Shown in pieces: positions 1 to 64,000 of a stretch of 64,000 nucleotides of DNA. Source of the stretch: Clostridiaceae bacterium (GTDB lineage Bacteria; Bacillota; Clostridia; Saccharofermentanales; DTU023). The notes under the pieces are model-generated. The model had not been told where the DNA came from. It did not search any database and saw nothing but the letters and a program-made list of their open reading frames with translations. The translations under genes and the position numbers were made by a program. Each line of letters begins with the position of its first letter. The stretch's first letter is position 1. The DNA is taken from NCBI GenBank assembly GCA_012521015.1, contig JAAYNE010000093.1, positions 1,420 through 65,419 on the forward strand. Reading direction: 5' to 3'.

Positions 1-20
1 AAGATCCTTAATTATCGGAA

Positions 21-56
21 AGCCAACCTTCTGCCGGAGGTTGGCTTTTTTATTTT
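21..56 (+). terminator. Rho-independent terminator for a + strand gene ending upstream of the window
   Basis: 9-bp stem AGCCAACCT/AGGTTGGCT (21-29 / 38-46), 8-nt loop, then T-run 47-56. Confidence 0.7.
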
Positions 57-83
57 TGATATCTTCTCTTCTCCAACACTTTT

Positions 84-680
84 TTATAATCTTTCCATTG
101 CTTGTCTCAACTCTAAAACATTTCCATTAAAGACATGTCCTTGCATGCCGATACTTTCTGCTGCAATTACGTGTTGTTCAAGATCGTCTATAAAAAAACA
201 TTCAGCCGGTTGTAAGGAGAACTTTTCGCATAAATATTCAAAAATTTTTGGATTCGGCTTTACCATTTTCACATCAGCTGAAACCAATGTTCCGTCAAAG
301 TATTTAGATGCGGAAATTCTATGCCAATATTCATGCTGACGCGTACTAGCATTGGAAAGTAAATAGATTTTATATCCTTTAGCTTTCAATTCTTTGATTA
401 ATTGGCTCATGCCTTCAACTTCTATCAGAGGAATATCCCACTTGGTAACCAAAGTAATCATCTGACTGTGGAGTCTTATGGGAAGTTTGTTTTGCAAAAT
501 TTCAATTACCTCATTCTCATTTGCACTTCCATCATCAAGGCTCGCCCATTCTTGCGAATTAAAAATAATATCATTTAGCAGTTTTGCGTCTTGTTTATTG
601 ACATTTAATCTGCTGATGAAAAGCTCAGGTTTAAATACTATTAATACATTTCCCATATCAAAAACTATGTTTTTTATCAT
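84..680 (-). CDS. HAD-superfamily hydrolase (subfamily IA, YihX-like)
   Basis: 198-aa ORF; N-terminal FDMGNVL (DxGxV variant of HAD motif I), C-terminal FIDD motif. Confidence 0.75.
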   Translation of the reverse strand: MIKNIVFDMGNVLIVFKPELFISRLNVNKQDAKLLNDIIFNSQEWASLDDGSANENEVIEILQNKLPIRLHSQMITLVTKWDIPLIEVEGMSQLIKELKAKGYKIYLLSNASTRQHEYWHRISASKYFDGTLVSADVKMVKPNPKIFEYLCEKFSLQPAECFFIDDLEQHVIAAESIGMQGHVFNGNVLELRQAMERL

Positions 681-752
681 ATAACCTCCATTTCAAAAAT
701 ACATTTATATCGCTTTTGAAAGTTTTTTTGAAAATTAAAATTCATAATGAGT

Positions 753-941
753 CTATAAGCTAATTATTTTTATGATTTTTTCTTCTTCCAAAATTTGATA
801 TACAAGCCTATGTTGGTGGTTGATTCGTCTTGAATAAGCTCCTTTTAAGTCGCCTTTTAATTTTTCATATGAATGAAAATTTCTTGGATTACAAGCTAAA
901 CTGAAATCAATTTCATTCTGTTTTACAACTTGTCTGTACAC
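753..941 (-). pseudogene. yoeB: Truncated YoeB/Txe-family toxin fragment (orphan, no antitoxin)
   Basis: 62-aa ORF with GTG start; KGAYSRRINHQHRLVYQI matches the YoeB core (SRRI..EHRLVY). About 20 N-terminal residues are missing (in-frame stop at 948-950). No room for a yefM-like ORF before the next gene stop at 975. Confidence 0.55.
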
Positions 942-974
942 GGAACTTCAAAATGTAAAGCAATTTTCGCAAAA

Positions 975-1532
975 TTATTTTTCAATTGGGAATAACGGTA
1001 ACTCTTGCAGATAAATAATATCTTTGCGACCTATTGCATCACCTTCGGCTAAAATTGCAGCTTTTACAGTAATTTTTCCACCTGCCTGTTCAATCAATTC
1101 TTCAAGTGATTTGAGAGATTGACCTGTGGAAATGACATCATCAATAATACCGACTCTTTTACCCTGAATCAGATGTAAATCTTCGCGCGGCAAATATAGT
1201 TTTTGATGTCCTATTGTCGTAATCGATTCAACATCAACTGTCAGGGGATCTTCCATATAGGTTTTTTTGCTTTTGCGAGCAACGACATAACGAGGTATAT
1301 TCAAAACACGGGATAGTTCATGCACCAACGGTATTCCTTTGGCTTCAGCCGTAATCAAAACATCAACTTCCGGTATGCGTTCAGCTAGCAATTTTGCACA
1401 ATGGCTTACAGCCTCAACATCTCCCAGAATAATTAAAGCGGCGATCGCTAAATCATCTGAAACTTTTACTATATGTAATTGTCTTTTTAGTCCGTGGATG
1501 TCAATCGGATAATATTTCGGTAATTCTTTCAT
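975..1532 (-). CDS. Type I phosphoribosyltransferase family protein (purine/adenine PRT-like)
   Basis: 185 aa; PRPP-binding loop VGIIDDVISTGQS. Confidence 0.7.
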   Translation of the reverse strand: MKELPKYYPIDIHGLKRQLHIVKVSDDLAIAALIILGDVEAVSHCAKLLAERIPEVDVLITAEAKGIPLVHELSRVLNIPRYVVARKSKKTYMEDPLTVDVESITTIGHQKLYLPREDLHLIQGKRVGIIDDVISTGQSLKSLEELIEQAGGKITVKAAILAEGDAIGRKDIIYLQELPLFPIEK

Positions 1533-1677
1533 CGCTAAAACCTCATCGTTAAAACTGTTATAAGATTATCGTTATTATTGTTCACTCAAGTATTATACTT
1601 GGTCTTTGTATTCTCCGCACATAATATTTATGATTACGTTAACTTATTGCAATTAAAAAATCTTAGAAATTCAATAG

Positions 1678-1877
1678 ATAACAACAAAACATCTTTCAAA
1701 TATAATTTTAGCTCATGGAATTGCTTGGAAATGCGTTTACTGGAAAAATTCATCAAAACTTGGCGAAACTGTCGTTGGAAAATCACATTGCTTGAGGACT
1801 TTAGCCCGAGTTTGTGATTTTTAGGCAATAAACCTTGGTTTTGGAATTTTTATCAGCACATATGAGCAAGCGATTTC
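1678..1877. repeat. Copy A of a ~190-bp imperfect-palindromic intergenic repeat (MITE/REP-like)
   Basis: About 85% identical by eye to 2563-2749 in the same orientation. Internal inverted repeats (AAAATCACA...TGTGATTTT core; CTGGAAAAATTCATCAAAAC arm vs reverse complement of the right arm). Starts immediately 3' of the mntR stop (minus strand). Boundaries approximate. Confidence 0.75.
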
Positions 1878-1904
1878 ATTAGCTAAAATTACAGAGAAAA
1901 GCTC

Positions 1905-2342
1905 TTAAGGATTGTCAGCAGATTTATTTTCCAGGTCTGCTTTTTCAACATTATCCCAGATAACATTACCGCGCGGGCTTAATTCCGGATAGTTCAGGTA
2001 TTCGTTAAGAGCATCTTTGAGGTTTGCACCGGTAACATGTTCCAAGAGATCAGCCTGTTCATGTGCTACATCATATGACATTCCCAGAATTTCCGTTAAA
2101 AAATATTCCCATAAGCGATGACAGGAAATAATGTTACGAGCTTTTACCATACCGGACTCAGTAAGACTGATTTTGTTTTGTTCGAAATTAATCAAGCCAT
2201 CTTCACATAGTTTTTTGACCATTTCACTGACGGAAGCTCGCGAAACACCAAGCTTTTTTGCAATAGTCACACTATTTACAAAATCAGCTCTTTTTGTTAA
2301 GCGATAGATTGCAATAATGTAATCTTCTCTACTGGAATTCAT
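1905..2342 (-). CDS. mntR: DtxR/MntR-family metal-dependent transcriptional regulator
   Basis: 145 aa; N-terminal EDYIIAIYRL wHTH typical of DtxR family, followed by a dimerisation/metal-binding domain; adjacent to a metal ABC operon. Confidence 0.8.
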   Translation of the reverse strand: MNSSREDYIIAIYRLTKRADFVNSVTIAKKLGVSRASVSEMVKKLCEDGLINFEQNKISLTESGMVKARNIISCHRLWEYFLTEILGMSYDVAHEQADLLEHVTGANLKDALNEYLNYPELSPRGNVIWDNVEKADLENKSADNP

Positions 2343-2360
2343 ATTATTTCACTCACTTCG

Positions 2361-2382
2361 AACTGAATCAATAAATTCAGTT
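2361..2382. promoter_or_regulatory. 8-6-8 palindrome in the mntR leader (possible operator or 5'UTR hairpin)
   Basis: AACTGAAT-caataa-ATTCAGTT lies 19 nt upstream of the mntR start; an extended -10 (TGTTATAAT on minus strand) lies further upstream. Confidence 0.3.
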
Positions 2383-2562
2383 TTTGTCGCATACTAAATT
2401 CAGCAGTTATATATAATTCTACTAGCTTGATATGAATTTGTTAGCTTTATATAGTTTTATTATAACAAACAATTTTAAATTTAAAACATTGATATTTTCT
2501 GAGGAGCTCTGTTAATTGACTACGGGTTTATAAATTCTCGATTTGACCATTAATAACAAAAC

Positions 2563-2749
2563 ATTTTTTAATAATGTTTCAATCAATGAAATCACTTAAA
2601 AATGCGTTTGCTGAAAAAAATCATTAAAAACTTGGCAAATTTGTCGTTGGAAAATCGCATATTTAAGGGCTTTAGCCCGAATTTACGATTTTTAGGCAAT
2701 AAACCTTCAGTTTTTAGAATTTTTATCAGTACACATGAGAAGCAATTTC
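2563..2749. repeat. Copy B of the ~190-bp imperfect-palindromic intergenic repeat
   Basis: Aligns with 1678-1877. Ends 3 nt from the stop of the permease gene (2753), i.e. again immediately 3' of a minus-strand gene. Boundaries approximate. Confidence 0.75.
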
Positions 2750-2752
2750 TAT

Positions 2753-3910
2753 TTACACACCATAATCTACTTTAATCATGTCGTATCGCAACCTACCTTT
2801 TTCGGTAAGACAATATATTTTTCTTTCATGATTACGGTGAACAAACCCTTGATCAATTAAGCGATTAAGTCTGCGTTCAGTTGTTTCTTGATCCCAATAC
2901 AAATGATCTTTAATTGTCGCAAAACCGAGCTCAAACTCTGCATCTTCTTGATCTTCGTGATTACCTAAATGCATAATCAGCAAATCAAGTCTGAATTCTT
3001 TACGATTTTTATGTCTTAAATATATAGCAGTAATAATACCTTGACGGTTTAAAAGAACCGTCATAAAGGTTGTGAAGCCTGTGGTTACCGCAATCATTCC
3101 CGAAATAGAAACATTGAATGCAATTGCTAAATAAAAACCTGAAATTGAATTAAGTATTGAGAAGATAATCGATACTAAGAGCATCTTCTTGAGACTTTTT
3201 GTCAGCATATAAGCAGATGCCGCGGGACCGACAAATAAGGCAATAACCAGAATTGCTCCGACCGCATCGAAGGCGGCAACCGCTGTAAATGAGGTCAAGG
3301 TCATTAATCCATAAAAAAGAAGTCCGGAAGAAAATCCAGCTAAAGTTGCAAATTCCGGATCAAAGCTACTGATTTTTAATTCTTTTATAAATACCACAAC
3401 AAAGATCAAATTGATCAACAATATTATTAACATATAAAATAATGCTTTCGGTAATTCTACACCGAAAACTGTCATTGTATTTAGCGGAATCATAATCACT
3501 TGTCCCATTAAGACAATATCTGTATCAAGATGAACATTACGAGCAAATGTACTGATTAAAATAACGGCTAATGAGAAAAACAAAGGAAAAATTATGCCGA
3601 CAGCATCATCATTTTTAACCAAGCGAGTTTTCGATAACAAACCAATTGCATAAACTGTAAAAACACCGAATACACTTGCTCCGATCAATAAAAACGGTGA
3701 ATTCAAATTTTTAGTTACAAAATATGCCAACACGATACCTAGCAAGATTGAGTGGGAAAGTGCATCCGTCAGCATTGATAATTTATTCAAAACCAAAAAA
3801 CAACCGAGAAGTGAACAAGCGATTCCGGTAACAATCAAGGTCAGCAACATCTGTTGATTGTAATTGAGAAAATCTAACATTTTAGTCAATAAGAGATTTT
3901 GATAAATCAT
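2753..3910 (-). CDS. Metal ABC transporter permease (ABC-3/TroD-MntD type) with C-terminal winged-helix-like extension
   Basis: 385 aa; multi-TM ABC-3 core (~285 aa) followed by ~95 soluble residues (…ATIKDHLYWDQETTERRLNRLIDQGFV…LTEKGR) with a wHTH-like pattern. 29-nt overlap with the upstream permease gene. Confidence 0.8.
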   Translation of the reverse strand: MIYQNLLLTKMLDFLNYNQQMLLTLIVTGIACSLLGCFLVLNKLSMLTDALSHSILLGIVLAYFVTKNLNSPFLLIGASVFGVFTVYAIGLLSKTRLVKNDDAVGIIFPLFFSLAVILISTFARNVHLDTDIVLMGQVIMIPLNTMTVFGVELPKALFYMLIILLINLIFVVVFIKELKISSFDPEFATLAGFSSGLLFYGLMTLTSFTAVAAFDAVGAILVIALFVGPAASAYMLTKSLKKMLLVSIIFSILNSISGFYLAIAFNVSISGMIAVTTGFTTFMTVLLNRQGIITAIYLRHKNRKEFRLDLLIMHLGNHEDQEDAEFELGFATIKDHLYWDQETTERRLNRLIDQGFVHRNHERKIYCLTEKGRLRYDMIKVDYGV

Positions 3911-4853
3911 TTAAATATTTTCTCCTTCGCAGCCAATTAGCCAGTAAGCCTTTAGGTGAAATGAACATTGAAATGAAAGCTAAGCCGGACATCACCACAA
4001 TTATACAAGGTCCGGTTGACATTCCGGCATAAACACTTGAAATATAGGTACCGACAAAAGCCGAAAAACTGCCGACAATGGCGGCAATAATTAAGACATA
4101 GCTGAAACGATTGCTCCATTGTAAAGCCGTGATTCCCGGTACAATTAAAAATGAAGAAATCAAAATAGCACCGACTAATTTCAGGCCGGTAGCAATCACA
4201 CTCATTGTAATTAACACTAGCAAAACATACATCAATGTTGAGTTCAGACCGATCGATTGAGCATAAACCTCATCAAAAACAAAAATTTTAAATTCTTTAT
4301 AAAACAGAAAAAGAATTAATAACGACGGTATCGCAACTATCAAAATTAAATGGACATCAATTGTTCTGATAAAAGCGGCTTGTCCAAAGATATAGTTGCT
4401 CAAACCGCCTTGCGGCACTTTGCCGTAAACAGGATGCCCTTGGATAAAGCTTTTGAGAACCATACCGAGACCAAAAAATGCCGAGAGAATTGTTGCTAAA
4501 ATTGCATCCAGGTTTAATTTGGAATTTTTATCGATGAACTGAATAATAATAAAAGCCAGAGTGCCCGAAATAATTGCCCCGATCATTAAAGAAACTGAAT
4601 CCAAGCTCATGCTGATCATAAAAGCTAGAATAATTCCCGGATAAGATGAATGGCCGATTGCATCTCCAATCAGAGATTGTCCCTTCAAAACTGTTATTGT
4701 GCCGACCATTCCTGCAACTGTAGCTAAAATCATCGTACCCAGACAAACTACAATAAAGGTATAACTACTTAATATTTCAAAATCTAAGCCGATTGCATTG
4801 AGCAGATTGGCAAAATTTAAACTGAATATTTTATTTAGAAAAATACTAAGCAT
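3882..4853 (-). CDS. Metal ABC transporter permease (ABC-3/TroC-MntC type)
   Basis: 323 aa polytopic membrane protein; overlaps the ATPase gene by 8 nt and the next permease by 29 nt. Confidence 0.85.
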   Translation of the reverse strand: MLSIFLNKIFSLNFANLLNAIGLDFEILSSYTFIVVCLGTMILATVAGMVGTITVLKGQSLIGDAIGHSSYPGIILAFMISMSLDSVSLMIGAIISGTLAFIIIQFIDKNSKLNLDAILATILSAFFGLGMVLKSFIQGHPVYGKVPQGGLSNYIFGQAAFIRTIDVHLILIVAIPSLLILFLFYKEFKIFVFDEVYAQSIGLNSTLMYVLLVLITMSVIATGLKLVGAILISSFLIVPGITALQWSNRFSYVLIIAAIVGSFSAFVGTYISSVYAGMSTGPCIIVVMSGLAFISMFISPKGLLANWLRRRKYLNDLSKSLID

Positions 4854-5580
4854 TTATTTTAAAACCTCCGCCCATATCAGCAGCATCAAGATTTGCTTGG
4901 GTTAATGTTTCGGACATTTTACCTTGGGCTATTATTCTCTTATTGAGAATGACCAAATGATCAAAATAATCAGCTAAAGTATTCAAATCATGATGGATAA
5001 CAATCGATGTTTTGCCTTGCTTTTGTGAGTCTTTCAAAAAGTCGATAATTACTTTTTCCGTATTTTTGTCGACACCGGCAAGCGGTTCATCCATGAAATA
5101 TATTTCTGCATTCTGCGCAATCGCCCTGGCTATAAAAACTCTTTGTTTCTGACCACCGGACAATTGCGAAATCTGACGTTTGGCATAATCTTGCATCCCC
5201 ATTTTATGCAATGCATTTTTGGCAATTTCTATATCCTTTTTTCTAGGTCTTTTAATCCAGCCAAGATGGACATAACGCCCCATCAAAACTACATCTAAAG
5301 CTGTTGTCGGGAAATCCCAGTTTACACTGTTTGACTGGGGAATATATGCAATTTTTTTATAGATTTGTTTAACACTTTTGCCCATGATTTCAACCGTTCC
5401 GGACAATGTTTTTTGCAGACCGAGAATACCTTTTAATAAAGTTGACTTACCTGCCCCATTAGGGCCGATAATTGCTGTCCTGGAGTTTGCGATAATACTG
5501 ACATCGTTATCCCACAATACCGGTTTATCGTGATAGGCCATTGTCAAATCTTCAACTTTGACAATTATATTCTCTGACAT
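4846..5580 (-). CDS. Metal ABC transporter ATP-binding protein
   Basis: Walker A GPNGAGKST, signature LSGGQKQR, Walker B IYFMDEP. Start moved to the ATG at 5580 (preceded by AAGAGGGA RBS) rather than the ORF-track start 5634. Confidence 0.85.
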   Translation of the reverse strand: MSENIIVKVEDLTMAYHDKPVLWDNDVSIIANSRTAIIGPNGAGKSTLLKGILGLQKTLSGTVEIMGKSVKQIYKKIAYIPQSNSVNWDFPTTALDVVLMGRYVHLGWIKRPRKKDIEIAKNALHKMGMQDYAKRQISQLSGGQKQRVFIARAIAQNAEIYFMDEPLAGVDKNTEKVIIDFLKDSQKQGKTSIVIHHDLNTLADYFDHLVILNKRIIAQGKMSETLTQANLDAADMGGGFKINA

Positions 5581-5702
5581 ATTTCCCTCTTTTACTCTCA
5601 AAGCTTTTTCGTCTTTATTTAACAGTACTTTCACTTGTTATTTCCTTGTAAAAACATAATTTCCCGACTTCAATAAATTATATTTAATCTTTATTCGGCA
5701 GA

Positions 5703-6785
5703 TTACTTTAAATTCTTCACGATTAAATCCACATTATGGGTAAACATATCGATAAAGTTATCGCCCGGTTGACCTTCCGGAGCCAAAGAGTCGGAAAACA
5801 ATTCCTGACCTTCACCGCTGACAACTTTTACATCAAATCCCTGCGCTGCCGCTGCTTCCTTCAGTTTTTCCATACGAGCCGGATCGGTTGTTGTTTCAGC
5901 AAAAACGGCTTTTATTTCTTTCTCTACTATAAAATCCACGGTGTTTTGAATATCTTTATTCGCAACTTCAGAATCGGTACTTATACCTTGAGGTGCCATA
6001 ACCGGAATATCGAAAGAACGCGAAAAGTAGTTGAATGCATCATGCGGTGTAATTAAATAACGTGAATCTTCCGGGATCGAATCAAGTTTTTCTTTAGATT
6101 CTTCAAACATAACTACTAGCTGCTCATTATATTCTTCCGCATTCTTTGCGATTGTATCGGCTGCTTCCGGTAATAATTGACTCAAATATTCTGCGGTATT
6201 ATTAACGGCAAGTTGATATAATTCAAGATCGAACCAAAAGTGAGGATCAATAATTAAATCACCATCTTGATCCATTGCCCCGACTCGATCTGCCGGGAAG
6301 TCCTTGGCTAAAGCGTATCCGTAATTTTCCAGAACATCTACCATTTTTCCCTCAAAATGCAGTCCGTGATAAATGACCAAATCGGCATCTGTGATCTTTT
6401 GCAAATCTTGCGGTTTCGGTTCATAGAGATGCGGATCGTCACCAGCAGGAATAATCATATCTATATTTACAAAGTCTTCCGCCAGAACTTTTACGATATC
6501 TGCAACAAAAGTTGTCGTTCCTGTAATAACAGGCTTATCACTACCGGTATAAGCTTCAATTGTATTATCTGATTCTGTTTCAGCATCTTCCGCATCTACA
6601 TTTTCTGTTTCTGCATCTTCAGTACCTGCATTTTTGTCTTTCACATCTTCTATTTCTACCTCTTCAATCTCCGGATTTTTCGCCTCTGAATCTTCAGAAG
6701 TTGTTTCGTTTGAATTTGTTCCACATGAACTGACTAATAACACAAAAGCCATTAATAATGACACTAATAAACTGATTTTTTTCAT
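5703..6785 (-). CDS. Metal (Mn/Fe/Zn) ABC substrate-binding lipoprotein, TroA/PsaA cluster A-I, with long acidic linker
   Basis: Lipobox LLVSSC; DPHLYEP and DPHFWFD metal-site motifs. ~60-aa E/D-rich tether after the lipid anchor. Start taken at the ATG at 6785 (GGAGAAAGAGGA RBS). Confidence 0.85.
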   Translation of the reverse strand: MKKISLLVSLLMAFVLLVSSCGTNSNETTSEDSEAKNPEIEEVEIEDVKDKNAGTEDAETENVDAEDAETESDNTIEAYTGSDKPVITGTTTFVADIVKVLAEDFVNIDMIIPAGDDPHLYEPKPQDLQKITDADLVIYHGLHFEGKMVDVLENYGYALAKDFPADRVGAMDQDGDLIIDPHFWFDLELYQLAVNNTAEYLSQLLPEAADTIAKNAEEYNEQLVVMFEESKEKLDSIPEDSRYLITPHDAFNYFSRSFDIPVMAPQGISTDSEVANKDIQNTVDFIVEKEIKAVFAETTTDPARMEKLKEAAAAQGFDVKVVSGEGQELFSDSLAPEGQPGDNFIDMFTHNVDLIVKNLK

Positions 6786-6952
6786 TCCTCTTTCTCCATT
6801 CTTTGCTTGTAAAATCAAGCATTTGTTCGTTTATTCGTTTCTCTCATTTTATTTAACAGCTTTTTACTTAGACCCTAGTTTTGGAAGGAAAATATACCTC
6901 AAAACTTGAAAATATCATCTTTATCAAAACTGCTATCGCAAACATAAAAAAC

Positions 6953-6971
6953 TAGTTAGGCACACCTTACA
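6953..6971. promoter_or_regulatory. Candidate metalloregulator operator (site 1, imperfect)
   Basis: tAGTTAG-GCACAC-CTTACA; 2 mismatches to AGTTAG-N6-CTAACT; downstream of the putative -10 of the metal ABC operon. Confidence 0.4.
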
Positions 6972-6987
6972 GTTTCTATTTAACATC

Positions 6988-7005
6988 AGTTAGGCGCGAC
7001 TAACA
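6988..7005. promoter_or_regulatory. Candidate metalloregulator operator (site 2)
   Basis: AGTTAG-GCGCGA-CTAACA. Sits in the 17-nt spacer of a plausible minus-strand promoter (TTGTTA 7006..7001, TTAAAT 6983..6978). Confidence 0.5.
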
Positions 7006-7247
7006 AATTTAAAAGAAAATTTCATGCAAACCGCTATATCATATTGGAATTTTTCGATTATTATTTAGATAATTAGTAAAATCAACTCTTGATTAATGTT
7101 GGTATTATATATTTCAAAATCTGCAGAAGTCTTTTTAAGTATATTTAGTTACGGAATTTCACTGATTATTACCCGGGAAAAAGCAGGAGCAAAAAAAGCG
7201 TTCGCTACACCTTCAAATTTCTGTATTTACTTCTATTCTTTATAACA

Positions 7248-7287
7248 TTATTGGTCTCATTATGCCCGGGCATAATGATACCAATAA
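7248..7287 (-). terminator. Long hairpin downstream of the feo operon
   Basis: 40-nt near-perfect palindrome TTATTGGTCTCATTATGCCC/GGGCATAATGATACCAATAA (one mismatch), 20 nt after the stop of the small Cys-rich gene; no strong U-tract. Confidence 0.5.
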
Positions 7288-7306
7288 AACAAGCGCTTTT
7301 CAATTA

Positions 7307-7483
7307 TTATAGGTGTCTTAAATTGTCGCAATTGGAACCGCTGTAGTATTTACTTCTGCACTGTTTAGCATAAGGACAACCGGTACAGGCTGTACCTTGC
7401 TTTTTCCTACGCCTCGCTAAATACCATATTATACCTACAACAATAGCAAGTATTATCAGCGCAACTACAATGTTTTCCATCAT
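7307..7483 (-). CDS. FeoB-associated Cys-rich small membrane protein (not in ORF track, 58 aa)
   Basis: Manual translation: MMENIVVALIILAIVVGIIWYLARRRKKQGTACTGCPYAKQCRSKYYSGSNCDNLRHL. One TM helix, a basic stretch and Cys-rich tail, immediately 3' of feoB as in the known family. Confidence 0.75.
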   Translation of the reverse strand: MMENIVVALIILAIVVGIIWYLARRRKKQGTACTGCPYAKQCRSKYYSGSNCDNLRHL

Positions 7484-7506
7484 AATAAATTCCTGTTTTT
7501 CTGAAG

Positions 7507-9513
7507 TTAGTTCCTTGCACCGGACAGAGCATACTCGCTATTCAGCTTTTTGTTAGTGTTTCTAATAAGACCAATCACAATGGCAGCCATAGCAACTATC
7601 ACAACAAAACCGCCAATTGCAGCGCCAATGTGAAGAGCCCCGCCGGTGACAATTGTACCGATGGTATAAACGAAATATGCTACAGCATAGCCGGTACCAA
7701 GCTGGAGTGCAACACCACCCCAAAACCATTTAGCACTTCTCATCTCGGAGTTCATGGCACCCATAGCGGCAAAACAAGGAGGAGTATACAAATTAAACAT
7801 CAGATAAGCGAGAGCTGCAACCTTTGTAATTGCCATAATACCTGCAACCTCCATGCCGGCGCCTTCCATAAGGGCAAACTCTTCGGTATCAATCAGGTTC
7901 TCAAGTCCAACAAAGGTAACTGCAAGAGTGCCTACAACGTTCTCTTTTGCGATAAGACCGGTAACAGCTGCTGCGGCAAGCTGCCAAGACATAACGCCAA
8001 CAATCGGAAATAGCAGGTATGCAAAGGGTGATGCGATGGAAGCAAGGATAGATTGATCTGCGGACTCAACAACTCGGAAACTCCATGAGAAAGTTTGCAT
8101 CAGCTGCACTGCCAGGTTGCAAAGCAAGATAATCGTAGTAGCATTAACGATAAAAGCCCAGCCACGCATACACATGGATTTGAAAGCGCCCCAAAGGGAA
8201 GGGACCTTGTATTCAGGGAGTTCTATGATAAAGAAAGATTTTCTTGCTTTATAGCCTACAATCTTGTTCACCAGAAGTGCGCCGAGGAAAATCAGCAGAA
8301 TACCGGTAAAGTACATCAAGGTACTCACCCAGCCTGCATCATCGAAGAATGCTCCGGCAAAGAGAGCAATAACAGGAATCTTCGCACCACAAGGAACAAA
8401 TGGAGCAAGCATAGCGGTCATTCGTCTTTCGCGTTCGTTACGGATGGTACGGCTTGCCATAATCCCGGGAATTGCACAACCGATGCTGATGACGAAAGGA
8501 ATTACTGACTTGCCGGATAAACCAACCCTTTTGAAGATGGGATCAAGTACAACGGCAACACGGGACATGTACCCACATTCCTCCAATAAAGCAATCAGGA
8601 AATACATAACCATAATAAGAGGCAGGAAACCGACAACGGCAATTACACCGCCAATGATGCCGTCAACAAGAATAGTCGAAAGAAGCGGGCTTGCATCCGC
8701 AAGAAGATCGCCTACCCATTCTTGGAATGTTTCCAGCCAGCCCACAAGTAAATCGGCGACAGGAGTACCTACCCAAACCTGCGATATTTGAAATACCAGA
8801 AACATTACAACTGCAAAGATTGGAATGCCGAGCCACTTATTTGCAAGTACAGCATCGATCTTATCACTTAAGTTCTTTTCCCTGGTTAGAACCTTACGGG
8901 TCTCAACGGCGTTTACAATATTATTGACAAATTCGAAACGCTTACGGTCAGCAGCTTCAATTATATCTTTATCAGTCAAATCGATATCGCCTTGCACATA
9001 AGGAGCCTTCTGAACATTGCTTACATGTGTAAGAGCCGCTTCAACAACAGTATCAAGACCTGTGCCGGAAGTAGCAACCGTGTTAATAACAGGACAGCCA
9101 AGCTTCGCCGACAAGGCTTCCACGTCAATTTTCGTACCTTTTTTTTCATTAAGATCGCTCTTATTCAAAGCAACAACAACAGGAATTTCCAGCTCTAAAA
9201 GCTGGGTAGTGAAAAAAAGGCTGCGACTGAGATTGGTAGCATCTACAATGTTGATAATAACATCAGGATTTTCTTTCTTTACATAGGAACTGGTAATGCT
9301 CTCTTCACTGGTGAAAGGAGACATAGAGTATGCACCGGGAAGATCAACAGCAAAAACTGACTGCTCACTCTTTGCATACATTTTCTTAATAGGGTGTTCT
9401 TTCTTATCTAAAGTCACTCCTGCCCAGTTACCTACTTTTTCACTGCGACCGGTTAAAGCATTATACATTGTGGTCTTGCCTGAATTCGGATTACCTGTCA
9501 AAGCAATTCTCAT
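7507..9513 (-). CDS. feoB: Ferrous iron transporter FeoB
   Basis: 668 aa; N-terminal G domain (GNPNSGKTT, DLPGAYS, NKSD) plus polytopic gate domains. Confidence 0.95.
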   Translation of the reverse strand: MRIALTGNPNSGKTTMYNALTGRSEKVGNWAGVTLDKKEHPIKKMYAKSEQSVFAVDLPGAYSMSPFTSEESITSSYVKKENPDVIINIVDATNLSRSLFFTTQLLELEIPVVVALNKSDLNEKKGTKIDVEALSAKLGCPVINTVATSGTGLDTVVEAALTHVSNVQKAPYVQGDIDLTDKDIIEAADRKRFEFVNNIVNAVETRKVLTREKNLSDKIDAVLANKWLGIPIFAVVMFLVFQISQVWVGTPVADLLVGWLETFQEWVGDLLADASPLLSTILVDGIIGGVIAVVGFLPLIMVMYFLIALLEECGYMSRVAVVLDPIFKRVGLSGKSVIPFVISIGCAIPGIMASRTIRNERERRMTAMLAPFVPCGAKIPVIALFAGAFFDDAGWVSTLMYFTGILLIFLGALLVNKIVGYKARKSFFIIELPEYKVPSLWGAFKSMCMRGWAFIVNATTIILLCNLAVQLMQTFSWSFRVVESADQSILASIASPFAYLLFPIVGVMSWQLAAAAVTGLIAKENVVGTLAVTFVGLENLIDTEEFALMEGAGMEVAGIMAITKVAALAYLMFNLYTPPCFAAMGAMNSEMRSAKWFWGGVALQLGTGYAVAYFVYTIGTIVTGGALHIGAAIGGFVVIVAMAAIVIGLIRNTNKKLNSEYALSGARN

Positions 9514-9576
9514 GGATTTCCTCCTTATTTCTTATCCTTAAAACATTATTCCTTGTAATTAAAATTTTATATTCCT

Positions 9577-9594
9577 AGTTAGCATTCACTAACC
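9577..9594. promoter_or_regulatory. Candidate metalloregulator operator (site 3, feoA-feoB intergenic)
   Basis: AGTTAG-CATTCA-CTAACC, 64 nt upstream of the feoB start. Confidence 0.5.
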
Positions 9595-9634
9595 TTAGCT
9601 GAAAAAAAAAGCTCCTTGATCATTTTCTTACCAT

Positions 9635-9859
9635 TTAGATTTGAATGGCTTCGGCTAACTGGTTGTCAATATTATAACGGGCATCCTTAATGGAAACCGT
9701 ACAACCACCTTTGCGATGAGCAACAACTGTAATTGCTTCACCGATGTAGCATCCAAGAGAAAACAGAAACGCATTTAACTCTTCGTCATCAGTATTAATC
9801 TGGCGGATAGTGTATTCTCTACCTTCAATAGCACTTTTTAACGTCATAAATGGCCCCAA
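9635..9859 (-). CDS. feoA: FeoA family iron transport protein
   Basis: 74-aa SH3-like FeoA pattern (…REYTIRQINTDDEELNAFLFSLGCYIGEAITVV…). True start may be the second ATG at 9847. Confidence 0.85.
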   Translation of the reverse strand: MGPFMTLKSAIEGREYTIRQINTDDEELNAFLFSLGCYIGEAITVVAHRKGGCTVSIKDARYNIDNQLAEAIQI

Positions 9860-9930
9860 AAGTATTCTTTAGTATTTTCAACATATAAAAGGCATTCATT
9901 TAATAACAACCAGCTTATATGATAAAAAAT

Positions 9931-9948
9931 AGTTAGACACTACTAACT
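9931..9948. promoter_or_regulatory. Candidate metalloregulator operator (site 4, perfect palindrome)
   Basis: AGTTAG-ACACTA-CTAACT, beginning 7 nt downstream of the putative feoA -10. Confidence 0.55.
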
Positions 9949-9954
9949 GTAGAA

Positions 9955-9983
9955 ATAGTATTCCATATTCTCGCATTTGTCAA
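9955..9983 (-). promoter_or_regulatory. Putative sigma-A promoter of feoA
   Basis: Minus strand TTGACA (9983..9978), 17-nt spacer, TACTAT (9960..9955). Confidence 0.5.
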
Positions 9984-10074
9984 CAGCGCGAATCAAATCA
10001 AAAAATGCACCTGAAAATAAATACGTTGAATCAAAATAAATGTTCCTGAAAAATACCTCTCAGGAGGTTAGAAA

Positions 10075-10394
10075 ATGGGGAACATTTCAATGAAAGCAAG
10101 CAAAGAAGTTATTTTAACCAAAAAGTCTTAAATGGATCCTACCAATACGAAAATTGCCAAAATAAAAAGTCCGCCAGAGGAAGAAAAGCAAAATATCATA
10201 TCGAACATACCAAAATATTAGCTGTGGTATGGCAACTCTTAGATTATCCTTGTGCCAACAGGTTAAAGGGCTTCCTGAAAGATGCCTTGGATAATCTTAT
10301 TACCCATAGTTACATCACTATTTCTAAATCACTATATCGAGACTTAATGTCCATTTCTTCAACAACTATCAATCGTTTGTTGAAGAATGTTTGA
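10075..10394 (+). pseudogene. N-terminal remnant of an rve (DDE integrase-type) transposase, frameshifted and truncated
   Basis: AGGAGG RBS + ATG at 10075 gives MGNISMKASKEVILTKKS*. The shifted frame 10173-10394 reads ARGRKAKYH…VVWQLLDYPCANRLKGFLKDAL…LMSISSTTINRLLKNV*. This matches the N-terminal HTH region I recall for this transposase class (…LDxxCGKRL…ISxATIDRLL). The catalytic domain is absent. Confidence 0.55.
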
Positions 10395-10461
10395 GTTACT
10401 TAACATCAAAACTAATAATGCGTTATAATCTATCTATATGATTTTTAATCGGGAGTCTGCC

Positions 10462-12567
10462 ATGAATGATACAGTTGTCAATTCGAAAAAATTGGGCTAT
10501 TTCCGAGTAGCAGGTGCTACTCCGGAAATAAAAGTTGCCGATGTTGATTTTAATTTAAAAGAACATCTGCAATTAATTAGATTGGCTGAGCAAGAGCAAA
10601 TTGATTTGCTGGTTTTCCCCGATCTTTCTCTAACCGGAGTTACCTGCCAAGATTTGTTCAGACAAAATATTCTGCTGGAAAAGACTAAATCAGCTTTAGG
10701 AAAAATTAAAGTCGCTCTAGTTGAATCTAATGAATCTAATTTGAATATTATTATAACCATTCCGGAAAAACTAAACGGCAAGTTGGTTAAAGTTTTACAT
10801 TTTTTGAATCGTAATACTACAATAAAAATTCTGGTGCCCGTTGAGAAATCTGCTAGTTTGAGTAAATATTTTGCTGCTCAAGACGAATTGATCACTGAAC
10901 CGACTGGTGAATATTTTTTGATGAAATCAGAGAGTGTGCTCTTCTTGAAGAACAATATTTCTGACATAAATTTCAGTTTAGGGATTTATCAAAGCATTGC
11001 TGATTTATATAAAAATTACTCAAATAAAGCTTTTGCACCAAATATAAATGTTGTCATGTCGTCTGCTCCTGAGTTGATAGAAAATCAAACCGGAACTGAA
11101 AAATATCTCCGTGCTTTTGCGCAATTATCACAAACAGGATTGATTTATTTAAGTCCCGGCCATGGCGAATCCACGACTGACTATATATATTCCGGGCGAG
11201 GCTATATTTTTGAACAAGATAGCCTTCTGGCAGCAACGACTCTTTATGAACCGGATTTAATAATTGGTGATATTGATTTACAAATTGTGGCAAATTCAGA
11301 TTTTTTAACAAGCCGAACTGTAAATCATTGTGATAAAACTCCAACCAATTTAACTTATACAAAATCTCCAACCTGCTTAACGGCCGATCCGATTATTTGT
11401 CTGGAACTAAATGCAACAACCAAGCCGGTTAGACCATTAACATCAAATCAAAACTCCAAGCCTGGTAAAAATGCTTTGCGTTACGGATCAACCGCCAAAT
11501 TGGAAAAGAATACCGAGCTTTATCGTAAATTTTCCGAGAATCCGTTTTTACCTGAAGATAGTAAACTGCATAAAGCATATTTCGATTCGATTTTAAATAT
11601 GGCAGCCCAAGGTCTGCGCAAAAGACTTGAACATATTAATAATCCACAGGTTATTTTGGGTCTGTCAGGCGGACTGGATAGCACGCTTGCATTATTAATT
11701 GCAGTCCGTACCCAAAAAATTCTCAAAAAAAGCAATCAAAATATTCTATGTGTCAGTATGCCGGGATTTGGTACAACTGACAGAACCTATAACAATACAA
11801 AAGATTTAGCAGATGTCTGTAATACGAGCTATTTAGAAATTCCGATTAACACTGCCGTAGAACAGCATTTCAAAGATATCAATCACGATCCTAATCTACA
11901 TGATATTACTTTTGAAAATGCTCAAGCTCGAGAAAGAACTCAAATTTTGATGGATTTGGCAAACAAAAGAGGCGGTATTGTTCTGGGAACCGGCGATCTA
12001 TCGGAATCCGCTCTGGGTTTTGTCACCTACGCCGGCGATCATATGTCCATGTACCATATAAATGGAGGAATTCCGAAAACCTTAATCCGTCATTTAATAG
12101 AGTACGAAGCGAAAAAATTTATGGCAGAAAATATCCATTTAAAACAAGAGCAACAAACAAAACAAGGTAAAAATTTTGCTAAAATTCTATTTGATATTTT
12201 GGCAACTCCGGTCAGTCCGGAACTTTTACCGCCTGAACAAGGCAAAATCGCTCAACAAACCGAGTATCTTATTGGACCATATGAATTACATGATTTATTC
12301 CTTTATTATTTCATGCGTTATCAATTTGCTCCACGCAAAATTCTTTTTATCACCGAACAAACTTTTGGTAACAAATATGATCGAGCTACTATCATCAAAT
12401 GGCTTAAACTTTTTTATAAACGCTTCTTTGCAAATCAATTCAAACGTTCTGCTGCGCCGGACGGGCCGATTATCAGTCAAATTGCGCTATCTCCTCGACA
12501 AGGCTTTATCATGCCGAGCGATGCCGTCGTCAAATTATGGATCGAAGATTTAGAAAGACAGAATTAA
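10462..12567 (+). CDS. nadE: NAD+ synthetase (long NadE form with N-terminal CN-hydrolase-like domain)
   Basis: C-terminal PP-loop GLSGGLDS and synthetase domain; N-terminal domain aligns to the glutaminase (CN hydrolase) domain. Start taken at the ATG at 10462 after a GGGAG RBS. Confidence 0.85.
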   Translation: MNDTVVNSKKLGYFRVAGATPEIKVADVDFNLKEHLQLIRLAEQEQIDLLVFPDLSLTGVTCQDLFRQNILLEKTKSALGKIKVALVESNESNLNIIITIPEKLNGKLVKVLHFLNRNTTIKILVPVEKSASLSKYFAAQDELITEPTGEYFLMKSESVLFLKNNISDINFSLGIYQSIADLYKNYSNKAFAPNINVVMSSAPELIENQTGTEKYLRAFAQLSQTGLIYLSPGHGESTTDYIYSGRGYIFEQDSLLAATTLYEPDLIIGDIDLQIVANSDFLTSRTVNHCDKTPTNLTYTKSPTCLTADPIICLELNATTKPVRPLTSNQNSKPGKNALRYGSTAKLEKNTELYRKFSENPFLPEDSKLHKAYFDSILNMAAQGLRKRLEHINNPQVILGLSGGLDSTLALLIAVRTQKILKKSNQNILCVSMPGFGTTDRTYNNTKDLADVCNTSYLEIPINTAVEQHFKDINHDPNLHDITFENAQARERTQILMDLANKRGGIVLGTGDLSESALGFVTYAGDHMSMYHINGGIPKTLIRHLIEYEAKKFMAENIHLKQEQQTKQGKNFAKILFDILATPVSPELLPPEQGKIAQQTEYLIGPYELHDLFLYYFMRYQFAPRKILFITEQTFGNKYDRATIIKWLKLFYKRFFANQFKRSAAPDGPIISQIALSPRQGFIMPSDAVVKLWIEDLERQN

Positions 12568-12568
12568 A

Positions 12569-13447
12569 ATGCCCGAATTGCCTGAAGTAGAAACAATACG
12601 CAGAACTCTGATTGAAAAGATTCAAAATCAAACTATCGAAGAAATCATTTGCTATCACCCGGATGTACTTGTTAATCCCGATGATATCTCTTTAAAAAAT
12701 TGGTTAATCAAAGACATCAGGCGACGCGGAAAATATCTGTTGTTTGACTTAGAGAAAGCAAAACTTAATATTTCCGAAAATAATAGTTCTGAAAATAATC
12801 TGAATCATGTAGCCAAAGATTCCTGTGTTATGATGGTTCACTTAAGAATGACCGGAAAGCTGTTATTAGAAGAAAACATTGTTGAGCCGGCAAAACATAC
12901 TCATGTGCGTTTTGTTTTAAGTAATGGCGGAAGCCTTGATTTCAATGATACTAGACGCTTTGGTAGAATAACCTTATTTGCACCCGGTCACGAATTTAAT
13001 GATCATGGATTTGCAACGCTCGGACCTGAACCTTTAGGTTATGATTTCACTGCCGATCATTTGATAAATACTTGTAAAAGATACAGTAAAAGTACGATCA
13101 AAGGAGTTTTGTTAAATCAGCAAGCGATTGCCGGGATCGGCAATATTTATGCCGATGAGAGTCTATTTCGTGCAGGAATTATGCCCGGGCGTAAAGCCGG
13201 AGACATTCCAAAAACTAAAATTAAACTCCTCCATCAAAAAATCCGCGAAGTGATTGCGGAAGCAATCGGATATCGCGGAACTTCATTTCGTGATTATGTT
13301 GATGGATTAGGCAATAAAGGCTTTTTCCAATTGCAACTTGCCGTTTACCAAAAAGACGGTGAACCTTGTCCTAATTGCGGTACTACAATCGAAAGAATCA
13401 AAGTTGCCGGACGCAGTACTCATTTTTGCCCTCAATGTCAAAAATGA
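12569..13447 (+). CDS. mutM: Formamidopyrimidine-DNA glycosylase
   Basis: MPELPEVET N-terminus, H2TH region, C-terminal zinc finger CPNCG…CPQC. ~25-aa N/S-rich insertion near residue 65. Confidence 0.9.
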   Translation: MPELPEVETIRRTLIEKIQNQTIEEIICYHPDVLVNPDDISLKNWLIKDIRRRGKYLLFDLEKAKLNISENNSSENNLNHVAKDSCVMMVHLRMTGKLLLEENIVEPAKHTHVRFVLSNGGSLDFNDTRRFGRITLFAPGHEFNDHGFATLGPEPLGYDFTADHLINTCKRYSKSTIKGVLLNQQAIAGIGNIYADESLFRAGIMPGRKAGDIPKTKIKLLHQKIREVIAEAIGYRGTSFRDYVDGLGNKGFFQLQLAVYQKDGEPCPNCGTTIERIKVAGRSTHFCPQCQK

Positions 13448-13527
13448 TTACTGTTAATTTCAGTAAATAATTAGATGTTTTGATAAACTACTAATTCTGC
13501 AAAAAGCTCATTAATTTTGCTTGATTA

Positions 13528-13905
13528 TTAGTTTCGGTAAGGTGCAATTTCGATCCAATATCCGTCAGGATCTTCAATGAAATATACACCCATACCTTCG
13601 TTTTCAAAAACGACTACTCCTTGTTCTCTGTGAAAAGCTAAAGCTTTTTCATATTCAGTTGTTCTGAAACAGAGATGAATTTCATTGTCATCTAAATCAT
13701 ATGGCTCCTTACGATCACGCAACCAGGTTATTTCCAACTCAAAAAAATCATTCGAATCAGTATAATAAACCAGAATATAACTTCCATCTTCTGCTTCTTT
13801 TCTCCGGACTTCTTTTAATCCGAGATTTTCACGATAAAATTTATCCGATTTTTCTAAATCCATTGTATTAATATTCATGTGTACCATTTTGAAATCTAAG
13901 TCCAT
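13528..13905 (-). CDS. VOC/glyoxalase-family protein
   Basis: 125 aa with the βαβββ glyoxalase-type pattern (…DLEKSDKFYRENLGL…, …GYWIEI…). Confidence 0.6.
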   Translation of the reverse strand: MDLDFKMVHMNINTMDLEKSDKFYRENLGLKEVRRKEAEDGSYILVYYTDSNDFFELEITWLRDRKEPYDLDDNEIHLCFRTTEYEKALAFHREQGVVVFENEGMGVYFIEDPDGYWIEIAPYRN

Positions 13906-14093
13906 AAGATTACCTCCTGTTTTATCAATTTTCCATTCTCTTTGATCATTTTCAATATTTTAAGCGTTTCTAATTTATTTTAATAGTATTAATTGATTCT
14001 GATTAAATGATTTAGATTAGATTATATTAAAACATATGTTAGAATATAGTTTAAAATTAACCTGAAAACTCTGAAAATCAGAAAGTTTGCTAA

Positions 14094-15728
14094 ATGAAAA
14101 ACAACACTAACCAGAAAAAGAAAAAAAGTAATAAAAGTAATAATAGTATAAACATCTTTATGAAATCTTTTAAATCAAGAGTTGATAAAAGAGCCTATGC
14201 AATTAAAATACCCGGAATGATCAGACTGGGATTTGTTCTCTTATTTATTGTTGCAATTATTTTGATTAATGTCTTAATTGCCAGGTATCTTAATAAATCA
14301 GCCTTCTGGATTTATTCGGGACTCCAGTTCATTAGTTTAATTTTTGTGATTTTTGTAATTCATCAAGACCGTAATTCTTCATATGTCGTTGCTTGGGCGA
14401 TTTTGATTTTAGCGATTCCTGTTGTCGGCTTAAGTATTTATTTGTTATGGGGTAGGCGTTCCAGGTTTAAAAAAGAAAGACTTAAATTTAATAAAATTGA
14501 AAATCGTATTAACCAACTTATTAAGCCTAAGCCTTTATTATTGGATAGTTTAATAGCCGAATATCCTGAAAGTAAGCTATTTGCTAATTTTTTATATAAT
14601 TCAGGATTTCCTGTTTACCAAAATACAGTTTGTAAATACTTTCCTTTAGGCGAAGAAAAATTTGTTCAAATGTTTGAAGATTTGCGCAAGGCAAAAGATT
14701 TTATTTTTATGGAATATTTTATTTTGGCAGATGGAGTAATTTGGCAGGAAGTGGAAGATATTTTAATACAAAAAGCGCATGAAGGCGTCGATGTCCGCTT
14801 ATTATTCGATGATTTTGGGAGCATTATTAAAGCACCCAATGACGTTATCAAAAAACTCCGCTCACATGGAGTAAAAGTTTATAATTTTAATCCGGTTTTA
14901 CGTTATGCTTCAAAACTTTATATCAATTATCGTAATCATCAAAAATGCTGCATCATTGATGGAAATCTTGCTTATACAGGTGGTACCAACTTGGCCGATG
15001 AATATGCAAATTTATATCCCCGTTTCGGACATTGGAGAGACTCGGCAATTCGTCTTAAAGGCGATGCTGTACGAGGCTTGACTACGATGTTTCTCATAAT
15101 GTGGGAATCTGAAAGCAATACACAAGAAGAAGACTATGAGAAATATATGCCTCGTGCGAACATATATCAAGATGCTACAGGTTATTTTATCCCCTATTGG
15201 GACGGTCCGCTAAATAATCCGAATAATCCGGCGGAAGATATTTATCGTTCAATGATCAATAATGCAAAAGAATATCTTTATATTTGTACACCATATTTTA
15301 TTGTTGATAATTCCATGATTTCTGATATTTGTCGGGCGGCAAAATCAGGTGTTGATGTCAGGTTAATCACACCAGGAATTCCGGATAAATGGTACGCACA
15401 CGTTGTAACACAATCGAATTATGCCAAGTTAATGGAATCAGATGTAAAAATCTTTAAATATAGTCCGGGTTTCATCCATGGCAAAACTGTAATCGCCGAT
15501 GATTTTCATGCAATCACCGGGTGTGTAAATTTTGATTTTCGCAGTTTTCATTTGCATTTTGAAAACTCTGTTTACATTTGCGGTGATCCTGTGCTTAAAG
15601 ATATTTATAATGACTTTCTTGATATTTTTGGGGATTGCGAACTAATGGATTTGGAAACTTGGCAACAACGTCCTCTGCGACAAAAAGCTATCGAATCTTT
15701 TATGCGTATATTCTCTACTCTGCTCTAA
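14094..15728 (+). CDS. cls: Cardiolipin synthase
   Basis: 544 aa; N-terminal TM helices; two PLD HKD motifs (HQKCCIIDGNLAYTGGTN and HGKTVIADDFHAITGCVN). Confidence 0.9.
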   Translation: MKNNTNQKKKKSNKSNNSINIFMKSFKSRVDKRAYAIKIPGMIRLGFVLLFIVAIILINVLIARYLNKSAFWIYSGLQFISLIFVIFVIHQDRNSSYVVAWAILILAIPVVGLSIYLLWGRRSRFKKERLKFNKIENRINQLIKPKPLLLDSLIAEYPESKLFANFLYNSGFPVYQNTVCKYFPLGEEKFVQMFEDLRKAKDFIFMEYFILADGVIWQEVEDILIQKAHEGVDVRLLFDDFGSIIKAPNDVIKKLRSHGVKVYNFNPVLRYASKLYINYRNHQKCCIIDGNLAYTGGTNLADEYANLYPRFGHWRDSAIRLKGDAVRGLTTMFLIMWESESNTQEEDYEKYMPRANIYQDATGYFIPYWDGPLNNPNNPAEDIYRSMINNAKEYLYICTPYFIVDNSMISDICRAAKSGVDVRLITPGIPDKWYAHVVTQSNYAKLMESDVKIFKYSPGFIHGKTVIADDFHAITGCVNFDFRSFHLHFENSVYICGDPVLKDIYNDFLDIFGDCELMDLETWQQRPLRQKAIESFMRIFSTLL

Positions 15729-15753
15729 CTTTAGCTGAAAGGATCTTTTTATT

Positions 15754-16437
15754 TTGACAGATCAAACAATTCGAACTAATAAACCAATTTTCAATACGCC
15801 TTTTGGACTGATTATTTATCTCTCGGGAAAAGAAAAATTAAATAAAAAAGATCGTTTTTTAAGTTTCTTAAATTTGGAAGAAATACCTTTTTATCTGATC
15901 AAGGTTGAAGATTTTCCACTAACAATTTCTCACATTTTAAATAGCTTACAGGCAAGAAGGATTGAGCAAAGTTCTTTATTGGAAGATTATCAAAACAGAA
16001 ACCCAAAAATAGATAATGTTTTATTCTTTTCCGGTTTTTCACGTGAGCAAGTCGAAGATTTTTTAGAAAAAATTCGAGATGACAAATATCCAAGATTTCC
16101 TCTAAAAGCAGTTGCTACAAAAAATAATTATAACTTTACCTTTTACAAATTAATTGACGAACTCACTCAAGACAGAGTCGTTATCTCTCATGTTATTAAT
16201 TTAAGGAAACGAGTCAAAGCTCTGGCTAAATATTTGGCCGATAATAATACTCTCAAATCTCAACAAAAAATATCATTACAAAAAGATATTGATCAAGCTG
16301 AGAGTTTATTAAAAGATGTCGAAACAAATTTTGACTTAGAGTTATTCCGATCCCAGATCCGGAAATTCAACCATCTTTTAGCAAAATTAAAGCATGGACA
16401 TCAAGCAGAAAAACCTCAACTAGACGAAACCAATTAA
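15754..16437 (+). CDS. DUF3783-like protein with C-terminal coiled-coil extension
   Basis: 227 aa; VLFFSGFSREQVEDFLEKIR…PLKAVATKNNYNFTFYKLIDEL resembles the DUF3783 core as I recall it. Last ~90 aa are heptad-like K/L/Q-rich. Confidence 0.4.
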   Translation: MTDQTIRTNKPIFNTPFGLIIYLSGKEKLNKKDRFLSFLNLEEIPFYLIKVEDFPLTISHILNSLQARRIEQSSLLEDYQNRNPKIDNVLFFSGFSREQVEDFLEKIRDDKYPRFPLKAVATKNNYNFTFYKLIDELTQDRVVISHVINLRKRVKALAKYLADNNTLKSQQKISLQKDIDQAESLLKDVETNFDLELFRSQIRKFNHLLAKLKHGHQAEKPQLDETN

Positions 16438-16508
16438 GTATGACTAAGATTTATCTATTAAATATTTTTATAATATTATTAAAAACTATATTGATAAAAC
16501 TTTAATAG

Positions 16509-16611
16509 TTGTTAACATTGTTTATAGACTTATTAACATTTTTAGTGTGGTTTTCGCTTGTATTTATTTGGTTATTATCAAGTTGTTAACACTATTAACA
16601 TTTTATACAAA
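16509..16611 (+). other. oriC part 1: cluster of DnaA-box-like 9-mers upstream of dnaA
   Basis: Same-orientation 9-mers: TTGTTAACA (16509), TTATTAACA (16530), TTATTATCA (16572), TTGTTAACA (16583), CTATTAACA (16592), TTATACAAA (16603). Compare consensus TTATCCACA. Confidence 0.6.
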
Positions 16612-16726
16612 CATTTATAATGTTGAAAAAATGATTTTTAGTGCCTTTTTTCTGTGTTTTTATAACTTTTACCTGAAGTTTTTTTCTGATAATATAATTT
16701 AACAACTAAGAAAAGAGGGAGAGTAT

Positions 16727-18073
16727 ATGCAAGAACAAAATGCTCATATTATTTGGCAAAATGTATGTCAAAATTATCTAGAAAAAGAAGTTCCGACTCT
16801 CACATACACAACTTGGTTGAAACCCATCATTCCCCTGCTATATAATGACGATACTTTTGTTTTATCTGTGCCGAATGAAATTTCACGTGATTTTGTAGTT
16901 CAATATAAAGATATGATTAGTACCGCTTTGAAACTTACAACACAAAAGACTTTTGATGTAAAGGTCGAAATTAATGCTCAAGAGAATTTACAAAATCTAA
17001 AACAAAATATTTTAACTAAAGAGGATGAAGGGGCATCGTACATTTCAAATGATATATTAAATCCTGCTTACACATTTGAGTCATTTGTTGTAGGTTCAGG
17101 GAACCGCTTTGCTCATGCAGCTTGTGTTGCAGTCGCTTCTTTACAAAATAGCAATAACTATAATCCATTATTCCTCTACGGTGGTTCTGGTCTTGGTAAA
17201 ACTCATTTAATGCACGCAATAGGAAATTATGTTCAAGATAATTTTCCTGATAAAAGTGTAATTTATGTAAATTCTGAAAATTTTATTAATGAATTTATTG
17301 AAGCAATCAGGCTTAAAGAATTCGAGCCTTTCCGTAATAAATATCGAATGACAGATTTGTTGTTAATTGATGATGTCCAATTTTTAGAAAATAAAGAAAG
17401 AATGCAGGAGGAATTTTTCCATACATTTAATGCTTTGTATGAAGCAGGAAAAAATATCGTAATGACTTGTGATAAGCCACCGCAATCATTAATTACTCTC
17501 GAGGAAAGATTAAAAACCCGTTTCTCCAGTGGTATTACAATAGATATTAATCCACCTGATTATGAAACAAGGATTGCTATCTTACTTCAATTAGCACAGA
17601 CTCATCGAGTCGAGTGGCCAGACGAAGTTTTTGATTATATTGCAACGAATATTTCTTCTAATATTCGTGAACTTGAAGGTGCATTTAAAACTATTTATGC
17701 TTATTCAATGTTAGGTGGCGGAATAAATCTTGCTTCAACTAAAAATGCTCTGAAAGATCAAATTGATCCCCGTTCGATTAAAAGCTTAAGCTCCGAATTA
17801 ATTATGAATGTGACAGCTAATTATTTTAATGTAACTGTTGATGATTTAAAATCAAAAAAACGTAGTCAAGAAATTGTTCAACCACGTCAAATTTCTATGT
17901 ATCTATGTCGCAATTTACTTAATATGACATATAAAGATATTGGTAATGATTTCGGTAATAAAAATCATGCAACAGTAATGCATGCTTGTGATCGGATTAA
18001 AGAAGAATTAAATAATAATTTAGAATTAGAAAATTTAATTAAAGAAATTAATTTACGTCTTTCTCCTATTTAA
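16727..18073 (+). CDS. dnaA: Chromosomal replication initiator DnaA
   Basis: 448 aa; AAA+ Walker A GGSGLGKTHL, LLIDDVQFL box; C-terminal DNA-binding domain (…NHATVMHA…). Confidence 0.97.
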   Translation: MQEQNAHIIWQNVCQNYLEKEVPTLTYTTWLKPIIPLLYNDDTFVLSVPNEISRDFVVQYKDMISTALKLTTQKTFDVKVEINAQENLQNLKQNILTKEDEGASYISNDILNPAYTFESFVVGSGNRFAHAACVAVASLQNSNNYNPLFLYGGSGLGKTHLMHAIGNYVQDNFPDKSVIYVNSENFINEFIEAIRLKEFEPFRNKYRMTDLLLIDDVQFLENKERMQEEFFHTFNALYEAGKNIVMTCDKPPQSLITLEERLKTRFSSGITIDINPPDYETRIAILLQLAQTHRVEWPDEVFDYIATNISSNIRELEGAFKTIYAYSMLGGGINLASTKNALKDQIDPRSIKSLSSELIMNVTANYFNVTVDDLKSKKRSQEIVQPRQISMYLCRNLLNMTYKDIGNDFGNKNHATVMHACDRIKEELNNNLELENLIKEINLRLSPI

Positions 18074-18084
18074 TTTTTTGTTTT

Positions 18085-18360
18085 TTATTAACAAATTTAT
18101 TATCAATTGTGTAAAACTAAATACTAAATAATATGGAAAAAGTATTAATAAAAATTGGAATGTTGATTATGTTAAAAATATAGAAGTTATTAATGAACAG
18201 TTCACAGTATTTTTTACATTAAAAAATACTAATATACCAAAGCTCGATATTGGTTATTAACAAAATTAACAGTGTATAATAAGAGGATGAATACTAGTTA
18301 AGTAATATAGTATAATATTATTGTTAAGAAAAATTACTAATAAAAAACTATTATAAATTG
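18085..18360 (+). other. oriC part 2: DnaA-box-like 9-mers plus AT-rich region between dnaA and dnaN
   Basis: TTATTAACA (18085), TTATTATCA (18097), TTATTAACA (18254), AAATTAACA (18264). These are followed by a run of NAN triplets TAA TAA GAG GAT GAA TAC TAG (18277-18297) and very AT-rich DNA up to dnaN. Confidence 0.55.
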
Positions 18361-18380
18361 TTTATCAGAAAGGAAAGTAT

Positions 18381-19484
18381 ATGAAACTTATCTGCTCAAA
18401 AAATTTATTAAATGACGCAATTTCCATGGCACAAAAAGCAATTGCTACTCGCTCTACTCTGCCAATTCTTGACGGTTTATTATTTGAAGCAGAGGGTGAT
18501 ACTTTAATAATTACCGGATATGATTTAGAAACAGGAATTGAATGTAAAATAGATACAGATGTAATAAGTCCCGGAAAAGTAGTATTAAATGCAAAAATGA
18601 TCGGTGATATTGTACGTAAATTGCCAGAAGAAATCATAAATATCGAAGTAGAAACGAATTTTATTATTAAAATTACTAGCGGAAAAGCACAGTTTAAAAT
18701 AAAAGGAATTGAAGCAGCAGATTACCCTAAAATACCAATTGTTGAAGAAGCAGAAAAAATGCAAGTTTCCCAACGTGTATTAAAAGATATGATAAATCAA
18801 ACAATTTTTGCTGCTAGCTCAGATGAAAACAGACCAATTTTAAATGGAATAAAAGTTGTTGCAGATAATAACAAGCTTGAATTAATTGCGATAGACGGTT
18901 TCCGTTTAGCAATTAGACGTGAAAAGTTTAAAGAAGAATTGCCGGCGATGTCTTTTATTGTTCCTGCTAAAGCGATGCAAGAAGTTTCAGGAATTCTTGA
19001 TCCGACCGACAATCCGGTTAAAATTTATCCTTCCCATAATCATATTTTATTTGATACTGGTTCAGTGAAGCTTGTTTCAAGATTATTGCAGGGTGAATAT
19101 ATGGATTATAATAAAGTCGTTCCAAGCGAAGTGATGAGTCAAGTTAAGTTAAAAACAAAAGATATGTTAAGTGCGATTGACCGAGCTTCATTGGTAATTA
19201 ATGTTGAACAAAGGCGTTTCCCAGTGACAGTTGAAAATTCGGATAAAGAAACTCTAGTTATTTCATCGCAAACAGATTTAGGTGAAGTTCATGAAGAAAT
19301 TCCGATTAACTTAGAGGGCGAAAATATTGATGCAGATTACAACCCGAAATATTTTTTGGATGCTTTGCGCAATATTCCAGTCGAAATGATATATCTCGAA
19401 TTTTCCGGAACATTTGGACCTTGTTTAATTAAACCTTTAGAAGGGGAACAATTCCTTTATTTAGTACTTCCCTTACGCAGATAA
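18381..19484 (+). CDS. dnaN: DNA polymerase III beta sliding clamp
   Basis: 367 aa, canonical position after dnaA, three-domain clamp pattern. Confidence 0.95.
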   Translation: MKLICSKNLLNDAISMAQKAIATRSTLPILDGLLFEAEGDTLIITGYDLETGIECKIDTDVISPGKVVLNAKMIGDIVRKLPEEIINIEVETNFIIKITSGKAQFKIKGIEAADYPKIPIVEEAEKMQVSQRVLKDMINQTIFAASSDENRPILNGIKVVADNNKLELIAIDGFRLAIRREKFKEELPAMSFIVPAKAMQEVSGILDPTDNPVKIYPSHNHILFDTGSVKLVSRLLQGEYMDYNKVVPSEVMSQVKLKTKDMLSAIDRASLVINVEQRRFPVTVENSDKETLVISSQTDLGEVHEEIPINLEGENIDADYNPKYFLDALRNIPVEMIYLEFSGTFGPCLIKPLEGEQFLYLVLPLRR

Positions 19485-19606
19485 TATTATTAATTTAGTT
19501 TCTAAAATTTTAAAAGCGAATATTTGTATCAATATCAAATAAAATTTATTTAAATAAATATATTGATTTTAAATTTATTAAGTTAAAAAAGATATTTTTA
19601 TCATAG

Positions 19607-21115
19607 ATGAAAGTTAAACGAATTAAATTAAAAAACTTTCGTAATTATACGGAACAAACTATTGAAATTGCTTCAGGAACAAATGTATTTGTCGGCCAAA
19701 ATGCTCAAGGCAAAACAAATATTCTTGAAGCAATTTATATGTGTACTTGTGCCCGCTCCCATCGTACAGGAAAAGATGATGATTTAATAAAAGACGGTGC
19801 GGATTTTTATCAGGTAGAAATTCAATTTGAATCAGATAAATTAGTTTTTGAGAACAAATCGATTACAAATGATGAATTCTTAAATATAGAAGGATCGCAA
19901 TTTAACAGTAAATTTACTATTGTTAATAAAAAATTAAATGACGAAAAAAGCACTGAAAATAATTTAGAACAAAGGTTATATAAACAAAAGTCATTAGTTG
20001 AAGAAATTAAAATTGAATATAAAAAACAGCCAACTATTGAAAGGAATATTTATTATTGTGGTTTGAAGCAAGAAAAAATCAGTGATTTGATTGGTCTTTT
20101 TCATGCAGTTATTTTTGCACCGGAAGATGTAATGTTAATTAAAGAAGGTCCTGCAGGAAGAAGACGTTTTTTAGATTTACTGATATCGCAGATAAAACCA
20201 TTATATTTTAAAAATTTGCAGCTTTATCAACAGTATCTTAAACAAAGAAATAATTTATTAAAAATACTAAGAGATATGCAATTTGATCAAAGAATGAATA
20301 GTACGACTTATGATCCCGAAATTTATAGATTTAATTTACTACAATTAACAATTTGGACGGAACATTTAGCTAAAATATCAGCACAAATTATCAACACCAG
20401 GCAAAAATATATTTTACAAATTGAGGAATTTGCAATAAAAGCTTTAGAAAAAATTTCTAATGGAAAAGAAAAGCTAAAAATCAATTATAAAACTGTTTCC
20501 GGAATAAACCCAAAACTTGATTCAAATCAAATTTATGAAAGCTTAATGTATCGATTTGAACGTCAACAAGAAGATGATATTCAACGAGGGAGTACAGGAA
20601 GCGGCTCACATCGAGATGATCTGGAGTTACTTGTTGATAATAACTTACTTAAAGAACGCGGTTCACAAGGACAACAAAGGTCTGCAGTACTAGCCTTAAA
20701 ATTGGCTGAATTGCAAATTATCGAGAATGAAACAAATCAAAAGCCGGTTCTTCTCTTGGACGATGTAATGTCTGAATTAGATGATCAAAGAAGAACTCAT
20801 TTGCTTTCTGCATTTGAAGATAATCAAGTCTTTATTACTTGTACTGACTTAGGACAAATTTATCCGGAATATAAAGGAAAACTATCAGATAAAGAAGAAT
20901 TGCTCAATGAAAAGATATTGTCAGATAATTTAAGTCAGCATAATAATGAAGTTTCTGAAGTAGATTTGACAGATACATCAGATAAACAGAATTTATCAGA
21001 TTTTGATGATATTGAAAACGAATTAGAAAACAATATTGAAAATAACTTAAACCACTCATATATCAACTTTTTCAAGATTCACGAAGGTACCGTTAAACGT
21101 CAATATTTGTTATAA
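19607..21115 (+). CDS. recF: DNA replication/repair protein RecF (unusually long, two insertions)
   Basis: Walker A GQNAQGKTN, signature GSQGQQRS, Walker B LLLDDV. 502 aa versus ~370 typical. Confidence 0.9.
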   Translation: MKVKRIKLKNFRNYTEQTIEIASGTNVFVGQNAQGKTNILEAIYMCTCARSHRTGKDDDLIKDGADFYQVEIQFESDKLVFENKSITNDEFLNIEGSQFNSKFTIVNKKLNDEKSTENNLEQRLYKQKSLVEEIKIEYKKQPTIERNIYYCGLKQEKISDLIGLFHAVIFAPEDVMLIKEGPAGRRRFLDLLISQIKPLYFKNLQLYQQYLKQRNNLLKILRDMQFDQRMNSTTYDPEIYRFNLLQLTIWTEHLAKISAQIINTRQKYILQIEEFAIKALEKISNGKEKLKINYKTVSGINPKLDSNQIYESLMYRFERQQEDDIQRGSTGSGSHRDDLELLVDNNLLKERGSQGQQRSAVLALKLAELQIIENETNQKPVLLLDDVMSELDDQRRTHLLSAFEDNQVFITCTDLGQIYPEYKGKLSDKEELLNEKILSDNLSQHNNEVSEVDLTDTSDKQNLSDFDDIENELENNIENNLNHSYINFFKIHEGTVKRQYLL

Positions 21116-21227
21116 TATAACTCATAAAGATTTGTATGATAATTAGCCAGAGACAAACAAAAATAAGAAGGAATCTTAATAATTATCTAGTTGAGTGATT
21201 TTTGGTAATTATCGAGCGGAGGCCGAA

Positions 21228-21476
21228 TTGTATATTCATATTGGAGGCGATTATACTCTTTCTGATAAATGGATTGTGGGAATTTTTGATATAGATCAAA
21301 CTACGACTTACGGAACAGATACTAATAATTTTTTGAGAAAACGAGAGCAACTAGGCAAGTTAGAGATTGTATCACCTGATTTACCGAGATCTTTTATAGT
21401 AACTTTTGATAGAGTCTATCTCTCACCTATTTCTGCAAAGACTATATTTGCACGCTCCCGCCAAAAACAAACATAA
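21228..21476 (+). CDS. remB: DUF370/RemB-family protein
   Basis: LYIHIGGDYTLSDKWIVGIFDID matches the DUF370 N-terminus; conserved recF-remB-gyrB position. TTG start at 21228 after a GAGCGGAGG RBS (ORF-track start 21195 is less likely). Confidence 0.6.
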   Translation: MYIHIGGDYTLSDKWIVGIFDIDQTTTYGTDTNNFLRKREQLGKLEIVSPDLPRSFIVTFDRVYLSPISAKTIFARSRQKQT

Positions 21477-21674
21477 GTTCTTTTTAATAAGATATTAATA
21501 TCAGATGATATGTAAATCTTTTTATATAGAACATAATTAGTTAACTAACGAATAAGCTGGATGACTAATGGATAAATATATTAATTATACAAAAATCATA
21601 AATTATTTTATATATAAAAACACTATTAATGAAGAGATATTTTAAAAAAAAGAAAGGTCTAAAGGTTTTAATAA

Positions 21675-23843
<2,169 letters not shown>

Positions 23844-23925
23844 TCATAAATAATGATCATCTATTAAATCAAAGACTGATACTTCATTTAATGCAAGTCA
23901 TTAATAACTAATTAATAATCAATTT

Positions 23926-23961
23926 GCCACTCCAAAAACACTCTTGGGGTGGCTTTTGTTT
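23926..23961 (+). terminator. Rho-independent terminator of gyrB
   Basis: 10-bp stem GCCACTCCAA/TTGGGGTGGC (one G-U), 8-nt loop, TTTTGTTT tail. Confidence 0.75.
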
Positions 23962-23972
23962 CACGTGAAACA
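23957..23972. other. parS centromere-like site (perfect consensus)
   Basis: TGTTTCACGTGAAACA matches TGTTNCACGTGAAACA; overlaps the terminator T-tract. Confidence 0.85.
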
Positions 23973-24284
23973 TTCTGTGTAAATAATGGTTTTATAAACA
24001 TCATAAACAATATTTACTGAAAAGCATGATAATTATTTCTCAAAAGCGAGTTAAACTATATTTTTGTACTTTGTTTTTGAATGATAATTTTGTTTTTACG
24101 CAATTGATCTTTGAACAAGTATTAGAGAATTGTAATTAAATAGTAGTTTAGATTTTCAAAAAATTACTAGTTTTTGTTAGTAATTTTAAAGATAATAGAA
24201 ATAAATTCTGTTAAAATTAAATATATTGATTAGAATAAACAAAAGATTTTATTTAAATCAATAATTAATTCTTAGGAGTATTTT

Positions 24285-25067
24285 ATGATCGTTTCAATAG
24301 TAAATCAAAAAGGTGGTGTTGGCAAAACAACGACAGCTGTGAATCTTGCTGATAATCTGGCTAGAATTAAACAGAAAACACTACTAATTGATCTTGATCC
24401 CCAAGGAAATACGACCTCAAGTTTTGGTATTGATAAAAAAACGCAAGAAACAACGATTTATGATACTATTATCAACCAAAAACCAATCGAGGAAATAGTG
24501 TTAAAAAATGTTAGAAAGAATTTAGATGTAATACCTTCAAATATTGATTTAGCAGGTGCTGAAGTTGAATTAGTTTCAATTGTTTCACGTGAAACAATTC
24601 TTAAACAAGCTTTGGAATCAATAAAGCAAGAGTATGAAATAATTATTATTGATTGTCCTCCCTCTTTAGGATTGTTAACAGTAAATGCTCTAACTGCATC
24701 AGATTCTTTAATAATACCAATTCAAGCCGAATATTATGCATTAGAAGGGTTGAGTCAACTAATTGATACTATTGGAATGATTCATGATAATTTGAATCCC
24801 GAATTATTTGTGTTAGGTGTTTTAGTCACGATGTTTGATACTAGAACCCAATTATCACACCAAGTAGCAAATGAAATAAATAATTTCTTCAGTGATTTAG
24901 TTTTTGATACTGTAATACCACGAAATGTCAGATTGAGTGAGGCTCCTAGTTTTGGCTTACCGATCCAAGAACATGATAAATGGTCTAAAGGAGCTAGAAG
25001 TTATAGAGCACTAGCTAAAGAAGTAGTTAAAAGAGTTAAAAATAAACCCCGCAATTTATTCAAATGA
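24285..25067 (+). CDS. soj: Chromosome partitioning ATPase ParA/Soj
   Basis: 260 aa; deviant Walker A NQKGGVGKTTT. Confidence 0.9.
   Translation: MIVSIVNQKGGVGKTTTAVNLADNLARIKQKTLLIDLDPQGNTTSSFGIDKKTQETTIYDTIINQKPIEEIVLKNVRKNLDVIPSNIDLAGAEVELVSIVSRETILKQALESIKQEYEIIIIDCPPSLGLLTVNALTASDSLIIPIQAEYYALEGLSQLIDTIGMIHDNLNPELFVLGVLVTMFDTRTQLSHQVANEINNFFSDLVFDTVIPRNVRLSEAPSFGLPIQEHDKWSKGARSYRALAKEVVKRVKNKPRNLFK
24581..24596. other. Second perfect parS site, inside the soj coding sequence
   Basis: TGTTTCACGTGAAACA, encoding …VSRET…. Confidence 0.85.
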
Positions 25068-25159
25068 CAGCGAAAAGAATTTGAAAAATTATTAAAAAGC
25101 ACGTTATATATCTTTGTTTTATTTAACATTAGAATCAAGACGGATATAGGAGAGAATTA

Positions 25160-26053
25160 ATGTCAGCAAAAAATAAAAAACAAACAGGACTTGGTAAAGG
25201 GTTAGGAGCTTTGTTGGGTCAGACCGAAAAACAGTTTCAACAATCTTCAAAAAGTGTGGAAAAAATAATTGAATTAGATATAGAGGAGATTAGTCCTAAT
25301 AAAGATCAACCAAGACATGAGTTTGATCAAGAAAAACTTAAAGAGCTTGCTCAATCAATTAAACAACATGGAATTCTTCAACCAATAATTGTTACCTTTA
25401 AAGAAAATCCGGATCATTATAGAATCATTGCTGGTGAAAGACGTTGGCGAGCTGCCAGAATTGCTGGTTTAAAAACCATACCGGCGATAATTAGAGATGT
25501 AGAAGATCATCTAATTATTCAACATTCGATTATTGAAAATATTCAAAGAGAAAACTTAAATCCAGTAGAAGAAGCAAATGCGTTTTATGATTTAATGAGT
25601 CAATATAATATGACACAGGAGGAATTAGCGAAAACTTTAGGCAAAAGCAGATCAGCTGTAGCTAATACTCTTCGTTTAAAAAATTTGCCAGAAGAGATTC
25701 TAAAAGAATTGGCTTCCGCAAATATTTCAGCAGGACATGCCAGATGTTTATTGTCTCTTCCTGAGGTTGAAGATCAAATTAACACATGTAAATTAATAGT
25801 TGCAAAGGATTTGAGTGTTAGAGAAACAGAAGCTTATATAAAAAAATTTAATGAACCTGTTATTAGGTCTAAACCCAAAAAGAGAGTAGACATTGAATAT
25901 CAATTGAGTATCAAAAAAATTGAAACGGATCTTTCGAAATTGTTAGGAACCAGAGTAAAGCTAAAAGACAATTCAGGTAAGGGACAAATAATAATTCCGT
26001 ATAATAATAATGATGAACTGAGTAGACTTATGAATATTTTATCTGCAGAATAA
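25160..26053 (+). CDS. spo0J: Chromosome partitioning protein ParB/Spo0J
   Basis: 297 aa; ParB box IAGERRWRAA, HTH region, C-terminal dimerisation domain. Confidence 0.9.
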   Translation: MSAKNKKQTGLGKGLGALLGQTEKQFQQSSKSVEKIIELDIEEISPNKDQPRHEFDQEKLKELAQSIKQHGILQPIIVTFKENPDHYRIIAGERRWRAARIAGLKTIPAIIRDVEDHLIIQHSIIENIQRENLNPVEEANAFYDLMSQYNMTQEELAKTLGKSRSAVANTLRLKNLPEEILKELASANISAGHARCLLSLPEVEDQINTCKLIVAKDLSVRETEAYIKKFNEPVIRSKPKKRVDIEYQLSIKKIETDLSKLLGTRVKLKDNSGKGQIIIPYNNNDELSRLMNILSAE

Positions 26054-26385
26054 TATAAAAAACATATTAATATTTTCAAATTATTATTTATGTTAATCTC
26101 AAAATGATTCTATAAGTAAAAAACAATAAAAAACATTTGTTCTTTTTCAAACCGTTTTTCTGTTTTGTTGTAGTAGATAATACTTTATAAAATATATTAA
26201 AAACCAATAAAGTAGTCTAAAAAAGCAAATTGCCTCAATGGGTTGGAGTTGTAACTCTCTTAAAAATTAATATTGTAGATCCGGAAATTATTGTAAGTTA
26301 TTGTAAATAAATGGAGATACAAAAATACTTGTTGAATAGGTTATGTTAGAATAAAGATTTTTAAGTATTAATTTTTATATAAGAA

Positions 26386-26437
26386 CTAAAAAAGCAATAG
26401 TGTGAGTTAATTACTGACAATATTGCTTTTGTATTTT
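26386..26437. terminator. Bidirectional hairpin terminator
   Basis: AAGCAATA (26392-26399) / TATTGCTT (26421-26428) flanked by an A-run and a T-run. Lies 3' of the minus-strand nitroreductase gene. Confidence 0.5.
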
Positions 26438-26492
26438 AGTATACTTACCAATTAGTTACAGTTCGTACTTGAATTTTTGCAGATATTATATT

Positions 26493-27035
26493 TTAATAAA
26501 ATTCTCTTATTTGATTACGATTAAGTTCATGTGGTAATTTTTTTGAATTTGCGTAACCAATGGCAATTGCGATGCAGAAACGTTCATCTTCTTCCATATC
26601 TAAACGATTTTTTAGATTGTTTGGATTGTTTTCAGCGAAAGCAGGTGCAGCCATACCGATAATACATGAAGCAAGTCCGAGAGATTCTGAAGCCAAACAA
26701 AGACTTTGTGCAACAATGCCTGCATTCAAATCTGAATAAATAGTTTTAGGTGAACTTAAGACAAAAATAGTTGGTGCATTATAAAAAATATTGTCTGCAT
26801 TTCTCTCTTGCATTCTCTTTTTTGCTTTTGCATCCATTAAACGAAAACATTCTTGAGAAATATCATGAATTAGATTTATGTCTTGAATCACATTTATCTT
26901 TAAATCTTGCAAATTAATTGCAGTGGGCGAAGCCAATGTGGCATTAACTAAAGAGTCTAAGTCTTCATTTTTGATTTGTGTTCTTTTGAAATCACGACAA
27001 CTACTTCTTTTTTTTATAGCAGATAAAACGTCCAT
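26493..27035 (-). CDS. Nitroreductase-family protein
   Basis: 180 aa; N-terminal …RSSCRDF… motif typical of the NADH oxidase/nitroreductase fold. Confidence 0.65.
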   Translation of the reverse strand: MDVLSAIKKRSSCRDFKRTQIKNEDLDSLVNATLASPTAINLQDLKINVIQDINLIHDISQECFRLMDAKAKKRMQERNADNIFYNAPTIFVLSSPKTIYSDLNAGIVAQSLCLASESLGLASCIIGMAAPAFAENNPNNLKNRLDMEEDERFCIAIAIGYANSKKLPHELNRNQIREFY

Positions 27036-27478
27036 TAAAATACCTCCATAATTTACTTCGTTATTATTATATCATCTAATAGGTTTCATCTAACAAATGA
27101 TTTTTTATATTAACTATAATAATTTATTAAAGAATTAATAGAATTAGTAAAGAATAAAGTTTGGGGAAGACAGCATACTAAAAACTAATAGAGTGTTCAA
27201 AAAGTATATAAAGATTAGAGTTACTAATTCAGCAAAACATGTAATAACAACATGATGCATTTTATAATCAATAATTATATTGAAATAATCGGTTTTTTAA
27301 AATTTACGCTAAAAGAATAAGTAGTGGAATGTAGGCTAAAATGAAATTTAATTGCAGTTTTAATTGCAATTAATAAGAAATACATGTCTATTAAATATTA
27401 AATAATCTAAAAGAATAATCATGTATAATAAGCATTATCTTATAAAATACTAATTTTTTATTAAGACAGGAGAAAAAC

Positions 27479-27775
27479 ATGGTTGAGTCGACTATTTATG
27501 TGAGAAACAAGACAGGCCTACACTTAAGACCGGCAACAGAGCTTTCACAATTATGTGCCAGAATGAATTCAGAGATTAAAATTGTTTTTGGAGACAAACA
27601 CATAAACCCGAAAAGTGTATTAATGCTATTAGGTGCAGGAATCAAACAAGGATCAAAAATTTTGATTCGAGTTGAAGGACCAAATGAGGATGAAGATTTA
27701 AAGACAATCGAAGATGCGATTAATGGTGGTTTCGATGAGGAAATGATTCCTGTAGATGAAATTGTTGATGAATAA
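27479..27775 (+). CDS. HPr-family phosphocarrier protein
   Basis: 98 aa; GLH15LRPA active-site His and KS46VL regulatory Ser both present. Confidence 0.8.
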   Translation: MVESTIYVRNKTGLHLRPATELSQLCARMNSEIKIVFGDKHINPKSVLMLLGAGIKQGSKILIRVEGPNEDEDLKTIEDAINGGFDEEMIPVDEIVDE

Positions 27776-29360
27776 AGAAATTAAAATTCCTTGGTATAAA
27801 AAAGGGGATATCGATGCCGGACTAGGTACATTTTTTGATAGTTTTGGCAAAATTATTATTGCTATCCCGATCTTAATCGGTGTCTTACATATGCCAGAAC
27901 AGCTGGTTTTTGGTAAGGTTGTGGCAGCAACCGGTTTTACGGTGTTCATCTTTTCTTTATTTAATACACTACTTGCCAGGGATCTAGGCAAAAAAACACA
28001 GAATAGAGATATAACAGCTCTGTTCGGCGGCATTTCGGGAACGACATTCTTCGTTTGGTTAAATGCCATTATGTTGCCGACATATTTTGTCAGTCAAGAT
28101 CCAATATTTGCTTGGTCAGTAACGATTGGAGTTTCACTAATTTACTCAGCTTTGCAACTGATTTTATCATTTGTTTTCAGTCTTATTTTTAAATTTATTC
28201 CCCGAGAAGCATTAATGGGTGCTACAGTTGGCGGTGCTTTGACGTGGATGATTCTTTCCCCACTGGGAGAAGCTTTTACAACTCCTTGGGTGATAATTCC
28301 TACATTATTTATATTGTTTGCTTTTTATTTCGGAGAAATTAAACCTAAATTCGGTTCGCCTGCTTTAATAGCGATCGGGGTCGGTACAATTATTGCTTGG
28401 GCAAGCGGGGTAATGCAAGTTAACAATCTGAGGGAATCTTTTGCAAACTTGAATTTCTATTTACCAAGTTTTCAATTTGGTCTTCTAACAAATAAATCAT
28501 TGCAAGCTGCATTAAATTATTTACCATTAATTATAGCGTATTTACTTGCCGAATTAACTGCTGATATGCAGGCATTTGCTCAAGCTGAAGAAAGTAAAGA
28601 GATATATCCGGTACGTACAGCCTTGATAGGTCTTTCTTTGAGTAATTTATTGGGTTCATTATTAGGCAGTCCGTTTCTTTTAAATTATTATTGGGGACAT
28701 CCTGCCTGGAAAAAAGCTGAAGCCGGAGCAAGTTATTCGTTATTTTCCGGCATTGTGCATCTGATTTTATGTTTGACCGGATTAGTTGCTGTCGTCACTT
28801 CACTAATTCCTGTCAGCGCTTCATTAGTTATGCTTGTCTACATTGGAATAGTATCCGGTGCAGGAGCGTTTGCAGCCGGACGCAAACGTTATTACGGTGC
28901 GATGATGTTTGGTGTTGCGATTCCGCTTTTTGAATTAGTTAATAATAAAGTATTTTCAGTTATAAACGTGTTAGACAACTTCACCCTAAACAATTCAGGT
29001 TTAATCAGCGAGCAAAACACTGATAGTTTAGCGAATATAGGTGATGGCTCAACAACAATTATTGCAACAAAATTAGCAGAAGCAGGTTATGCGGGAGGTT
29101 TTATTACACTTGCTCAAGGTGCAATGACTATTGCAATTTTATATGCATCAATTCTATATCTGATCATCGATCATAAATGGCTCAAAACATCTGTTTTCTT
29201 TTTAGTTGCAACAATATTCTCGTTTTTCGGTTTAATCCATGCGAAAGAACTTACAATTAATGCAAATCCTGCCCTTAGCTTAACTTATTTCGGTTTAGCA
29301 ATCACATTCTTGATAATTTGGTTGATATCTAAAAATAAAAGAAACAGAAATAAAATTTAA
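27756..29360 (+). CDS. Large polytopic permease, possibly NCS2/AzgA-related (family uncertain)
   Basis: 534 aa, >10 predicted TM stretches. Start overlaps the HPr gene by 20 nt (or by 8 nt if the ATG at 27768 is used). Confidence 0.55.
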   Translation: MKLLMNKEIKIPWYKKGDIDAGLGTFFDSFGKIIIAIPILIGVLHMPEQLVFGKVVAATGFTVFIFSLFNTLLARDLGKKTQNRDITALFGGISGTTFFVWLNAIMLPTYFVSQDPIFAWSVTIGVSLIYSALQLILSFVFSLIFKFIPREALMGATVGGALTWMILSPLGEAFTTPWVIIPTLFILFAFYFGEIKPKFGSPALIAIGVGTIIAWASGVMQVNNLRESFANLNFYLPSFQFGLLTNKSLQAALNYLPLIIAYLLAELTADMQAFAQAEESKEIYPVRTALIGLSLSNLLGSLLGSPFLLNYYWGHPAWKKAEAGASYSLFSGIVHLILCLTGLVAVVTSLIPVSASLVMLVYIGIVSGAGAFAAGRKRYYGAMMFGVAIPLFELVNNKVFSVINVLDNFTLNNSGLISEQNTDSLANIGDGSTTIIATKLAEAGYAGGFITLAQGAMTIAILYASILYLIIDHKWLKTSVFFLVATIFSFFGLIHAKELTINANPALSLTYFGLAITFLIIWLISKNKRNRNKI

Positions 29361-29732
29361 TAATTTAAATAATAAGAATATAAAACAGCAGATAAACAAG
29401 CAAAAACAAGTAAATGGAAAAGCAGCACAAATCGAAATATTGGCGGAAGAAATTAAATTGTTCAATTATATTTTCTAGAATCGATGCGTAAGTTCTGAAA
29501 AACTAATACTATTGATATGAGCGTCGTCCTCAATTCCTTGCTTTTGGATGAAAAAATTGAGAAGATGCCATCGGATTTGATATACTCTTTAAAGATATGT
29601 CAGAACGAATGCTACTTGTATAAAACAAAACTAAAATTGAAGATCCGGTATATATATTCATGTTGACTGTTTAAGTGAAATGATGAAGTTAAGTTTGAAA
29701 ATAGTTTAAAAAAGATTTTTTGGAGGCAAAGA

Positions 29733-30704
29733 ATGTTGAATTTTGCAATAATAGGAGCAGGTGCAATAGCTCATAAAATGTCTGCCACAATAGTAGAAAT
29801 GGATAAGGTAAACGCATATGCTATAGCTTCTAGGAATTTAAGCAAAGCAGAAAAATTTGTCGAACAATACGGTTTTTCGAAAGCTTATGGCAGTTATGAA
29901 GAAATGCTCGCGGATACCGAGATAGATCTCGTATACATTGCAACGCCACATTCTCATCATTTTAGGCATGCGAAAGCAGCTTTAAATGCCGGGAAAAATG
30001 TATTATGCGAAAAATCGTTTACTGTTAATGCTCAGCAAGCCAAAGATCTGATAACTCTAGCTCGAGAAAAAAATCTCTTGCTAACGGAAGCAATTTGGAC
30101 GCGATACATGCCTTCACGAAAAATGATTGATGATATTATTGATTCCGGAATCATAGGCGAAATCAAGAATGTTTGTGCGAATATTGGCTATGAGCTCTCA
30201 GATGTTGTGAGACTACATGATCCAAAACTAGCCGGAGGAGCATTGTTAGACTTAGGAGTTTATTTGATAAACTTCGCTCGTATGGTTTTAGGAGATGAGA
30301 TTGAATCAATTGATACGTCGGTTATTTTTGAAAGAGGAGTCGATATTTCAGAATCAATCACTATTAAGTACAAAGGTAATAAATTAGCAGTTATGCAATG
30401 TGGTGCCAATTCAGTTCATAGTCGTATGGGTGTGATTATGGGAACAAAAGGATTCATTGAGGTAATTAACATTAATAATCCTGAAGTAATCAAAGTATAT
30501 AATTCAGAGTATAAATTAATTAGTGAACAGACAGTACCAACTCAAATATCCGGTTATGAATATCAGGTTGAAGCTTGTATTAAAGCAATAGAAAACGGTA
30601 ACATAGAATGTTCTGAAATGCCACATGCTGAAACAATAAAAGTAATGGAAATCATGGACGACATTCGCAAATCTTGGGACTATGAAATTCCATTGTTGGA
30701 TTAG
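29733..30704 (+). CDS. Gfo/Idh/MocA-family oxidoreductase
   Basis: 323 aa; N-terminal Rossmann IIGAGAIA, conserved LCEKS motif. Confidence 0.8.
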   Translation: MLNFAIIGAGAIAHKMSATIVEMDKVNAYAIASRNLSKAEKFVEQYGFSKAYGSYEEMLADTEIDLVYIATPHSHHFRHAKAALNAGKNVLCEKSFTVNAQQAKDLITLAREKNLLLTEAIWTRYMPSRKMIDDIIDSGIIGEIKNVCANIGYELSDVVRLHDPKLAGGALLDLGVYLINFARMVLGDEIESIDTSVIFERGVDISESITIKYKGNKLAVMQCGANSVHSRMGVIMGTKGFIEVININNPEVIKVYNSEYKLISEQTVPTQISGYEYQVEACIKAIENGNIECSEMPHAETIKVMEIMDDIRKSWDYEIPLLD

Positions 30705-30876
30705 CCAATTTATAAAAAAGAATATAAAAAAAACAATTGTTAAGCTAATGTAATTCCTAAACAGTTCTACAAATCTCAAGAATTAACAATTTAAATTTGA
30801 TTTTACAATTTTTTCCATAATTCGATTGACGTATGCTTGAGAAACGATACCATATCAAAAATTAAATTCCTTGTTT

Positions 30877-30906
30877 GATCCTAAGGTAATTAATTGCCTT
30901 AGGATC
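30877..30906. terminator. Perfect 10-bp-stem hairpin
   Basis: GATCCTAAGG-taattaattg-CCTTAGGATC followed by TTTCT on the + strand. Confidence 0.45.
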
Positions 30907-30986
30907 TTTCTGCTATCCATCCTTTTTAATAATTTGGTTGATACCTCAAAACATACGATTTTGGTTTGATTAAAGAATTAATTGAA

Positions 30987-32084
30987 TTAAATTTCCACTA
31001 ATTCATAATTCCTTTCGCCCAGACCGATTGCCTCAGCATGACTCAGGCAGGATTGCCATTCAGTATCAGGAAACAGATTGGTAAAATGATCATTGTGCAG
31101 ATTTTCTTTTTCACCTAATAAGCTGTTTTTAACTGCAGGAGCAGCATTTACCAAGTCTGCACAGGCCTGATCCAAAGATACCGGATCAAAAGAAGCCAGC
31201 ATTCCTATATCAGGAACGATTGCAACGTCGTTTTCAGAATGACAGTCACAGAAAGGAGAAACATCCATAATTAAGCTGACATGAAAATGTGGACGATCTT
31301 TAACAACTGCATAGGCATATTCAGCGATTTTTTCATTTAATACCGTATTGCTGTTACTGTTAATCGGACGGATTGCATCATAATTGCAACTGCCGATACA
31401 TCTTCCGCAACCTACACAAATATCGGTATTAATAAATGCCTTCTTATCAACAAAAGAAATCGCTCCGAATGCACAATTACGATAGCAGGTACCGCAACTC
31501 ACACATTTTTTGGAATTGACACGCGGTTTACCGGCATAATGCATTTCCATTTTGCCGCCACGGGATCCGCATCCCATACCGATATTTTTTATAGTTCCTC
31601 CAAATCCGGTCGCTTCATGACCTTTAAAATGTGTCATTGACAGAAAAATATCAGCATCCATAATACCTCTGCCGATTTTTGCTGCTTTGATATGTTTGCC
31701 GTTAATCGGAACTTCCACATCGTCTGTACCTTTCAGACCATCACCAATCAAAACGTGACAACCGGTAGAAAAAGGACTGAATCCGTTTTCATAAGCTGAT
31801 GAAATATGTTCTATTGCATTTTTGCGCCGACCTACATAAAGCGTATTACAATCTGTAAGAAAAGGAACACCTCCAAGTTCTTTGATGTAATCTGCAATAA
31901 CTTTAAGATAATTCGGACGCAGATAAGCTACATTACCCGGTTCCCCAAAATGGAGTTTAATAGCGGTAAACTTTTTCTTGAAATTAATTGTGTCGATACC
32001 TGCAGTCTGTACCAGCCTTTTCAGCTTAGCTAATATATTTTCTTCAACCACTGTTCGAAAATCTGTAAAAAATACTTTTGTCAT
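30987..32084 (-). CDS. DUF362-domain protein with inserted 2x[4Fe-4S] ferredoxin motifs
   Basis: 365 aa; CVSCGTCYRNC and CVGCGRCIGSC cluster motifs. Confidence 0.65.
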   Translation of the reverse strand: MTKVFFTDFRTVVEENILAKLKRLVQTAGIDTINFKKKFTAIKLHFGEPGNVAYLRPNYLKVIADYIKELGGVPFLTDCNTLYVGRRKNAIEHISSAYENGFSPFSTGCHVLIGDGLKGTDDVEVPINGKHIKAAKIGRGIMDADIFLSMTHFKGHEATGFGGTIKNIGMGCGSRGGKMEMHYAGKPRVNSKKCVSCGTCYRNCAFGAISFVDKKAFINTDICVGCGRCIGSCNYDAIRPINSNSNTVLNEKIAEYAYAVVKDRPHFHVSLIMDVSPFCDCHSENDVAIVPDIGMLASFDPVSLDQACADLVNAAPAVKNSLLGEKENLHNDHFTNLFPDTEWQSCLSHAEAIGLGERNYELVEI

Positions 32085-32154
32085 AGATATCCCTCCTAAA
32101 TTGATATTATAGCATTTGTAGACAATTCATTGAGCGAAAACAATATGCGATATA

Positions 32155-33024
32155 TCAGCGTAGTTTTTCAATCAAAGGTAATATAAGTTTGTGTAATGCA
32201 GGATTTGCCCCGAGAATCGAACTAGATTTAAAAATATCAATTGGTTGGTTGTGAAAATCAGTTACGATACCACCTGCCTCTTCAACGATCAGAATTCCTG
32301 CAGCAAAGTCCCATGGTCTGAGCTTTGATTCAAAAAAGATGTGATGTCGATTTGCAGCTAAATAAGCCAAATCCAAAGCTGCTGCACCAAAACGTCGCAC
32401 ATCTTCTGTGTTTTCAAAAACATCGTACAGAACCTGAAATATAGCTTTGTGGTTAATTTTTGTGCCACGATCATAGGGACTTGAACCAAAAGCAACTATT
32501 GCATGTTTTAAACTGGAAAGATCATTAATGATTAAATTTGTTTTCTGTAAATTCTGAAAATTTTCAGCTGTAATTATTTGTTGTTTTGCATATCTGATTA
32601 GATAAGATCCTTCATTTCTGCTAGCTTCGTATAATTCGTCTAAAAAGGGATTGTAGATTAGGGCAAAATCCAATTCATCGCCATTCCAAAAAGCCAAGGA
32701 TGTACATGAATGATGCATATCTAAAATTAAATTCTTGGTTCCGTCAACCGGATCCAGGATCCAGCAAGGATTAGCTTGATCAAATTTGTGTTGCTTATCT
32801 TCTTCACCTAAAAATTGATGATGAGGAAAAAGATCTAAGATCTGCTTTTCAATGTATTTTTGAACATCATAATCAATTTTTGTTACATAATCTGCAAAAC
32901 CCTTTTGTTCGATTACCTTTATGTGTTCAGGAGATTTTGCTATAGACATTATAATATCCGAAGACTGTAAAACGGTTCGTATTACTTCAAATTTTTCCTT
33001 ATTTGTTAATTTATACATTTTCAC
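32155..33024 (-). CDS. Inositol monophosphatase-family phosphatase
   Basis: 289 aa; WILDPVDGTKN and FLGEE motifs. Confidence 0.8.
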   Translation of the reverse strand: MKMYKLTNKEKFEVIRTVLQSSDIIMSIAKSPEHIKVIEQKGFADYVTKIDYDVQKYIEKQILDLFPHHQFLGEEDKQHKFDQANPCWILDPVDGTKNLILDMHHSCTSLAFWNGDELDFALIYNPFLDELYEASRNEGSYLIRYAKQQIITAENFQNLQKTNLIINDLSSLKHAIVAFGSSPYDRGTKINHKAIFQVLYDVFENTEDVRRFGAAALDLAYLAANRHHIFFESKLRPWDFAAGILIVEEAGGIVTDFHNQPIDIFKSSSILGANPALHKLILPLIEKLR

Positions 33025-33346
33025 CTCATACTTTTATTTAACAACTTTATATTATTATACATTTTATACATTACTATTTGTTAAAAATGATGCTTTTTCA
33101 TAAATACAATATGATCTTTAAGAAAATAGATTATTCAGAATTACTGCTAGCGACCGAAGTGTACTTTGTAGACGACGGAAAATCACATAAAATTTTTAAG
33201 AACCAATTTCAAGATAACTTTCATTAAATTGGTCTAAACTCTACAATTGAATTAGTATAGTTTTTGACAAACAGCTTCATCTAAAACGAATATTCAATTA
33301 TAATTAAATAGTATCTTGTTGAATATCAATCAGGAGGCATCATATT

Positions 33347-34813
33347 ATGTTAGAGAGTGTTTATGCGAAAGAATTCAATAGTCCTTTCTCGAATCAAAGC
33401 AGATCTGCTTTAGGAGAAAAATTGGCGGAATTACAAAGAGAATGTAATGATGAAGATATATCTGTGATTATTATGGTTGATGGTTGGGAGTCTTCCGGTA
33501 AAGGATTGGTCATCAATAATTTGGCTAGAGAATTCGATGCTAAATCTTCAAGAGTAGCTGTATTCGAAGATTATAGCAAAGAAGATGATTATATTTATAC
33601 ATATCAATTTTGGAAGCACAAACCCGCAATGGGCGATTTCGGTATTTTTGATCGTAGTATGTACTATCATCTATTTAACCGATTAGATTTGTCGGAAGAA
33701 GATCAACAAAAATGGATTCGCCACATCAAGAATTTAGAACAGACTTTATATGATGATGAAATTATTTTAATTAAGTTTTTCTTACATCAAACTAAAGAAC
33801 AACAAAAAAAGATTATTGATACTCATCAACAAGATCCATATAGAAATATTTTAGTAACTAAAAAAGATATAGAACAAAATGAAAAATATGAAGAGTATTT
33901 TAAGCATTTCGATACTGTGCTGAAGCTGACAAATTTTGAAATTGCACCATGGCAAATAGTTCCTTCAGCGAATCGTAAATTGGCTTCTAAACATGTTATG
34001 GGAACCTCTATAGAGATTATTAAAGAGGAAATTAAACGGATATATAAAACGCGTGAAGAAGAGAAAAAGTATAAACATCAACCTATTAAAATAGAAAATT
34101 CGATCAAAGATTTTGATTTGTCCTCGTCTTTAAGTGGCGAAGATTATAAAAAAGTTATTGGTGATTTACAAGATCATGCAGGAGCTTTGGCTTTTGCTTT
34201 AGCTAGAGAAAATATTCCAACAGTTATGGTATTTGAAGGCATGGATGCTGCCGGAAAAGGTGGTGCGATTAGACGTTTGATTCACCGAATGGATGCCAGG
34301 CTGTATGATATTAACCCGACATCTGCTCCTTCAGATTTGGAAAAAGAACATCATTATCTTTGGAGATTCTATAATAACTTCCCGCGAGATGGGCATATCG
34401 CTATTTTTGATCGTTCCTGGTATGGCAGAGTTATGGTTGAGCGTATAGAAGGATTTGCCACTGAAGCAGAATGGTCAAGAGCCTATACTGAAATTCGCAA
34501 TATGGAAGAAGAATTATTAGATGACGGGATGCTGTTAATGAAATTCTTTTTGTTAATCTCAAAGGATGAGCAAGAAAGACGCTTTAAAGCAAGACAGATA
34601 AATAAACCTTATAAGATAACCGAAGAGGACTGGCGTAATCGAGAAAAATGGGATGTTTATGTTGAGGCAATTGATGAAATGATTGCACAAACAAGTACGG
34701 AAGCCGCTCCTTGGACAATTGTTTCCAGTGAAGACAAAAAACATGCTAGAGTACAAGTTCTCGAAACCTTCATTCGCGAAGCAGAAAGAATCTTAGAAAA
34801 AAACAAAGATTAA
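33347..34813 (+). CDS. Two-domain PPK2-family enzyme (polyphosphate:AMP phosphotransferase-like)
   Basis: 488 aa with two tandem PPK2 domains (DGWESSGKG and EGMDAAGKGG Walker A-like loops). Confidence 0.8.
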   Translation: MLESVYAKEFNSPFSNQSRSALGEKLAELQRECNDEDISVIIMVDGWESSGKGLVINNLAREFDAKSSRVAVFEDYSKEDDYIYTYQFWKHKPAMGDFGIFDRSMYYHLFNRLDLSEEDQQKWIRHIKNLEQTLYDDEIILIKFFLHQTKEQQKKIIDTHQQDPYRNILVTKKDIEQNEKYEEYFKHFDTVLKLTNFEIAPWQIVPSANRKLASKHVMGTSIEIIKEEIKRIYKTREEEKKYKHQPIKIENSIKDFDLSSSLSGEDYKKVIGDLQDHAGALAFALARENIPTVMVFEGMDAAGKGGAIRRLIHRMDARLYDINPTSAPSDLEKEHHYLWRFYNNFPRDGHIAIFDRSWYGRVMVERIEGFATEAEWSRAYTEIRNMEEELLDDGMLLMKFFLLISKDEQERRFKARQINKPYKITEEDWRNREKWDVYVEAIDEMIAQTSTEAAPWTIVSSEDKKHARVQVLETFIREAERILEKNKD

Positions 34814-34845
34814 AAGATTAATTCAAAAAAATGAGAGTTACACAA

Positions 34846-34885
34846 AAAGATGATAGTTGCATAATAATACAATTATCATCTTTTT
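34846..34885. terminator. Bidirectional terminator between convergent genes
   Basis: 14-bp stem AAAGATGATAGTTG/CAATTATCATCTTT (one G-U), flanked by A- and T-runs. Confidence 0.65.
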
Positions 34886-34949
34886 AGATTTGTCTTAAGC
34901 AGTAGAACAGGGCTAATTGGTGATAGGGTAATTCAAAATTTAGATTGTA

Positions 34950-35132
34950 TTAATCTGGCTTTCCATATGTAAAACTTACCTCCGGATCTATACCAGAGTA
35001 ATAATTTGAAGTAACGTTCGTTTGTTCTAGTTCTATATTTAGAGTAGAGTTTTTAGCTAACGGATTTCCGCATTTTTTACAAAAATTCACATCTTTTTCA
35101 CCAATGTCAAAACCACACTTCGGGCAAAACAT
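34950..35132 (-). CDS. Small zinc-ribbon protein
   Basis: 60 aa; CPKCG…CKKCG double CxxC. Confidence 0.5.
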   Translation of the reverse strand: MFCPKCGFDIGEKDVNFCKKCGNPLAKNSTLNIELEQTNVTSNYYSGIDPEVSFTYGKPD

Positions 35133-35182
35133 ATATTACACCTCCAAAAAGGTTAAGATAATAATATTATTTATTTCTGTAC

Positions 35183-36007
35183 TTAAATTTTGCTTAGTAA
35201 TTCCTCTACCGGATAAAGAGAAAGAATACACTGATGGGGGCAGACCTGTTGACAGGCTCCGCAATTGGTGCATTTTTCATAGTCAATGACGGCGCGATTA
35301 TTGTTGATCGTAATGCAATTTTCCGGGCAAGCATTTAGACAACGTCTGCAAGCGATACAAGATACTTGGCAAACTTTATTGGCAACTGGTCCTCGGTCTT
35401 CATTTTGGCAGAAAACAATGGAGTAGGCTCTTTCCAAAGGCATCAACTGAATAATATTACGTGGACATATTTTGATACATTCCATACAGGAAGTACATTT
35501 GGTAGGATCAACAAAAGCGACTCCATCAATTATATGAAGAGCATCAAATTTACAGGCTGAAACGCAATCGCCATAACCAAGACAACCATAGCCACATAGG
35601 GCATCACCGCCGGCTACCAACGTGGCCATTTGACAAGATTTAGGCCCTGTATAATTAGCTCTTTTTTGCGTATGATGAGAATTTCCCTGACACATAACCA
35701 CTGCGGTTGTTTTGATTATCTTGTCGGCTTTAATGCCTAAATAAGCAGAAATTTGATCGACGGTATGTTGTCCGCCCGGTTTGCATAAGGTTATATTTTT
35801 TTCATCGCCGCTTGCTAAAGCTTGAGCATAGCCGTCACATCCTGTATAACCGCAAGCACCACAATTGGCACTTGGCAGCATAGCTCTGATCTTTTCTTCT
35901 TTTTCTTCAACTTCAACTGTCATCAATTTGGAAAAGACAGCTAAGATTATGCCTAAAATAATTCCTGCAACACCGATAATTAAACTTGCAAACAATATGT
36001 CCGTCAT
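35183..36007 (-). CDS. rnfB: Rnf complex subunit B
   Basis: N-terminal TM helix, CGACGYTGC motif, multiple 4Fe-4S ferredoxin motifs. Confidence 0.9.
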   Translation of the reverse strand: MTDILFASLIIGVAGIILGIILAVFSKLMTVEVEEKEEKIRAMLPSANCGACGYTGCDGYAQALASGDEKNITLCKPGGQHTVDQISAYLGIKADKIIKTTAVVMCQGNSHHTQKRANYTGPKSCQMATLVAGGDALCGYGCLGYGDCVSACKFDALHIIDGVAFVDPTKCTSCMECIKICPRNIIQLMPLERAYSIVFCQNEDRGPVANKVCQVSCIACRRCLNACPENCITINNNRAVIDYEKCTNCGACQQVCPHQCILSLYPVEELLSKI

Positions 36008-36016
36008 GAGACCCTC

Positions 36017-36610
36017 CTACGCAAATAAATTCTCTGCGATCCCGACAAAACCTTGAAAAGCGAGGGCAGCAATACCGGCAGCGATTAAGGTGATCGGTAA
36101 ACCGGATAAAAATTCCGGAATATCTGATTGATCAATACGAGAACGAATTCCTGAAAACATGAACATAGCAAGCAGAAATCCCAAACCGCCGCCTATGGAA
36201 TTGACCATAGATTCGATAAAGTTGTATTCGGATTGTACGTTTAATAAAACAACACCCAATACGATACAATTTGTTGTAATCAGCGGTAAATATATGCCAA
36301 GTGCATTATATAAAGGAACCATATAACGTTTCATAAAAGTTTCGACTAATTGAACCAGAGCAGCAATAATTAAAATGAAAACTAAAGTTTGCAAATATTC
36401 TAAATTATAAGCTTCGAGAATCAAATGATTGATTGGCCAAGTAACAGCGGTCGCCAGCACCATGACGAAAATAACAGCGATGCTCATACCCATGGCTGTT
36501 TTTAAGTTTTTCGAAACTCCCAAAAAAGGACAAATGCCTAAAAATTGCACGAATACATAATTTTCAACAAGAATGGCAACAAATAATATGTATAATAAAT
36601 TTGTGTTCAT
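36017..36610 (-). CDS. rnfA: Rnf complex subunit A
   Basis: 197-aa polytopic protein, NqrE/RnfA pattern, operon position. Confidence 0.9.
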   Translation of the reverse strand: MNTNLLYILFVAILVENYVFVQFLGICPFLGVSKNLKTAMGMSIAVIFVMVLATAVTWPINHLILEAYNLEYLQTLVFILIIAALVQLVETFMKRYMVPLYNALGIYLPLITTNCIVLGVVLLNVQSEYNFIESMVNSIGGGLGFLLAMFMFSGIRSRIDQSDIPEFLSGLPITLIAAGIAALAFQGFVGIAENLFA

Positions 36611-37401
36611 TGATTTGTCTCCTTTTCAGTATTTGGTTTAGCATACTTGTCAATTTCAATATCAACTTTATCCAGTTTTTCAAATTTTGCATCAGCTTTT
36701 TTATTTTCGGATTTAATATCAACTTCCCCAGCTTTTTGCAATCGGATTAAATTTTCTCCACAAAGACCTGCAACAGGACAAGTATGACAATTCAATTGCG
36801 CTTTCGGTTTGCCTTGTAAAGTGGCCAGTTTGTTCCAAATAGCCATTAGAAAACCAAGTACAAGAAAACCACCGGTAGGTAATGTAAAAATTAATATTGT
36901 GTATTCTTCCGGAATGATTTGAAAGCCGAATAATGAACCGAAACCAAATAGTTCACGAATAAAAGCAATTGAGAGTAAGGCGATAGTATAGCCGATCCCC
37001 ATACCTAAACCATCTAGTGCTGCATAACCGATTGAATTTTTCGCAGCAAATGCTTCAGCACGCCCTAAAATAATACAATTGACAACAATCAGGGGTAAAT
37101 AAACGCCGAGCATATCATTGATTTCTAATAAATAAGCCTTCAATAATAATTGAACGATAGTAACAAATCCTGCTATAACTGTAATAAACGCAGGAATTCT
37201 GACCATGTCCGGAATAATTTTTCGCAAGGAAGAAATAACAACATTTGATAAAACTAAGACAAAAATAACGGACATTCCCATACCTAATGAAGCGATCATT
37301 GTACTGGAAACAGCAAGAGAAGAACACATGCCAAGAACTAAACGAAAGATCGGATTTTCTTTAATAAATCCTTGAAAAAACACTTCTTTTGATTTATTCA
37401 T
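36607..37401 (-). CDS. rnfE: Rnf complex subunit E with ~65-aa C-terminal extension
   Basis: 264 aa; RnfE/NqrD core plus tail …QLNCHTCPVAGLCGENL… then a K/E-rich segment. Confidence 0.85.
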   Translation of the reverse strand: MNKSKEVFFQGFIKENPIFRLVLGMCSSLAVSSTMIASLGMGMSVIFVLVLSNVVISSLRKIIPDMVRIPAFITVIAGFVTIVQLLLKAYLLEINDMLGVYLPLIVVNCIILGRAEAFAAKNSIGYAALDGLGMGIGYTIALLSIAFIRELFGFGSLFGFQIIPEEYTILIFTLPTGGFLVLGFLMAIWNKLATLQGKPKAQLNCHTCPVAGLCGENLIRLQKAGEVDIKSENKKADAKFEKLDKVDIEIDKYAKPNTEKETNQ

Positions 37402-37975
37402 CGTTACCTCCGGAGATCAAGTCAAATTGTCCTAAGCTTTTTTGAACTGATTCAACGAAAGCATTTGAGCTACTGGTAGCTCCGGAAATTGCTTGAATTT
37501 CATTATCACTCGGATTAGTACCTGAAACAGCATGTAGTCCGATTGTTTTACCGATAAATTGATCTGTAAAAGCAGGATCTTCAATTTGTGTTCCGATACC
37601 CGGTGTTTCAGCCAGATCCAGAGCTTTAACACCGGTGATTTTTCCATCCGGATCAACACCGACATTGACGATAACGGAACCGCCATAGCCATGTGTTCCG
37701 TTCTTAAAAACATAACCGACGAGGTTACCGTTTTGATCGTAGGCTTCATTGTAATAGAAATGTTTATCTGCAATAAATTCTTTTTCAACGAAGTCTATAC
37801 CTTCAGGCATCACGAATTGTTTTGCTTCATTTTCCTGTGCCAATTCTTGTGCTTTAATCGGTTCTGCTGTAATATTATTAACCAAAGCCAACAGTAATGC
37901 CGTTATAAAACAGATTAGACCCAATATGATTGTAGGCTTAAGAATTTGCATTAGATTTGAATTTTTATTTTTCAT
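37394..37975 (-). CDS. rnfG: Rnf complex subunit G
   Basis: 193 aa; N-terminal TM anchor, FMN-attachment region SGATSSS. Confidence 0.9.
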   Translation of the reverse strand: MKNKNSNLMQILKPTIILGLICFITALLLALVNNITAEPIKAQELAQENEAKQFVMPEGIDFVEKEFIADKHFYYNEAYDQNGNLVGYVFKNGTHGYGGSVIVNVGVDPDGKITGVKALDLAETPGIGTQIEDPAFTDQFIGKTIGLHAVSGTNPSDNEIQAISGATSSSNAFVESVQKSLGQFDLISGGNDE

Positions 37976-38087
37976 ATCAACACCTGGTCCATTTTTCTTT
38001 GCGATTTTATCTGCATTCTTATTTTAATATCCATTGGATCATCCTGAACAGTTTTGCTTAAAAGATATACCTTTTCTTACGTGATTT

Positions 38088-39095
38088 TCATAAATCAGTT
38101 TGTTTGTTAAATTCTGTACCGAAAGGCTTTTCTTTAGTAAAGCGGTCAATATGAGGTGTCAATATATTCATCGTCAAAATTGCAAATGAGACACCTTCAG
38201 GTAAATTACTCCAAAAACGGATAATGGATGTTAATATACCTAAGCCGATTCCAAAAATAAATTTTCCTTTGTTGGTTAAAGGACTGGTAGTATAATCGGT
38301 TGCCATAAAAAAAGCGCTGAACAACAAGCCGCCACTGAATAAATGATAGAGCATGAATTGTATACTAAACCCACCGAAAAGGAAAGAAAGAACGGCTACC
38401 GTTCCTATATAAGAAATTGGAATATACCACTTAATAATTTTCCTGAATAATAAATATAAACCGCCAAGCAATATAGCTATAGCACACGTTTCACCAATAG
38501 CGGTTGTTCTCTGAATACCGAAAAACAAATCGCGCAATGTGCATAATTCATTCGAATCAGTACCGGCTTTTAGTAAAACCAAAACGGTTGCACTGGAAGA
38601 GGAGTCCATCACAGAATTGCTCAAATGCAATGCTCTTGCCAAAGGTTCTGAATTTTTGGCAAAAGACGAGGCAAATGCTGAAACGAGGACAATTCTTGTC
38701 GTAACTGCGGGATTGGCGAAATTTTGACCGAGACCGCCGAAAGCAGCTTTAACGACAACAATAGCAAATATAGTGCCGACTATTAATTGCCAAAAAGGAA
38801 AATCTAACGGTAAATTTAACACTAAGATTACAGCAGTTACGATGCAGGACAGATCCTGTATCGTTTGTTTTCTTTTCATCGCTTTTTGGATTAGAAATTC
38901 TGCTAATATAGCGGTGATAGAAGCAACAGCTACTGACAATAGAACGCGGCAGCCATAAATGAAAGCAGTAGCAATAACAATCGGTAATAATGCGATTAAT
39001 ACATTTCCCATTACACTGGTCGTTGTTCTATGACATCGGAGATGTGGGCTAGAAGCAATGATCAAATGATTTTGTTCTGGTGTTTTTGCAGACAT
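38088..39095 (-). CDS. rnfD: Rnf complex subunit D
   Basis: Polytopic NqrB/RnfD pattern. Start set to the ATG at 39095 (GAGGTAAG RBS), which avoids overlap with rnfC. Confidence 0.85.
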   Translation of the reverse strand: MSAKTPEQNHLIIASSPHLRCHRTTTSVMGNVLIALLPIVIATAFIYGCRVLLSVAVASITAILAEFLIQKAMKRKQTIQDLSCIVTAVILVLNLPLDFPFWQLIVGTIFAIVVVKAAFGGLGQNFANPAVTTRIVLVSAFASSFAKNSEPLARALHLSNSVMDSSSSATVLVLLKAGTDSNELCTLRDLFFGIQRTTAIGETCAIAILLGGLYLLFRKIIKWYIPISYIGTVAVLSFLFGGFSIQFMLYHLFSGGLLFSAFFMATDYTTSPLTNKGKFIFGIGLGILTSIIRFWSNLPEGVSFAILTMNILTPHIDRFTKEKPFGTEFNKQTDL

Positions 39096-39121
39096 AAGAT
39101 TTCTTACCTCGAATAGATTTG

Positions 39122-40450
39122 TTATTTTTGTTTTTTCCCAAAACGCAAATATTGTACTAATGGAATTTTTGCCGGGCATATATAATCGCAACTGCCGCAT
39201 TCCATACAAGTCAATAAACCATCATTTTTGGCTTGCTCAATTTGATTTTTTTTGATTGCTCTGACAAGACTTGTCGGTTGTAATTGCATTGGGCAAACAT
39301 CAATACATTTTGCACAACGTATACAGTTACTTTCATTTGCCAATTGGAACTCATTTCTTAACATGGCAAGAATTGCATTATTTTGTTTAAGGACAGGATT
39401 CTCTAAACTGGAGAGTGCAATGCCCATCATCGGTCCTCCCATCATTACCAGATCCGGTTTATCCTTTAAACCTGCAAAAGCTAACAAATCTGAGATGAGA
39501 GAACCGATCGGAACATCCACATTCTGTGGATTTGACACGGCACTGCCAGCTACCGTAATAGATTTATTTACTAAAGGCATTCCTGTTCGCAAATATTTTC
39601 CAAGTTCGGCTAAAGAGGTTGTGTTCATAACGACGCAGCCTACATCTTTTGGCAACTTGCCACCAGGAACAATTCTGCCGGTGGTATTATAAATAACCAA
39701 TTTCTCCATGCCTTTCGGATAAACGGAATTCATGATAACGATTTTAATATCAGCATACTTTTGTGGTTCTTGATTTAGCTTTTTCAACAAGATATTAGCT
39801 GCTTCCATTTTATTATCTTCAATAGCAATAATGCCGTTCGGAATACCTAGCCATTTCATAATAGCGCGCATAGCATCCAAAATATCTTCATTGCAAAAAC
39901 GCATCTTATAATCGTCAACTGTAATATACGGTTCACATTCCGCACCATTGGCAATTAATATATCTACTTCATTGTCTTCAAGAGTTAATTTGACAGAAGT
40001 GGGAAAACCGGCTCCACCAAGACCGACTAAGCCACTTTTACGAACTTCCAGTAGAAAATCTTCTCGTGAATTAATCTGCGGTACAGTCAAATTTTCATAC
40101 GGGGTCATTTTCCCGTCTGATTCGATCTCAATGATCTGAGTTGTTGAACCGCTATGATTTATATCAGCAATTTGTATTGATTTTATGATACCGGAAATAG
40201 AAGCATGAATGGGACTGGAAACAAATGCTTCTGAATCGGCGATTAATTGACCGACTTTTACTTGATCACTAACTTTCACAGTCGGTTTACATTCAGCACC
40301 AATATGCATATTCAAGGGTATATATACTTTTTTCGGTGATAAAGCGGCTAATTTTTCAGAGAAATTAGTTGTTTTTTGATGATTTAATCTCACGCCACCC
40401 CGATTAATTTTGACGGGATCAGCCAACCCATTTGATAATTTTGTCTTCAT
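39122..40450 (-). CDS. rnfC: Rnf complex subunit C
   Basis: GLVGLGGAGFPT nucleotide-binding motif and two 4Fe-4S motifs (CIRCAKCIDVCP, CMECGSCDYICP). ATG at 40450 preferred over the GTG at 40465. Confidence 0.9.
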   Translation of the reverse strand: MKTKLSNGLADPVKINRGGVRLNHQKTTNFSEKLAALSPKKVYIPLNMHIGAECKPTVKVSDQVKVGQLIADSEAFVSSPIHASISGIIKSIQIADINHSGSTTQIIEIESDGKMTPYENLTVPQINSREDFLLEVRKSGLVGLGGAGFPTSVKLTLEDNEVDILIANGAECEPYITVDDYKMRFCNEDILDAMRAIMKWLGIPNGIIAIEDNKMEAANILLKKLNQEPQKYADIKIVIMNSVYPKGMEKLVIYNTTGRIVPGGKLPKDVGCVVMNTTSLAELGKYLRTGMPLVNKSITVAGSAVSNPQNVDVPIGSLISDLLAFAGLKDKPDLVMMGGPMMGIALSSLENPVLKQNNAILAMLRNEFQLANESNCIRCAKCIDVCPMQLQPTSLVRAIKKNQIEQAKNDGLLTCMECGSCDYICPAKIPLVQYLRFGKKQK

Positions 40451-40750
40451 AAAATCTCTTTTCACATTTAAATAACTCTAGATTGTATAATCATATTAAT
40501 ATTAACAGATATCTTATAATTTTGTGCGAAAAATATTAAGATTATTTCTGTCCAATAGATTACCGACAACATAGACTTGCAAAATCTTAAAAATGAAATT
40601 GCTGTTATAGACGTCATCCACTAATTCAATGAAAAACCACTAACAATCTCAAAACTCGCAACTATAAATATAATCCAAGATTCGCTTTATCTTAACAAAA
40701 CATGCTTTCTCACGGATATCTATCCAGACAACGTGGAGTAGCTATACATT

Positions 40751-41890
40751 TTATATTTGGTCTAGATAGCTTTCAATTACTCGCAGTGCTGCTCCTCTAG
40801 AACTGGCATTCTCTCTTTTGATTTTAGAAAATCTGAAATACTTGTCTGAATCCAAAATATCAATTTGAGAAAGTTTTTTCTGAATAAGATCCTCGTAGGG
40901 AATCAAATATTCCGTTATTTCTCCTGCGACTACTACATCTAAACCTAGTATTAGCCTGATGTTGCTAATTCCAATACATAAAAAATCCAAATAATCTTCG
41001 AAAATTTTGCGATATTCTTTATTATTATTCAATTCTTCAAAAAAAGTCTCTAAAGAAATATTTAAATTATCAGAAAGAACCCTGGTACTAATGTATGTTT
41101 CTAGACACCCATTTCTACCACAATTACATGTGTTACCATGAGGTTCAACTATCATATGACCGAACTCTGCAATAATGTTATTGTTTCCCAAAAATGTTTT
41201 CCCGTCAATAATAATGGTACCTCCGACACCACCGGCAATATGAATATAAGCAAAACTGTTTTTAAAATTATCTTCCCAAGCCTCGCAAAAACCTCCTAGA
41301 TTTGCATCATTATCTACAATAAAAGGGAAATTACAATATTTACTAATTATGTCAAATGACCAATTCTTATAAGGTAATGAAGGAGCAAATTGTACGACAA
41401 TATTTTCATCATCATTTTTCAAGATGCCTGGTATAGAAAAACCGATTCCTTTAATTTTACATATATCTATTTTAGAACTAACAATGACTTCGTTAATATC
41501 ATTATTCATTTCTTCTCCATAATCTTCAGTTGCTTCGAAAGTTTTTATGTATTTGCGAGAAAAAATTTGTTCTCCAATTAAATTGATAATAGTTATAATA
41601 TAAAAAAGCCTTGTAATATAAACTCCAATACTATAAGCGTGAGAGCTATTACATATATAAGCAGCAGCCTTTCTCCCACCTGTTGATTGGAAAGTACCAT
41701 ATTGAATGATTGCCCCGATTTCTTCGAACTTCTTTAGATACTGATTGACCGTTGGAAAACTTAGATCTAAATTAATGGATAATTCTTGTTTAGAAACAGG
41801 ACCATTTTTGTACACATATTGGAACAACTTTTTCATATTGATTTCTTTTACGCTAATTGAAGAAATACTAGAGTCTATATCTAACCTCAT
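40751..41890 (-). CDS. ROK-family transcriptional regulator
   Basis: 379 aa; N-terminal wHTH, ROK zinc motif CNCGRNGCLE; divergent from a sugar ABC operon. Confidence 0.8.
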   Translation of the reverse strand: MRLDIDSSISSISVKEINMKKLFQYVYKNGPVSKQELSINLDLSFPTVNQYLKKFEEIGAIIQYGTFQSTGGRKAAAYICNSSHAYSIGVYITRLFYIITIINLIGEQIFSRKYIKTFEATEDYGEEMNNDINEVIVSSKIDICKIKGIGFSIPGILKNDDENIVVQFAPSLPYKNWSFDIISKYCNFPFIVDNDANLGGFCEAWEDNFKNSFAYIHIAGGVGGTIIIDGKTFLGNNNIIAEFGHMIVEPHGNTCNCGRNGCLETYISTRVLSDNLNISLETFFEELNNNKEYRKIFEDYLDFLCIGISNIRLILGLDVVVAGEITEYLIPYEDLIQKKLSQIDILDSDKYFRFSKIKRENASSRGAALRVIESYLDQI

Positions 41891-42010
41891 CCCTACATTC
41901 TCCTGCTATTTTATTTGATAATTAGTTTATCGGATAAATATGGTTCTTTTGATTATATAGCAACTAGGAGCAAAATGAAAAATTTTTTGTTTTTGACGAA
42001 AAAATACTAA

Positions 42011-42055
42011 CCTCCTACGGATTGAATTTTGGTCTAACTTTCGGGGGTCAATACA
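42011..42055 (-). mobile_element. Solo terminal inverted repeat (plus orfA RBS) of an IS3/IS150-group insertion sequence
   Basis: Minus strand reads TGTATTGACCCCCGAAAGTTAGACC…AGGAGG. This resembles IS150-group ends (TGTACTGACCCC…AAGTTGGAC) as I recall them. No transposase ORF follows. Confidence 0.45.
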
Positions 42056-42481
42056 TGAAAAATTTGGAGATGGTTTTCTTTATGTCAAAAACCTGTATTC
42101 AAGCATCCTTTCAACCTTTGTATCATTTATTTTACAGGAAGACAGGCCTGATATCTAGATCTCTGTTGTCTTGTTTTTTATGATTTCACTTTTATGTCAA
42201 GAAAATACAATGTACTAAATATCGATGGTGTTACAGCTAAAAATCGGGAACGTAGTTAGATTTGATGCTTACCATCTAGATAAAAATAAAGATAATAAGG
42301 TTCTATTTTCGAAAAAATAAGTTGTATGGTTTTTTTGAAAATATTCTAAAAAACAGAGCAAAAAAAAGACAAATAACACAAAGTTAACAAGAGATGTATG
42401 GGAACAATTGATGCAAATCAGAATGATATGATAAATTGTCTGCAAAGTTGTAATTTGTAATACTTTATTTGAGGGAATTCT

Positions 42482-44005
42482 ATGGGAAAAGATATAGATA
42501 ATAATGTTGTTTTGAAAGTTAACAATATTTCTAAAAATTTTGGGCCTACAAAGGCTTTGTCAAATGTGAGTATGGAATTTTTCAGAGGAGAAATTCGTGG
42601 CTTAATCGGTGAAAATGGCTCAGGTAAATCTACGCTCTGCAATATTTTGACAGGACAACATAAAGCAGATACGGGTGATATGTACTTGTTAGATAAATTA
42701 TATAAGCCTGAGAATAATGCCATTGCTCGGGATCTGGGTGTGAGTATGATTGTTCAAGAAATGGGGACGATCGATGGCTTAACAGTGAGTGAAAATATTT
42801 TTTTAGCGAAAGAAGATATTTTTAAAACAAATGGCTTGATAAACAAGAAAAAAATGAATGAGGCAGGAGAAAAGATTTTAAGAGAACTAGGCATAGATGA
42901 TATAAAAGCAACAATGTTAATTGAAGAGTTAAATTTTGAGCAAAGAAAATTAATTGAGATTGTTAGAGCTATTTATAGTAATCCTGATATTCTAATTGTA
43001 GATGAGACAAGCACTGCATTGTCTCAAAAAGGCAGAAAGCTTCTGTATGATATTATTGATAATTTAAAAGAAAACAATAAGACAGTAATTTTTATATCAC
43101 ATGACTTAGATGAAGTTTTTCAGGTTTGTGATACTGTATCAATTCTTAGAGATGGGATACATATTAAAACAACTTCAATAAAAGAAATAACTGAAGATCA
43201 AATGAGAAGATTAATGGTTGGCAGAGATATTGAAGGAGGTTACTATCGAAGTAGTTTTGAACCCAGTGATTTAGGTATTTTGGCATTGGAGTGCAATAAT
43301 TTATATACGAGGCATCTTAAAAATATTGATCTACAATTGAAATGGGGAGAAGTATTGGGGATAGCTGGCTTGACAGATTCTGGTATGAGAGAGTTAGGAC
43401 AGGCTATTTTCGGACTAATAAATATTGTTCATGGTTCAGTTTCCGTTTTTAATAAGCTTGGAGAAAATAAACGAGTGATTAGGAACACACAACAGGCAAT
43501 TGATAATAAAATTGGGTATGTTTCTAAAAACAGAGATAAAGAAGCTCTAATGTTACTTTCTAGCATCAAAGAAAATATAGTGCTTCCTTCCTTAGATTTT
43601 TTAAAAACAGGTATATATGTTTCTCCTAAAAAAGAAAGAAAGATGGCGGATAAATATTCTAAACAAATGGAAGTTGTTATGCAAAACACAGATCAATTAG
43701 CAATCCATCTTTCTGGTGGAAATAAACAAAAAGTTGTATTAGCCAAATGGCTAGCTAATAAATCTGAAATATTAGTTTTAGATTGCCCTACCCGAGGTAT
43801 AGATGTAGGAGTAAAAAGCAGTATTTATTCTATGATATCTGAATGGAAGAAAGAAGGAAAAGCAATAATAATGATTTCAGAGGAGTTGCCCGAAATTATA
43901 GGCATGAGTGATAGGGTTTTGGTCTTTAAGAATGGAGAAATTAATAAAGAATTTATTAGATCAACTGAAATGACAGAGCATGCTTTAATACAATATATGA
44001 TTTAA
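42482..44005 (+). CDS. CUT2-type sugar ABC transporter ATP-binding protein (duplicated ABC domains)
   Basis: 507 aa; Walker A GENGSGKST, second-domain signature LSGGNKQK. Confidence 0.85.
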   Translation: MGKDIDNNVVLKVNNISKNFGPTKALSNVSMEFFRGEIRGLIGENGSGKSTLCNILTGQHKADTGDMYLLDKLYKPENNAIARDLGVSMIVQEMGTIDGLTVSENIFLAKEDIFKTNGLINKKKMNEAGEKILRELGIDDIKATMLIEELNFEQRKLIEIVRAIYSNPDILIVDETSTALSQKGRKLLYDIIDNLKENNKTVIFISHDLDEVFQVCDTVSILRDGIHIKTTSIKEITEDQMRRLMVGRDIEGGYYRSSFEPSDLGILALECNNLYTRHLKNIDLQLKWGEVLGIAGLTDSGMRELGQAIFGLINIVHGSVSVFNKLGENKRVIRNTQQAIDNKIGYVSKNRDKEALMLLSSIKENIVLPSLDFLKTGIYVSPKKERKMADKYSKQMEVVMQNTDQLAIHLSGGNKQKVVLAKWLANKSEILVLDCPTRGIDVGVKSSIYSMISEWKKEGKAIIMISEELPEIIGMSDRVLVFKNGEINKEFIRSTEMTEHALIQYMI

Positions 44006-44020
44006 TAGGAGAAATATTTA

Positions 44021-45001
44021 ATGAGAAAAATAGAGACTGAAAAAACAAGGACTGAGAAATCTTTAAATTTTGATCGTAGAACCATAAAAGAACGATTAAG
44101 TTCGATTGTACCCTACGTAGGCCTTTTGTTTATTGTCTTGTTTTTTCAAATAGTTACAAAGGGACAATTATTAAAACCAAATAATCTAAGAACAGTATTC
44201 AACCAATTATTTACTACGTTTCTAGGAGCTTGTGGTTTATCTTTTGTAATTGCACAAGGGAATTTAGATTTGTCACTAGGTTCAGTAGCAGGTTTTGCAG
44301 CAGCTGTAGCAGGCATAATAGGTTCATCCTTGGGATTAGTGCCAACAATATTAATCTCTTTAATTATTGGAACAATAATTGGCATGATAACAGGTTTAAT
44401 ACATGTCAAATTTAATGCGCCTGCAACCATAGTAACAATTTGCATGCAATTTTTGCTCAGAGGTTTTATTGCGGTTCTAACATTAAAGGGACTGTTTGTT
44501 CCTTTGGCATGGGGTTGGATGGATAGTATAACTGTAAAAGTTATTGTCATCTCCCTTTTCTTTGTGGTTTTTCTTTACATGTTTGAGTATACAAAACTTG
44601 GAAAACATTCTAAGGCTATTGGTTCAGCACAGTTAGCAGCAGCTCAATCTGGAGTCAGGGTAGACAAGATGAAGATTTTTGCATATGTAATCAGTGGAAT
44701 GGTTGCAGGTTTATGTGGATTTTTCATGATGATACGTGCGGGATCAGTTGCTCCCACAACAGGAACATCTTTCGAAATGGATGTTTTATTGGCAATTGTG
44801 CTTGGTGGGATGCCGTTGTCTGGCGGATCTCATGCTAAAATTAGAGCTGCATTTCTAGGGAGTATCACTCTGGCATTCTTAATGAATGGTTTGATTGTTT
44901 GGGGTGTGTCGGATACTGTCCAACAGGGCGTAAAAGGGGCGATTTTATTGGTTTCAGCCACATTGTCTTATGAACGAGATAATATGGAGATAATAAAATA
45001 A
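44021..45001 (+). CDS. CUT2 sugar ABC permease 1
   Basis: 326 aa RbsC/YtfT-like polytopic protein. Confidence 0.8.
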   Translation: MRKIETEKTRTEKSLNFDRRTIKERLSSIVPYVGLLFIVLFFQIVTKGQLLKPNNLRTVFNQLFTTFLGACGLSFVIAQGNLDLSLGSVAGFAAAVAGIIGSSLGLVPTILISLIIGTIIGMITGLIHVKFNAPATIVTICMQFLLRGFIAVLTLKGLFVPLAWGWMDSITVKVIVISLFFVVFLYMFEYTKLGKHSKAIGSAQLAAAQSGVRVDKMKIFAYVISGMVAGLCGFFMMIRAGSVAPTTGTSFEMDVLLAIVLGGMPLSGGSHAKIRAAFLGSITLAFLMNGLIVWGVSDTVQQGVKGAILLVSATLSYERDNMEIIK

Positions 45002-45023
45002 AAAGAATGAAAAGGAGAAAAAA

Positions 45024-46283
45024 ATGAAAATTAGAAGAGTTCTTTGCTTTATTTTAAGTTTAGTATTGATGTTTTCAGTTATAACAGCATGTGCTTCATC
45101 AAGTAAAGAGTCAAAAGAAGAATCAAAAGAAGAATCAAAAGAAGAATCAAAAGAAGAATCAAAAGAGGGAGCAAAGGAAGTAGACGATTCCAAAGAAGAC
45201 GCCAAAAAAGATGATTCAGATAAAGAAGTAGCTGAATCCCAAGTTCCGAAAATTGGAATTATAATTTGGGGAACAACTGACGCCTTAGGAAGAAATTCGA
45301 CAATGATGGTTGAAAAGTTAGTTAAACAAGCCGGTGGAGAGGTAGTTATAGATACTTCTGCTACTTCACCTGAAACGCAAATTCAAGCAGCTGAAAATTT
45401 AATTTCTGCCGGATGCAATGGCATACTAATTGTTAATTATTCTGACCAAATGTTGCCCAAATTGAGCCAAATCTGCGAAGAAAATGAGGTTTATTGGGGA
45501 TTGACGTGGAGAAGAATAATAAATGATGAAATCAGAGAAGAAGTAATAAAGTCAAAGTATTTTGTAGGATATACAGCTGAAGATGAAATTGAAATTTCCG
45601 AAAGACTTGCAAGATCTTTAGCTGAATCTGGTGCAAAAGAAGTGGCTGTCGTAAGCAGCAATGTTGGTGACACGACTCATGATATGAGAAACGAAGGTTT
45701 CGATAATATATGTGCAGAAACAGATATGGAAAGAGTAACTGAATACCGTGGTGGCAGAAGTGCTCCTGAAGTTATGGAAGCTGTAGAAAAATTTCTCACT
45801 GGTTTTCCTAATCTAGATGCAATCTTTATGACAGGCGGCACAAACAGTCAATTGGAAGGAGCTTTAGCTGCGTTGGATAAGCACGATAAACGTGGAGAAA
45901 TTCCAATAGCTGTTATAGATTTCATTGATGCAGATCTTATGAAAGAATATTTAGAAGACGGAACAATATTTAATATCGCTGGAGGGCATTATGTAGATCC
46001 TATTTATACAGCTTCATTGGTTGTTAATGCAATTGAAGGTAATCCTCTCAGTGATGTTCATGAAGAAATAACGTTAGAATTCATCGATTTTTCTGGCGTA
46101 GAAGATGCGATTGATTATTATAAATATGTTGAGAATGATGAAGATGGAATATATGCGTATACAGAGGAAGAACTTGGTCAAATGATAAAATCAATTAATC
46201 CCGAGTTTACCATCGAAGAATTAAAACAAATTGCACTTGACTATAGTATTGAAGATGTCATGGAACGACATGGTGTAAAATAA
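45024..46283 (+). CDS. Sugar ABC substrate-binding lipoprotein (Peripla_BP-type) with repeat-encoded acidic linker
   Basis: Lipobox VITAC; (SKEE)n linker; type I periplasmic binding fold; ~50-aa C-terminal extension. Confidence 0.75.
   Translation: MKIRRVLCFILSLVLMFSVITACASSSKESKEESKEESKEESKEESKEGAKEVDDSKEDAKKDDSDKEVAESQVPKIGIIIWGTTDALGRNSTMMVEKLVKQAGGEVVIDTSATSPETQIQAAENLISAGCNGILIVNYSDQMLPKLSQICEENEVYWGLTWRRIINDEIREEVIKSKYFVGYTAEDEIEISERLARSLAESGAKEVAVVSSNVGDTTHDMRNEGFDNICAETDMERVTEYRGGRSAPEVMEAVEKFLTGFPNLDAIFMTGGTNSQLEGALAALDKHDKRGEIPIAVIDFIDADLMKEYLEDGTIFNIAGGHYVDPIYTASLVVNAIEGNPLSDVHEEITLEFIDFSGVEDAIDYYKYVENDEDGIYAYTEEELGQMIKSINPEFTIEELKQIALDYSIEDVMERHGVK
45111..45170 (+). repeat. 12-bp tandem repeat inside the SBP gene
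   Basis: TCAAAAGAAGAA x4 perfect (45111-45158) plus one variant copy; encodes SKEESKEESKEE…. Confidence 0.9.
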
Positions 46284-46292
46284 TCTGATGAT

Positions 46293-46324
46293 GTAGGTAA
46301 TAAGTTAATAAGCTTATTGCCTAC
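46293..46324 (+). promoter_or_regulatory. Intra-operon hairpin after the SBP gene
   Basis: 12-bp stem GTAGGTAATAAG/CTTATTGCCTAC (one G-U), 10 nt after the SBP stop; weak T-tract. Confidence 0.45.
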
Positions 46325-46359
46325 TATTTATAACAACTATAACAAGAGGGAAAATCCAA

Positions 46360-47343
46360 ATGAACAAGAATAACAAAACAAGTCGATTTCTATTGAGAAT
46401 AATAATATCTTTATTGTTACCCTTGATTGTATATATAATATTTAAATTAATTAGACCAACAACATTTGGTTCTTTGGAAGCTTTATATATAATTTTTCAG
46501 CAAGCAATGGTTGCAACATTAATTTCTTTAGGAATGTTACTAAACATGACGATTGGAATTTGGGATTTTAGTGCCGGGGCTATTGTTACGATGGTAGGAA
46601 TAATTTTGGGACATGTTGCGAATTCGTTTGGTAATATTTTAATAATGATTATAGCAACCTTACTTCTTGGTATCGTTGTAGGATTGTTAGATGCGTCGTT
46701 ATATACGATAACCAGGGTACCTTCGGTTGTTATAACGATTTCTTTGCTTTTAATGTATGAATCGTTTGCATCAACATATAAAGGTGGTCTGGGAGTCTCT
46801 ATTGCTAAAGAGCTGGCAATACTTGGAAGCTCTCCATGGATTTTTATTGTTTCTTTTATTATGTTGTCTGTTATGTATATCATATACAATAAAACAAAAT
46901 TAGGATTTGGTGCAAGAGCAATAGGAAGCAATGAGATAGTTGCGAAATCAGCAGGATTTAATCCTAAGAAGATTAAATTTTATTCATTCTTTCTAGCTGG
47001 ATTATTTTATTCAGTTGCCGGGTTAATTAATCTTTCCTACGGAACAGCTTTATCACCAGGCAAAAACATGTCTACTCTAGAATTAAATTTCAATTCAATG
47101 ATTGCAGTCTTTATTGCAATGTATTTATCTAAGCAGTGCAATCCGGTTATTGGTTTGATTATAGGTAATTTTACAATGAAGTTGTTGAGTGCAGGATTAG
47201 TGGCGGCAGGGGTCCCGGGTACGATGCAAAAAGTGCTTATAGGGGTATTATTAATTTTCTTTATGAGCTTTAATGGTGCCAAAGATAACCTCAAGGAAAA
47301 GCAAGCTGACTTTAAAAATTATAATTCAATACAAAATTCTTAA
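46360..47343 (+). CDS. CUT2 sugar ABC permease 2
   Basis: 327 aa RbsC/YjfF-like polytopic protein. Confidence 0.8.
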   Translation: MNKNNKTSRFLLRIIISLLLPLIVYIIFKLIRPTTFGSLEALYIIFQQAMVATLISLGMLLNMTIGIWDFSAGAIVTMVGIILGHVANSFGNILIMIIATLLLGIVVGLLDASLYTITRVPSVVITISLLLMYESFASTYKGGLGVSIAKELAILGSSPWIFIVSFIMLSVMYIIYNKTKLGFGARAIGSNEIVAKSAGFNPKKIKFYSFFLAGLFYSVAGLINLSYGTALSPGKNMSTLELNFNSMIAVFIAMYLSKQCNPVIGLIIGNFTMKLLSAGLVAAGVPGTMQKVLIGVLLIFFMSFNGAKDNLKEKQADFKNYNSIQNS

Positions 47344-47507
47344 AAGTTAATTTTATAAAATTTGTTGAGTTATATATTGTTGACTAAAGGTGGGGAACGG
47401 GATTCTAAATTGAATTAACAAAAATTTAAAAGTTAAATTTGATCAAGAATAAATATAATAATATACGTGTGAAATAGCCTGAAATTCAATTTGTAAAGGA
47501 GAAGAAT

Positions 47508-49511
47508 ATGAACTTATCAGCATACGAGAAAATACATTTTGGTGTGGACTATTATCCAGAACATTGGCCAAAAGAAAGATGGAAAAAAGATGCTACTTTA
47601 ATGAAAGAATTAGGAATAGATGTTATTCGTATTGCCGAATTTTCATGGAGTAAATATGAGCCTGAGGAGGGGAAATATGATTTTTCTTTGATTGATGAAG
47701 TGATTGAACTAATGTCAGAATACGAGTTTAAAATCATACTCGGAACACCTTCAGCTGCACCTCCTGCATGGCTAATTAAGAAGTATCCCGATGTTCAACC
47801 AATAGATTATGAAGGTAAGAGGAGACATTTTGGTGGAAGGCATCATGCTTGTCAGTCAAATAAGCACTTAAGAGACTATATTGATAAATATGTAAATCGT
47901 TTTGCAGACCATTTCTCTGATAACGAAAATGTGTTTGGTTGGCAAATTGATAATGAATTAGGTAATAGTCATGGAGATTTATGCTATTGTGATAGTTGCC
48001 AAGAGGAATTCAGAAAGTGGCTTAAGAATAAATATGGAACGATTAATGAATTAAATGAAAAATGGGGTACTGTATTTTGGAGTCAAGGTTATCGCGATTT
48101 TGATGAAATTATTGCTCCTAAAATTACAGTTACAGGGAGAAATCCTTCTCAGATTTTAGATTGGAAATTGTTTTGTTCTGACTTGATTGTAGATTTTCAT
48201 AAACATCAATCATCGATAATTAGAAGATATTCAGATAAACCAATCACTCATAATTTTATGGGTTTTGCAAATAAAGTGAATTATTTTGACTTAGCAGAGG
48301 ATTTAGAGTTTGTCTCTCATGATCAATATCCGGGATTGTTCCATACAGATTTTCTCCATGTCAGGAATAGTGACCTTGCTGCAGCTTTAGATTTAATGCG
48401 TGGAACCAAGAAACAACCATATTGGATAATGGAACAACAATCTGGAATTACAGGTTGGGAAATAATGGGTCGATCCCCTAAACCGGGTCAATTAAGTCTA
48501 TGGGCAGGTCAATCTATTGCACATGGTGCAGATTGTGTCGTTTTTTTTAGATGGAGAAATTGTATTTACGGAACAGAACAATATTGGCATGGGATTTTAC
48601 CACATAGTGGTATTCCGGGAAGGAATTATAATGAATTGAAAGAGTTTATCAATAAATTCAAGCCTTTAATGGAAAAAATAAAAGGTGCAATGCCACAAAA
48701 TAAAGTTGGAATTGTATTTTCATATAATCAAGAATATGCCTTAGAAATCCAACCACATCATCCTGACTTTAGTTATACGGAACAAGTAAAAAATTATTAT
48801 AACGCTTTTCACAGTTTAAACATACCGGTCGATTTTTTGTCTGAAGATTCTGATTTTGAAAATTACAACTTAATAGTAGCGCCCTCACAATATTTAATGT
48901 CTGATAAATTGGAAGATAAATATTGTGAATATGTTAATCAGGGTGGGCAACTCATCTTAACTATGAGAAGTGGTGTGAAGGATGAAAATAATATATGCCG
49001 AACAAGTGGATCTTTGCCTTGCGGAAGGTTGACGGAATTATTAGGTATAGAAATATTGGAATACGACTGTTTGCGGGATGTTCTAGGTACGGTGGTGTTT
49101 GAAAATAAAAATTATGATGTTGATATTTGGGCTGATATTCTGTCTTTGAGAACTGCAAAAGAATTAGCTACGTATGGTTTTGAGTATTATCAAGGTGAGC
49201 CAAGCATTACTGTTAATGAATTTGGGAGAGGAAAAGCATACTATATTGGTACGAATCCCAGTAAAGAGTTATTAATTAAATTTATTAAACTAATTGGTGA
49301 GGACATTGATTTAAATTTAAACTCTAAACTATTAATAGACGGAGTAGAATTTGTTTCCAGACAAGATGAAAATACAGAATATATATTTGCGTTAAATCAC
49401 AATGAAAAAACAGTGTCATTTGAGCGGTTAGAAGGTTGGGTAGATTATTTTGAAGAACAATCTTCCAAAATCAAACCATACCAGATAAATGTATATAAAA
49501 AGAGTTTATAG
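47508..49511 (+). CDS. GH42 beta-galactosidase
   Basis: 667 aa; FGVDYYPEHWP start and Cys cluster CYCDSC typical of GH42. Confidence 0.85.
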   Translation: MNLSAYEKIHFGVDYYPEHWPKERWKKDATLMKELGIDVIRIAEFSWSKYEPEEGKYDFSLIDEVIELMSEYEFKIILGTPSAAPPAWLIKKYPDVQPIDYEGKRRHFGGRHHACQSNKHLRDYIDKYVNRFADHFSDNENVFGWQIDNELGNSHGDLCYCDSCQEEFRKWLKNKYGTINELNEKWGTVFWSQGYRDFDEIIAPKITVTGRNPSQILDWKLFCSDLIVDFHKHQSSIIRRYSDKPITHNFMGFANKVNYFDLAEDLEFVSHDQYPGLFHTDFLHVRNSDLAAALDLMRGTKKQPYWIMEQQSGITGWEIMGRSPKPGQLSLWAGQSIAHGADCVVFFRWRNCIYGTEQYWHGILPHSGIPGRNYNELKEFINKFKPLMEKIKGAMPQNKVGIVFSYNQEYALEIQPHHPDFSYTEQVKNYYNAFHSLNIPVDFLSEDSDFENYNLIVAPSQYLMSDKLEDKYCEYVNQGGQLILTMRSGVKDENNICRTSGSLPCGRLTELLGIEILEYDCLRDVLGTVVFENKNYDVDIWADILSLRTAKELATYGFEYYQGEPSITVNEFGRGKAYYIGTNPSKELLIKFIKLIGEDIDLNLNSKLLIDGVEFVSRQDENTEYIFALNHNEKTVSFERLEGWVDYFEEQSSKIKPYQINVYKKSL

Positions 49512-49533
49512 GATCTATAGTTAATATTTATTT

Positions 49534-49565
49534 CTAACTCAAACAATATATATTGTTTGAGTTAG
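49534..49565. terminator. Perfect 32-bp palindrome downstream of GH42
   Basis: CTAACTCAAACAATAT|ATATTGTTTGAGTTAG, 22 nt after the stop codon; no clear U-tract. Confidence 0.45.
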
Positions 49566-49629
49566 ATTCATATCTGTTCTATCAAGTGGGATTTAAAGAT
49601 GGAATTAATGCTGGAATGAGTATTCAGGT

Positions 49630-50763
49630 TTGTTTTTGCAAAAGAAATTTGAAGGAGCAAGTGTAAACGAATTGTCAGGTCAAGTGTTTAAATACATAAA
49701 AATAGCCAACATATTAAGAAATGAAATAATAAAGAAAAACTATTTGTTTGGTGATAAATTACCTTCGGAGAAATCTTTATGTGATGAATATTCAGTATCT
49801 AGAGAAACTGTAAGAAAAGCTTTTTCAGTGTTGCAATCTGGTAATTATGTTAAGCCTATCAAAGGTAGTGGAACTTACGTCACATATAATAAAAATGAAG
49901 AGGATGCAGAGAAAAGTTCAATGACAATAGGTGTTATTTCAACTTACTTTGATGATTATATCTTTCCTCCAATTATTAGAGGAATGAATAGGATTTTATC
50001 TGAAAATGGGTATTCTCTTCAACTATTTACAACTGATAACATAATAGAAAAGGAAACAATTGCTCTTAACAAATTACATTCGTTAAATATTGATGGTATT
50101 ATCGCAGAACCTACGAAAAGTGGATTTATTAATCCTAATATCTATTTATATAAAAAATTTATAGACGAGAAGATACCCGTTATTTTTTTTAATTCATATT
50201 ATCCAGAATTAAGGGAAATTCCGTATGTTAGTTTAGACGACAGAGAAGCAGGAAAATTGGCTACTAATATCTTATTTAAAAATAACCATAGGAATATTGT
50301 CAGTATTATGAAACGTGATGATTTACAAGGTCAGTTAAGATATAAGGGTTTTTTGGATGTTTTATTTGAAAACAACATTGATATTAATATTGACAAGCAT
50401 ATATGGTATACAACAGAGGACTTGAGAAATATTGAAAATATTTTCGAGAAAGAGTTAATGAGGTTCATAGGAGATGCCACAGCTATATTTTGTTATAACG
50501 ATTTAATTGCTTACAAGGCAATAGATTTCCTGTTATCTGCAGGAATAAGGGTTCCGGAAGATATTTCGATAATAAGTGTTGATAATTTGTCGTTTGCGAA
50601 ATATCATCATTTTCCTATAGCATCTATAAATCATCCAAAATCATTATTAGGGCAAAAGGTTGCTGAAAACATTTTGGAGATGATAAGGAAAAAAACAGTA
50701 GGTAGTGATTTTCTTTTCCCCGCAGAATTTGTAAGTGGTAGAACAATACGATTTAACAAATAA
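49630..50763 (+). CDS. araR: AraR-like regulator (GntR wHTH + LacI/PBP-type sugar-binding domain)
   Basis: …SEKSLCDEYSVSRETVRKAF… GntR HTH followed by a periplasmic-binding-like domain. Start uncertain (TTG 49630, TTG 49672 or GTG 49684). Confidence 0.7.
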   Translation: MFLQKKFEGASVNELSGQVFKYIKIANILRNEIIKKNYLFGDKLPSEKSLCDEYSVSRETVRKAFSVLQSGNYVKPIKGSGTYVTYNKNEEDAEKSSMTIGVISTYFDDYIFPPIIRGMNRILSENGYSLQLFTTDNIIEKETIALNKLHSLNIDGIIAEPTKSGFINPNIYLYKKFIDEKIPVIFFNSYYPELREIPYVSLDDREAGKLATNILFKNNHRNIVSIMKRDDLQGQLRYKGFLDVLFENNIDINIDKHIWYTTEDLRNIENIFEKELMRFIGDATAIFCYNDLIAYKAIDFLLSAGIRVPEDISIISVDNLSFAKYHHFPIASINHPKSLLGQKVAENILEMIRKKTVGSDFLFPAEFVSGRTIRFNK

Positions 50764-51022
50764 TAATATCGATAACTCACTTTCCCACATAGGGAAAATT
50801 GAATCGATAAATTTTTAAGATTTGATAAGAAAAACAATTCAAATTTTTAAAACAAGGAATTTGGAAATCAGAATCAGTCTCAAGTAATCAAATCAATGTG
50901 TCATTTATGAAAAATACTGAAAGACAAATGGCTTTTTATTGAAATCAGTGGGATTAAGAGAAGCAAAAATGAATTCACGGAATAATCTTACTAGATAAAC
51001 TTTTAAAGAAAGGGATTTAAAA

Positions 51023-53425
51023 ATGAAGAAAATTAATTTCAATAATAACTGGAGTTACTATAATTATGAAAATGGTGATAGGACAAGAAAAAAAATAACC
51101 CTTCCGCATGATGCAATGATTTTAGAAAAAAGAAATCCGAATTGCGACAATTCGTATAATTCTGGGTATTATCCGGGTGGGAAATACATTTATGAAAAGG
51201 AATTTGAAATTCAAAAACAAGATGATAATGAAAAAGTTTTTATTGAATTTGAAGGAGTATATAGGGATTGTGAAGTATATCTAAATGGAGAATTGGTTGG
51301 ATCAAATAATTATGGCTATTCGAATTTTTATATAGATTTAAGTTCTAAAATCTTATTTGATAAATTGAATCATTTAAAGGTAGTAGTTGATAATTCAAAA
51401 ACCCCTAATAGTAGATGGTATTCCGGAAGTGGTATTTATAGAGATGTAAATTTATATGTAGGATGTAAAAATCATCTATCATATAATCCTGTAAAAATTA
51501 CAACTGTTGATGTGAATAAAAACTTTGCTATGATCTCCTATGAAGTTTCGTCAATAAAGGACAAACTTTCTGATTATCGATTTGAATTATCTATTTTTTA
51601 TAATGGTGAATTAATTCAAACAGAAGATGGAGAATCTGGAATTGTTAGTATCGAATTACCTAAATTGTGGTCTGCAGAGGAACCCAATCTTTATCAATAT
51701 AGAGTAAGAATGTTTGAAGGCGATAAACTTGTTGATGAAGATACGGGTAGATTTGGAATTCGAATGGTAGAAACAAATCGTGATAAAGGTTTGTTAATCA
51801 ATGGTAATAAAGTAATTCTTATAGGAGCCTGTATACATCATGACAATGGTGTGCTTGGAGCCATCTCTTTACCAGATGCCGAAAGAAGAAAAATCCGAAT
51901 ACTCAAAGAGAATGGATTTAATGCAATCAGAAGTGCTCATAATCCCATTTCAAAAAATTTACTAGAAGCTTGTGATGAACTGGGTATGTATGTTATGGAT
52001 GAAGCATTTGATATGTGGTTTTCTTATAAAACAGAGTATGATTATGCAAAAGACTTCAGACAAGATTGGGAGAAGGATCTTGAAGCGATGGTTTGTAAGG
52101 ATTATAATCATCCGAGTGTAATTATGTATTCAATTGGAAACGAAATAATTGACACTATTTCACCACGTGCTACTACTATGACAAAAAGATTAGTTGATAA
52201 AATTCGAAGCATTGATCAATCAAGACTAATAATCAATTGTATAAATCCCGGTACTGCTATGCTTGCAAAAACAACAAATGCAAGCCCTGAAGAAATAGAT
52301 GTTGAGATGGAAAGAGCACCTGGTGCAAATTTACTTTTAGAGTCATCGGAAGGAAATGATTTTTTAATTAAATTAATAGAAGATTTGCCGGGAGTTCTGA
52401 GTGGGGATGAATTTAGTGCTAAAACAGAAAAGCTGTTTAGTTATCTAGATGTTGTAGGTTACAATTATGCAATTATGGCTCCTGAATGCACGAAAGAAAA
52501 ATATCCTGAAAGAATTAACTGCGGTTCCGAGAATTTTCCCTCTGAAATAATTGAAAATTTTAAAATTGCTTCAAGATCTGGAGATGTAATTGGAGATTTT
52601 GTTTGGACCGGCTGGGATTATATAGGTGAAGCATGTATAGGAAGTTATACTTACGGCGACAGTGATGAAGGGTTATATAAAAAGTATCCTGCTTTACTAG
52701 CAGGTTGTGGAATTATTGACTTAATAGGATTCCCGACTCAACAGGCTTACTTCAGACAGATTGTTTGTAATCAAATCTCAAATCCATATATTACAGTTAG
52801 ACCGATGGATTTAGATATTGCTAATACATATACCTCTGTTTGGAGACAGTTCGATGGTATTGCAAGTTGGTCTTGGGCAGGATATGAAGACAAACTTGCA
52901 ACTGTAGAAGTCTATTCTAATGGAGCTTTTGTTGAACTATATCTAAATAATGAATTAATAGCGAAGAATCCGGTTAATAATTATTTGGCATCATTTGAGA
53001 TTCCTTATGAACAAGGATCAATAACTGCTATTCAATATGATGAAAATGGAGTTGAGACTGGTAAATGTTCATTAAAGTCGGCCGACAAACAAACCTACTT
53101 AAAGATAGATGTCGAAAAAGATGAACTATTACCGAACGGACAAGATTTATCTTTTATCAATATTGAATTGGCTGATAAAAACGGAATCTTAAAGGTAGCT
53201 CAGGATCAAGAAATATATGTGGAAGTTAATGGAGCTGGTTACTTTGCAGGTTTAGGAAGCGGCAACCCAATGACTGTTGATGAATTTGCTTCAGGTAAAT
53301 GCTGTACATATCGTGGGAGAGCGTTGTTAGTAGTTAGGTCAGGTTTTGAAACAGGAGATATATTTGTTAAAATTGTCTCAGATCATTTAGAAAAAACAAT
53401 TAAGTTAGAGGTAATAGATAAATAA
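51023..53425 (+). CDS. GH2 glycoside hydrolase (beta-galactosidase/glucuronidase family)
   Basis: 800 aa; NAIRSAHNP and YSIGNE motifs of the GH2 TIM barrel. Confidence 0.8.
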   Translation: MKKINFNNNWSYYNYENGDRTRKKITLPHDAMILEKRNPNCDNSYNSGYYPGGKYIYEKEFEIQKQDDNEKVFIEFEGVYRDCEVYLNGELVGSNNYGYSNFYIDLSSKILFDKLNHLKVVVDNSKTPNSRWYSGSGIYRDVNLYVGCKNHLSYNPVKITTVDVNKNFAMISYEVSSIKDKLSDYRFELSIFYNGELIQTEDGESGIVSIELPKLWSAEEPNLYQYRVRMFEGDKLVDEDTGRFGIRMVETNRDKGLLINGNKVILIGACIHHDNGVLGAISLPDAERRKIRILKENGFNAIRSAHNPISKNLLEACDELGMYVMDEAFDMWFSYKTEYDYAKDFRQDWEKDLEAMVCKDYNHPSVIMYSIGNEIIDTISPRATTMTKRLVDKIRSIDQSRLIINCINPGTAMLAKTTNASPEEIDVEMERAPGANLLLESSEGNDFLIKLIEDLPGVLSGDEFSAKTEKLFSYLDVVGYNYAIMAPECTKEKYPERINCGSENFPSEIIENFKIASRSGDVIGDFVWTGWDYIGEACIGSYTYGDSDEGLYKKYPALLAGCGIIDLIGFPTQQAYFRQIVCNQISNPYITVRPMDLDIANTYTSVWRQFDGIASWSWAGYEDKLATVEVYSNGAFVELYLNNELIAKNPVNNYLASFEIPYEQGSITAIQYDENGVETGKCSLKSADKQTYLKIDVEKDELLPNGQDLSFINIELADKNGILKVAQDQEIYVEVNGAGYFAGLGSGNPMTVDEFASGKCCTYRGRALLVVRSGFETGDIFVKIVSDHLEKTIKLEVIDK

Positions 53426-53524
53426 TGACTAAAAAATATTGAGCGAAAATATATTCTAATTTGAAATAATTATTTTTTATAGTTAAAAGAAGATGTTGGT
53501 TTTATCATGTGATGTGCATGGTTC

Positions 53525-53536
53525 ATGTACTTACAT
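53525..53536. promoter_or_regulatory. Candidate AraR operator upstream of araA
   Basis: ATGTACTTACAT resembles the AraR core TTGTACGTACAA (the central TGTACGTACA 10-mer matches with 1 mismatch); 66 nt before the araA start. Confidence 0.35.
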
Positions 53537-53601
53537 AAATAAGAAATTAAATATAAGTAATATGGGCGGGAAAGAGTAAATAACAAGATAAAAAAGGTAA
53601 A

Positions 53602-55062
53602 ATGATGAATAATTATAAATTTTGGTTTGTGGTGGGCAGTCAATTTCTATATGGGGAAGAAACATTAACTCAAGTAGAAAAAAATAGCAAAATAATGGTT
53701 GAAGGCTTAAATAGCAGCGAAAAACTACCATATGAAGTTGTTTATAAAAACACAATGAAAACTTCTGCTGAGATTAAAATGGTAACTATGGAAGCTAATA
53801 ATGATAAAACTTGTGCCGGTATTATTACATATTGCCATACATTCAGTCCGAGCAAAATGTGGATTGGCGGTTTGAATTTATTACAAAAACCTTGGTTACA
53901 TTTCCATACTCAATTTAATAAAGAAATTCCTAATGAAGAAATTGATATGAATTATATGAACTTACATCAAAGTGCACATGGTGACAGAGAACATGGTTTC
54001 ATTGGTGCAAGAATGCGTTTGCCGAGAAAAGTAGTTTTCGGTTATTGGCAAGATGAAGATGCACAAAAAGAAATTGCCAATTGGATGCGTGCAGTTGTCG
54101 GTTACCATTTCAGCAAAGACTTAAAGGTCATGCGTTTCGGTGACAATATGCGTGAAGTAGCTGTTACTGAAGGTGATAAAGTTGAAGCCCAAATAAAATT
54201 CGGTTGGGAAGTAAATACATGGCCGGTAGGCACAATGGTTAAGTACATGGAAGCAGTTACCGATGAAGAAGTGGATGCTAAAATGCAAGAATACCAAGAA
54301 CGATATGAAATAGCGACCGAAGACATAGAATCTATTCGTTATCAAGCAAAAGAAGAAGTTGCTATGAAAAGAATGATGGATGAAGAAGGTTGCAAAGCAT
54401 TTAGTAATACTTTTCAAGACCTTTATGGCTTAAAACAATTATCCGGTTTAGCGAGCCAAAACTTAATGGCTGATGGTTACGGTTATGCCGGTGAAGGCGA
54501 CTGGAAAACTAGTGCTTTAACAGCCGTAATGAAAGCTATGACAGCTGATATGAATGGTGGCACGACTTTCATGGAAGATTATACGTATGACTTTACAAAT
54601 CAATTAATTTTAGGCTCTCATATGCTGGAGATTTGTCCTTCTGTAGCAGCTGAAAGAGCTAAAATTGAAGTTCATCCATTAGGCATCGGTGATCGTCAAC
54701 CACCTGCAAGACTTAAATTTGAAGGTAAAGCAGGTTCAGCAATTGTTGTCAGTTTGGTGGATATGGGTGGCAGATTCAGATTAATCGTTCAAGATGTTGA
54801 ATGTGTGAAACCACCTCAAACAATGCCGAATTTACCTGTAGCCAGAGTAATGTGGGAACCAAAACCGAACTTCAGAGAAGGAATAAAATGTTGGATCTTA
54901 GCTGGAGGAGCTCACCATACTGTCCTAAGCTATGATTGCAATGTTGAAATGATGCAAGATTGGGCCCGCATGATGGATATAGAATTTGTCAGTATTAATG
55001 AAAAGACTGATCCGATTCAATTTGAAAAAGATTTGTTAATTTCAGACATAGTTTGGAAGTAA
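53602..55062 (+). CDS. araA: L-arabinose isomerase
   Basis: 486 aa; N-terminus YKFWFVVGSQFLYGEETL matches AraA. Confidence 0.9.
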   Translation: MMNNYKFWFVVGSQFLYGEETLTQVEKNSKIMVEGLNSSEKLPYEVVYKNTMKTSAEIKMVTMEANNDKTCAGIITYCHTFSPSKMWIGGLNLLQKPWLHFHTQFNKEIPNEEIDMNYMNLHQSAHGDREHGFIGARMRLPRKVVFGYWQDEDAQKEIANWMRAVVGYHFSKDLKVMRFGDNMREVAVTEGDKVEAQIKFGWEVNTWPVGTMVKYMEAVTDEEVDAKMQEYQERYEIATEDIESIRYQAKEEVAMKRMMDEEGCKAFSNTFQDLYGLKQLSGLASQNLMADGYGYAGEGDWKTSALTAVMKAMTADMNGGTTFMEDYTYDFTNQLILGSHMLEICPSVAAERAKIEVHPLGIGDRQPPARLKFEGKAGSAIVVSLVDMGGRFRLIVQDVECVKPPQTMPNLPVARVMWEPKPNFREGIKCWILAGGAHHTVLSYDCNVEMMQDWARMMDIEFVSINEKTDPIQFEKDLLISDIVWK

Positions 55063-55103
55063 AAGATATTATTTTTTAAAATTATTAAAAAACAATGAAG
55101 AAG

Positions 55104-55139
55104 GCTGTCTCGAATTTCAAAACTTTGAGGCAGCTTTTT
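55104..55139 (+). terminator. Rho-independent terminator after araA
   Basis: 11-bp stem GCTGTCTCGAA/TTTGAGGCAGC (two G-U) followed by TTTTT. Confidence 0.65.
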
Positions 55140-55431
55140 ACTAAAAAGCCGGTCTCTCAAACAAAATATGCTGGAGTGAAAATTAGTATCTTAAGAGCGT
55201 AGATAGAAATGAACTTTCTTTATATATAATGGGAAGTAGCGGCGTAGTCTGAATAGAGTTTTTGACATCATGAATAAATTTGTAGAAATATTATAAAATA
55301 TAAAACATTTTTATTTCCTTAGATAACATCAAAGAAATATTTATCAATGATGAATTAAGAAGAGATGATAAAGCGGTAATAAAGGTCGTAAAAGACAACT
55401 ATAATAATTAATAATGCAAAGGAGTCTAAGA

Positions 55432-57030
55432 ATGAATAGTAAACGGGAAGTCATAAAAACTGCACAAACAGCCTTAGGTATAGAATTAGGTTCTTCTAGA
55501 ATAAAAGCAATCCTAATTGACGATACTGCCAATATTTTGGCACAAGGAAGTTATCATTGGGAAAATATATTAGCAGATGGTATTTGGACATACTCTTTAG
55601 ATGATGTTTGGCAAGGCATTAAGGCTGCTTATGCTGAACTGGCAAGTCAAGTTCAAGAAAAATATTTGGTAGAATTAGAGAAAATTGGTTCAATTGGTGT
55701 TTCTGCTATGATGCATGGATATTTGGTATTTGATAAAAATAATGATTTATTAGTACCGTTTAGAACGTGGCGAAATACAATTACGGAAGACGCCACAAAA
55801 ATATTAATTGAGGAATTCAATTTTAATATTCCGCAACGTTGGAGTATAGCCCATCTATATCATGCCATCATCAATGATGAACCTCATGTAAAATATATTG
55901 ATTATATGACAACATTATCCGGCTACATTCATTGGAAATTAACAGGTGAAAAAGTTTTAGGTATTGGTGATGCAGCTGGCATGTTCCCAATAAATGATAA
56001 TACCCGTCATTTTGATCAAACGATGATTGATAAATTTGGAAAATTAGTTGAAGAATATAATTTAGATTGGCAATTAAATGATATTTTACCTCAAGTTTTA
56101 TCGGCCGGAGAAAAAGGAGGATTTTTATCAGAAGAAGGAGCCAAACTTCTCGATCCTTCCGGAAAATTGCAAGCCGGTATTTTAATGGCGCCTCCTGAGG
56201 GGGATGCCGGAACTGGTATGGTAGCAACAAATAGTGTATTGCCGAGAACAGGAAATATCAGTGCCGGTACATCTATATTTGGAATGGTTGTTTTAGAAAG
56301 AGCATTATCAAAAGTTCATGTAGAATTAGACATGGTAACAACACCTAGTGGTTCTCCTGTTGCAATGGCTCATTGCAATAATTGCACAAGTGATTTAGAT
56401 ACTTGGGTAAGAATGTTTATAGAACTTTTAGAAAGATTGGATTTAGATGTCCCGAAATATAAATTATATGATGAACTTTATTTTTCAGCATTAGAAGGTG
56501 ACAAAGATTGTGGAGGTATGATGACACATAATTATGTTTCTGGAGAACATGTAACAGGTTTCATAGAAGGTCGCCCATTGGTAGTCCGCATGCCTGATGC
56601 TAATTTTAGTCTTGCTAATTTTATGAGAGCAACTCTTAATTCCACGATGGCTACATTGAGAATTGGTATGGATATTCTAACAGTAGATGAAAATATTGAG
56701 ATAGATAGAATGTTGGGTCATGGAGGTTTATTTAAAACAGAAAAAGTTGGTCAGCATTTGATGGCTAATGCCTTAAAAGTACCAATTTCCGTTATGGAAA
56801 GTGCAGGAGAAGGCGGAGCCTGGGGGATGGCTATATTAGCCTTGTATCTGAATTATAAAGATGAATATACATTAGAGCAATTTTTAGAAAAGAGAGTATT
56901 TAAAGATTTGGTTGCAACAGAGATAGTACCGAATAAGGAAGAAATGGTAGGCTTTGATCGATTTTTTGAAAAATATAAAGCTTCCTTAGCAATTCAAAGA
57001 GCGGCTGTAGATTCCTTACCGATGGAATAA
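55432..57030 (+). CDS. FGGY-family sugar kinase, by context L-ribulokinase
   Basis: ALGIELGSSRIKA N-terminal ATPase motif; located between araA and araD. Start at the ATG at 55432 after an AAAGGAG RBS. Confidence 0.7.
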   Translation: MNSKREVIKTAQTALGIELGSSRIKAILIDDTANILAQGSYHWENILADGIWTYSLDDVWQGIKAAYAELASQVQEKYLVELEKIGSIGVSAMMHGYLVFDKNNDLLVPFRTWRNTITEDATKILIEEFNFNIPQRWSIAHLYHAIINDEPHVKYIDYMTTLSGYIHWKLTGEKVLGIGDAAGMFPINDNTRHFDQTMIDKFGKLVEEYNLDWQLNDILPQVLSAGEKGGFLSEEGAKLLDPSGKLQAGILMAPPEGDAGTGMVATNSVLPRTGNISAGTSIFGMVVLERALSKVHVELDMVTTPSGSPVAMAHCNNCTSDLDTWVRMFIELLERLDLDVPKYKLYDELYFSALEGDKDCGGMMTHNYVSGEHVTGFIEGRPLVVRMPDANFSLANFMRATLNSTMATLRIGMDILTVDENIEIDRMLGHGGLFKTEKVGQHLMANALKVPISVMESAGEGGAWGMAILALYLNYKDEYTLEQFLEKRVFKDLVATEIVPNKEEMVGFDRFFEKYKASLAIQRAAVDSLPME

Positions 57031-57176
57031 CCTTAATTAAGAAGAAATTTTATTTTGAATGATTTTTGTAATTTATATTTAATAGTCCTAATATTGACTG
57101 ATCAAAGCTATTATACATTTGCAAAGAAGTTTGCTTATGTTGTTTTTACAATTCGCAAGGAAAGGTATAGATAATT

Positions 57177-57878
57177 ATGAAATACACTGATTTAAAACAA
57201 AGAGTTTATGAAGCCAATATGCGACTACCCGAATTAGACCTAGTCATTTTTACATGGGGTAATGTAAGTGAAGTAGACAGAGAAAATAAAGTTGTAGCGA
57301 TTAAACCAAGCGGTGTCAGCTATGATAATTTAAAAGCCGAAGATATTGTTATTTTGGAATTAGAAACCGGGGAAGTCATTGAAGGGGATATGAATCCTTC
57401 CAGCGATACCGATACGCATCTTATCTTATACCAACGTTTTCCTAATATTGGTGGTATTGTTCATACTCATTCCACTTGGGCTGTCAGTTGGGCACAAGCT
57501 TGCTGTGATTTAACTGCTTATGGTACAACACATGCTGATACTTTCTATGGTGATGTTCCCGCGACAAGAAAATTAACAGATGAAGAAATTTTATCCGAAT
57601 ATGAAAAAAATACCGGTAAAGTTATCATTGAAACATTTGAAGAAAGAAATATTGATCCGATGGCTGTACCGGGTGTTTTAGTATCCGGACATGGACCTTT
57701 TACTTTTGGTGAAGATGCTTCGAAGGCGGTTGATAATTCTAAGGTTTTAGATGAATGTTGCAGAATGGCTACTCTAACTCGTATAGTCAATCCGGATATT
57801 CAAAGAATCGAACAAGGTTTATTAGATAAGCATTATATGAGAAAACATGGACCGAATGCGTATTACGGTCAAAAATAA
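57177..57878 (+). CDS. araD: L-ribulose-5-phosphate 4-epimerase
   Basis: 233 aa; …LVIFTWGNVSEVDRE…IKPSGV… closely parallels AraD. Confidence 0.9.
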   Translation: MKYTDLKQRVYEANMRLPELDLVIFTWGNVSEVDRENKVVAIKPSGVSYDNLKAEDIVILELETGEVIEGDMNPSSDTDTHLILYQRFPNIGGIVHTHSTWAVSWAQACCDLTAYGTTHADTFYGDVPATRKLTDEEILSEYEKNTGKVIIETFEERNIDPMAVPGVLVSGHGPFTFGEDASKAVDNSKVLDECCRMATLTRIVNPDIQRIEQGLLDKHYMRKHGPNAYYGQK

Positions 57879-58113
57879 TTATTGTTTAGAAATTTATTCT
57901 TTAATTTAGAGAAGACTCACTATTAAGAAAAGTCAATAGTAAAAAAGTCGGTCCTAAAATAAAATAAACTTTAATAAAATAAACAATCTATATAATTCCA
58001 AAATTTACTAATTTCTAATTTGCTAACATTAATTTGTGCATCTCTAAAATGCAGTTATATTTGTATAAATTATATAAAAAAACATCAAAACTTTTATGAA
58101 ATATTGACATTGC

Positions 58114-58135
58114 ATACAAAAAAATTTTTTTGTAT
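58114..58135. promoter_or_regulatory. Perfect 22-bp A/T palindrome overlapping a TATAAT element upstream of the second ABC operon
   Basis: ATACAAAAAAA|TTTTTTTGTAT; TATAAT at 58133-58138. Confidence 0.3.
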
Positions 58136-58370
58136 AATGTTATTAAAATTCTTTTAAAAAGTTTTTCAGAAAAGAGTCTGCATTGAAATATCCATTAGGA
58201 ATAAATTTAGATGTTTAAAGTACAAAAATCTTGTTAATGAGCTTCAATAGCAGAATTGTTTATGATCTAGATGTAACTTGTGATTTGTAAGGAGTATTAT
58301 CTGGTTCATTCCTAGAATTACGTAATCGATAACAAAAAGGTTTTATGAATATTCAATGGAAGGAGACGGA

Positions 58371-59864
58371 ATGGAAAAAGAGTACATTATGGAATTAAAA
58401 AATATTTCTAAATCTTTTCCGGGAGTTCAAGCTCTGAACAATGTTAGCATGCAATTTGAGCGAGGTAAAGTTCATGCACTGGTAGGTGAAAATGGAGCAG
58501 GAAAATCAACATTAATGAAAATAATAATGGGTTTATATCGTGCAGATCAAGGTCAGATTTTCATTAAAGGGGAAAAATTTGTTGGTTCTAGTGTAATTCA
58601 TTCTTTACAAGCAGGTGTAAAGATGATCCATCAAGAATTGAATTTTATACCTTTTATGTCTGTTGCAGAGAATATTTTTCTTGGACATGAACCATGTAAT
58701 AATTTTTTGGGGGTTGTTTCTAAAAAGAAGTTATTAAAAGAAACAAAGAAACTTTTAGATAGAGTTAATTTAGATGTTAATCCGAACTTGCCTATGAGAG
58801 ATTTAACAGTTGCAGAAAGACAGATGGTTGAAATTGCCAAAAGTGTTTCGTTTGGTGCAGATATAATTATTATGGACGAGCCCACATCTGCTATTTCTGA
58901 AACAGAGGTAAAAAGACTATTTGAGATCATTGAGGAATTAAAAAGGAAAGGGGTTGCTATAATATATATTTCACATAAACTAGATGAAGTTTATCAAATA
59001 TCAGACAGTATCAGTGTTCTTAGAGATGGCAATTACATTGCAACTTTCAAAACTGCTGAAATAGAACAAGACAAACTGATTAAAGCAATGGTTGGTCGTG
59101 AGTTGGAAAATATTTATCCAGATAAAAGAGCAAAAATTGGTGAAGAAATGTTAAAAATTGAAAACCTTTCTAAGGATAATGTTTTTACTGATATCTCATT
59201 TAGTGTTAATAAAGGCGAAATATTAGGAGTTGCAGGGATGATGGGTTCTGGGAGAACCGAGGTTATGAATTGTATTTTTGGCTTGGACAAATATGATTCC
59301 GGTCAGATATATATCCGTGGAGAAAATGTAAGCATATCAAATCCTAATAAAGCCATACAAAAGGGCATCGGAATGGTTCATGAAGATAGGAAAGAAACTG
59401 GACTCATTCTGGGACTTTCTGTCAAAGAAAATATTACCTTATCAAATTTAGATAAAATATTTAGCGGACAAATAATTAACAAGCAGAAAGAAAATATTTA
59501 TGTAGATGATATAGTCGAGAAATTATCTATAAAGACTCCACACAGAGATCAACAGGTTAAATTTTTAAGTGGTGGAAATCAACAAAAGATTGTTATAGGG
59601 AGAATACTTCTAGATCAAGCGGATATAATTATTTTAGATGAGCCTACGCGCGGAATTGATGTTGGAGCTAAAACAGAAATTTATAAATTAATTGTAGACC
59701 TAGCCGCACAAGGTAAAGCAATCATTATGGTTTCATCAGAAATGAATGAATTGATAGGAATGAGTGATAGAATTATAATTTTGCGCGAAGGACATAAAGT
59801 TGGAGAATTAGATAAAGCAAACATTTCTCAAGAAAAGATAATAAGACGAGCATTGTTAAATTAA
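58371..59864 (+). CDS. CUT2 sugar ABC transporter ATP-binding protein
   Basis: Walker A GENGAGKST; LSGGNQQK. Start at the ATG at 58371 after a GGAAGGAG RBS. Confidence 0.85.
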   Translation: MEKEYIMELKNISKSFPGVQALNNVSMQFERGKVHALVGENGAGKSTLMKIIMGLYRADQGQIFIKGEKFVGSSVIHSLQAGVKMIHQELNFIPFMSVAENIFLGHEPCNNFLGVVSKKKLLKETKKLLDRVNLDVNPNLPMRDLTVAERQMVEIAKSVSFGADIIIMDEPTSAISETEVKRLFEIIEELKRKGVAIIYISHKLDEVYQISDSISVLRDGNYIATFKTAEIEQDKLIKAMVGRELENIYPDKRAKIGEEMLKIENLSKDNVFTDISFSVNKGEILGVAGMMGSGRTEVMNCIFGLDKYDSGQIYIRGENVSISNPNKAIQKGIGMVHEDRKETGLILGLSVKENITLSNLDKIFSGQIINKQKENIYVDDIVEKLSIKTPHRDQQVKFLSGGNQQKIVIGRILLDQADIIILDEPTRGIDVGAKTEIYKLIVDLAAQGKAIIMVSSEMNELIGMSDRIIILREGHKVGELDKANISQEKIIRRALLN

Positions 59865-59905
59865 ATTCTAACAAAGTAATTTAGAAAAATACGAGGTAAA
59901 GATTA

Positions 59906-60868
59906 ATGAATAAGAAGTTGCTTATAGAGAGAAATCAATACAAGAATAAAAATGTTTTACAGAAATATGGATTATTATTTGTGTTTCTTTTTCTTTGTTT
60001 AATTCTTTCTTTATCAACACCAAATTTTTTAAAACTATCTAATATTATTAATATATTCAGATCAATATCAATCATTTCAATTTTAGCTTTTGGCGCAACT
60101 TTTGTTGTTCTTACAGGTGGGATTGATCTTTCTTTAGGTTCCGTGGTTGCACTAACAGGTGTAATTGCGGCTTCGCTAGCTCATCCTAATACTTATCCGC
60201 TAATAGTACCAATCATTGCAGGAATTTTTGTGGGGGTTCTTATTGGATTGTTTATTGGAGTGATTGTAGCGTATGGACGAGTTCCTCCTTTTATTGCGAC
60301 TTTAGGTGTAATGACTGCTGCTAGAGGTGGAGCATTGATTATTGCTAAAGGAAGACCAATACTAGATTTGTCTTCAAGCTTTTCATTTATAGGGGGTGGC
60401 GAAATATTTGGATTGCCTTTTCCTGTTATAATTACACTTTTCGTTTTTTTACTTGTTCTTTTTGTTTTATCAAAAACAAAATTTGGTCGATATGTGTATG
60501 CCATAGGAGGAAATGAAGAGGCATCCCGTGCAGCAGGTATTAAAGTCAATATAATTACAATTATGGTGTATATTATTTGTAGTGGTCTAGCAGGATTAGC
60601 TGGTATTATACAAACGTCAAGAATAGCTGTTGGTCAGCCCAGCATAGGCCAGGGATACGAGATGGATGCAATTACAGCAGTGGTAATAGGTGGTGTGAGT
60701 CTTTCGGGAGGCAGAGGTTCAGTTGTGGGAACAATTCTGGGTTCACTTATTATAGGAGTTCTTAATAATGGATTAGATTTATTAAATGTTTCCTCTTATT
60801 GGCAGTCTGTAGTGAAAGGTTTAATTATTATTGGAGCAGTTTTATTGGATAGAAAAAAGAAGAACTAA
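59906..60868 (+). CDS. CUT2 sugar ABC permease (RbsC-like)
   Basis: 320-aa polytopic protein. Confidence 0.85.
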   Translation: MNKKLLIERNQYKNKNVLQKYGLLFVFLFLCLILSLSTPNFLKLSNIINIFRSISIISILAFGATFVVLTGGIDLSLGSVVALTGVIAASLAHPNTYPLIVPIIAGIFVGVLIGLFIGVIVAYGRVPPFIATLGVMTAARGGALIIAKGRPILDLSSSFSFIGGGEIFGLPFPVIITLFVFLLVLFVLSKTKFGRYVYAIGGNEEASRAAGIKVNIITIMVYIICSGLAGLAGIIQTSRIAVGQPSIGQGYEMDAITAVVIGGVSLSGGRGSVVGTILGSLIIGVLNNGLDLLNVSSYWQSVVKGLIIIGAVLLDRKKKN

Positions 60869-60935
60869 ATGCAAACTAATTTATGTAGAACATTTAAAAT
60901 ATAGACACATATTAAAAAATTAAAGGAGAATACAA

Positions 60936-61967
60936 ATGAAAAAGAAAATCTTAATGCGAATTTTGGTTGTGGTACTAATAATCAGTATCCCTTTGGGATT
61001 ACTTGCTTGTGGGAAAACTGATAAATCTGATAGTGAAACTGCTACTAAGGATGCAAAAGAGGATGTAGAAAAAGAAACAGTAGATGAAGAAAAGAAGGAT
61101 GAAAAAACAGAAGAAGATGAAGACATTGTTATAGGCTTTAGTAATCTCACTCTTAAAAATGAATTTATGGTTGCTTTACAGGATGGAATAGAGGATAAAT
61201 GCAAAGAATTAGATGTTAAACTTATTGCAGTTAATCCAGAGTTGGATGCAGAAACACAAATTCAACAGATAGAGAGTTTCATTTCACAAGAAGTTGACGC
61301 TATTATAATTGATCCAGTTGATTCAAATGCAAGTGCACCTGCCGTTGAAAAAGCAAAGGATGCTGGAATACCAATTGTTTGTGTTAATTCTATAACTGAT
61401 GCAGAACCTGATGCTTTTGTAGGATCGAATGATGAAGAAGCAGCAGAAATTGCAATTAATTACCTTGCTGAACGGCTTGATGAAAAAGGCAATATTTTTA
61501 TGATACATGGTAATCCAGGACAATCAGCAGAAGTTAAAAGAAGTGATGGAGCATACAAGACTTTAGAAAATTATCCAAATATGGAATTAAAAGCGGAAGA
61601 CTATTCTGAGCAATGGTCAAGAGAAGATGCCATGAAACTGACGGAGAATTGGTTACAAGCATTCGGAGATGACGTAGATGGAATTTTTTCTCATAATGAT
61701 GATATGGCAATGGGGTCTCTATTGGCTTTAGAAAATGCAGGAGTAAAAGAAAAAGTTGTACTTATAGGTGTTGATGCAAACCCAGAAGCACTTCAAGCAG
61801 TTAAAGATGGAAGACTTGATGCAACTGTATTTCAAGATGCGTATGGTCAAGGGCAAGGCTCAGTTGAAGTAGCGGTAAAACTTGTAAAGGGTGAAGTTGT
61901 AGAGGAACAAGGTTTCATTCCATTTCAATTAGTTACTATAGAAAACGTTGAAGATTATATTAAATAA
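60936..61967 (+). CDS. Sugar ABC substrate-binding lipoprotein (RbsB-like) with acidic linker
   Basis: Lipobox LLAC; ~40-aa K/E/D-rich tether; type I PBP fold. Confidence 0.8.
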   Translation: MKKKILMRILVVVLIISIPLGLLACGKTDKSDSETATKDAKEDVEKETVDEEKKDEKTEEDEDIVIGFSNLTLKNEFMVALQDGIEDKCKELDVKLIAVNPELDAETQIQQIESFISQEVDAIIIDPVDSNASAPAVEKAKDAGIPIVCVNSITDAEPDAFVGSNDEEAAEIAINYLAERLDEKGNIFMIHGNPGQSAEVKRSDGAYKTLENYPNMELKAEDYSEQWSREDAMKLTENWLQAFGDDVDGIFSHNDDMAMGSLLALENAGVKEKVVLIGVDANPEALQAVKDGRLDATVFQDAYGQGQGSVEVAVKLVKGEVVEEQGFIPFQLVTIENVEDYIK

Positions 61968-61998
61968 CTTAACTATAAGGAATTTTGTGATGAAGGCT

Positions 61999-62061
61999 GG
62001 GGGGTACAGACAATCTCTTGGTATTCCCGCTTAGATAGTCTAAGAAAATGTCCAACCCCCC
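61999..62061 (+). other. Nested hairpin element bounded by G6 and C6 runs
   Basis: GGGGGGT…GACA (61999-62012) pairs with TGTC…ACCCCCC (62049-62061). Inner hairpin CTTAGA-tag-TCTAAG (62030-62044). Starts 31 nt after the SBP stop; no U-tract. Confidence 0.4.
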
Positions 62062-62435
62062 TTCTCATGAAGAAAGAGTAGATTAATAATATACGTTTCA
62101 CCTGACTGTATGTTGGCTATCTTATGTCTTCTAAGCTAGAATATAAAAGAAGTACAAAAGCACAATTGAAGAATAATTTTTCAAGTAGTAGTATATAATT
62201 AAATTAAGAGTTATAATATATCAAAAGAGAAATAAGTTACGAGACAGTAGTACAAGCAAAGAATTTGAGCAAGATTCAGTTATTTATATCTAGACTACCC
62301 GGAACCACTCGTAGTTACCAGTAGCTAAATGTGCCAGAAAAAGTTAAAGAAAGAATTGCTTGCCATTAACATACAGCTAATGCAAGTGGTATTCTAGTTT
62401 GAAACTATCTCATATTTCATAGCAATTATCAAAGC

Positions 62436-62464
62436 TATAGGGAGTGGCCTTAATTCTCCCTATA
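62436..62464 (+). other. 9-bp-stem hairpin inside the long spacer
   Basis: TATAGGGAG-tggccttaatt-CTCCCTATA. Confidence 0.35.
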
Positions 62465-62917
62465 TTTAAATTCAAAGAAAAGAATTCATCAATCGGAAAA
62501 TATTATCTCTTCATGATCTAGTCAAGAAATATAGTTATATACCTCTAAGATTAAGATGCATAAATATGCACGTAAGTTATTGGTATTTTAATATGTTTTT
62601 TGAAGCATTTTATAATATGACTAGAATATAGAATCACTGTTATTATTTACCGCTTAAGTAATATGGGGATAAGTAGGAATGGGTACGGACGGAGACAGAA
62701 TAAGATTTCTGTTGATTTAATTTATACTTTTTTGGAAGAATTAGAATAATGTGCATTAAATTGAGATGAAGAGAAGATTTACCATCCGGCCGTCAAGAGT
62801 ATTTAAACGACATTGTTAATGATTAGAAGTTTGATAATTTTTAGGATTACATTTTGATGTTAAGTGGCAAAAAAGAAGAAGCGAAAATATTTTTGGAAGG
62901 ATAATTAAGGATAATTA

Positions 62918-64000
62918 ATGGAAGAAAAGACTATTTTAGAATTAAAAAACATCTCTAAATCTTTCCCAGGAGTTCAAGCTTTAAACAATGTTAGTATAAA
63001 GTTTGAGAATGGTAAGGTTCATGCTATTGTAGGTGAAAATGGGGCTGGCAAGTCTACTTTAATAAAAATTCTTAGTGGTGTTTACCAAAAGGATAATGGT
63101 GTCATTCTTATTAATGGTAAAGAAATTGATATTCAAAATCCCAGAAAAGCGACCGAATTAGGCATTAGCACAATCTATCAAGAGTTAAACCTACTTCCAA
63201 ACTTAAGTATTGCAGAGAATATTTTCGTAGGTCGCGAGAAAAGGAACGGTGTGTTTTATGATAAAAAGACCACTGAGATTGAGGCTAGAAAACTTTTATT
63301 GGAAGTAGGAATGACAATAGATGTTGGAACTTTGGTTAAGAACTTATCAATAGCGCAAAGACAACTGCTAGAAGTGGCTAAAGCTTTATCGATTGATTCC
63401 CAAATAATTATTATGGATGAGCCAACTTCTTCATTAGCAGCTGACGAAATAGAAATATTATTGAAAATTGTTAAAGAACTAAGACACAAAGGGAAAGCCA
63501 TTATTTATATATCTCATAAATTGGACGAGATATATGAAGTGAGTGATAAAATCACAGTTTTACGAGATGGCGAATCTATAGGTACAGTTGAAACAAATAA
63601 TTGTAGTGAAGAAAATTTAATTCAAATGATGGTAGGCAGACCGCTTGTAGATCTTTATCCAAAATTAGAAGTAGACATCGGTGATGAGATCTTAAGGGTT
63701 GATAATGTTACATCAGGGAATTTAGTAAAGAATGTAAGTTTTACTCTTCGAAAAGGAGAGATTCTTGGTGTCGCAGGTCTAGTTGGATCTGGAAGAAGTG
63801 AGCTTATGTCTGCAGTTTTTGGTATTGATCCCATAGACCATGGGTCAGTAATTATAGATGGAATAGAGTTGAAGAGTAACTACCCAAAGGATTCAATCGA
63901 TAAAGGGATTGGGTTTGTTCCTGAAGATCGTAAAATGCAAGGATTAATACTAAAAATGTCTATAAGAGAGAATATAACAATATCTTGTTTAGAAGATATC
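62918..64000 (+). CDS. CUT2 sugar ABC transporter ATP-binding protein (3' end beyond window; not in ORF track)
   Basis: Manual translation from the ATG at 62918 (AAGGA RBS): MEEKTILELKNISKSFPGVQALNNVSIKFENGKVHAIVGENGAGKSTL… Open to the window end (361 codons). Paralogous to 58371-59864. Confidence 0.85.
   Translation, partial: MEEKTILELKNISKSFPGVQALNNVSIKFENGKVHAIVGENGAGKSTLIKILSGVYQKDNGVILINGKEIDIQNPRKATELGISTIYQELNLLPNLSIAENIFVGREKRNGVFYDKKTTEIEARKLLLEVGMTIDVGTLVKNLSIAQRQLLEVAKALSIDSQIIIMDEPTSSLAADEIEILLKIVKELRHKGKAIIYISHKLDEIYEVSDKITVLRDGESIGTVETNNCSEENLIQMMVGRPLVDLYPKLEVDIGDEILRVDNVTSGNLVKNVSFTLRKGEILGVAGLVGSGRSELMSAVFGIDPIDHGSVIIDGIELKSNYPKDSIDKGIGFVPEDRKMQGLILKMSIRENITISCLEDI

Follow-up and report, generated by a model that had tools for sequence, protein, structure and literature searches.

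In Actinobacteria, the DtxR/IdeR iron box TTAGGTTAGSCTAACCTAA is a 19-bp element found at iron-uptake promoters, in which the pentamers GTTAG and CTAAC lie 1 bp apart. DtxR and IdeR consist of three domains, including an SH3-like domain, and bind as two dimers. Iron regulation in uncultured gut and digester Clostridia is mostly assumed to be Fur-like. The enterobacterial MntR box reads 5'-AACATAGCnnnnGCTATGTT-3', that is, AACATAGC-N4-GCTATGTT (PMC1698941), and the TroR motif of Haloferax volcanii, TTTAGGC-NNN-CCTAAA, also occurs in tandem, with copies ~30 bp apart (PMC10783522). The Treponema troABCDR operon encodes a solute-binding protein (SBP), an ATPase, two permeases, and a DtxR-like regulator, has an 18-bp dyad operator at its promoter, and in T. 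pallidum specifies a TroR without an SH3 domain (PMC2628430).

The 64-kb stretch of clostridial DNA analyzed here (the window) contains four copies of the palindrome AGTTAG-N6-CTAACT, all intergenic, on the minus strand, and upstream of metal-uptake genes identified by Pfam. Site 1 (6954–6971; AGTTAGGCACACCTTACA, two mismatches) is the predicted proximal operator of an ABC operon and is tro-type; an earlier sequence-only reading had started it at 6953, off by one. The distal site 2 (6988–7005; AGTTAGGCGCGACTAACA, one mismatch) is tro-type or hybrid. The two feo-type sites are site 3 (9577–9594; AGTTAGCATTCACTAACC, one mismatch), located in the feoA-feoB gap and giving feoB a copy of its own, as that reading had recognized, and site 4 (9931–9948; AGTTAGACACTACTAACT, no mismatch), in the feoA promoter. 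Three matches with up to one mismatch were found versus 0.09 expected, and none of 100 dinucleotide shuffles reached three; nine matches with up to two mismatches were found versus 2.58 expected, with none of 100 shuffles reaching nine. These statistics and the Pfam-identified genes downstream bear out the earlier claim of a non-random motif in metal-uptake promoters. The five additional matches within two mismatches score at most 9 bits on matrices from related genomes, in which the lowest training site has 10.7 bits. The four sites score 20.6–24.1 bits, each on whichever matrix fits better, and scoring of the entire 64 kb revealed no further site on a par with them. We also found no copy upstream of the DtxR-family regulator gene in the window, in agreement with the sequence-only reading. 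An Rfam scan of the window returned zero family matches, so neither the boxes nor the long leader of the ABC operon corresponds to any known riboswitch or RNA.

All window genes discussed here lie on the minus strand. The Feo genes comprise feoA (9635–9859; Pfam FeoA, E = 2.6e-12), feoB (7507–9513; Pfam FeoB_N, Gate, and FeoB_C, with NCBIfam TIGR00437 above cut-off), and a gene for a FeoB-associated Cys-rich membrane protein (7307–7483; PF12669). The ABC operon starts with a ZnuA-family (cluster A-I) metal-binding lipoprotein, the SBP (5703–6785; Pfam ZnuA, E = 5.5e-66), whose start is likely ATG 6785 rather than TTG 6818: a ribosome-binding site and ATG are present, as is a lipoprotein signal (MKKISLL...SSC), and L152 has a 360-aa gene call. 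It is followed by an ABC ATPase (4846–5634; Pfam ABC_tran), an ABC-3 permease (3882–4853; Pfam ABC-3), and a second, longer ABC-3 permease (2753–3910), in which Pfam ABC-3 covers only residues 18–284 and a winged-helix-like tail of ~100 amino acids forms the C-terminus (2756–3055). The regulator gene (1905–2342; Pfam Fe_dep_repress and Fe_dep_repr_C), the window's single DtxR-family gene, lies beyond a 165-bp repeat that separates it from the ABC operon. It encodes a two-domain, TroR/SloR-like protein without an SH3 domain, referred to here as type B, whose nearest solved structure is SloR. The order SBP-ATPase-permease-permease-DtxR-like regulator is that of tro-type operons (troABCD-troR) and recurs in orthologous operons. 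The feoAB and ABC genes make up a single block that is also conserved in L001, the closest genome. The locus resembles Treponema troABCDR in gene order, in an 18-bp dyad at the promoter, and in a regulator without an SH3 domain; it differs in the 165-bp repeat ahead of the regulator and in the winged-helix-like tail of the second permease. We rejected a Treponema-type TroR operator because the mutated T. denticola operator AGCTTCATATTTCAAAAT (PMC2628430), with which the boxes were compared, bears no resemblance to them and lacks GTTAG/CTAAC.

The sequence-only reading had suggested looking for the motif in related genomes, where it proved strongly conserved. We identified 151 sites in a set of 80 FeoB loci (1.25 Mb in all) of other Clostridia, and 70 of these loci have at least one. 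Most (123/151) precede feoA or fall within the feoA-feoB gap, where 42 of the 80 loci carry a site, and the other 28 are all intergenic. Sites outside feo have iron-related neighbors, preceding genes for flavodoxin, FecCD permease, DUF2325, DUF3793, ABC transporters, P-type ATPase, and DtxR proteins. A purely iron regulon is a poor fit to L001, in which the gene for a ZinT-type protein has a feo-type double box in front of it. Footprints reveal unchanged half-sites amid drifting spacers and flanks: GTTAG and CTAAC of site 3 are invariant across six diverged genomes, the half-sites of site 4 are invariant in L001 and L002 around a variable spacer, and site 2 is kept in L001. A literature search found no described clostridial motif of this kind, which may have been curated earlier in RegPrecise, and a transcriptome paper on feoAB in Faecalibacterium mentions neither a motif nor a regulator.

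The four sites fall into two conserved classes. Sites 3 and 4 match a feo box, AGTTAG-Y-N4-R-CTAACT, and sites 1 and 2 match a tro box, AGTTAGGC-N3-CCTAACT. Both classes have the complete outer AGTTAG/CTAACT in common and are split by the innermost base of the half-site. G7/C12 is found in 30 of 32 tro half-sites versus 5 of 234 feo half-sites, whose class pattern is Y7/R12 (Fisher p = 4e-32, with a small tro set of 16 unique sites, some from related genomes). This split replaces the single shared operator proposed in the sequence-only reading. On the tro matrix, sites 1 to 4 reach 24.1, 23.9, 6.7, and 13.6 bits, in that order, and the lowest training site has 14.7; on the feo matrix, they reach 4.6, 17.3, 22.8, and 20.6 bits. 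Site 2 is high on both.

Each class has a described relative. The feo box is like the enterobacterial MntR box (PMC1698941) in palindrome geometry and, at the level of its consensus, in a TAGC-N4-GCTA core. The outer half-site bases differ, GT/AC in the feo box versus CA/TG in the MntR box, as does the regulon, which includes feoAB, flavodoxin, and FecCD here versus mntH for MntR. The feo-family consensus has C at position 7 (68%) and G at position 12 (64%), and an MntR-type box has C7/G12 flanking a 4-bp variable center; site 3 (C7/A12) and site 4 (A7/A12) are therefore degenerate members. The tro box, window sites 1 and 2 included, has a TTAGGC-N3-CCTAA core in common with the Haloferax TroR motif (PMC10783522), present in site 1 as TTAGGCACACCTTA and in site 2 as TTAGGCGCGACTAA, with one mismatch each. 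Both motifs occur in tandem ~30 bp apart before metal-uptake genes, with a DtxR-family repressor bound or predicted. The tro box belongs to bacterial Clostridia, has a flanking G (GTTAGG), and precedes a ZnuA-type ABC operon with the regulator as its last gene, unlike the archaeal Haloferax motif, which has a flanking T. The N6 spacing, taken in the sequence-only reading for a variant geometry, is normal for MntR boxes (PMC1698941) and for the archaeal TroR motif (PMC10783522). The boxes also resemble the DtxR/IdeR iron box in the GTTAG/CTAAC pentamers, in the protein family, and in the role, predicted here, of a repressor site at iron-uptake promoters; the regulators here have two domains versus three in DtxR/IdeR. 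We rejected an IdeR-type iron box because the pentamers are spaced by 6 bp, not 1 bp, in the four sites and all related sites.

DtxR-family genes adjoin the motif in many genomes, consistent with the earlier assignment of the motif to this family, and the two classes have different neighbors. Every tro box precedes an SBP-ATPase-permease-permease-DtxR operon, AGTTAGGC-N3-CCTAACT standing in front of each, and the last gene is always an orthologue of the window's type B regulator. A small DtxR-family gene adjoins feoAB in 33 of 80 loci when searched with type A queries; the window regulator as sole query gave 13 loci. Type A is an MntR-like protein of ~125 amino acids, whose nearest matches are the MntR proteins of B. 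subtilis and E. coli; it is two-domain and without an SH3 domain like MntR, and 31–37% identical to the window's type B regulator. Its gene is divergent from feoA in 27 of 80 loci, and in 23 of them the shared spacer contains a box. The metal ligands of type A are Asn/Glu/His/Cys/Glu/His versus D/E/H/E/E/H in MntR, with Asn at MntR Asp8 and a Cys at Glu99 that is invariant in all 133 type A sequences. Judged from these ligand residues, the replacement of Asp8 and Glu99 suggests that type A senses Fe rather than Mn. Type A falls beneath every NCBIfam MntR cut-off, with 86 bits versus the 153 bits required for NF008273; this score and the ligand set do not fit an orthologue of Mn-sensing MntR. 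The residue that corresponds to DtxR Q43 in the recognition helix is Val or Ile in type A and Glu in type B (E40), making it a candidate specificity determinant. Neither the window nor the 10 kb past its left edge yielded a type A gene, and we assume that it is present elsewhere in the source genome.

Taken with the gene neighborhoods, the class split makes it reasonably likely that the four palindromes are operators of DtxR/MntR-family metal repressors in two related classes, with type B on sites 1 and 2 and type A on sites 3 and 4. The most likely binder of sites 1 and 2 would be the TroR/SloR-like regulator (1905–2342) encoded just downstream of the ABC operon, which we propose because its orthologues are the last gene of operons preceded by a tro box. 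For sites 3 and 4, it would be the small MntR-like type A paralogue that lies divergently beside feoA in other genomes. On the same two-class explanation, the feo box is probably the operator of an iron-starvation regulon widespread in Clostridia. The binders, the metals they sense, and repression itself are what we infer from these associations. When metal is plentiful, a metal-loaded repressor dimer would occupy the promoter and block RNA polymerase; when metal is scarce, it would leave, and the uptake genes would be transcribed.

Box placement offers two potential blocking positions: the box either starts 7 nt past the -10 or overlaps the -35 together with the spacer. The feoA promoter is sigma-70-type (9955–9983, minus strand), with a -35 TTGACA (9983–9978), a 17-nt spacer, and a -10 TACTAT (9960–9955), matching 10 of 12 positions in a consensus scan, and both hexamers are kept in L001 and L002. 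Site 4 begins 7 nt past this -10, and the scan confirmed the sequence-only reading on this point. The feoB promoter is weaker and read by eye, with a -10-like TATAAA (9571–9566) located 5 nt downstream of site 3. The putative ABC-operon promoter (7006–6978), also read by eye, consists of TTGTTA (7006–7001) and TTAAAT (6983–6978) separated by 17 nt; it is under the scan threshold and weaker than the feoA promoter. Site 2 overlaps its -35 and spacer, and site 1 starts 7 nt past its -10.

Another scheme, which we consider unlikely, has the window DtxR-family protein acting on all four sites through one motif and co-regulating feoA, feoB, and the ABC operon. This protein is the sole family member in the window, encoded ~4.6 kb from the nearest site. 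AGTTAG/CTAAC is common to the four sites, and feoAB and the ABC genes stay together as one block in L001. The common outer half-sites, the high scores of site 2 on both matrices, and a site 4 close to the tro range mean that one regulator could cross-bind both classes, and the TroR of T. denticola is responsive to Mn as well as to Fe (PMC2628430). However, G7/C12, the mark of boxes near type B orthologues, is rare in feo half-sites, and the feo sites of the window obey this rule. Moreover, the 27 genomes with a gene divergent from feoA carry a different paralogue there, and L001 retains all sites yet lacks such a regulator behind its permease. The local regulator, named as a binder in the sequence-only reading, thus stands as a good candidate for sites 1 and 2, but sites of the feo type are tied elsewhere to its type A paralogue.

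The same reading had also named the tail of the long permease, which would make the transporter a membrane-tethered regulator. The tail is indeed winged-helix-like, with an hhalign probability of 91% versus the DtxR N-terminal domain; all of the tro-like operons examined retain it, and so does L001, which has no DtxR gene beside the permease. Its matches to winged-helix families are nevertheless all sub-threshold, a single-sequence AlphaFold model was unusable (pLDDT 46), and a homologue search with the tail alone retrieved one fragment only. Apart from L001, tail and type B always occur together where the long permease is found, leaving almost no independent signal. Of the 70 loci with feo boxes, only L001 has such a permease nearby, and the established binder of motifs with such a core is a soluble DtxR-family repressor. 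We regard the tail as a very improbable binder. Chance matches or a non-regulatory repeat have only the AT-rich background in their favor and are practically negligible given the shuffle statistics, the same-position conservation in 70 of 80 diverged genomes, and the footprints.

The palindromes are real and conserved; under the two-class reading, which we favor with some confidence, they are predicted DtxR/MntR-type sites and add a further case to a known regulatory kind. They supply the feoAB, flavodoxin, FecCD, DUF2325, and DUF3793 genes of many uncultured gut and anaerobic-digester Clostridia with a defined operator and a candidate for its regulator, and in the window they indicate which genes are likely on under iron limitation versus manganese limitation. 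The locus also lends itself to asking how near-identical operators are told apart by two DtxR-family paralogues. More tentatively, two such repressors may coexist in one cell on operators with a common outer half-site, told apart by one innermost base pair (G/C versus C/G at positions 7 and 12) and by Glu versus Val/Ile at the Q43 equivalent. This arrangement might let iron control feoAB and manganese control the adjacent ABC operon independently, with cross-talk through the hybrid site 2; the Cys-bearing MntR-like protein might be the main iron sensor in much of the gut and digester Clostridia, and the permease tail might couple transport to regulation. Site 1 lies 34 bp from site 2, the spacing class in which tandem feo-type boxes are most often found across the 80 FeoB loci.

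A pattern search for AGTTAG-N6-CTAACT returned all four copies of the palindrome reported by the sequence-only reading, the first of which begins at 6954 rather than 6953. Site 1 (6954–6971, two mismatches) and site 2 (6988–7005, one mismatch) lie at a metal ABC operon, site 3 (9577–9594, one mismatch) at feoB, and site 4 (9931–9948, a perfect match) at feoA. The genes, identified from Pfam and all on the minus strand, encode FeoA (9635–9859), FeoB (7507–9513), an FeoB-associated Cys-rich protein (7307–7483), a ZnuA-family binding lipoprotein (SBP; 5703–6785, with the true ATG at 6785), an ABC ATPase (4846–5634), an ABC-3 permease (3882–4853), its long form (2753–3910), and a DtxR-family regulator (1905–2342). 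In L151, a 2x-coverage assembly of this locus, gene calling splits the ABC genes into fragments (6682–9590); since three other assemblies are intact, the probable cause is assembly error, not pseudogenisation. With one mismatch allowed, the window contains 3 matches where 0.09 are expected, a count not reached in any of 100 dinucleotide-preserving shuffles; their occurrence is therefore far above chance, as had been estimated from composition. Allowing two mismatches gives 9 matches versus 2.58 expected; on matrices from related genomes the five additional ones do not exceed 9 bits, whereas the four sites reach 20.6–24.1 bits on the better-matching matrix.

A FeoB-query scan with one genome per species yielded 80 loci, all labelled uncultured or little-studied Clostridia and relatives, the closest of which (L001) comes from a Saccharofermentanales MAG with 95% protein identity. 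The comparison with related genomes proposed earlier bore the motif out: 151 sites at up to one mismatch were found across 1.25 Mb, 123 of them feo-linked (78 in the 400 bp ahead of feoA, 43 in the feoA–feoB gap, and 2 upstream of feoB with feoA off the contig), and 70 of the 80 loci have at least one. GTTAG and CTAAC are invariant in alignments of diverged intergenic regions, with variable spacer and flanks. The feo-linked sites (n = 123) form a class, the feo box, with C (68%) or T at position 7 and G (64%) or A at position 12, the exceptions being G7 four times and C12 once.

The other 28 sites, every one intergenic, precede genes for flavodoxin, a FecCD permease, DUF2325, DUF3793, ABC transporters, a P-type ATPase, a ZinT-domain lipoprotein, and DtxR-family regulators, which, the ZinT-domain gene excepted, are a typical iron-starvation set. 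In other Clostridia, feo-type boxes lie immediately 5′ of DUF2325, DUF3793, and flavodoxin genes (L015 12606, L021 5201, L026 4359, L042 9851, L052 12056; L008 8147/8170, L056 12674; L067 12335), from which both DUF families are predicted to belong to the iron-starvation regulon. At L001 4309–4340, a pair of feo-type boxes that overlap, 14 bp apart, stands ahead of a ZinT-domain His-rich lipoprotein and a second ZnuA-type transporter, a target not readily reconciled with a regulon for iron alone.

Orthologues of the regulator at 1905–2342 (type B), gathered by exact look-up and a metagenome scan, are encoded last in an SBP–ATPase–permease–permease (long)–DtxR operon at nearly every locus with the upstream region on the contig. 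Upstream of the SBP gene in these operons stands the tro box, AGTTAGGC-N3-CCTAACT (16 unique sequences). G7/C12 occupies 30 of 32 tro half-sites versus 5 of 234 feo half-sites (Fisher p = 4e-32). By matrix score, sites 1 and 2 are tro-type (24.1 and 23.9 bits on the tro matrix versus 4.6 and 17.3 bits on the feo matrix, site 2 being a partial hybrid), and sites 3 and 4 are feo-type (22.8 and 20.6 bits on the feo matrix versus 6.7 and 13.6 bits on the tro matrix). The two types stand 2.6 kb apart within a single genome, as they also do in L001, and their difference therefore cannot be put down to lineage. The single shared motif of the sequence-only reading is thus better described as two sibling operators, separated by positions 7 and 12, with different probable regulators; its assignment to the DtxR family was right in kind, as DtxR-family genes accompany both classes. 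This distinction is an aid to annotating the iron and manganese regulons of uncultured Clostridia, and it raises a specificity question of modest interest.

When the 80 feo loci were searched again with the regulators found there as queries, a small DtxR-family gene (type A) adjoined feoAB in 33, divergent from feoA in 27, and in 23 of these 27 the region between the two genes carries a box. Type A proteins are only 31–37% identical to the window regulator, resemble B. subtilis and E. coli MntR most closely, and belong to a very large family (at least 7989 significant matches); neither type A nor type B reaches any NCBIfam equivalog cut-off. Metal selectivity in the DtxR/MntR family is known to go with DtxR M10/C102 versus MntR D8/E99. 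The type A ligand set is Asn/Glu/His/Cys/Glu/His, and all 133 sequences have the Cys at the MntR E99 position, which corresponds to DtxR Cys102; given the known selectivity, this set would favor Fe(II) over Mn(II). At the recognition-helix position matching DtxR Q43, type A has Val/Ile whereas type B has Glu, a difference that could plausibly determine which bases are preferred at positions 7 and 12. The window lacks a type A gene, as do the 10 kb past its left edge, and we assume that one is located elsewhere in this genome. Shortly after feoB and the FeoB-associated gene comes a third group of small DtxR-like genes (L010 4127–4513, L037 12210–12608, L018, L021, L026); its two aligned members (L010, L037) have a differing recognition helix (SVHSML) and lack Glu/His ligands at MntR 102/103, and in L010 a box directly precedes the gene.

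The solved structures nearest to type B are SloR and ScaR, but it has two N-terminal domains only; its family carries Asp/His/Asp(or His)/Glu/His at B. subtilis MntR D8/H77/E99/E102/H103. Because it is invariably linked to tro-box operons, type B is the natural candidate binder of sites 1 and 2; the earlier nomination of this regulator holds for them and not for sites 3 and 4, which are feo-type and linked to type A. In orthologous loci its gene overlaps or closely trails the last permease gene, so type B would be autoregulated via the operon's own tro box, in agreement with the lack of any box before the window's DtxR-family gene, previously noted and repeated by our matrix scan. Direct intergenic repeats of ~165 bp, 82% identical (1715–1877 and 2586–2760), flank this gene and are found only in the window's genome (also in L091). 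L001 has the feoA-to-permease block in common with the window but lacks both the repeats and any DtxR gene behind the permease, which suggests insertion or loss of the gene by recombination.

A less economical reading assigns binding to a membrane-tethered protein, the long permease, whose tail had been the second candidate. The tail (residues 286–385; 2756–3055), the C-terminal 100 amino acids, is conserved, cytoplasmic, and winged-helix-like, with invariant H-x-G-N-H, ELG, HLxW, and YxLTxxG; it occurs in every tro-like operon examined and is missing from the solved homologue PsaC. Although hhalign pairs the tail with the N-terminal domain of DtxR at 91% probability, all its winged-helix matches are sub-threshold, and it accompanies type B wherever the long permease is found, L001 excepted, so its distribution cannot separate the two. 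The winged-helix likeness stands, and type B remains the more economical binder.

The actinobacterial DtxR/IdeR box has pentamers identical to those of the window sites but only 1 bp apart, and a reading of the N6 sites as such boxes was rejected. The N6 spacing, earlier taken as a variant, is a known geometry: the feo box shares it with the enterobacterial MntR box, AACATAGC-N4-GCTATGTT (PMC1698941), and the tro box shares its core and tandem use with the Haloferax TroR motif, TTTAGGC-NNN-CCTAAA, used ~30 bp apart (PMC10783522). Treponema troABCDR matches the window operon in gene order, whereas its operator, in the form quoted, is unrelated in sequence (PMC2628430). A search confined to published papers found no description of these boxes in Clostridia; they are two further members of known operator types.

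Site 4 begins 7 nt after the −10 of a conserved feoA promoter, TTGACA-17-TACTAT (9983–9955), as the sequence-only reading had it. The ABC operon has a weaker putative promoter, TTGTTA-17-TTAAAT (7006–6978), with site 2 over the −35 and spacer; it is supported by a repeat of the feoA geometry, site 1 beginning 7 nt after the putative −10. The 34-bp distance between sites 1 and 2 falls within the commonest spacing of tandem boxes, 33–34 bp (11 of 22 close pairs). That feoB has its own copy also held: a TATAAA hexamer follows 5 nt downstream of the gap box, and 42 of 80 loci have a box in this gap, evidence in favor of an internal feoB promoter under its own repression. A metal-loaded repressor dimer would bind the boxes in classical repression, and metal limitation would release it. 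The ABC-operon leader (6786–6971, ~185 nt from the proximal box, at the putative transcription start, to the SBP start codon) has no Rfam match and is 90% identical in L001, not above flanking genes. A run of 8–9 T on the gene strand (A-run on the plus strand, 9602–9610), ~10 bp upstream of the gap box, is kept in six otherwise diverged genomes and could represent a UP-like element or the remains of a terminator downstream of feoA.
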